A DNA stretch of 33,345 nt from a virus. Its lineage: Duplodnaviria; Caudoviricetes. Each line of letters opens with the position of its first letter. Within the stretch, counting starts at the first letter, position 1. Shown piece by piece: positions 1 to 33,345 of the stretch. The position numbers and the translations under genes are program-made. The stretch lies in the IMG/VR virus record IMGVR_UViG_3300049009_000441, positions 1-33,345 of that record; one strand, 5' to 3'. Below the pieces are notes generated by a model. The model was not told where the DNA came from. It worked only from the letters and a program-made list of their open reading frames with translations, and searched no databases.

Positions 1-1
1 C

Positions 2-313
2 AAGCACCCCGACCACCTTCCGCTTGGTGATACGCCACCCGCTCCCAAGCCTAAACGCAGTGCTAAGCAAAGGGCACTGGCAAAGGGCAAAGCTGAAGAA
101 GGCGATTCAAGATTCTACGTTGTCCGCGTTACGAGCATCCGAAAGCGCCTCATTGATACCGACAACCTGGTTCCAAAGTGGCACGTCGATTCCCTCCGTT
201 ACGCTGGAATCCTACCAGACGATGCGCCAGAGAGAGCGCGAATTGAAACAAGCCAGCGCAAAGTCCAAGAAGGGGAAGAGGAACACACGCAAATCGAGAT
301 CCTGATCCAATGA
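2..313 (+). CDS. RusA-like Holliday junction resolvase, catalytic part (5' partial; frame 2, absent from the ORF track)
   Basis: My translation of frame 2 is open from the window start: ...FYVVRVTSIRKRLIDTDNLVPKWHVDSLRYAGILPDDAPERARIETSQRKVQEGEEEHTQIEILIQ*. It carries the RusA DxDN..K...D...G...DD signature. Its stop (311-313) overlaps the next ATG (ATGA). Confidence 0.75.
   Translation, partial: KHPDHLPLGDTPPAPKPKRSAKQRALAKGKAEEGDSRFYVVRVTSIRKRLIDTDNLVPKWHVDSLRYAGILPDDAPERARIETSQRKVQEGEEEHTQIEILIQ
3..305 (+). CDS. Overlapping frame-3 ORF with RusA-like N-terminal motif (LPSLN...HW.RAKLKK); start uncertain, possibly 5' partial
   Basis: Frame 3 is open from position 3 to 305. The PSLN strand-helix motif is typical of RusA-family N-termini. 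The ORF lies entirely within the frame-2 ORF. Confidence 0.45.
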   Translation, partial: STPTTFRLVIRHPLPSLNAVLSKGHWQRAKLKKAIQDSTLSALRASESASLIPTTWFQSGTSIPSVTLESYQTMRQRERELKQASAKSKKGKRNTRKSRS

Positions 314-588
314 AATCCCGCCCTGATGACCTCTTCCCATCCATCCGCCTGGTTCTGACAAACCACTGGTATGATGAAACAATATCCGGCCGCAAACGCA
401 TCGAGTACCGGGTAATGACTGCCAGATGGATGAAACTGATCCATGCCCGCCGTGACACCCTTTGCTTCGTCACCTTTTCCCGGGCTTACACCAAAACCAC
501 CACCACCTATTCCATCACCCACATCGATCTAGGAACCTGCCCAATCCCCGGATGGATTGGCCTCTTCATTCGCATCCACTTCAAATGA
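310..588 (+). CDS. ASCH/PUA-like domain protein
   Basis: WYDETISGRKRIEYR matches the ASCH GxKxxExR motif. ATGA-coupled on both sides. Confidence 0.75.
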   Translation: MKSRPDDLFPSIRLVLTNHWYDETISGRKRIEYRVMTARWMKLIHARRDTLCFVTFSRAYTKTTTTYSITHIDLGTCPIPGWIGLFIRIHFK

Positions 589-971
589 TCTTTCCAGAAT
601 CCCACCGCCACCAACTCCCCGGTTACGAGTCCGCCAAGGGCGACACCTACGGGGTTTTTCTCATCCCGTCCGGGTCCGACGTTCTCCTTTGCATCGCCAC
701 TGATGGAGAATGCCCCGGCCTCACCGGCACCCAATGGGAACACGTCAGCGTCTCCGTTCGCAATCGCCGGGGTGTTCCCCTGTCACGATGCCCCACATGG
801 GATCAAATGTGCGTTGTGAAGTCTGCCTTCTGGACGGATGACGAGTGCGTCATGCAACTCCACCCACCGCGGGCTGAATATGTGAACCTCCACAAGCACT
901 GTCTCCACCTTTGGAAACCCGTGAAGCTCTCCATCCCGCAGCCGCCCTCAATCCTCGTTGGTCCCAAATGA
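585..971 (+). CDS. Conserved phage hypothetical protein, His/Cys-rich (128 aa; start corrected to 585)
   Basis: ATGA overlap with the ASCH stop. Motifs WEHVSVS, RCPTWDQMC and HPP..EYVNLHKHCLHLW are typical of a recurrent phage family. Confidence 0.75.
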   Translation: MIFPESHRHQLPGYESAKGDTYGVFLIPSGSDVLLCIATDGECPGLTGTQWEHVSVSVRNRRGVPLSRCPTWDQMCVVKSAFWTDDECVMQLHPPRAEYVNLHKHCLHLWKPVKLSIPQPPSILVGPK

Positions 972-1228
972 AACGCACCCCCATTCGCCGCATATCAGCC
1001 AAGCGTGCCCGTGAGATGAAGGAATACACCCGCCTTCGTGCGGAGTTCATGGCCGCCCGGCCAACCTGTGAACGATGCTCCACCCGTGCATCCAAGGAGT
1101 GCCACCACAAAGCCAAGCGTGGAATCAATTACTTAAACGTCTCCACATGGGCCGCTCTCTGCCATGCCTGCCACCGCAAAGTACATGAGAACCCATCATG
1201 GGCTAGAGAAAATGGCCTATTGATTTGA
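968..1228 (+). CDS. Small HNH-type Zn-binding nuclease (86 aa; start corrected to 968)
   Basis: Basic N-terminus MKRTPIRR, then CxxC...HH...N....LCxxCH..VH. ATGA overlap with the upstream stop. Confidence 0.75.
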   Translation: MKRTPIRRISAKRAREMKEYTRLRAEFMAARPTCERCSTRASKECHHKAKRGINYLNVSTWAALCHACHRKVHENPSWARENGLLI

Positions 1229-1726
1229 CGTGTATCCCGAGTATGGCACTTAAACAGTATGAACTTTCCATTTACGGGGACATTTAGAAACAAACTTCCA
1301 AGTCTTTTCCTCAGTAGATTTATGGCAAAAATAGAGGAAAACGAAAAAGGTTGCTGGATATGGACAGGGGCTAAATTCGTTTCCGGATATGGAAAAATAA
1401 ATACCGGTGGGAAAATGGTAAGGGCACACCGTATATCCTACGAGTTATCCAATGGTAAAATTCCAATTGGGATGCACGTACTTCATACATGTGACAATAA
1501 ATTATGTGTAAACCCCAATCATTTAGAGGTTGGAACTCAAAAAAAGAACATGATTGATGCCTCAACAAGAGGACTCATCAAAAGAAGTTTAACCGAGGAT
1601 CAAGCCATCTCCCTATTGAATGATCCTGAAAATAAAAAAAGAGGTTTCATTGTTAAAAAATCAAGTGAACTAGGTGTTTCCATAAACACCGTTCTACGTT
1701 TATTAAAAGGTAAGACATGGAAATAC
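1181..1726 (+). mobile_element. Free-standing homing endonuclease insertion (boundaries approximate)
   Basis: AT-rich block. Deleting 546 bp restores an in-frame host gene ending CHACHRK-LHTHPKDARAKGWLA*. Confidence 0.6.
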
Positions 1727-1774
1727 CTCCACACCCATCCCAAGGATGCCCGGGCAAAGGGGTGGCTCGCATGA
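1259..1774 (+). CDS. HNH homing endonuclease (HNH_3-type) with C-terminal HTH-like DNA-binding region
   Basis: CWIWTG...GYG...RAHRISY...VLHTCDNKLCVNPNHL..GT...N motif. Strongly AT-rich (17/60 GC in 1621-1680 by hand count) against roughly 60% GC flanks. Confidence 0.9.
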   Translation: MNFPFTGTFRNKLPSLFLSRFMAKIEENEKGCWIWTGAKFVSGYGKINTGGKMVRAHRISYELSNGKIPIGMHVLHTCDNKLCVNPNHLEVGTQKKNMIDASTRGLIKRSLTEDQAISLLNDPENKKRGFIVKKSSELGVSINTVLRLLKGKTWKYLHTHPKDARAKGWLA

Positions 1775-1995
1775 GTATCTTGGGAAAGACGGTTTTCGTA
1801 ATCTCCTTCGGGCTGGCCTTGGTGTGGACCTTCGCCCTTTACCGCATCGCCTACCCCAAGCGCCTGAAGCCCGTGCGTTGCGTCCATCGCTGGACCACCG
1901 TCACCACCTACCAGAACGGACACAAAAAAAGGCGGTGCTCCGAGTGTGGAGCGGTCCGCCTTTTCGTTCCTTCTTTTCGTCAGCCTTGGTTTTAA
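1771..1995 (+). CDS. Membrane-anchored Zn-ribbon protein (74 aa; start corrected to 1771)
   Basis: ATGA overlap; N-terminal hydrophobic helix; CxHxW...CxxCG. Confidence 0.65.
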   Translation: MSILGKTVFVISFGLALVWTFALYRIAYPKRLKPVRCVHRWTTVTTYQNGHKKRRCSECGAVRLFVPSFRQPWF

Positions 1996-2303
1996 GGGAT
2001 AAACAACCGGTGAAGCCCCAGGCTTACCGACCATGAGATTATCCCCCCGATCCCGCCCACCACGGCGGTGATCGTTGCAACCCGTACCGTCACGGATTGC
2101 TTGAACTCTTCGAGCCGGGTCACCCGGCCGTTGGTCTTCAAGACCTGTTCCTTTATGGCCCCGAGCTCGGACTTGATTTCAAGCCTGAACGTGGTCCGGT
2201 CTTTTTCCGATTGGTTCATGCGTTCCAGTAGTGTGGCGAACATGGCATTTACTGAGTGAGGATCAAACACCTGGTTCTCATTTCGGTCATCCCAGTTGTT
2301 CAT
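1992..2303 (-). CDS. Coiled-coil protein with C-terminal TM helix, holin-like (103 aa; start corrected to 2303)
   Basis: TGATG overlap with the upstream gene; KTNGRVTRLE coiled-coil motif followed by hydrophobic VATITAVVGGIGGIISW. Confidence 0.65.
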   Translation of the reverse strand: MNNWDDRNENQVFDPHSVNAMFATLLERMNQSEKDRTTFRLEIKSELGAIKEQVLKTNGRVTRLEEFKQSVTVRVATITAVVGGIGGIISWSVSLGLHRLFIP

Positions 2304-2950
2304 CACTCTCCCCCTTTCTTCGTCTCCAATGCGTCCGGGATTCCGTTCCCATTGGCGTCCCACTCCGCCCGCTTGTACCCGGCCACCATCAGCCCGGCGC
2401 CGGCCAGCACCGCCAGCCACAACCAGGCCGGAACCTCCGCCAGCTTCCAAGCACACCCGGCCGCCACCGCCCCCACCAGCAGACCATTGGATAACGCCGG
2501 CCACTGGGGAAGCATCGAACGAATCACCAGCCCCACCACCCCGCAACCGATAGCTGCCCAGAGAAGCCAGCGCCTTTCCTCCGCCGCGCTCTCCACCTCG
2601 ATACGCTTCACCGCCACAGTCGAATCCGTTGACCCGCTCGATGCCCGTTCCTGATGCGATTCTGAGCGAAGTTCCGAGGCCCCCGCCAGTACCACCTTCA
2701 CAGCTGCCGGAATGGCCGCAGACGTAGCAGACGCCGCCACCCCTACCGTGCTCTCGACCGTTGACCCTGCCGGGACTGGCAACGTGGTGACAGTCCCCCC
2801 CGTCTCCACTGTTGCCGGCGACCCGATGTCCTTTGGCCCCTGCGCCGTTGCCCCCTTTACTTTAACCCTGGGCAATGCCAGCCCACAGCCACCAAGGCAA
2901 AGCATCAGAAGCCCCACCGATATTAAGAAAATCACGCCGTTATTTTTCAT
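2303..2950 (-). CDS. Predicted lipoprotein with C-terminal multi-pass membrane domain (spanin-like candidate)
   Basis: Signal peptide ending in lipobox LGGC; about 3 hydrophobic segments near the C-terminus; terminal DANGNGIPD. Confidence 0.6.
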   Translation of the reverse strand: MKNNGVIFLISVGLLMLCLGGCGLALPRVKVKGATAQGPKDIGSPATVETGGTVTTLPVPAGSTVESTVGVAASATSAAIPAAVKVVLAGASELRSESHQERASSGSTDSTVAVKRIEVESAAEERRWLLWAAIGCGVVGLVIRSMLPQWPALSNGLLVGAVAAGCAWKLAEVPAWLWLAVLAGAGLMVAGYKRAEWDANGNGIPDALETKKGGE

Positions 2951-3389
2951 GTTTGATTATTAAGATTTCTGAAACGCGCCCAATAAAGTTTATAACAGTA
3001 ACACGTCCAGCATCATAATTGCGGTTGTTGATTCCCCCAGTGATCCATCCGCCTGAATCCTTACCCGCCAACTCATGCACGACCAAGCCCGCCCGGCCGT
3101 GCCTAAACACCACTACGTCCCCCTTCACCAACCAATCGAATGACCATGATGGAATACGGACGTAGGCAACCACCTCATCAGCACGACCAGCAGGAATCAA
3201 CGGCGCCATGGACCCCGTTCCCAGAACCCCCACCCACTCAGCAGGGGCACCAGCAATACGCGCTTTAATCTCAGCCAAGCTCAACACTTCAGGATTAATC
3301 TCCTCAGCCTCTTCACGCAGATTGCCCCAAAGGAAAAACCCAGCCAGTGCCACAAGCGCACCAGCCAGGATAAACTTCACGTTTTTCAT
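2940..3389 (-). CDS. S26/S24-clan serine peptidase (signal peptidase-like), N-terminally membrane anchored
   Basis: N-terminal TM, then GTGSMAP (Ser), GDVVVF, VVHE (His), TGGINN..D and FIGRV, in the order of the S26B boxes. Confidence 0.7.
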   Translation of the reverse strand: MKNVKFILAGALVALAGFFLWGNLREEAEEINPEVLSLAEIKARIAGAPAEWVGVLGTGSMAPLIPAGRADEVVAYVRIPSWSFDWLVKGDVVVFRHGRAGLVVHELAGKDSGGWITGGINNRNYDAGRVTVINFIGRVSEILIIKHEK

Positions 3390-3392
3390 AAG

Positions 3393-5876
3393 TTAACTAG
3401 AAACCCATGCCGTGCCATTAAAGAATACAGGACATTTCACCGCCCCACCACCTATTAAAGCCCCTAGATAAGTTGGTGCCGTGGCGTCCGTGACAAAAGC
3501 CGTATCACCAGCAACGCCCGCTGGCAGAGTCGCCACCGTGTATGATTTAAGCCGAACTATTCCACCCAATACAAGGGCGAGCGAAGTTACAATTTGCGTA
3601 TTTTGAATGGATAACGCCAAGACATCGCTTCCAGCGTTATTACCAGGGCGGAAGTTGATTTGGTTAAAGGCCTTAAACAGTACGTCGTTTGACGCTGTGG
3701 AATCGTCGGAAGCCAAGCGTTTTATCCCAAGGATATTGGCCCCCGTCGGTGTGTCATCAGCACCGAGTCTAAGCATGAAGCCAGTTGTACCCGACGGATG
3801 AATCTTAACGTCTGCAAAAAGACGGGTAAAGTTCTTGTTAACGAGCATAGCCCGAACGGTCGGCGCATTGTTAGGGCACACGATGAAATCAGCAAACGTA
3901 CTAAATGTGGCGTCGTTACTTGCTGCGCCTGTGCCATCTTGCCGCAGAATATCCAGCAGCGTGTTTGATGTGCTTGGGTCTTGGAACTTGTAAAAAGAAC
4001 CACCGCTTGCTGTTTGGTACGAAAGCAAAGTTCCGTTTGACGTTAAGCCAAACATAGATTTATCGAGAACAACAAAGTTTGGACTGCTCTCGTATGGAAC
4101 TCTATAGGCTTTAGAGAAGTTACGAAATACGGTCTCGTTTCCAATGTCGGTCAAATGGCTGATGTCCGTAGGCTCCTGATCCGTCGAATCAAGCCAGTTG
4201 CTAAAGTTGTTTGAAAAGTAAACAGGATAAAATTGACCGTAAACCCCAGCAGCCGCTTCCGCAGTCTTTGCAACCTCATAGAGATGTGTCTTTGTGCGTC
4301 CGTTAGCTGTGTTACCAACTACGGAACCGTAAAGGATTGATCGGTTGCTTACCTTTGACGTGTCGGCATCTTTAAACGTGATACCAAGCCACTTTGCCGT
4401 TCCAGATACGTTTTCAACACGAATAACAGCAGTAGGCGGCAGTCCTTCCAAGTGGATGCATACTGGGAAAATATCACCTGCAAGCGGATCATTATACACA
4501 AGTGTCCACGTTCCAACCGGAACATCATTAACTTTTACAAGAACCTCCCCAGAAGTTGCACCTACATCAAAATGGATACCGCAAGCACGTTTATTGGTAA
4601 GCACCAGTGAAACATACTTAGATGCTCCCAAATCAAAAGTATAACGCGCACCACTATCATCTTGATAATAGAATGGATTTGTTTTTCCGGCTGCGCCAAT
4701 AATCCATTCAGTATTTGATGCCACAACATTTGTTGACCAACCGGGTGTTGCTGCAACTGGTGATAAATGAGTCCAACCTAGATGTGTCACCCCATACCAA
4801 CCATCGGCATTTGCACGGTCTAAAACAGCCTCATGTGCAAAACGAAGATATTTATAATATTCTGCACTACCTTCATTGGCGGAAGCAGTGTTGTTCCATC
4901 CACACATAAACACAGCCATTCCAGTCCAATTGTAAGGTAGATTGCCAAGTCGGTTATAGTGCGACTCCCAATTATTTGCAGCATCACCGACTTGCATCCG
5001 GTAACTAATACGAGAACCACCATACCCCTGATTGCTTACGGTAAGTGCACGGTCATGTTTGGTGCATAGTTTATCCGTCCAACGATAAGCAGGGATTACA
5101 TACCCACCAGAAGTGTAAGGTTTACTTGCTGCATTAATACCAGCCGTTTGAGAATCACCAAAAAAATAACCCGTTCCAAGTTTTGGAATAAGTGGGTAAG
5201 TTGATTCGTTTAAATCAGTAATAGATGCACTCAAAGCAGGCCCATCCACTGATTCCGCACTTGCCGCAGCAAGCGCCGCGCTAGCTGCCGCCGCTTCCGC
5301 TTCATTCGTGGCAATGCCAGCCTGAGTAGTAGCAATGGCCGCTTGTGCCGTAGCTATTGCAGCCTGCTCTATGGCCTCATCAAGAATAGCCTGAACATCA
5401 GTGTATTCCAATGCTCCCGTGGTCGCATTAAAAGACATCATTTTCCCCAACCTTCCAGCCAACTCCATTTCCCCATCCAGCACTTCCCCGGCCTCGAAGC
5501 GAATCGTCCGCCCCAAGACCTCAGAAAGCGCCTGACACACCATCGTCAGCCGGTCCAGTGCCCGCTCCACCGTCTCACCCGGGAAACGCCCGTTATAAAC
5601 GAAGTCAACCAACTGACTGATCGGGATGCTTCGAATGATCGTGATGACGTCGGCAATGGCCGTCCCTGCCCCGTTAAAGATAACCGAACCCCCGGCCTCC
5701 CCATTCTCCCCGGTTGTGGTGTAATGGGTGGCCAAGGTAAGCGTGGTGTAAACCCCCGCCCGGAGCCGGATGACCTTCAGGTGTTCCTCTTCAAGGAAGA
5801 AGAACGGGACAGCCACCGTCTGAGTAGCAGACGCCAGCGTGTATTGAATGCGTGAATTTGTGTTTGGAACGCTCAT
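3393..5876 (-). CDS. Tail fibre/spike: T7 gp17-like N-terminal anchor plus SGNH/GDSL esterase-like domain
   Basis: N-terminal ...ERALDRLTMVCQ anchor motif; Ala-rich coiled linker; SGNH blocks FFGDS, NQGYGGS, CGWNN and DISH; last structural gene of the operon. Confidence 0.8.
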   Translation of the reverse strand: MSVPNTNSRIQYTLASATQTVAVPFFFLEEEHLKVIRLRAGVYTTLTLATHYTTTGENGEAGGSVIFNGAGTAIADVITIIRSIPISQLVDFVYNGRFPGETVERALDRLTMVCQALSEVLGRTIRFEAGEVLDGEMELAGRLGKMMSFNATTGALEYTDVQAILDEAIEQAAIATAQAAIATTQAGIATNEAEAAAASAALAAASAESVDGPALSASITDLNESTYPLIPKLGTGYFFGDSQTAGINAASKPYTSGGYVIPAYRWTDKLCTKHDRALTVSNQGYGGSRISYRMQVGDAANNWESHYNRLGNLPYNWTGMAVFMCGWNNTASANEGSAEYYKYLRFAHEAVLDRANADGWYGVTHLGWTHLSPVAATPGWSTNVVASNTEWIIGAAGKTNPFYYQDDSGARYTFDLGASKYVSLVLTNKRACGIHFDVGATSGEVLVKVNDVPVGTWTLVYNDPLAGDIFPVCIHLEGLPPTAVIRVENVSGTAKWLGITFKDADTSKVSNRSILYGSVVGNTANGRTKTHLYEVAKTAEAAAGVYGQFYPVYFSNNFSNWLDSTDQEPTDISHLTDIGNETVFRNFSKAYRVPYESSPNFVVLDKSMFGLTSNGTLLSYQTASGGSFYKFQDPSTSNTLLDILRQDGTGAASNDATFSTFADFIVCPNNAPTVRAMLVNKNFTRLFADVKIHPSGTTGFMLRLGADDTPTGANILGIKRLASDDSTASNDVLFKAFNQINFRPGNNAGSDVLALSIQNTQIVTSLALVLGGIVRLKSYTVATLPAGVAGDTAFVTDATAPTYLGALIGGGAVKCPVFFNGTAWVSS

Positions 5877-5893
5877 TTTTTAGGTGTGGAAAA

Positions 5894-8800
5894 TTATCGG
5901 CTGAAAGAGCCGCTTCTTTCTTTCTTTTCAATCTTATCCGCCCCGCCGCCCATCCACCAGTAAACCGGTGAACCGACAAACGGAAGCGCCCGCCAGGTCT
6001 CGAACTTGCTCACGTCGATGTCATCCCCCTCCGCAATCTTCATGGCAGATTCCACCATGTCGGTTGCAGGATAAACGATGAACGGCGCCGGCGGAGCAAT
6101 CAGAAGCAGTGCCGCCTCCACCGGATTCTTGCTCTCACGGAACCGCCACAATGCCCACCGGTTGACGCCCAGCAGCTTGAACAGGTTGTCCACCATGATG
6201 TCATCCATCACCGGCCGCCGCCCCATGATGAAATCCTTCAGCCAGTCGATTGGGCATCCAATCATGAACAGCAGCCCGGCCAGGTGAATCAGGTTGCGAG
6301 CGCCTTCCATCTTCTGGACCGCGTTACCGTTGACGATCTTCGTGATGCCTTCACGCCGAAAGGAATCAATTTGCTTCAGGGTGAAACTCTTCAGCATGTA
6401 AAAGATCCGGCCATTCGGGTGACGAAGGTAATACTCCGGATATTCCGATTGAGTCAGGGGTTGGTAATCCGCCAGCACCGTGTAAACGGCAAACAGCGTG
6501 TCCTCGGTCTTCTTGCCCGCGGCCAGATCCCGGACGACTTGGGCCCCAGTGGCAGGATCAAACGCCCGCTCGATGATTGCCCGACTCCGCCCTGACAGAT
6601 TGCCGGCCGCCGCCTCCCGCTCCATCCGCCGGAACTTCGCATTTACCAGCGTCTCCTTCCCAATCATGTCCAGGTAATGAATGCCCACCAGTTTGAACGT
6701 GCGATCAAGTGCACTGTGTAACTTGCCCGCATCCCTGAACTCTTCAGCGATTTGATCCAGCCCGAGATCCGCCCGGGTAATCTTCGACTTCCGGGCCACC
6801 GCCTGCCCGCCAGCCACCATCGTGTCAAAAACCCCGTTCTCGTACAAACTGAACGCCACATCGGTCACCTGTGAAATGGCAGAAGTAACATGCCCCATCG
6901 TTGTGATGTAGGCCATGGACTTGAAATTACTCACAAACGTCGACTGGCCCCCGCGCTGAAACCGTGCTTCGAGAATGGACTGAACTTCTGCCTGTTGCTG
7001 ATAGGTGATGTCACCCGTGGCAATCAAGTCCTCCACATAGGCGCCAATCGACGCCTCCAGCGCCAACTGGGAAGAGACCGCGCCGGGAGCACCGGCCACC
7101 GGCACCGTGAACTTACCGAAGAAGCGCCGCTTCTCAATGGCCTGGTTCAGGCTCTCAACGTAGGAAACCAAGGCCTCCACGCTATCCGCATAGAACTGAT
7201 CCGCATCCACTCCGACGACATCCGTCTTGCGGGCCTTCAGATTCCCCGGCTTTGACTCAGGACGGCGGAACCCACGCAGCACCGAATTGACCACCTCAAT
7301 GCGTTCCTCACGCGAAAGAATGCGCCCTTGGTCCTGTGCTTTCTTGGCCGCCTCTTGAAGCGCTTTCTCGATTCTCCCCTGTTCCGGCTGGCCGTAATAG
7401 TGATTCATCAGCCCATCCAGATCATTCACCTTGCGCGGGAAATAGTTCTCAATTTCACCCACGTCATAACCGGCCGCAATCGCCCGGGCCCGTGTGGCAG
7501 ACAGAACTTGCTCCACCCGGGCGAATGACCCCGCCATGCCGTAGGCATTCAGGACCGCATCCCGTGAAGCAGTGTCCCCGTTCTTCAACGCCAGATCCAA
7601 GATCCGCGCCTCCCGCTCAGGCAGTGCCTCAAATGCCAGCATCCAAGGTTTAACCGCCTCGAAGTCCACCTTCAGCGCCCGGCCTATGTCGAAGTCCAGC
7701 CGGCGCAACCTTTGCCCCAGATTGGCCTTGCCGCTGATTGCCTGCAATCGGGACACAAGCGGAACAAACAGCTTGGCCGCCAGTGATGCCTCCGTGGACT
7801 TGCGCACTGCCTTTGCCCTCGCCGGCAAAGGTTGGCCGCTATTGAGCCGGGACAGGAGCTGCGAGGATGCCGCCAGGCGCTTGGCCTGAATCCGGTTGAA
7901 CATCGCTTGGTTCGCCTGCGTCTGGTTCTGGGGAATCCCCGTGGTCGCAAAGGTAACCTCCGACTGAGGCACCCTGGAAAGGTTGAACGTTGCCGCGGTG
8001 AACGTAGCCACTGCCGCCTTTCGATCTTCAATGGTTCCCCCCGCATACTCGATGACGGGAATTCCCGCCTTGGTGAGCAAGGCCTTCACATCGCCCGGGG
8101 TGCCTACCGGAACCACGGCCCCCATGAACTCCGTCAGTTTTACCACACGCTGGGGCTTGGCCTCGAAGTAGGGAACCGGCGAGTAAAGCAGCGCCTTGGC
8201 CGCATCGATACCCGTCGCAATGACATCGCTCGGAACATCCTTAGAGTTGAACCCCGCTGACGACAATGCGGACCGGAACCCCTTTTCCGTTAAGCCGGAC
8301 TTCGCCGCCTTGGCCATTGCCTTCATCGACGCATCCAGCGCCGCCCAGGTATCGACGTCACCCTTCCAGTTCTTTCCAGCGAAGTACTCAATCACCCCGT
8401 CCCGATATTTCCCAGTCAAGGCCTTCGTCTTTTCCTCAATCGCATTCGCCTCAGTTTCCGAAACCAGGTTATGCGCAGCATTCTTCATGTGCTGAACGCT
8501 GGAAAACTGCGTGGTAGCCGCCGCCCGGGCCGCCCCTTCGCCAAAGGTCATCGCCTTCTCCTTGTTCCGCACGGTCCCCTTCATGGCCTCCGCCATGTTC
8601 TCCGCCGTGTAGGCGACCTTCTTCTTCCCGTGCTTGATGAATGGCTCCCCGTAGTAGGGAAGGATCTTGTCCTCGATCCACGTCTTCAGTTCATCCTCCC
8701 GGCCTTTCACCGCCGCGGTAAGAGCATCCCGGCTGGCATAGCGATCCACCTCGATTTTGCCCATGTTCCGCACCGCCCGGATAAGCCCAATCTGCTTTCC

Positions 8801-11800
8801 CACCTTAAACATGCCTTCGTCATCAATGACCGCCTTCTCCCATGACCGGCGCAAGTAATCCGCATCCTTCTCGTCCTTGATGTACTCCTTCAGGTAGTCA
8901 TCATGCGCAGTCACCAAAGCTTCAGTCAGAAGCTTACGACTGTCCTTGTCGTCAAAGTTCGGGTCCACGTTTCCACCACCAGCAAGGAACGCCTGGAAGC
9001 TAGGCATCAGAATCTCGGGAGCTTCGACTGACATCGGCCGGGTGATTGGCTCCACGACGATTCCCTTCTCCGCCAAGAATGCCGCCATCACCGCAGGCGA
9101 ACGAACCGCCTTTCCAATGACGCTCTGAGGATCGGGACGATTCACCATCCCATCCCAAATTTCCTCGATAATGCCGTTATCCTCGAACTTCTTGGCGAAG
9201 GGCTTCAGGGGATCAATCGTGCGCTGGGCATCCTTCGTCTTAACCTTGTTGTATTCCGGCCGTGGTGCACGCGGGGAATAGGCATCAGCATCAAACACCG
9301 GCTCCTTTGCCGGGTCTACCATGCGAGGATCGGCAATCAGCGTAATGTCACCGAACCCGCTGAATGCTTCGCCCGCCTTCACCACGCCAATGGACGGCAC
9401 CGCAAACCCACCCATGCGAGAAATCACCCGCAGGCCTTCCGCCGTGGTGTTGTGCAAGGCCATCAGCCCGCCGCCGCTTTGCTCGATCGAGAACGTCGGG
9501 AGTTTCAGCCAGCGAAGATCCACCGTCTCACTCGCGTACTTCTTCCCCCTGGCCTCACTCACGGTCACGATCCCATCAAATCCAGCGTTTACCACCGCCC
9601 GGGATAATGTCCGGCCAGTCTTCCCGCCAAAAGCCCGGGAAAGCCGCGCCTTCCACCCGTTCTCGCCATACCCTACCCAGTCCAGAACCAAGGGGCTTGC
9701 GAAGTCGACGGTCCCCGTTTCCAGCCCATCAAGCGTTTTCACGGTATCCCCAACCGGCGCCAAGTAACGGCCGGCCGGTTCGATGTCTTGGCCAAACTCG
9801 GCGCCCAGTCTCGGGGCCTTCTTCGTGTTGCGTACATACCGGAAGCTCACCGGCTTCCCGGTCTCGAACACACGGCCAGTCTCCAAATCAGTAAACTTCT
9901 CCACCACTCCCTCAATCTTGGCCAAGTTAAACGTCTGCCCCTTGAACCCGAGGTTTGTCGGCATCACCGGCTCGCCGCGTGTGCTCTGATCGAGTGCCAT
10001 CAAAAGGTCATTCGTCGTGTCGAACTCAAACCCGTCATCAGCAACCAGTGTCTCACGCAACTCGTCCAACGGTTTCCCCTTCTTGCGGAACAGACGCAGC
10101 TTTTGCTTGGTGTCCAAGTTTTCCATCAGGGACTTGAGCTCACCCCTAAACATCGGTTCTTGGGAAGGCGCCAGTAGGCCGCCCGCCCGGATAACCGCCG
10201 CCTGAAGCTCAGAATCATCACCCCATCCAATGTCCTGCCGGATGCTGGCCATCTCTTCAGCTACTTGTGAGTCATGGAACCACTTCAGCGCCACATTGAA
10301 CGCGCCGTCCATGGTCTTCACCGTTCCCTCGATTTCATTACCCTCGGGATCGGTTACCGTGTACCCGGCCTCATCGTTGCCAGTGATCTTGGGGAAATCC
10401 TCTTCTTGCCCGATGGAGTCCTTCATCTCCTGGTCAAACTCAGAAGCAACCGGGGCGGCCTCACGGTTACCTTGCGCGGCCGTTTGATAGGACTGATCCA
10501 GCGTCCGCTTCTCCGCAGTCAAGCTGGCCTCCGTCTCCCCTTCATACTTCTTCAGCAGGCGCTCGGCCTGTGGGGAAAGCTCCACATTCAGGTCATAAAC
10601 CGGGATGTCGTTAAGCATCTCCGCAACAAAGGTCTCCTCCTCCGTCATTGGCCCGTTTTCGGTGATCGTCTCCTTTCCGCCAAGGCGATCATCGACCACC
10701 GCCTGAAGCTCCTCTTCGAGTTGAGCCTTCAGAAAATCCCGCTCACGCATCGCCGCACCCTCGGCTTGACGATCGGACCGCAGTTGCGCCAGTGCCGCCT
10801 TCTGTTCCTCATCGGCCAGTTGCGCCTTCAGGTCCTGATACCCCTGATAGGACCGCAGCACACGCTCAGTCTTTGCCCTGGTATCCGTGCCGTCCGCCTC
10901 GAACACCGCATTGAGCTCGGCCTGCCGTGTGGACCGCGCCGCATCGGCCTTGCTTGCGTCCAGTTGTGAACGCACCGCCCCAGTCGATACCTCACCCAGC
11001 GCCCCCTTCATCAGGGTTTCCAGATCCGCGTCCAGCTTACCCTCACGCAGGAGCTTCTTCATCTTCGCCGCGCCCCGGATGACGGTCTTCAGGCGCTCGC
11101 CCAAGGTCCGCAGCCACTTCCCCCAACCGCCAGGAAGCGCCACCTTGCGCCGGGCCAGTGCATAATCTACCACCCGCTTGGAGAACCATTCGATGTTGGC
11201 CCGGTCTAAATCCTCACCCGTCAGGTTTGAAGCAACGTCCGCCTCACCATTTACAGAATGCCATTTCACCCGTGCATCATTCAGTTCTGCCGGTGCCAGA
11301 TTCTGATCCAGATAGGCTTTTTTGATATAGGCCTCAGAAACCTCTTCCACGGCCACCGTTGGGTCCGCCGCCTGCGCGACCTTCGCCACCATTTGAAAAA
11401 CCCCCTCCGTCGTCGCCTGCACATCAGCCGACCCTTGGATGCTCGCGGTTTCCAGCGTGGTCTCCTTGGCCAGCCCATTCACCAGCTTGGCGACATCCAG
11501 AGCGCCCTGGGCTTGCTCCTTGGTCATCAGCCCCTGATTAACTCGATCCATCAAGGTCTCCGGAATAGCCGGCCGCTCAACCTTGAGCTCGGCACCAAAC
11601 TTCTCTTGAAGCCCGGCCAGCGTTTCCTTCGTGGCCTGTTCATTGACCGCCCGCTGTTTCAGCGTGTCCAGAAATTGGCGCTCCTCCGGATTGGTCATGT
11701 CCAAAGGGGAGAACGTCCCGAGCTCGGTATTTTCCACCACCGGCACCCCATCAATCATGCCAATTTTATACCCGTCGACTTCCAGCCCATCGGCTGAAAC

Positions 11801-13357
11801 GAACTTCTCCCGAAGAACCCCGTCGTTGTACTTCGCCATGGCATCCTGGTTCCCATTCGCCGCGGCCACCAATAACCGGCCAACTTCAGGGGATGCGGCC
11901 GTTGCCATCAGTTGCTCATCCGTCTTGACCTGACGCAACACATTGAAGTCTGCCGGGGTCAACGTCTGCCCCTCCTTCGTCGTCAGGTACTTCTCCCCCT
12001 TCGACACCGCCATGTTTTGGTCAACGGCCTCCAAAGACGTGATCCCACCCGCAAAGAAGAAGCCCAGCGTGAAGGCGGACACCGATTCAACCAGGCGCTG
12101 TTTGGCGGCCTGCTCAGTGAATAGCTCGCGCTTTTCATCATAGGTCTGTTGCGCAACAAAGTCGTTCCAGAAGTTTTGCGCCGGCTCAGTCAATCCCTCC
12201 TCCACACCAGAGGAAAGCCCCTGCCGTGCAAACTGCTTGGCAAAGTCTCCAAACGATACCTTGCCCGCCATCTTTGGCAGATCCCCCAGAACCTTGTCCA
12301 TCAGGCGCTCCATACCGAACGCACGTTCAAGAACCATTTGGGGACCGGCTGATGCCAAGTTGGCGGAGAACGCTTTTTGAGGATCATACGCATCCCCCTC
12401 TTTCGCCATCCGCTCACTTTCCACATCGGCAAAAAATGCCGACTCCATGCCAAACGCTCCCACCGGCCCCAGCGCCGCCAATGCCGCAGTAGCCGGGACA
12501 CTGCCCACGCTCGCCATGAATTGGCCCAGGGTTGATTTTTGAAACTCGGGATTAACCCCCGCCCGCTCCATCGCGCCGCCGCTCAACTCGTACCAGAATT
12601 TTGAGAGGTTCCGATATTCATCGGACACGTCCTTACTCGTTGAGTTCGCAAACTCCTTTGCCCGCTCCCGGTTGGTCTCATCATTGACGCCGCGAATCTT
12701 CGCCATGTCGGAGTCAATTTTTGCCAGCCGCTCCTTCTGCTTGTCGGTCAACACCACTTCCGTGTCCTTCGGCTGGAAAGGATGATTCACCAGTTGCTCA
12801 CGCTCGCGGTTCAAATCGAGATACGTCCGATTTTCGAAGGGCGACTTCATCCGCCCAGGTTCCGCCGCAATCGTTGCCGCTTGGGAATAGATGCCGGCCG
12901 GGATCTTTTGAGCAAACCCCGTGAAGCCGCCACCGGCCGCCCGGGCTGATTGCTCCGTGTTCACCATCAGCGCCCCTTTGCCCACCTTCGCCAATCCCTC
13001 AGTGCCAGAAAAGGCTTCAGGGGTTTCGGTCTCCGTTACCGGCGCCTGCGTCTCGCTCCCCTTGTAGAAGCTGGAAATCTTGTCATAGGCTTGACTTGCA
13101 CTGCCGTTCCCAAAGAACCGGCCAGAAATGTTTTCGAAGTTGGCCAGGATGTCCTTGCGCGGGATGCCGGTGCGCCGGGACAACCAGAGGGACACGAATT
13201 GCTGATCCACCATTTCATTCGCCCCGGACTGCTTCGCTTGCGAGTCAAGGGACTCGGCCCCCGTCAGCGTCTCGAATTTAGTGCGGGCCTCTTCCGGCAA
13301 GCGGCCAAGGCGAGTTTCACGGGACTCAAACAGGGGAGCAAGTTCGTCAGTATTCAT
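5894..13357 (-). CDS. Large internal virion (DNA ejection) protein, polyvalent, with two ART-like modules
   Basis: 2487 aa in the T7 gp16-equivalent position; GVEEGLTEPAQ and ENYFPR motifs typical of large ejection proteins; ART-like segments at about 7991-9922. Confidence 0.8.
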   Translation of the reverse strand: MNTDELAPLFESRETRLGRLPEEARTKFETLTGAESLDSQAKQSGANEMVDQQFVSLWLSRRTGIPRKDILANFENISGRFFGNGSASQAYDKISSFYKGSETQAPVTETETPEAFSGTEGLAKVGKGALMVNTEQSARAAGGGFTGFAQKIPAGIYSQAATIAAEPGRMKSPFENRTYLDLNREREQLVNHPFQPKDTEVVLTDKQKERLAKIDSDMAKIRGVNDETNRERAKEFANSTSKDVSDEYRNLSKFWYELSGGAMERAGVNPEFQKSTLGQFMASVGSVPATAALAALGPVGAFGMESAFFADVESERMAKEGDAYDPQKAFSANLASAGPQMVLERAFGMERLMDKVLGDLPKMAGKVSFGDFAKQFARQGLSSGVEEGLTEPAQNFWNDFVAQQTYDEKRELFTEQAAKQRLVESVSAFTLGFFFAGGITSLEAVDQNMAVSKGEKYLTTKEGQTLTPADFNVLRQVKTDEQLMATAASPEVGRLLVAAANGNQDAMAKYNDGVLREKFVSADGLEVDGYKIGMIDGVPVVENTELGTFSPLDMTNPEERQFLDTLKQRAVNEQATKETLAGLQEKFGAELKVERPAIPETLMDRVNQGLMTKEQAQGALDVAKLVNGLAKETTLETASIQGSADVQATTEGVFQMVAKVAQAADPTVAVEEVSEAYIKKAYLDQNLAPAELNDARVKWHSVNGEADVASNLTGEDLDRANIEWFSKRVVDYALARRKVALPGGWGKWLRTLGERLKTVIRGAAKMKKLLREGKLDADLETLMKGALGEVSTGAVRSQLDASKADAARSTRQAELNAVFEADGTDTRAKTERVLRSYQGYQDLKAQLADEEQKAALAQLRSDRQAEGAAMRERDFLKAQLEEELQAVVDDRLGGKETITENGPMTEEETFVAEMLNDIPVYDLNVELSPQAERLLKKYEGETEASLTAEKRTLDQSYQTAAQGNREAAPVASEFDQEMKDSIGQEEDFPKITGNDEAGYTVTDPEGNEIEGTVKTMDGAFNVALKWFHDSQVAEEMASIRQDIGWGDDSELQAAVIRAGGLLAPSQEPMFRGELKSLMENLDTKQKLRLFRKKGKPLDELRETLVADDGFEFDTTNDLLMALDQSTRGEPVMPTNLGFKGQTFNLAKIEGVVEKFTDLETGRVFETGKPVSFRYVRNTKKAPRLGAEFGQDIEPAGRYLAPVGDTVKTLDGLETGTVDFASPLVLDWVGYGENGWKARLSRAFGGKTGRTLSRAVVNAGFDGIVTVSEARGKKYASETVDLRWLKLPTFSIEQSGGGLMALHNTTAEGLRVISRMGGFAVPSIGVVKAGEAFSGFGDITLIADPRMVDPAKEPVFDADAYSPRAPRPEYNKVKTKDAQRTIDPLKPFAKKFEDNGIIEEIWDGMVNRPDPQSVIGKAVRSPAVMAAFLAEKGIVVEPITRPMSVEAPEILMPSFQAFLAGGGNVDPNFDDKDSRKLLTEALVTAHDDYLKEYIKDEKDADYLRRSWEKAVIDDEGMFKVGKQIGLIRAVRNMGKIEVDRYASRDALTAAVKGREDELKTWIEDKILPYYGEPFIKHGKKKVAYTAENMAEAMKGTVRNKEKAMTFGEGAARAAATTQFSSVQHMKNAAHNLVSETEANAIEEKTKALTGKYRDGVIEYFAGKNWKGDVDTWAALDASMKAMAKAAKSGLTEKGFRSALSSAGFNSKDVPSDVIATGIDAAKALLYSPVPYFEAKPQRVVKLTEFMGAVVPVGTPGDVKALLTKAGIPVIEYAGGTIEDRKAAVATFTAATFNLSRVPQSEVTFATTGIPQNQTQANQAMFNRIQAKRLAASSQLLSRLNSGQPLPARAKAVRKSTEASLAAKLFVPLVSRLQAISGKANLGQRLRRLDFDIGRALKVDFEAVKPWMLAFEALPEREARILDLALKNGDTASRDAVLNAYGMAGSFARVEQVLSATRARAIAAGYDVGEIENYFPRKVNDLDGLMNHYYGQPEQGRIEKALQEAAKKAQDQGRILSREERIEVVNSVLRGFRRPESKPGNLKARKTDVVGVDADQFYADSVEALVSYVESLNQAIEKRRFFGKFTVPVAGAPGAVSSQLALEASIGAYVEDLIATGDITYQQQAEVQSILEARFQRGGQSTFVSNFKSMAYITTMGHVTSAISQVTDVAFSLYENGVFDTMVAGGQAVARKSKITRADLGLDQIAEEFRDAGKLHSALDRTFKLVGIHYLDMIGKETLVNAKFRRMEREAAAGNLSGRSRAIIERAFDPATGAQVVRDLAAGKKTEDTLFAVYTVLADYQPLTQSEYPEYYLRHPNGRIFYMLKSFTLKQIDSFRREGITKIVNGNAVQKMEGARNLIHLAGLLFMIGCPIDWLKDFIMGRRPVMDDIMVDNLFKLLGVNRWALWRFRESKNPVEAALLLIAPPAPFIVYPATDMVESAMKIAEGDDIDVSKFETWRALPFVGSPVYWWMGGGADKIEKKERSGSFSR

Positions 13358-14997
13358 CAGAATCCAAATGCGTCTTTCAGTGCCTCATAGCCAGCCGCCT
13401 TTTTTGCTTCAGGCATCAAATCCTCTCGAAGGAACTTCTTCACCTCATCGGCCGAACGATTGCCATCCTTGGCCGAGTCGAAGAAATTCCTGATCTTCCC
13501 TTCCTGGTTGAGCATCAGGTCACCGGCCAGCACATCACCAAGGGCAGGAAGCAGGCGCTTGTACTCACCAATCATGTCCCGTCGCATCGCCCGCTCAGAA
13601 GTCCCAATTTCCCGGTCCATCCATCGCGTCCCTTCCTCCTGAAGATCCTCGATGTCCGCCAGCTTCAGGCTGAACAGTTCATCCATCAGCTTCAGCCGGG
13701 TTTCCTTGGTGACCTTGGCGGAGTTGATCGAGTTTTGCAGATCCCGATATTCCGTGTCACTCGGCTGACGCCCGAACATTTTAGAACTGAACCCACCCTT
13801 GATCTTCTTGCTGATCTTCGTGGCCTCGCCTTCAGCTGATGCCATTTCTGATCGAGACGTTTGGGTAAGCTCTGCTTTCAGTTGGTCCGCTTGCTCCGGG
13901 GAAATCTTCCCCAGCGCCATGCGTTGCTCGATGTCACGAAGCCCCACGTCCCCCTGTTTACCAGGAGTCACCGCACGGTCACGAATGCGCCCGGCTTCAC
14001 CGGCCTGTTGTTGGGAAAGCTCCTGAGCCTTGGCCGCCAACTTCCCAGCCCGCTCCTCACCAGCCAACGCCAATTCAGGCGCCAAGCCCATGGCCGTCTC
14101 TTCGTCCAAGTCCCCAGACTTCACCGCCGCCGCAACATCGGCCGTTGTTGCCCGGCCAAGACGCATTTGCGTAACAAGGGTTTTTCCGGTGACCTCCATT
14201 TGACGCTTGGCCTCCCGCACCCGCGCATTGGTCATGCTCTCCAAGTTCACGCGCCCGCCAAGCGACATGCCGCCGCGCTCGAACTCGTAATTGGTATAAG
14301 CCCCATCCTTCCCCTTCTCCGTGATTGCCTTGTTGAACTCAGCATAAGCCTTCACGGCCTGCGCCGGAGGAAGCTCACGAATGGCGTCCAGCTGATTGGA
14401 TGCCGTTTTATACATCCCCTCCTCCAAGCCGCGGCGCACCATCTCCTCTTTCTGGTCAGGTTGCACGTTCATCAAATCCACCGTTGCAACGTACCCCTCA
14501 TAATCACCTCCCCGCAGCTTGGCCTGGGCATTGCCCATCAGGCGGGAATTACTTTGGCGAATCAGCGCCCCGTCCTTCTGTGCCCTGAACCGTATTCCGG
14601 TCTCCGTCAGATAGGACTCGGTAAGCATCTTGTCCTGTGCCACCACTTGCGATCCCCAGCCCTGTTGCTTAATGCGTGAAGTCTTCCCGGTCTCGTAAGC
14701 CTTCCAAGTGTCCTGCCTGAACTTGTCCCACGTTTCCGGTTTGTCCTGGTTGGCCTGCGCATAGGATTCAACCTGTGCGGCCGTCTCCATTCGAATGGTC
14801 TCCTCAGAAGCGAGGAATCCCTTGTTTACCTGTTCCTGCTTTTGAATGGCAAACTTCCCAAGGACGTTGCCCACACCTTGCAAGGCTTCACCCGCCCGGG
14901 TGATTGCCATGTTTACCCCCTGCATTTCTTGGCCCATGCGGGGCCCAAGACTGGGAACTTGTCGAACGTCTGAAAGTGATACGGTTGGAATGGCCAT
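13357..14997 (-). CDS. Internal virion protein (gp15-equivalent position)
   Basis: 546 aa, helical composition, MAIP start, syntenic position, TGATG coupling to the large protein. Confidence 0.7.
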   Translation of the reverse strand: MAIPTVSLSDVRQVPSLGPRMGQEMQGVNMAITRAGEALQGVGNVLGKFAIQKQEQVNKGFLASEETIRMETAAQVESYAQANQDKPETWDKFRQDTWKAYETGKTSRIKQQGWGSQVVAQDKMLTESYLTETGIRFRAQKDGALIRQSNSRLMGNAQAKLRGGDYEGYVATVDLMNVQPDQKEEMVRRGLEEGMYKTASNQLDAIRELPPAQAVKAYAEFNKAITEKGKDGAYTNYEFERGGMSLGGRVNLESMTNARVREAKRQMEVTGKTLVTQMRLGRATTADVAAAVKSGDLDEETAMGLAPELALAGEERAGKLAAKAQELSQQQAGEAGRIRDRAVTPGKQGDVGLRDIEQRMALGKISPEQADQLKAELTQTSRSEMASAEGEATKISKKIKGGFSSKMFGRQPSDTEYRDLQNSINSAKVTKETRLKLMDELFSLKLADIEDLQEEGTRWMDREIGTSERAMRRDMIGEYKRLLPALGDVLAGDLMLNQEGKIRNFFDSAKDGNRSADEVKKFLREDLMPEAKKAAGYEALKDAFGF

Positions 14998-15006
14998 GAT
15001 GATATT

Positions 15007-15564
15007 TTAGTAACCAGCTGCACGAATTGAAGCGGACCCAGTAGAACCAGATCTTGCGGTGGCCAATGACTTACTTTGTCCAGCTGCCGCTCTTGAAGAA
15101 CTCAGCTGAGAACCCATATAAGCCGTATTTCCTGCTCCAGACAAAAGGGAGGAACCAGCGCCAATATAAGCCGCCCGAGCCTGATTTGAACCAACCTGCC
15201 GATCATAAGCCCCCTGGGCTCGAAGCGCCCGGGTTTGCTGCGTTGCCTGACGACTCGCGTCTAAGGCTTCCAGTTCAAGAATGCCCGCCGTCTCCGCCAT
15301 TACCTCCAAGGGAGAGCCTTCAATGGTAACTCCGCTTTTAGCGTAGGCCGTGCGCTGTGTTCCAAGAAACCTGCGATTCTGTTCACGCCGACGCTTTACT
15401 GACTCACGTGAATCTAAATCAATCTGAGCTGCCTGACTTTCAGCCAGCTTGGCATTGTATTCCCCCATCTTCTTGGCGGTCTGGGCAGCTTCAACCTGTC
15501 CATAAACTGCCACGCCTGTGCCAATTGCACCCACCACGATTGCCGCTGTTGCGAGCCATGACAT
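15007..15564 (-). CDS. Internal virion protein (gp14-equivalent)
   Basis: Hydrophobic Gly/Ala N-terminus, coiled middle, AYAKSGV..EGSP motif; synteny. Confidence 0.75.
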   Translation of the reverse strand: MSWLATAAIVVGAIGTGVAVYGQVEAAQTAKKMGEYNAKLAESQAAQIDLDSRESVKRRREQNRRFLGTQRTAYAKSGVTIEGSPLEVMAETAGILELEALDASRQATQQTRALRAQGAYDRQVGSNQARAAYIGAGSSLLSGAGNTAYMGSQLSSSRAAAGQSKSLATARSGSTGSASIRAAGY

Positions 15565-15992
15565 TATGAATTTCCTCCTTTTAATTGTTTAATCTGCTCC
15601 GCATGAACCAAAAAGGTTTCACTTTTCTCGATTAAAAGCGTCTCCAGCTTTCCCTCTTCGGTTTCTTCCGTTGGATGAACAGTCATCCAACGCATGTCCT
15701 CGATGATGAATAAAACCTTACGCACTCCTACTCCTGACTTGAACGAGAACGGAGCGCGGATTTCTTGAACTATTCCGTCAATCATCACCCTTGCCGCCCC
15801 GGTAATAACGATGTTCATGTGCTCGGTCTTGTGCTTGTGCCCAATCACCATTGCACCTGCTGGCATGAATATCTCCCGGCAATAAACACCAGGAGCAAAG
15901 TAATGGGTAACCGGACAATCAACTTGTGGCATTTTCAAAAGTTGCTCCTCTGCGATTTCTACGGGATCAATTGGTTTAATTTGTGTGCTCAT
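15564..15992 (-). CDS. Cupin-like (RmlC fold) phage protein (142 aa; start corrected to 15992)
   Basis: HYFAPGVYCREIFMPAG...GHKHKTEH..I...G cupin motif; ATGA overlap with the tail tubular B stop. Confidence 0.7.
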   Translation of the reverse strand: MSTQIKPIDPVEIAEEQLLKMPQVDCPVTHYFAPGVYCREIFMPAGAMVIGHKHKTEHMNIVITGAARVMIDGIVQEIRAPFSFKSGVGVRKVLFIIEDMRWMTVHPTEETEEGKLETLLIEKSETFLVHAEQIKQLKGGNS

Positions 15993-18331
15993 TGGGTTCC
16001 CGTGATTTGGTAGTGAACCACCATGCCGAGCAAGGTCCAAGGTAGGGGTTGATCCTGTTTAAGGATGATCGTCGCATCCTCGGAGTAATCCCCATCCACC
16101 TCCTGATACTTGTCCCCAGTAAACAACGGCGGTGCAGCGTCCATCAGATCCTCCGTGGTCCTGAACTCAACTTCCCGGAATGTCTCCCCGTTAAGATCGG
16201 TGACCTTCAGGCCCAGCGTGTCGAGTAAGCGCAACGTGACGCCGCGGATATTCTTGACGACTCCCTGAGTGTTTCCGGCCGCCTCATCCACATCCAGCCG
16301 CATGGGCTGAATGATCGAGTCATAGGCCAGCCCCACATGGACTATCGAAGACAGATAATCCAGCGTGACCTCACCGCCGCTCACCACCTTCTGAGGATGT
16401 ACCGCGCCATCAGTCAGAATGTCCACCGTCTCCCCTTCGAGGTGATCCAGTCCATCGACGACTAAGGTCGGCGCCCCGTAGTAAACAACCGACGAATCAA
16501 GGAAGTTCTTGGCAACATCAGCCCCCGCAAAGGTGTAGATCCCTTCCACGACATCATCAAAAATGTCAGTCGTTGGCGTGAAGTACCCGGTCATCCGTTC
16601 TAGGTAACGCTTTTGCACCCCGTCAATCGTGCGCAGGACCGACACCCACACCTCATCATCCAGTTCACCATAGACGGTCTCCACCGATTCCACCGTCCCC
16701 GCCGTGGTGTGCCGGTGCCAGGCAATGACGCTCTGTTCCTTCTCGTAGGTCATGCCAATCAGGTTGCCATTGGCCACCGCCCAGAAAATTGAGTCACGGT
16801 CCGATTGGTAGGACGGTGACGTGATTCCCCCGGCCGTGATGTGCTCGGAAAGGATCGTGACGTCATTGGACTGATACCCCTCCCGAATGGCATCATAAAC
16901 CGCCTCCCGCAACTTCCGGCCGGAACGCTGCACAAACAGGATCGTGTCATTCACCAGGAGCGCCCGGCCTTGCTGACTTCCGAAATTCGACTGTTGTTTT
17001 ACCTTGATCTTGGTCGGAGTGATCGGGTTTTCCAGATCCCCGCCCTGTGCCGTCCATTCTCCCGATGTGGTCCCAATAACCAGCCGGGACTGAGAAATCA
17101 TCCAGAGCACTTGCTGCCGCTCCGTAGAAGACAAAGTAAAGGCCAGACTGTCATCATCGGCCGTTCCCGTGGTAAAGTTCTCGTAATCGTCAACGATCGA
17201 GGCCCAGAGGGTTTGTGGTTGAAACGTGGTCCCGGCAAAGAACATGCGGTTCTCATAGAAAGCGCAGGCGGCCGGATAACCCCTCACCCCAGACCAAGCA
17301 CCTTCCGCCCAGTATTGGGTAGCATCATGGCTGAAAAGATTCCGCTTCACCGTAGCCGTGACCGATGTGGAAGATCCAAACGCCGTGACCTGGACCACTC
17401 CATAAATAAAACGATCCTCCAACTCGAAGACTGCCCGGGAATCTTCGCCGTTCGTTGCCGTTTGTGAAGTCCAGGACGTGATGTTTATCCGGTAATAAGC
17501 CTCTTCATCCTCTTCGCCCTCCACGTCGATATTGCGGTCCTTGCGGCCAGTGTAAGCCCGAACCGATTCCCAATTCGTCGTTCCGTCCAGCGACCGCTCC
17601 ACAACCACCGTTGCCGTCCAGATCCCGTATGTTTTGAAAAACCATTTCCCCGACACCAGCACCGCGGCCGATGATGACACTGAGGTTATCGCAAGCTCCG
17701 TGCTTGTAGCATCCCGGCGATGCCCAATGTTCAAATAAGCCCCCACATGCCCGGCCTCAAACAAAGCCGCTGAAGATGTCAGGGTGATCGTTCCAGTGGT
17801 TCCAGAAGGATCAATCGTCACCGCGGTTAAGTTCTCCGCCAGAAATGGCGGACGATCAAAATCAACGCTCACCAGCGTCCAGTTGTCATTTGCAAGGCGG
17901 GACAGTTTCTTAACCGGGTGGGATGGATGCGTGATATAAACCACGTCATTGATTTGGACGTACTGAATCTCTGCGCACTGGGCCGCCGTGTAGGTAGTCA
18001 CCACTTCATACGGCACCCCCAACACCTTGATTTGCTCACCAAGGTAATAAAACCGGATATACAGATCCCCAAATTCCAGCATAAAGGAAACCGTTCGGCT
18101 AAACTGGAAGTCCAGCAGACGCACCGGCTTGTTGCTCGCATCGTACTTGGCGGCCGCCACAAACTCAAACCCCTTGCGCCGCGTGACCCCGCCGTGAGGC
18201 ATCGGGATCATGTTCTGGCATTGGCGACACCCGGCCGCGTACTTCTCCGTGTCCACCCGAGCATCCAACTTGGGCGAAAGCTCGCCCGCGTTGAAGCTCA
18301 TTATATTCTTCTTGTTTCGTGGATTTGCCAT
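15989..18331 (-). CDS. Tail tubular protein B / nozzle (T7 gp12-like)
   Basis: SFNAGELSP...R.D...Y...C....N..P...GG..RR.G N-terminus; AWHRH; DGLDHLEGETV; QDQPLP C-terminus. Confidence 0.9.
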   Translation of the reverse strand: MANPRNKKNIMSFNAGELSPKLDARVDTEKYAAGCRQCQNMIPMPHGGVTRRKGFEFVAAAKYDASNKPVRLLDFQFSRTVSFMLEFGDLYIRFYYLGEQIKVLGVPYEVVTTYTAAQCAEIQYVQINDVVYITHPSHPVKKLSRLANDNWTLVSVDFDRPPFLAENLTAVTIDPSGTTGTITLTSSAALFEAGHVGAYLNIGHRRDATSTELAITSVSSSAAVLVSGKWFFKTYGIWTATVVVERSLDGTTNWESVRAYTGRKDRNIDVEGEEDEEAYYRINITSWTSQTATNGEDSRAVFELEDRFIYGVVQVTAFGSSTSVTATVKRNLFSHDATQYWAEGAWSGVRGYPAACAFYENRMFFAGTTFQPQTLWASIVDDYENFTTGTADDDSLAFTLSSTERQQVLWMISQSRLVIGTTSGEWTAQGGDLENPITPTKIKVKQQSNFGSQQGRALLVNDTILFVQRSGRKLREAVYDAIREGYQSNDVTILSEHITAGGITSPSYQSDRDSIFWAVANGNLIGMTYEKEQSVIAWHRHTTAGTVESVETVYGELDDEVWVSVLRTIDGVQKRYLERMTGYFTPTTDIFDDVVEGIYTFAGADVAKNFLDSSVVYYGAPTLVVDGLDHLEGETVDILTDGAVHPQKVVSGGEVTLDYLSSIVHVGLAYDSIIQPMRLDVDEAAGNTQGVVKNIRGVTLRLLDTLGLKVTDLNGETFREVEFRTTEDLMDAAPPLFTGDKYQEVDGDYSEDATIILKQDQPLPWTLLGMVVHYQITGTQ

Positions 18332-18334
18332 GGG

Positions 18335-18943
18335 TTATCCGTTCGTTGAATAGCGGCGAGCCTGGACAAAGCGGGAATCCTCCCAAGGTGCGAAGCGCTT
18401 CTTCTTCCGCTCGTTTCCGTCCTTCATCCGGGCCTGGGGAAGGCTCACCCGCTGATACTCAGAAAGCAGCGCCTGCGCCAGTGCGTCATCCTGCCGGATT
18501 GGCAGGGCGATCTTCGATGCAAGCAGCACCACCACCGCGTTGACAAACAGAGCGTCCCATTTGTGCGTCTCCTCATCGTACCCGATGAACCTGACCTTGG
18601 CCTCCTCCGCATCGGTCAGGAGCTTGTCCCCTTCGATTTCCCACGTTTCCCCGAGGGTCCCCGTCACATCCACCCCATTGAGCTCCACAAGGCTCACAAA
18701 GTTGACGGGAAGCTGAAACTGGTAGGCCCACTCGAAGGCAGGCGCCTCAGTCAACCGGGACAGTGCCTCGCGCTTCTTCAGGCAATTCCACTCCCCAGCC
18801 CTCGCCACCTCTCTCACCGCTAACTCGAAGGTCTCCTTACAGACCCGGGCGGACTTCGAGTTTACATCCTCAATGTCCATGACGTGAGGCGACCCGATGC
18901 GGCCGAGCGCCTGATTGCAAATGTTGGTTTTTGTGAGGGCCAT
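18335..18943 (-). CDS. Tail tubular protein A / adaptor (T7 gp11-like)
   Basis: ICNQAL..IG...I...S..A..C...W.C..KR..L...P.FEW.Y.FQLP motif; directly upstream of tubular B. Confidence 0.88.
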   Translation of the reverse strand: MALTKTNICNQALGRIGSPHVMDIEDVNSKSARVCKETFELAVREVARAGEWNCLKKREALSRLTEAPAFEWAYQFQLPVNFVSLVELNGVDVTGTLGETWEIEGDKLLTDAEEAKVRFIGYDEETHKWDALFVNAVVVLLASKIALPIRQDDALAQALLSEYQRVSLPQARMKDGNERKKKRFAPWEDSRFVQARRYSTNG

Positions 18944-18983
18944 AAAATTGATGCCGGATTACCCGCCGGCACGGGGTTTTTAC

Positions 18984-19157
18984 TTAGGAATACCGAGTTT
19001 CGAGAAACGCCCGAACCTCTTCCACCGTCGCCGTGCCGGGAAGATCCACCGCTTCGGTTCCCCGAATGGTTCGATCCCCTTTAACAATCACACAGGAAAC
19101 GCCAAGAATACGCGTTCCGTCTCCCGACAATAGTAAACTTTCAATATTGATATCCAT
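18984..19157 (-). CDS. Small hypothetical protein, 57 aa (below ORF-track cutoff)
   Basis: MDINIESLLLSGDGTRILGVSCVIVKGDRTIRGTEAVDLPGTATVEEVRAFLETRYS*; the ATG lies 1 nt after the upstream stop and the ORF fills the gap. Confidence 0.65.
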   Translation of the reverse strand: MDINIESLLLSGDGTRILGVSCVIVKGDRTIRGTEAVDLPGTATVEEVRAFLETRYS

Positions 19158-19158
19158 T

Positions 19159-20952
19159 TTAGTACGAGTTGAAGCCAGTCGTTTGAAGGAGGATGTTCGC
19201 CCCCGTGGTGCCCGCAGTATAGTTAAGCGCAGCGTTGCCGGTGCCGAACAAAGGAGTCGGATAAGTCACTTGCATCGGAAGCGTCATGCTCGCCGGCACA
19301 GAAATCACATCCAGCGTAGTGCTGCCATCCTGAATCGTCAGCGTGGTCGCGGTCGCATTCGTATTCTGGAATTTGATTGCCGTGATGTTCTGACGGATGC
19401 TCGTACCTTGCGCCGCACGAATCGCCGTTTGAGCATTCGTGGTAACGGTTTGGTTTACTGCAAAATCCAGTTCACGAACGGCAAAGTTCTTCACGATTGC
19501 CTGACCTGAAATCGACTGCGTGAGTCGAACCGCGTCACCGTTGACGATTGAGGAAGCAGGCAAACCAGTGCGGGCCTGACCGCCCACTGATACCGGATTA
19601 CCTGAAGCCGCGGAGTCTTCCGCCGCAGTTCCCACCACGCCGATGCCAGACGAGGCAACCGTCACAATCAAGGTGCCCGAATCTACCACTACACGCTGGC
19701 CATTGCTCGAACCCGTGGCACTCACACCACCAATAAGAACCTTGTTGATTCCGGTCTCTTCCATCGAGAACTTGCCCACAGTCAAACGCGTGGTGGAAGC
19801 CGGTGCCGTAACACCATTAAACACCTGCATAAACAGGTAAACAGGAGTCAACGCATCAATCAGACTCTCCAACCGGCTGGCCCGTGAAGTGAAGAGAATC
19901 GTCGTGGAAGTCGCCGGCGAACTATCGCAAAGAAACTCCGACGTGGTATCCCCCGAGAACTGGATGATGTCACCAGGAGAAGCATCCGTGTTCAGCGTCA
20001 AGGACGTTGCTCCGGAACCCCAGCCACGACGCTGCGAGTCGAACCAGTTCGTAGTCGTTGCGCTGGTTCCGTTCTTCACCAGACTCACGCAATTCCAACC
20101 GAACACCGTTACAGTGCCAGCAGCACTCGGCGTCCACGCCTTGCCGCTCATCGTAAGCGTAAGCGTTCCACTCGTAGCACCAGCATTCAAGCAGGTAAAG
20201 GTTGCGACACCACCGGACGATTGAGTGAGCAGCGAAACCACGCCGTTCACAATCGCCAGCGTATCAGACGACGCCGACACCGTTGCAGACTCCGCAATCG
20301 AGAAGATCGGATTCCCACCCAAGAACGTAATCGTTGCCGTAGTGGTCGACCGTGACCAAGTGCAGGCAAAGACAGGCGAGAACGTCACCACATCACCAGC
20401 AACCGCAGTAATGGCGTAACGACCTGACACAATAACCGCCGCTCCACCACCGCCGCCAAGCATACACGATTGCCCAATGTTCGCATCAGTGAACCCGTGA
20501 CCGGCTGGCAGCGTGATCGAGATAAGCAGTCCCGTTGCATCAGTCGTAAAGGCGCAATTCTCACCGATAAGATCGGCCAAATAGATGCCAAAGTGTTGAT
20601 TCACGATCTTCTGACTCAACTGCACCTTAACCCGTGCAATGTGCCCACCCTTGATCGATTCCACCGAACGCATCAGAAACTCAGCGTTTGCCGTGGTGCC
20701 GGTATCAACGAGCAAATTGCCGTATGCCTGAGCAACCGTCATGCCGCTACCAGTTGGCCCAACCTGCACAGCTTCATCAGCCACCAACCCGGGCCCCGTC
20801 TTGGTAAACGAGCAGTCAACCACATGAGCGTTTTGGGTGATGCCACCCGTTTCACTTAAAACAAGCGCCTTGTAGGAGCCTGGAGAACCGTCCAACTCGC
20901 CGCCAATAATTTGGGGTTTGGTTCCAACCACCTGATTCGAATTCAAACTCAT
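19159..20952 (-). CDS. Thr/Ser/Gly-rich beta-structured virion protein, possible head fibre (597 aa; start corrected to 20952)
   Basis: Composition and position between capsid genes and tail tube A. The upstream track start (20994) lies inside a terminator. Confidence 0.6.
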   Translation of the reverse strand: MSLNSNQVVGTKPQIIGGELDGSPGSYKALVLSETGGITQNAHVVDCSFTKTGPGLVADEAVQVGPTGSGMTVAQAYGNLLVDTGTTANAEFLMRSVESIKGGHIARVKVQLSQKIVNQHFGIYLADLIGENCAFTTDATGLLISITLPAGHGFTDANIGQSCMLGGGGGAAVIVSGRYAITAVAGDVVTFSPVFACTWSRSTTTATITFLGGNPIFSIAESATVSASSDTLAIVNGVVSLLTQSSGGVATFTCLNAGATSGTLTLTMSGKAWTPSAAGTVTVFGWNCVSLVKNGTSATTTNWFDSQRRGWGSGATSLTLNTDASPGDIIQFSGDTTSEFLCDSSPATSTTILFTSRASRLESLIDALTPVYLFMQVFNGVTAPASTTRLTVGKFSMEETGINKVLIGGVSATGSSNGQRVVVDSGTLIVTVASSGIGVVGTAAEDSAASGNPVSVGGQARTGLPASSIVNGDAVRLTQSISGQAIVKNFAVRELDFAVNQTVTTNAQTAIRAAQGTSIRQNITAIKFQNTNATATTLTIQDGSTTLDVISVPASMTLPMQVTYPTPLFGTGNAALNYTAGTTGANILLQTTGFNSY

Positions 20953-20973
20953 AGAGAAATAGTTTTTTTGGTT

Positions 20974-21013
20974 AAATAAAAAGCCCGCCCCCACTCCAAG
21001 AGCGAAGGCGGGC
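20974..21013 (-). terminator. Rho-independent terminator after the capsid genes
   Basis: Minus strand GCCCGCCTTCGCTC-TTG-GAGTGGGGGCGGGC-TTTTTATTT: 14-bp stem with G-U pairs plus U tract. Confidence 0.85.
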
Positions 21014-21041
21014 CAACAACAGAACCCAACGGGCCTTCAGC

Positions 21042-21512
21042 TTAGAAGGCCAAGTAACCGATGCGGAACACCAGCTTCTTGCCTGCCACCGGGGTGACAA
21101 GCGTCACCAAGGTGCCGATGATGATGCTATCCGCGCCGAGAGTGTAGGGAGTCAGGCGGGCCGCCGCGGCGATGGAATCGAAGCGGTCAACGCCGGCCGC
21201 AGCCACATCGAGACCATCCGCATAGCGATCCACGTCAGCCGCCGCACCAACACCGGCCACATCGTCGTCACCCACGTCCAAGGTGGCAGTGCTAGCGATA
21301 CCATCACCCACAACGGTGCAGTGGGAGGGGTCGATGATGCAGCCCTGGGGCAGCTTCACGATGTTGATCTTGTCGCCGGCCGCTTCCGTGCCGAGCATGG
21401 TATAAACCGAGGTAGCAAACATCAGGGTACCCGCTTCACGGATTCCTGCGTTGCGATTGGCCAAGGTGGGATTCGCCTGCTTGGCGTAAATGTCAGAGTT
21501 AAAGGTAGGCAT
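21042..21512 (-). CDS. Capsid-associated (decoration/cement-like) protein
   Basis: 156 aa directly after the MCP; AGD.I...KLP.G..I and TLDVG...DVDRY.DG motifs; codon usage like the MCP gene. Confidence 0.7.
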   Translation of the reverse strand: MPTFNSDIYAKQANPTLANRNAGIREAGTLMFATSVYTMLGTEAAGDKINIVKLPQGCIIDPSHCTVVGDGIASTATLDVGDDDVAGVGAAADVDRYADGLDVAAAGVDRFDSIAAAARLTPYTLGADSIIIGTLVTLVTPVAGKKLVFRIGYLAF

Positions 21513-21561
21513 AAAATTGCTTTCTTATATGAGATTGTTGAGTGAAGAAAAGTCCCAGTGA

Positions 21562-22467
21562 TTACGGGGACTCGTCGCAGTAAACCAGCACCACTTTTTC
21601 CTCTTCGAGACGGGTGGCGCCGAGCATCAGCACCGTGCGAATCTGGACCGTGTGGTTCTGGGTGGGGAGGATGTCGATCTTGACCGACTTCTCCATGCCG
21701 ATGCCAAGGGCGATGCCATCGCGGTGATAGGCGATGCAGGTCCGGATGTCGGTCGCAACATCGAGGGTGATAAGCTCAGTCATCACGCACTCGAAGCCGA
21801 GGAAGCGATTGACCGAACCATCCACCAAGGCCTTCACGTTGTTGTAATCGGAGGACTTGATTTCCACCACGTTGGTGAGGAGATCCTGAAGCTGTTTGGC
21901 GGAATGGACGAAGTAACGGCCCTCGGCATCAACTTCAGCCTTGTCGAGCAGGTACTTGGCGCGGGTCCACTTGGCCAAGGTCATGCCGCTGTTGGCAGCA
22001 ACACCACTGGCAACGTAGTCGACGGCAACCTTCTGGGTGGCGGGAACGTCGACGGCGGTCGTGCCATCCTCACCGATGTAAGCGGTGCCTTCCAGACCGG
22101 CGATAATCACCTCGTCCATGGTGCGCTTGGCGGCCATGGCGTGGGACTGGACGTGCTCGGACTCAGGAGCGGGGAGCTCACCGAGGGCAACGGGGTCCAG
22201 CTGGTCGATCCAGGTGACCTCATCGTAACCCTTGGGGCGCAACCAGCGTTTGGCCATCGGGGAGTCCGAGGCAACGGTGGCGCCGTTACGGGTGGTAATC
22301 AGGCGCATCTTGGACTTGCCAAGCTGGCTGAAGGTGCGGTCTTTGCCTTTTACGGTGACGCGCTTGACCTTGTTTTCGAGGCGGGACTCTTTCTGCTGAA
22401 CCAGGTGTTCCCAGTTGTCAGAAAAGTCGGTTTGAAAGTGCTCGGGGAGCTGAGTGAGGATAGCCAT
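21562..22467 (-). CDS. Major capsid protein (301 aa; start corrected to 22467, MAILTQ)
   Basis: LVQQKESRL, AAKRTMDEVII, SSDYN.VKALVDG....FLGF and LGATRLEEEKVV motifs of BPP-1-like podovirus capsid proteins; follows the scaffold. Confidence 0.92.
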   Translation of the reverse strand: MAILTQLPEHFQTDFSDNWEHLVQQKESRLENKVKRVTVKGKDRTFSQLGKSKMRLITTRNGATVASDSPMAKRWLRPKGYDEVTWIDQLDPVALGELPAPESEHVQSHAMAAKRTMDEVIIAGLEGTAYIGEDGTTAVDVPATQKVAVDYVASGVAANSGMTLAKWTRAKYLLDKAEVDAEGRYFVHSAKQLQDLLTNVVEIKSSDYNNVKALVDGSVNRFLGFECVMTELITLDVATDIRTCIAYHRDGIALGIGMEKSVKIDILPTQNHTVQIRTVLMLGATRLEEEKVVLVYCDESP

Positions 22468-22625
22468 GACGGAGATGCCGGTATTCGGCGGATGATTGGA
22501 TGAATAAAACCCACGCAAACAGGCGTGTGCTGGTCATCGCGTAGGGGTTTCCGGTAGCCGGTGCCAACGCTTCGGACGAATCCGAGGCCGGTTGGTGTCC
22601 CTTGCGGGAGGTCTCCGCCGTGCTC
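22468..22625 (-). ncRNA. Structured 5' leader of the capsid gene (candidate cis-regulatory RNA)
   Basis: TCCC-GCAA-GGGA and TCGGA-TTCG-TCCGA tetraloop hairpins, further stems and a long-range closing helix. Confidence 0.5.
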
Positions 22626-22635
22626 TCTGTCATCG

Positions 22636-22668
22636 GGTATGCACCCCACCAAGGTCTTGTGTCAAGAC
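22636..22668 (-). promoter_or_regulatory. Putative capsid-gene promoter with palindrome over the -35
   Basis: Perfect TTGACA (22665-22660) just after the scaffold terminator, inside GTCTTG-N3-CAAGAC; the -10 is weak (CATACC at 18 bp). Confidence 0.45.
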
Positions 22669-22671
22669 ATG

Positions 22672-22703
22672 AAAAGGGCCGCCCCCATGCCCAGGGACGG
22701 CCC
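22672..22703 (-). terminator. Rho-independent terminator after the scaffold gene
   Basis: Minus strand GGGCCGTCCC...GGGGCGGCCC-TTTT. Confidence 0.7.
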
Positions 22704-22731
22704 AACCATAACCCATTATGACCTGTCAGAC

Positions 22732-23799
22732 TCAGGATTTAGTCTTTTGCTTCGAGTGCCAAGCCTGATTTAGCCGGGACTTTGCCTCAACTGCCTGCGA
22801 GTGCTGGGGATGATCCGCTTCATGGTAGGCCTTGAACATCGGATTGCTGGGGTTGTTCACGATGTCCAGCGCCTTGGCCCGGTCATCCATGCCAGCGTTG
22901 GCGCTGGTTTCCCCGCTGATAAGCCGGTCCTCGCTTATCATGGCGCCGAACTTGGCCGCCAGCATCACCGCCTTGGCATCACCAAACATCGCGTCATTGG
23001 GATCGAGGCCCGCCGTCTTGATTGCCCTCACGGCCAGATCAATGTGCTTTGCCCGCTCCGCCCCGAATGCTTCATCCAAGGCCTTGTTCTGGGCCGTGAC
23101 GTACTCGGCCTGCGCCTTCTCCTGTGCAGCCGCCCCACCGTCTACGGCCTTCTTTGACTGGGTGCTGTTGAAGTCCATCAACTCCTTGGCTGCCGTTGGA
23201 GAAACCCCATGTTTGTGCAGGATTCCAGCGATTCCATCAGCATAACCTTGATCCCAGAACTGCTCAGGAATCGAATCCGGCCGCTTGAACCCGTAACCTT
23301 CCGGCTTCTCAGGGACATTGTTGATTAGGGCCAGCAACTTGGACCGTTCGGCCTTGGCGTCAGGACTGGCATTCTCCGGGAGTGGTGCCAGCGCCTTCTT
23401 GCCGGCAAGGTTGGACATGTTCGCCAGCCCGCCCATCAGTGCCTCCACCGTCTGGTAGCGTGAGAACAGATCCTTGTGGGGCTTCAGGTGCTCGGGGAGC
23501 GCATCGAACTTGGTCGCGTTGATCTTGCCATCAGCGCCGTACAGCCCGACGTGCCAGGCATCGCCTACCGTTGCGGTGCCTGTTCCAGTGGTTGCCGCCG
23601 CTTGGGTGGTGCCGGTAGCACTCCCCGCGGTTGAGCCGGCCGCCTGCCCGGAAGATCCACCGCCAGCGAGAAGCGAGGTTGAAGCGGTTGCAGTAGCAGC
23701 ACCAGAAGCGCCACCAGTAGTAGCGCCACCCGTTCCACCGCCGCCACCGGACCCGCTTTCGCCTGCTTGCTCATAGAGTCGAAAATTTAAGAGTTTCAT
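22732..23799 (-). CDS. Capsid scaffolding protein
   Basis: Low-complexity Gly/Ala/Thr N-terminus, VPEKPEGY, helical middle, Y....HPQH..AV....RL C-terminus; upstream of the MCP. Confidence 0.82.
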   Translation of the reverse strand: MKLLNFRLYEQAGESGSGGGGGTGGATTGGASGAATATASTSLLAGGGSSGQAAGSTAGSATGTTQAAATTGTGTATVGDAWHVGLYGADGKINATKFDALPEHLKPHKDLFSRYQTVEALMGGLANMSNLAGKKALAPLPENASPDAKAERSKLLALINNVPEKPEGYGFKRPDSIPEQFWDQGYADGIAGILHKHGVSPTAAKELMDFNSTQSKKAVDGGAAAQEKAQAEYVTAQNKALDEAFGAERAKHIDLAVRAIKTAGLDPNDAMFGDAKAVMLAAKFGAMISEDRLISGETSANAGMDDRAKALDIVNNPSNPMFKAYHEADHPQHSQAVEAKSRLNQAWHSKQKTKS

Positions 23800-23827
23800 T
23801 GGTTCTGTTGTTGGTTCCTAGAGCCTC

Positions 23828-24367
23828 TTACTTGGAATACTCCGACTCTTCGCCACCCACAAACGTGTTGGCCGCTTCCACCTTCTCCGTGTTGTGGATC
23901 TTGCGCTCGGCAATGACCGCATCCACCTCGTACTGTTGGCTCTCGGGGATGCCAGTCGAAGCATTTAGCACCTTGCGGGTCTTGGTCACGGTGCCCTCAC
24001 CCTTGATCCCGTAGCGGGCCTTGTACTCGGCCGGCTTATATTTGCGATACCACTCCACCACGGCCGGCGTCTTGTCGCCAAAACGCATCTCCTTCTTGGG
24101 CATCGGGGGGATGTTCTCCTTCGGCTTGGCCGCTTCATCGCCTTCAATGACGATCGAGGTCGGCGCGTTGCCGTTCTCATTCAGCCAGCGGACGACGGCC
24201 GGGCGGAACTTGGTCCATTGCTCCAACAGGACCAACTTGCCATCCACCAGGGTGGCAACGTGGATCGTGCCGTCCTTGTCGGTGCGGGTCACTTGGCCAT
24301 CATCGGCAATCGCGTACTCGATGACAGGCGGTTTATCTACGGCTTTAACTGCTTTTTCTGTGCTCAT
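23828..24367 (-). CDS. Hypothetical protein in the head module
   Basis: 179 aa, coding-like composition, ATGA overlap with the upstream gene. Confidence 0.7.
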   Translation of the reverse strand: MSTEKAVKAVDKPPVIEYAIADDGQVTRTDKDGTIHVATLVDGKLVLLEQWTKFRPAVVRWLNENGNAPTSIVIEGDEAAKPKENIPPMPKKEMRFGDKTPAVVEWYRKYKPAEYKARYGIKGEGTVTKTRKVLNASTGIPESQQYEVDAVIAERKIHNTEKVEAANTFVGGEESEYSK

Positions 24368-24651
24368 GTTGTTTTAACGTTGGGTTTCTGTTTCTTGGTC
24401 CCGAGCAACTTCGCCCGGGATACGAGATTTAGGGTGTCGAGGAAGAAGATTCTGCATCCCTCGGCAATTTCCATTTTCTGGGGCTGGACTTCCCCGGTGG
24501 CCAATGGGACAGCCGTCGACCGGAGGAAGTACCCCCGGCGCTCCATGTCCTGCCAGACCAAGGCCTGGGCCGGTGTCCGGTGCTCACTATCGCTCCCGAA
24601 CACCATCCCGTAGGCGAGTGTCAGCTTTTCCTGTGTGGTGGCTTCGCTCAT
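24364..24651 (-). CDS. Small post-portal protein (Bbp19-like)
   Basis: Y..VFG......Q.LV..DM.....F...T...IAEG.R pattern; directly after the portal. Confidence 0.7.
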   Translation of the reverse strand: MSEATTQEKLTLAYGMVFGSDSEHRTPAQALVWQDMERRGYFLRSTAVPLATGEVQPQKMEIAEGCRIFFLDTLNLVSRAKLLGTKKQKPNVKTT

Positions 24652-24654
24652 GGA

Positions 24655-26355
24655 TTATCCGATTAGTTGCTTCTGGATCTTGGGTGAGGCCTGGCTGATG
24701 TCCTTGGCCGCCTTGGCCATCCCCGGCGCCGCCTCGGCCGCCATGGCCTGTTGTTGTGCCTCCGCCTTGGCCTGCCGCATGGAGTCCCGCTTGTCTTCAG
24801 TCATGATCCAGTTGGAGGGAAGACCAGCGTTGCGGGCCGACTCGCGTGCAATCACGTCAAAGTCATAGTTCTCCGCCGCCATCTCCGCCGCTCCCGGGCT
24901 GATTTGGGCCAGCCCACCAAGGATCGACATCACTTGACCAAGGCTTTGATTCTCCGCCGCCTTGATTGCCAGCGCCAGCTTCGAGGTAAGGGTGACTTCA
25001 GGCAGCACCAGCGCCACCTCTCCCGGCCGTTGCTCACGAAGAACAGACGGAGGCGGTTCGGGAAACTTGCCCGCCCGGTGCAGGATGTTGAATACCCGCA
25101 GAAGCATCGGGTTGGTGACCTCCGTTTGCAGGCGGTAGAAGGTGGGGCTGAAGGCCGTGACCTTTTCAGCCAGGCGTTGGCTCACCTCGTAGGCGGTCAT
25201 TTGCCGCTCGATTTGCTGAAGCATTTGAAACAGGTCGACGTGGTAGGCCTCACGAATCGCCTTGTCCTTCATCTCGATTCGCTCCCGGCCGATGTCATAC
25301 CGGCCATTGGTCCCCCACTCCTTGGGCATCGCGTTGGGATTGTTTGGGTCAAACGTCGTGGCGCCGCCTGCGTGAAGATCGATGTCCCCCTCCATCGAGT
25401 CAGGCACCAGGATGCGAGGAAAGGCCGCAATCTCCGCCAGTGCGTCCATGTTCATCTCGATGAAGTTCACCTGCCGAATGGTAGGCAGTGCCTCAATGCT
25501 CGGGCTGTACCCGTAGGGCTGTTGACCCCACTTCAGGAAACGACTCACGGCAATCGGGTCCTCATCATACCCGCTCTCCATCACCACGCACTTGTCATCA
25601 ACCGAGACGTAACAGGAGGCAATCGGCTTGTTCTCCGGGTCCAGCTTCTTGGGATCATACTGCCCGGGCTCACGGGGATGGATCGAGTGGACGAATTTGA
25701 ACTTGTTGTCCTGCTTCTTGGGATCGGCGCAGGCTTTTGAGAGGATAGGGCCCAGGTTCTCCTCCCCGAACTTCTGCTTTGCCTGCCGTGCAGTCAGTTC
25801 GAAGTCCCGCATCAGGGTGTCAACGCGCCCCTCATGGTCTTCCTGAATGGCGAAGGTGCCCACATCGAACTTGTGGAAGGCCAACAGGGAGCGCTTCCCC
25901 TCTTCCAGCAGCAAGGCCGCCGTGCCAAACCCACCGCGGTCAAGCAGTGCCTCATGGATTTCAAGGTTCCAGTTGCTCCGGGCGAGCTCTCGAAGCGCAA
26001 TCTCCGAGCAAGCCTGATAATACATTTTGGCGTCATCGTCCTGAATCTCCGGGGCTGGATCAAAAGAGAACCAGCGACCGCTGAAGAGGTAATCCATTTG
26101 TCCCGAGGCAAGGATTTGATTGGCCCTCACCGCGGTCAGGTTGAACAGGTTGTCCGTGTAACCGTCCACACCCTCCGTCTTGCGCGTGTTAATGGCCGAC
26201 TTGCGGGGCTGAACGTAGTCGGCAATTTGCTGCCATAGCGTGTCCCATGTCCCACGATCCGCTTTAAGGCGGTCATACCGGGAGAGGATTTGCTTGGCCT
26301 CAGAGCTTTCTTTGCCGGGCTTTTCCTTCGGCGTGATGTTGATCGTGGGTTTCAT
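24655..26355 (-). CDS. Portal (head-tail connector) protein, T7 gp8/BPP-1-like
   Basis: R..WD..WQ.IADY..P, L..G.FGTA, YG.SP, MTA.EV.QR..EK motifs; 566 aa. Confidence 0.92.
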   Translation of the reverse strand: MKPTINITPKEKPGKESSEAKQILSRYDRLKADRGTWDTLWQQIADYVQPRKSAINTRKTEGVDGYTDNLFNLTAVRANQILASGQMDYLFSGRWFSFDPAPEIQDDDAKMYYQACSEIALRELARSNWNLEIHEALLDRGGFGTAALLLEEGKRSLLAFHKFDVGTFAIQEDHEGRVDTLMRDFELTARQAKQKFGEENLGPILSKACADPKKQDNKFKFVHSIHPREPGQYDPKKLDPENKPIASCYVSVDDKCVVMESGYDEDPIAVSRFLKWGQQPYGYSPSIEALPTIRQVNFIEMNMDALAEIAAFPRILVPDSMEGDIDLHAGGATTFDPNNPNAMPKEWGTNGRYDIGRERIEMKDKAIREAYHVDLFQMLQQIERQMTAYEVSQRLAEKVTAFSPTFYRLQTEVTNPMLLRVFNILHRAGKFPEPPPSVLREQRPGEVALVLPEVTLTSKLALAIKAAENQSLGQVMSILGGLAQISPGAAEMAAENYDFDVIARESARNAGLPSNWIMTEDKRDSMRQAKAEAQQQAMAAEAAPGMAKAAKDISQASPKIQKQLIG

Positions 26356-26361
26356 GGAGGA

Positions 26362-26622
26362 TTAACCCAGCAGGGACTTGGTTCCGAGTTTATCCGAGGT
26401 GCTTGTGCCGGCCGCACCCGCCAGAAGCGTGGACTTCATGCCCTGCTTCTTACTGGCCGCCAGCCGGGCCTGACGTTCGGCGTCTGCCACATCCGTGGAG
26501 CTCTGTGCCACCGGTGGGACCGCAGGGGGAGGAGTGCCGCTGCCACCGCCGCCACCCTTGAATTGACGTTGAAGCGGGAATGAACCCCGCGAACTCTGAT
26601 GCTCTTGTTGGTATTTTTTCAT
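26362..26622 (-). CDS. Small virion assembly protein (T7 gp7.3-like position; 86 aa; start corrected to 26622)
   Basis: GGGG-Pro-rich segment, KKQGMKSTLL and terminal KSLLG; ATGA overlap. Confidence 0.7.
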   Translation of the reverse strand: MKKYQQEHQSSRGSFPLQRQFKGGGGGSGTPPPAVPPVAQSSTDVADAERQARLAASKKQGMKSTLLAGAAGTSTSDKLGTKSLLG

Positions 26623-26978
26623 GGTAAAAGTGGGCGCGCGCCCGATAGGCGACGAATGGAGTCCAGCCGGTAAACTTTCAAGACGTTCCTGCGCTCGATC
26701 GTTATCAAGGGCAATTCCCATGGCAGGATGCTCCACACCTTGCCGATGTCCCCGGCCATCAGATAGACGTGCCAAGCATCGCATAGATCCGGAGGGAAAT
26801 CGACCTGTCCCACGATGAACTCAGGTGCAGCCACCGAGCAGACCGGCCTCCCCATCACGAAGAAGGACGGCGTGGAGAAAACAAACCCGTGCTGATGGTG
26901 CCATGTCAGATCCTCCTCGAAGGTCCGAGCACACGGTTCAAGGCCGTAAACACCCTTTGCCAGTTCGAAGGGGATCAT
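26619..26978 (-). CDS. Hypothetical protein (possibly GNAT-like fold)
   Basis: 119 aa, ATGA-coupled on both sides between TerL and the pre-portal gene; the fold guess is weak. Confidence 0.6.
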   Translation of the reverse strand: MIPFELAKGVYGLEPCARTFEEDLTWHHQHGFVFSTPSFFVMGRPVCSVAAPEFIVGQVDFPPDLCDAWHVYLMAGDIGKVWSILPWELPLITIERRNVLKVYRLDSIRRLSGARPLLP

Positions 26979-28567
26979 CGGCGCACCTTAAATGACCGGG
27001 TTTGCCCCTTCATGGATGAAATCCCCGTGTGCACCTTGACCACGCCACCGCCGGGCTTGGTCGGCATTGCAGAGCGGTCCACCAGCAGGCCCAAGCGGAT
27101 TGCCTGGTGAATGTACCCGAAGGCCGTCGATGCGTGAGAGGCCCAGTCATGCACCGGGACGTTGCGAATGGTCACCCCGTCCGCCTCCTCCTTCGCCCGG
27201 TACGCTTCGAGTGAGTCAATCCCACGCTCACAGTTGCTCTTGTGGAAGTAGCACCGGTTAAAAGCACTCAATGCGTCGTTCACGTTGTCCCACTCGTTGA
27301 CGATGCGGGGCATCACCACGACACCCTTCACCTCCGCCTCACGCATCAGCCGGGCCCACAGCGTCTCTCCATCGTGGGGGAGGAACATTCCGCCGTAAGC
27401 ATAGGACTTGGCCTTTAGTCGTGCCGCCCACTCGGCTGGGGTGTTGCAGTCATCACCGCCTTGGAGCGCTTCCAGCATGTTGATGCGGTCCCCGATGACT
27501 TGGAACAGCCAGCACCAGGTATTAGCCGGCGCCCCAATGTCGAAGGCAGCGTAAACCGGGAACCCCTCATAATGCTCCACGCGGTCATTGATCCGCCCAG
27601 CCGTGCGCCCCTTGTCGACGTCTGGCCCATAAATCGCGCCAATGATCGGAGTCATCCAGCATTCTTCCAACACCGTGGGGAACTCAGCGTAAATCTTCCG
27701 CCCCAGTTCCTTCTTCTTCTTGAAGTAAAACATCCGCTGGCCCGGCGTGAAAACATTCAGCGTCTGGACCTGCATCCGCTGAAAGTAATCGTTCGTCTCC
27801 TTGTCAATCTGCCGCGGGTCACCCTCCACCGTGTAGCGCTTTTCCTGCCACCAAGGGAAGAACATCACCTTGAAGTCCTTCACCGTGCGATACTCAGGCG
27901 GGGTTTCGAGTGACCTCTTAATGAGCTGATACCAGTCGCCGCCTTTGCCTCCCTTGTGCGTCGATTCAGCGAAGATCAATGCGTTTTCACCTGATGCCGC
28001 CTGAAGCACACCCGTCAGGATCTCCGTTGACCGCTCGGGATCGTCGTGAGCGATCGGACCCCACTCCGAGATATGCACCACTTGCGGGGTTTTACCGCGG
28101 GCCTTCATGCCGGCCGTGATGGTCGACCCATTGGCAAACTCCATGATGCTTTTATTGTCGATGACCAGTGCATCCTTTAGCGCTTCAGGCATCCGCTCCC
28201 ATGCGAATTTGACCTTCCCGAGCTTGGCCTGTGCATCCGGTGCCGTTTGATCGATAATTACCGCCCTGATGGTCTTCCCTGATGCGCAGAAGTGGGCTTC
28301 ATCGAACTCAATCAGGACAATCAGCGTGGTGAAACCCAGTTGCCGGGCCTTGGGGATCGCAATTCGCTTCTCTCCCTCGATGTAAACCGCGTGCAGCACC
28401 TCGCACTGGGGCTCATTCGGGACAAACTTCACCTCGTTGCCGTCCGCATCCTCGATCCAGTACAGGTTGCAGATGCGAACCAGGGGACACTTCAGCTTCT
28501 CCTCCACTTCCGCATCCGTCAGGTTGTCGGCAAGGAAGTAGTCGGCGGGGTTGATGCGGGGATTCAT
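26975..28567 (-). CDS. terL: Terminase large subunit
   Basis: Walker A KARQLGFTT, Walker B VVHISE, coupling motif EST, nuclease motifs FDIG, LPHDG and P.HDWASH. Confidence 0.93.
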   Translation of the reverse strand: MNPRINPADYFLADNLTDAEVEEKLKCPLVRICNLYWIEDADGNEVKFVPNEPQCEVLHAVYIEGEKRIAIPKARQLGFTTLIVLIEFDEAHFCASGKTIRAVIIDQTAPDAQAKLGKVKFAWERMPEALKDALVIDNKSIMEFANGSTITAGMKARGKTPQVVHISEWGPIAHDDPERSTEILTGVLQAASGENALIFAESTHKGGKGGDWYQLIKRSLETPPEYRTVKDFKVMFFPWWQEKRYTVEGDPRQIDKETNDYFQRMQVQTLNVFTPGQRMFYFKKKKELGRKIYAEFPTVLEECWMTPIIGAIYGPDVDKGRTAGRINDRVEHYEGFPVYAAFDIGAPANTWCWLFQVIGDRINMLEALQGGDDCNTPAEWAARLKAKSYAYGGMFLPHDGETLWARLMREAEVKGVVVMPRIVNEWDNVNDALSAFNRCYFHKSNCERGIDSLEAYRAKEEADGVTIRNVPVHDWASHASTAFGYIHQAIRLGLLVDRSAMPTKPGGGVVKVHTGISSMKGQTRSFKVRR

Positions 28568-28962
28568 CGTGCGTTACGAATCCGGTGCAGAAGTGAGCCC
28601 TCAACCTTCATCTCGACCTTGGTCGGTGCATCACACCCCAGCATCTTGGACGCCTGGGCCACCGCTCCGGTGACATCCCGGGACGTTGCCTTTGCGTCCC
28701 GCCCGCGGCGCTTCACTATCTTTGCCAGTGCCGCCAGCATTTCCTTGCGCGTTAGGACGTCTTCATCGGCCAGTGCCTTCTTCCCTTCGTCCAGTGCCTT
28801 CCTGATGCGTGGATTGGCCGCCAGCTGGCTTGCCTTGACCGCTGTCTGTTGGTTGTCGCACGGAGCATAACCGGCTTTCCGGTACGCATCCGCCTGGGTG
28901 TTCCCTTCGAGCACACACCGGACAAAGTTTTCCTGCATGGGTGAGAGAGGCCGGGGAGTCAT
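28564..28962 (-). CDS. terS: Terminase small subunit (132 aa; start corrected to 28962)
   Basis: LSPMQENFV...G.TQADAYRKAGY...ASQL...P.I HTH; ATGA overlap with terL; TGATG overlap upstream. Confidence 0.85.
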   Translation of the reverse strand: MTPRPLSPMQENFVRCVLEGNTQADAYRKAGYAPCDNQQTAVKASQLAANPRIRKALDEGKKALADEDVLTRKEMLAALAKIVKRRGRDAKATSRDVTGAVAQASKMLGCDAPTKVEMKVEGSLLHRIRNAR

Positions 28963-29318
28963 CAGTTGCACCCTCCCACTCCTAGCGCTGCCCAGTGCCA
29001 TTCACACACCAGCATGAATCCCTTGATCCGGGTGACTGGCATGGTGAACACGGCCAGCGCTTCCCCCCGCTTGTCTCCATCGGCAAACCAAACCAGCCAG
29101 CGCTGCCCGGCTTTCTTCTGGACCTGGAGCCGGTGCCGGTACTCCCCCGAGGTGATTGCTTGCTCACCAAAGCGAAGCTGAACCGCTTCCAGTGCCAGCT
29201 TGGCCTGTGTGGCCTTCACGTCTTTGACGAGGAGAACGGCCTGCCTACGGTTGATAACAGGGTCCTTGTGGTAGGAGGCGCGGGACTGGATCAGGGTTTC
29301 TTTGCCGAGTCTTATCAT
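28962..29318 (-). CDS. Hypothetical protein, first gene of the leftward operon
   Basis: 118 aa, TGATG-coupled to terS. Confidence 0.6.
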   Translation of the reverse strand: MIRLGKETLIQSRASYHKDPVINRRQAVLLVKDVKATQAKLALEAVQLRFGEQAITSGEYRHRLQVQKKAGQRWLVWFADGDKRGEALAVFTMPVTRIKGFMLVCEWHWAALGVGGCN

Positions 29319-29853
29319 GACCCTTGCCTAAGAGGTCCTGAGTAAAAGGCAAGGCTCCGGAGGAACGTATCCCTCACGGAGCCATGCAAGCATCAGGTGG
29401 AACCAGTGCAGGATTGGAAGGCTTGGCCATTGTCTCCTTTGTCTTCCTGTGTGGATCGGGGAAGAGAGTAGCAGGTGCGGGGTTTTCTGGGGATAGGGTC
29501 CAGTGAGTAAAGGGCTGTGGTGCGGGGCCTACTCCTTGTATTCGTTATCACTGGTTAGCGGTGAGGTTCGGGAGCAAAGACCCCCCTTCCCCAGCCGGTA
29601 AGGACTGAGGAAGGAGGAACTTTGCGGAAAGATTCGTCACACTGGTTGAGCGTGTCGGTCCGGTCGCTTTTGCCGGGAGACCTCGCGCACGGTATGGCCC
29701 ACGTTTTGCGCGTCTTTGTCAGTCTCCCAGAGTCGCACGGGCCCCTTGGTTCCCATGCACCATTTTGAAGGATCGGTTGAGTAGTTGCCCGCGAATCCTT
29801 CACCGTTAAAAAGAACGGATTTCTCGGTGCTTCGATCGTAACCGTACGGGCAC

Positions 29854-29890
29854 AAAAAAACCGCCTAGGGGTCGCATGTCTAGGCGGTTT
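29854..29890 (-). terminator. Leader terminator/attenuator
   Basis: 11-bp perfect stem AAACCGCCTAG/CTAGGCGGTTT with an 11-nt loop, running into T7 on the minus strand. Confidence 0.8.
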
Positions 29891-29949
29891 CCTAACTGGG
29901 AGGAACGGGCTTTAGTGTGAGTCTCCTCACAGTGCGACCCGTTCGGATG

Positions 29950-30020
29950 AGAGGAACCATCTCCTCTTTTTCTGTCCTTTCAAGTTTTTTTGAAATAGCC
30001 GTATATTACGCTTTCATACC
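29950..30020. promoter_or_regulatory. Divergent back-to-back promoter region
   Basis: TTTCAA (29978-29983) and TTGAAA (29990-29995) give a -35-like hexamer on each strand at the gene-orientation switch; the -10 elements are non-consensus. Confidence 0.45.
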
Positions 30021-30108
30021 GCCGTAGGTTCTGATTGGATCTTCACATCGGCAAGGAGTCACGACCCTTGGACCGATACCAGATCAACTCACGAATCCAG
30101 TCACACCT

Positions 30109-30453
30109 ATGTCATCACACACGCCCGGACCTTGGGCTTCCAACGTCCTCACCGTTTGCGGGGTTCCCGCCAACTTTACCGTCACCGCAGTGGATTCCAG
30201 TTCGATGGAACCCATTTGCTTTGCCCCGACTTTCTCCCCCCGCAAGTACACGGAGATTGCCGCCAACTCCCGCCTCATTGCCGCCGCCCCTGAGTTGCTT
30301 CACCAGCTTCACATGGTCCTGCCATACCTTGAGCAGTTGCGCGATGACGAGGCCAACCTAAAAGCGTCCGAGCGGACATACAAGGATGGTGTTTTGGCAA
30401 AGCTTGCTTCCGAAACATTGGCCATAATCCGTCAGGCGGAAGGAGCCAAATAA
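30109..30453 (+). CDS. Conserved phage early protein (HTPGPW...AN.RLIAAAPELL family)
   Basis: Both hallmark motifs are present. Confidence 0.8.
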   Translation: MSSHTPGPWASNVLTVCGVPANFTVTAVDSSSMEPICFAPTFSPRKYTEIAANSRLIAAAPELLHQLHMVLPYLEQLRDDEANLKASERTYKDGVLAKLASETLAIIRQAEGAK

Positions 30454-30506
30454 CCATTCAATAAACACGAATCGAAAACGTGTTTAAAAGTAATAAATAA
30501 ATAAGC

Positions 30507-30704
30507 ATGAGCGCGTCCACCAATTCGATCTTTGCCCCGTTCGCTGAAGCCATCAGGGACGGCCACCGCATCGCCTACAACCTGCCCGCCAAGCCCGCAC
30601 CTGAACCAGCCAAAGCCCCTGCTTACACCGATGAACAAGCCTCCACCACTAACCCAGCCCTTGCCGCTTGGTACGATCGCCCAGGATGCTATTCCGGCGA
30701 CTGA
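30507..30704 (+). CDS. Small hypothetical early protein ending in YSGD
   Basis: 65 aa, A-rich initiation region, C-ending codon bias like its neighbours. Confidence 0.65.
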   Translation: MSASTNSIFAPFAEAIRDGHRIAYNLPAKPAPEPAKAPAYTDEQASTTNPALAAWYDRPGCYSGD

Positions 30705-30760
30705 GCCCAGAGACGACTTTACCCCGCCATCACCAAAACAACAACAATCCGACCTTGCCC

Positions 30761-31120
30761 ATGACCTCAGTAATTATTCCCGCCGACGTTTCCGCACTGG
30801 ACCCCACGAATAGCGGCCAACCTGTGGAATCGTGCCCGCCAAAGTTTAAGATATATTCCCCCACGACCTCAATGACGATTGAGCAGGTTGAAGCCCTGGC
30901 CCGTCAGTTAATCCCCGTGCCAATTGGTGCACTGATTATAGGCCAAACCCTTCAAACGTGCCATGCCGACCGCGCAAACATAGTACGGTGGTCAATCTCC
31001 CACTTCAAGCCGAACCAGTGCAATTCATGCACGCAGGCAGAAGGCACTACGCCACTCGAAGCACTTTCCATTTTAGTCAACAAACTCATCCCATGCGATT
31101 CCTCAACTCCCTCCGTTTAA
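30761..31120 (+). CDS. Hypothetical protein (119 aa; start likely 30761)
   Basis: ATG after a CAA-rich leader; AEGTTPLEAL C-terminal motif. Confidence 0.5.
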   Translation: MTSVIIPADVSALDPTNSGQPVESCPPKFKIYSPTTSMTIEQVEALARQLIPVPIGALIIGQTLQTCHADRANIVRWSISHFKPNQCNSCTQAEGTTPLEALSILVNKLIPCDSSTPSV

Positions 31121-31257
31121 CCTACCATTCCGCCCTCTGCGCCTTCTGGCAGGGGCTTTATCACTTCGCCTTCGACCAGTGCGTTAACCACGAACGCCGC
31201 CACAGCAAAATCCTTTGCTCCGAGATTAAAATTAAACCCTCCAAATTTTCCCGCTAA
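31093..31257 (+). CDS. Small hypothetical protein (54 aa)
   Basis: MRFLNSLRLTYHSALCAFW...; TAATG coupling to the next gene. Confidence 0.45.
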   Translation: MRFLNSLRLTYHSALCAFWQGLYHFAFDQCVNHERRHSKILCSEIKIKPSKFSR

Positions 31258-32156
31258 TGGACACCACAACCGAACTCATTGAACTTGCTGGCCTATCCAG
31301 CACCGCCTTAACCGCTACCGACGCCGCCAAGCAGCGCCGGGACGAGCTCCTTACCCTGGCCCGCAAGGGCACCATCGTTAAAACAGCCGACTCCGCCCAG
31401 CGTGCCGGGATCGTCTTGAAGGAAATCACCGCCTTCACGCGCCAAATCGAGGCCAGCCGCAAGCGTGCTAAAGATCCCGTCATCGCCCTGGGCAAGGCCA
31501 TTGAAGCCTTGGCCGATGAACTTTGCGCCCCCCTCACCGCTGAAGCTAATCGCATCGGCGGGCTGATTGCCACCTTCCAGGAAGAACAGCGCCGTCTCGA
31601 ACAGGAAGCCCGCCGCAAGGCCTTTGAGGAACAGGAGCGCATCCGCAAAGAGGCAGAAGAGAAGGAGCGCCTTGCCCGTGAAGCCGCCGAACTTGAGGCC
31701 CGCAAAGCCCGGGAGGCACAGGAAAAAGCCGACCGTGAAGCCGCAGAGCTCGAAGCCAAAGCCGACCGTGCACGTTCTGCCGAGCGCCAGGCTCAACTTC
31801 AGAAGGAAGCTGCCGAGCGCCGCGCCGCCGCTGAAGAACAAGCCCGCAAGGATGAAGCCGCCCGCAAGGAGGCCCAGGAAAAGGCAGACCGTGAACGTGC
31901 AGAAGCCCAGAAGGCCCTGGCCGCCCAGAATACCGCGGTATCCATGGCCGTGGCTCCCAAGCTCGAAGGCCTTACCCTACGCTCCGAAATCAAGTTCGAG
32001 GTGACCGACATTCATGCGCTTTTCTCGGCTCTCCCTGGAATGGTCTTACTCACCCCCAACAATGCGGCCATCAAGGCCCAGCTCAAAACCCTCCCTGAAG
32101 GCCAATCCCTCCCCGGCGTCCGCCACTGGAAGGAAGCCAAGACCTCCGTCCGCTAA
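31257..32156 (+). CDS. Coiled-coil protein with Gp157-like C-terminal domain
   Basis: Long E/A/R/K coiled coil; C-terminal KFEVTD......P......PN..AIK.......LPGV motif. Confidence 0.7.
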   Translation: MDTTTELIELAGLSSTALTATDAAKQRRDELLTLARKGTIVKTADSAQRAGIVLKEITAFTRQIEASRKRAKDPVIALGKAIEALADELCAPLTAEANRIGGLIATFQEEQRRLEQEARRKAFEEQERIRKEAEEKERLAREAAELEARKAREAQEKADREAAELEAKADRARSAERQAQLQKEAAERRAAAEEQARKDEAARKEAQEKADRERAEAQKALAAQNTAVSMAVAPKLEGLTLRSEIKFEVTDIHALFSALPGMVLLTPNNAAIKAQLKTLPEGQSLPGVRHWKEAKTSVR

Positions 32157-32167
32157 ATTTCCCACCC

Positions 32168-32371
32168 ATGAAACACACCATCAAAATCACCGCCACCATT
32201 ACCAACCCCGAGGGGAAGGAAATCTTCCGCTCCGAGCATAACCAGGCCGTCCCCATGGACGCTGAAGCAAAGATGTTCTTTGCCGATATGGTCCCGCCCA
32301 TCGAGCGAGTCCTTTCCGATGCCCACCGCAAGTTCCTCCCCACCGAAGAAGAAGCCGCCAGCCAAAACTAA
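32168..32371 (+). CDS. Hypothetical protein
   Basis: 67 aa, tightly packed, coding-like codon usage. Confidence 0.65.
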   Translation: MKHTIKITATITNPEGKEIFRSEHNQAVPMDAEAKMFFADMVPPIERVLSDAHRKFLPTEEEAASQN

Positions 32372-32377
32372 TCCATC

Positions 32378-32650
32378 ATGAGCTCCACTGAAAACCCAAT
32401 CCACGCCCCCGGCCTCCCGCCGCGCCACCACTTGCAGAAGGGTGACGAGAAGCGCATCCGACTCGCCGGCGGTCCCTTCGTCGACACCCACACCCTTGCG
32501 GACTTCGCCCTTTGGCACCGCCGCGGAGTGAGTCAGGGGATCATCATTGACCGCCTCACCTTGCACGCCAAGGCGACCGGCTTCGACCCCGTGACCAACC
32601 TAGTAAAAAACCCGCTCCCAGCCAAAGGCCAGAAAGCGGGTTCACGATAG
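32378..32650 (+). CDS. Hypothetical protein, possible ribbon-helix-helix regulator
   Basis: 90 aa; strand-helix-GVSQGIIIDRL pattern resembles RHH proteins (weak). Confidence 0.55.
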   Translation: MSSTENPIHAPGLPPRHHLQKGDEKRIRLAGGPFVDTHTLADFALWHRRGVSQGIIIDRLTLHAKATGFDPVTNLVKNPLPAKGQKAGSR

Positions 32651-32719
32651 GTCCAGTCACGGGCCTATCTCCAACAGATCAATTTCCGTCAGAAAATCAA
32701 CACCCAACACACAGAACCA

Positions 32720-33345
32720 ATGAGCAATAATATCATCACCCTCGGCCAAATCACCGAGATGATCGCAGGCGACAAGGACAACCCCACATGGATCAACGAC
32801 GACTTTGAGGCCGTTGTCACCAACGTGAAGGAGTCCAAGACCAAAACGGACAAGGTCTATTACACGGCCTCCCTCCAAGATCCCCATTCCTCCAACATCA
32901 CCCTGGACGCTACGTTCTGGATGAATGGCATCCCCGCCAAACAGGGGAAGGTTTGCCGCTTCAGTGGCCAAGGCATGAAGCTGGAAGCATACAAGGGAAA
33001 CCTGAAGCTCACCGTTGGCGACAAGGCGACCATCAACGTGGTAGGCGCCGCCCAGAACACCGCCAGCAAGCCCCCAGTCACCCAGACCAAGCCCGCCCCC
33101 GGCCAGACCCGTGCACCGGCCGCATCCGGTAAACGCCCGATCAACGGCGCAACCGTTGGCATGGCGATCAATCAGGCGATTGGGATCATCAAGGACTCCC
33201 AGCCCGACGCCCCGCTTTCCGGTTATTACCTGACGCCCGCGTTCGGCAAGGACCTCCACACGCTGGCATCCGACATCATCCGCGTCTCCGCCTACCTCGA
33301 AGCCGGAAACTTGGCTGATCCCTCGAACAAGCGCAACGCCCCGCC
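32720..33345 (+). CDS. OB-fold single-stranded DNA-binding protein (3' partial; absent from the ORF track)
   Basis: My translation is open to the window end: MSNNIITLGQI...FEAVVTNVKESKTKTDKVYYTASLQDPHSSNITLDATFW...GKVCRFSG..MKLEAYKGNLKLTVGDKATI, a Pro-rich linker, then INGATVGMAINQAI. Confidence 0.7.
   Translation, partial: MSNNIITLGQITEMIAGDKDNPTWINDDFEAVVTNVKESKTKTDKVYYTASLQDPHSSNITLDATFWMNGIPAKQGKVCRFSGQGMKLEAYKGNLKLTVGDKATINVVGAAQNTASKPPVTQTKPAPGQTRAPAASGKRPINGATVGMAINQAIGIIKDSQPDAPLSGYYLTPAFGKDLHTLASDIIRVSAYLEAGNLADPSNKRNAP

Follow-up and report, generated by a model that had tools for sequence, protein, structure and literature searches.

The window, that is, the whole stretch of DNA analysed, is the entire linear virus record IMGVR_UViG_3300049009_000441, 33,345 bases long and about 84% complete; the genes for terminase, head-tail adaptor, and major head and tail proteins found on it indicate a tailed phage. 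The contig begins, at its very first base, with a locus where two reading frames of the forward strand are open over the same DNA, as a preliminary description, prepared from the sequence without database searches, had noted for about 300 bp. Frame 2 extends from position 2 to a TGA stop at 311–313 (2–313) and frame 3 from position 3 to a TGA stop at 303–305 (3–305), while frame 1 contains several stops over the same stretch. Because the window comprises the whole record, both frames lose their 5′ ends at the contig start; the frame 2 product is about 145 aa long in the nearest relative, and frame 3 possesses its own ATG in relatives.

Small genes and two HNH genes follow the locus. A 92-aa gene 3′ of it (310–588) matched phrog_625 (E 1e-4), and the second HNH gene (1259–1774) was assigned to HNH_3. 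Neither gene is present at the related locus L088, which is 95.3% identical to window positions 1–319 without gaps and directly abuts a DUF7694 gene; the same direct junction was found in a contig of the public run X4, and both genes look like variable inserts. Farther along, a 2,487-aa ORF on the minus strand (5894–13357), located between the tail and internal virion genes, gave only a partial match, to phrog_22978, a family of unknown function. No second RusA-like gene was found in the window, but given the completeness of the record another resolvase gene could be absent from it.

RusA, the Holliday-junction resolvase of E. coli DLP12 (PDB codes 1Q8R, 2H8C and 2H8E; PF05866; phrog_34 and phrog_1682), carries out Mg-dependent cleavage of four-way junctions. 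The preliminary description had assigned the catalytic half of such an enzyme to frame 2 (the catalytic frame below), and both homology searches and modelling agree with this assignment. A PHROG search with frame 2 of the window matched the RusA-like family phrog_34 (E 2.6e-5), as did 31 of 61 cores (best E 2e-8); PF05866 was matched by one core of the 61 (E 0.0034), and nothing exceeded the Pfam cut-off for this family in five genomes carrying the split genes. The frame contains the strand YVVRVTSIR (116–142), which together with an Arg-rich RKR segment occupies 116–148, the motif R-K-R-L-I-D-T-D-N-L-V-P-K (140–178) and the putative active-site residues (155–223). By sequence, the Asp at window base 155 is the equivalent of D70 of RusA, that at 161 of D72, the Asn at 164 of N73 and the Lys at 176 of K76; further acidic residues are an Asp at 188–190 and a DD pair at 218–223, corresponding to D90/D91. 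The roles of D70, D72, N73, K76 and D90/D91 in RusA have been described (PMC1636454). Among the 62 relatives defined below, the equivalents of D70, D72 and K76 and the Asp at 188 are kept in all 62, and those of N73 and D91 in 61; unlike in RusA, the D90 position varies in the split family and is occupied by Asp in 19 of 62. Compared with RusA, the Lys is also one residue farther from DxDN, and the Arg next to D70 (RusA position 69) is displaced: the residue before the first catalytic Asp is Leu or Ile in 59 of 62 relatives, and an Arg three residues before it is kept in 61.

AlphaFold 2 modelling of the L088 catalytic chain predicted a strand at residues 81–89, the counterpart of the strand named above, a helix at 101–109 and strands at 121–129 and 137–144, with pLDDT values of 85–96 over residues 81–145; the front of the model is unstructured except for two short helices. 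The best match of the model among 48,161 chains was RusA (1q8r_A), residues 77–145 of the model being placed on residues 51–117 of RusA, although the similarity is weak (Z 4.8, compared with 4.4 for the unrelated row ranked next; rmsd 2.9 over 66 residues); Foldseek ranked RusA second (probability 0.85, E 0.25), and searches of the PDB with sequence profiles of either frame did not find RusA. This weak match of a predicted fold agrees with the active-site motif. Since the model matches only residues 51–117, RusA residues 1–50 are absent from the catalytic chain; of the four-stranded sheet and two helices of RusA, the model supplies three of the strands and one of the helices, and nothing in its N-terminal region takes the place of the two absent elements. 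In the window this region is a low-complexity linker (2–110) lying over the strand and helix of frame 3, stop-free and without amino-acid constraint. A FPxxSxxF-type motif occurs in the catalytic leader of 24 of the 62 relatives (L088 1375–1470), where it was modelled as two short helices. A different leader, RWTEEQYQD, is found in a divergent clade (L179 1345–1390) and resembles, at 73% over 15 residues, the start of a nuclease-like and unrelated-looking ORF in four other viral contigs (L183–L186, 1501–1545); it seems to be a borrowed module.

Frame 3, the +1 frame relative to the catalytic core, had been described as carrying the strand, PSxN turn and helix with which RusA begins. It encodes a predicted first strand FRLVIRHPL (18–44), with a kept alternating hydrophobic pattern, a PSLN turn (PSxN; 45–56), the counterpart of RusA residues around S13–N15, and a long amphipathic helix HWQRAKLKKAIQDSTLSALRA (75–137), the counterpart of RusA helix α1, whose second half overlaps the frame 2 strand in the DNA. 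A TLxSY helix and a basic tail follow (201–305, with TLESY at 201–215); this region is open, but weakly constrained. The residues of RusA around S13–N15 contact DNA, and residues 13–16 and R35 take part in DNA binding according to structure and model (PMC1636454). The +1 protein was compared with a profile of six single-chain RusA-like proteins, four of them annotated as RusA-like, which had been reached via the catalytic frame of L179. Residues 6–38, starting with the predicted strand, aligned to positions 3–37, the start of the profile (E 9e-5), in a short match of 33 columns with a probability of 59 and six templates; the catalytic core aligned to the same profile at positions 63–119 (E 3e-7), and the third frame, used as a control, gave no match (E 0.63). 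The comparison thus upholds the assignment of frame 3 to the front of the enzyme. AlphaFold 2 modelling of the +1 chain predicted two long helices, one of them at residues 25–49, and the first strand was not formed in this single-chain model. An ESM Atlas search with the +1 protein gave no usable match, a Foldseek search of its model against BFVD found nothing at E ≤ 0.001, and a tblastn search against INPHARED returned no match.

Four locus scans yielded 177 loci besides that of the window. Among these 178 loci, 167 fitted the catalytic pattern, 120 were distinct and 111 spanned the whole gene; clustering of the latter at 90% left 62 relatives with pairwise identities of 41–89% (median 59%), which are non-independent and form 26 clusters at 70%. 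Of the 11 loci outside the catalytic pattern, nine could be assigned a +1 offset by pattern, and L074, inspected by eye, has the same layout; L149 is truncated. With offsets counted from the first catalytic Asp (window base 155 = 0), PSxN lies at −110 nt in all 62 relatives, with P and S conserved in 98% and N in 100%; within the frame 3 helix, H and W are conserved in 94%, R in 97%, K in 98% and the last L in 100%. More divergent members have PSxN at −107, −122 or −155, in every case still in the +1 frame. In a redundant set of 195 loci, the N-terminal piece is in the +1 frame relative to the core in all 182 that could be scored; two of the other 13 are cut, and 11, including the single-chain controls, had no core match.

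In protein searches, the core retrieved 1,054 clusters (at 90%) and the +1 chain 421 (at 50% identity). Seven of 11 genome loci carry Verrucomicrobiota names, and a search of 401 genomes sampled from the phylum of genome G001 gave three matches: the known one, a new split member (L238) and an unrelated one. The genome of Verrucomicrobia bacterium LW23 contains the split gene twice (L174 and L177); in both copies the spacing is 45 nt longer, with both frames still open. In BK063671.1, a virus whose host is given as Methanomicrobiales, the locus (L179, 1345–1692) is annotated in GenBank only with the +1 ORF (1391–1678, hypothetical), the catalytic ORF having been missed.

The +1 frame is open over −141 to +108 in 60 of the 62 relatives, where synonymous recoding of the catalytic frame would give 4.1, and from −137 to +109 in 110 of the 111 whole-gene loci, so that frequent stops in frame 3 of homologues, named in the preliminary description as counter-evidence, are absent. 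The third frame is open over −141 to +108 in none of the 62 relatives, and in flanking genes, taken as a control, the +1 frame is open over an equal length in 23 of 273 stretches. Ratios of substitution rates (omega), based on pairwise counts on present-day sequences in 41 disjoint pairs, indicate purifying selection in both frames. Over −138 to −48, omega is 0.13 in the +1 frame and 1.78 in the catalytic frame, which is unconstrained there; over −48 to 0 both frames are constrained (0.10 and 0.08, respectively), this being the region where, as had been pointed out, the frame 3 helix overlaps the frame 2 strand; over 0 to 66 constraint on the +1 frame is weak (0.31, p 0.005), compared with 0.05 for the catalytic frame, and over 66 to 108 the +1 ratio of 0.60 indicates no detectable constraint. 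Selection, therefore, passes from the +1 frame to the catalytic frame along the locus. The weakly constrained downstream part has many changes that alter the +1 protein but are silent in the catalytic frame, and the third frame shows no comparable selection signal in the 41 pairs. The codon at −27 ends in T in all 62 relatives, and Leu is therefore kept in the +1 frame. Past the helix, the +1 frame terminates prematurely at +13 in L062 and at +25 in L238, which makes its tail dispensable in some lineages. The catalytic frame, in turn, is open across −138 to −66 in 62 of 62 relatives, against 34.3 expected; a leader that is stop-free yet unconstrained is as expected if ribosomes cross it from an upstream start. 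No PSxN motif lies upstream in frame 2, where the leader of close relatives is a linker.

The two starts that the preliminary description proposed to look for upstream of the window are both present in L088, where the stop of the upstream gene is followed by the +1 ATG 4 nt later and by the catalytic ATG 21 nt later, 142 and 125 nt, respectively, before the position of window base 1. The catalytic frame has an ATG in 56 of the 62 relatives and an ATG, GTG or TTG in all of them; the +1 frame has an ATG in 59, against 34.2 expected, at 32 different offsets. Coupling to the upstream stop is mixed: the catalytic ATG lies within −11 to +12 of it in 23 of 54 loci, the +1 ATG in 16 of 54, and both in seven. 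In the main clade, a Shine–Dalgarno (SD) signal was found at neither start, with little at other genes, and SD scores and the base at −3 did not separate true from false starts. The divergent clade of BK063671.1 and L181, which are identical at the SD DNA and hence count once, has AAAGGA upstream of the catalytic ATG and GAGGAGG upstream of the +1 ATG, with anti-SD pairing energies of −5.6 and −12.2 kcal/mol, respectively; judging by sequence, both sites appear ribosome-binding-like, the strong one doubling as coding sequence of the other frame. In L193, the two frames start at overlapping ATG and GTG codons preceded by GAGGGG.

Two overlapping frames, both open and selected and resembling the two parts of RusA, make it likely that the enzyme comes from two separately made proteins. 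The two open and selected frames, their fixed relation, the separate start codons and the complementary homology to the halves of RusA are direct observations; on these grounds a probability of about 0.7 can be given to the reading that two separately initiated chains complement each other to form one RusA-like resolvase. Both frames would be translated from separate starts, the +1 chain supplying the first strand, the DNA-contacting PSxN turn and helix α1, and the catalytic chain the remaining three strands, helix α2 and the active site. The strand of the +1 chain would be inserted into the sheet and its helix would lie beside α2; by analogy with the RusA dimer (PMC1636454), two such chain pairs may form a 2:2 assembly. 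The assembled enzyme would cut Holliday junctions during phage replication or recombination.

The catalytic chain might instead act alone, as a reduced homodimer, with the +1 protein having another job, such as a basic DNA-binding accessory protein or a regulator or inhibitor of the nuclease. The confident modelling of the catalytic core by itself fits this possibility, as does the basic helical +1 tail, which does not exist in RusA and is kept open in 61 of 62 relatives; it is nevertheless an unlikely one, since the conserved part of the +1 protein is exactly what the catalytic chain misses, including counterparts of RusA residues that act in DNA binding, while the tail shows weak constraint and is missing from L062 and L238. 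Complementation by two chains would also hold, in a modified form, if only the catalytic frame had a true start and the +1 chain were produced by a +1 shift from the leader or by re-initiation, so that the chains shared an N-terminus. Many loci do open the +1 frame just after the catalytic ATG, and three of the 62 lack a +1 ATG, but the excess of +1 ATGs, the presence of an ATG, GTG or TTG in the +1 frame of all 62 relatives, the position of the first +1 ATG upstream of the catalytic ATG in nine of 53 loci, L088 among them, and the separate SD-like site in L179/L181 render such a shared start quite improbable.

A programmed −1 frameshift near window positions 90–115, joining frame 3 to frame 2 and leaving the unshifted products as by-products, would yield a single chain, and the preliminary description had offered a −1 frameshift near 100–120 as the alternative to the two-chain model that it preferred. 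The order of the parts permits such a fusion, heptamers of the A AAA AAG type occur at −68 or −59 in seven of the 62 relatives, and one database protein, P0119, unites the two parts in a single chain. Canonical slippery heptamers, however, are no commoner than in the control phases (10 of 62 relatives, at five offsets, versus nine and three), and none is present in the window, as had been noted at the outset; the conserved slippery heptamer at a single position that is characteristic of programmed −1 frameshift genes was not found. The shift would have to precede the catalytic strand (about −40), yet the +1 helix is under selection to −27, and the catalytic frame is kept open upstream and has its own starts, whereas the downstream frame of a frameshift gene lacks an open 5′ end and start of its own. 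P0119, the only one of 162 proteins from catalytic queries to join both parts, is a singleton on a 1,355-base contig, switches frame after HW and lacks helix α1, while all 41 of its viral relatives have the split form (recognised by the −110 pattern in 40 and by eye in one). A frameshift thus appears improbable, and the preference for two chains is supported by the separate starts, the upstream-open catalytic frame and the helix/strand overlap selected in both frames. Among 150 +1 proteins, two (P0192 and P0221) switch into the last strands of the catalytic frame, without the active site; together with P0119 they may be errors or real variants or rearrangements in the allotment of strands between the chains. 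These three frame-switched database proteins and the truncation of the window gene at the contig end could hint at an assembly error, a pseudogene or a chance second frame. The contigs of four public runs contain only substitutions and no indels over window positions 1–600; the suspected region 100–120, where no 1-bp indel was found, is covered by the contigs of runs X1–X3, of which X1 may be the sample that the window came from, and X2 and X3 represent strains differing at 9–12 bases. No RNA run was among 24 listed, which does not bear on expression. This origin has a negligible probability and was rejected in view of the openness of the +1 frame, the selection in both frames and the single frame relation in all scored loci.

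For the two-chain gene pair, sequence comparison indicates that a single-chain gene was probably split by an out-of-frame deletion. Single-chain RusA-like proteins, such as gp68 of actinophage DumpsterDude, gp53 of Footloose, gp82 of DyoEdafos and gp42 of OnionKnight, as well as L182 and L191, likewise begin with a strand, PxxN and an HW-type helix and contain DxD..K..D..G...DD further on. They hold these elements in one frame, and the PSxN Asn is separated from the first Asp by 49–53 codons in four of five measured proteins and by 61 in the fifth, whereas in the split loci the distance is 102 nt, that is, about 34 codon-equivalents, out of frame. A deletion of about 45–60 nt would have taken out the end of α1 together with the linker of a single-chain gene; reading of the front half would then have continued in the +1 frame of the catalytic codons, giving it a new helix end, while the catalytic half would have acquired an unstructured leader with a new start upstream. 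The match of the +1 protein to the single-chain profile extends to about −42, beyond which the sequence would be new under such an origin; no intermediate between the single-chain and the split gene was found. We lean towards the fuller account, in which a single-domain enzyme was split out of frame, its halves persist as fully overlapping genes, each overprinted on the codons of the other, part of α1 was rebuilt from the catalytic strand as read in the +1 frame and an active enzyme reassembles in an amount set by two competing starts, and in which this arrangement occurs in hundreds of viral clusters, including Verrucomicrobia prophage-like loci and a virus assigned to methanogenic archaea, with gene callers usually seeing one frame.

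The split family shares with RusA the D-x-D-N...K...D set, the Arg-rich segment, the modelled strand-helix-strand-strand C-terminal half, the PSxN turn and the long helix. Unlike RusA, a single 120-aa chain, it has these parts in two overlapping frames, with extra segments on both chains, and the one-polypeptide homodimer of RusA is not encoded in any of the 182 scored loci. The gene layout is unusual for a RusA-like enzyme, departing both from the single-chain organisation of the family and from the two features of −1 frameshift genes considered above. The nearest genetic precedent, as far as portions of PMC6139136 and PMC5295617 describe it, is that of the lambda Rz/Rz1 spanins, two subunits of one complex encoded by embedded or overlapped genes; nested pairs of this type are recognised by two selected frames on one DNA, each with its own start codon, as seen in the split locus, but Rz and Rz1 are separate proteins that meet and not halves of one known single-domain fold. 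In the portions covered here, PMC8788219 proposes out-of-frame fission as a route to new genes (ORgenes) and PMC8227390 lists 11 viral overlaps that encode interacting proteins; these portions describe no case of both halves of one enzyme domain in overlapping frames, and the main text of PMC8788219 mentions neither RusA nor resolvase. No description of a split RusA was found among the open-access papers searched, mostly at the level of titles and abstracts.

If the reading is correct, the locus is a natural, testable case of frameshift rescue without restoration of the frame, and it shows how overprinted sequence becomes structural. Whereas fission normally leaves the two halves of a gene next to each other, one small fold appears here to have its halves stacked on the same DNA, each under selection. 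A widespread family of phage resolvases would be mis-annotated because gene callers keep one frame, as in BK063671.1, and adding the second chain could serve to switch on a two-chain junction nuclease.
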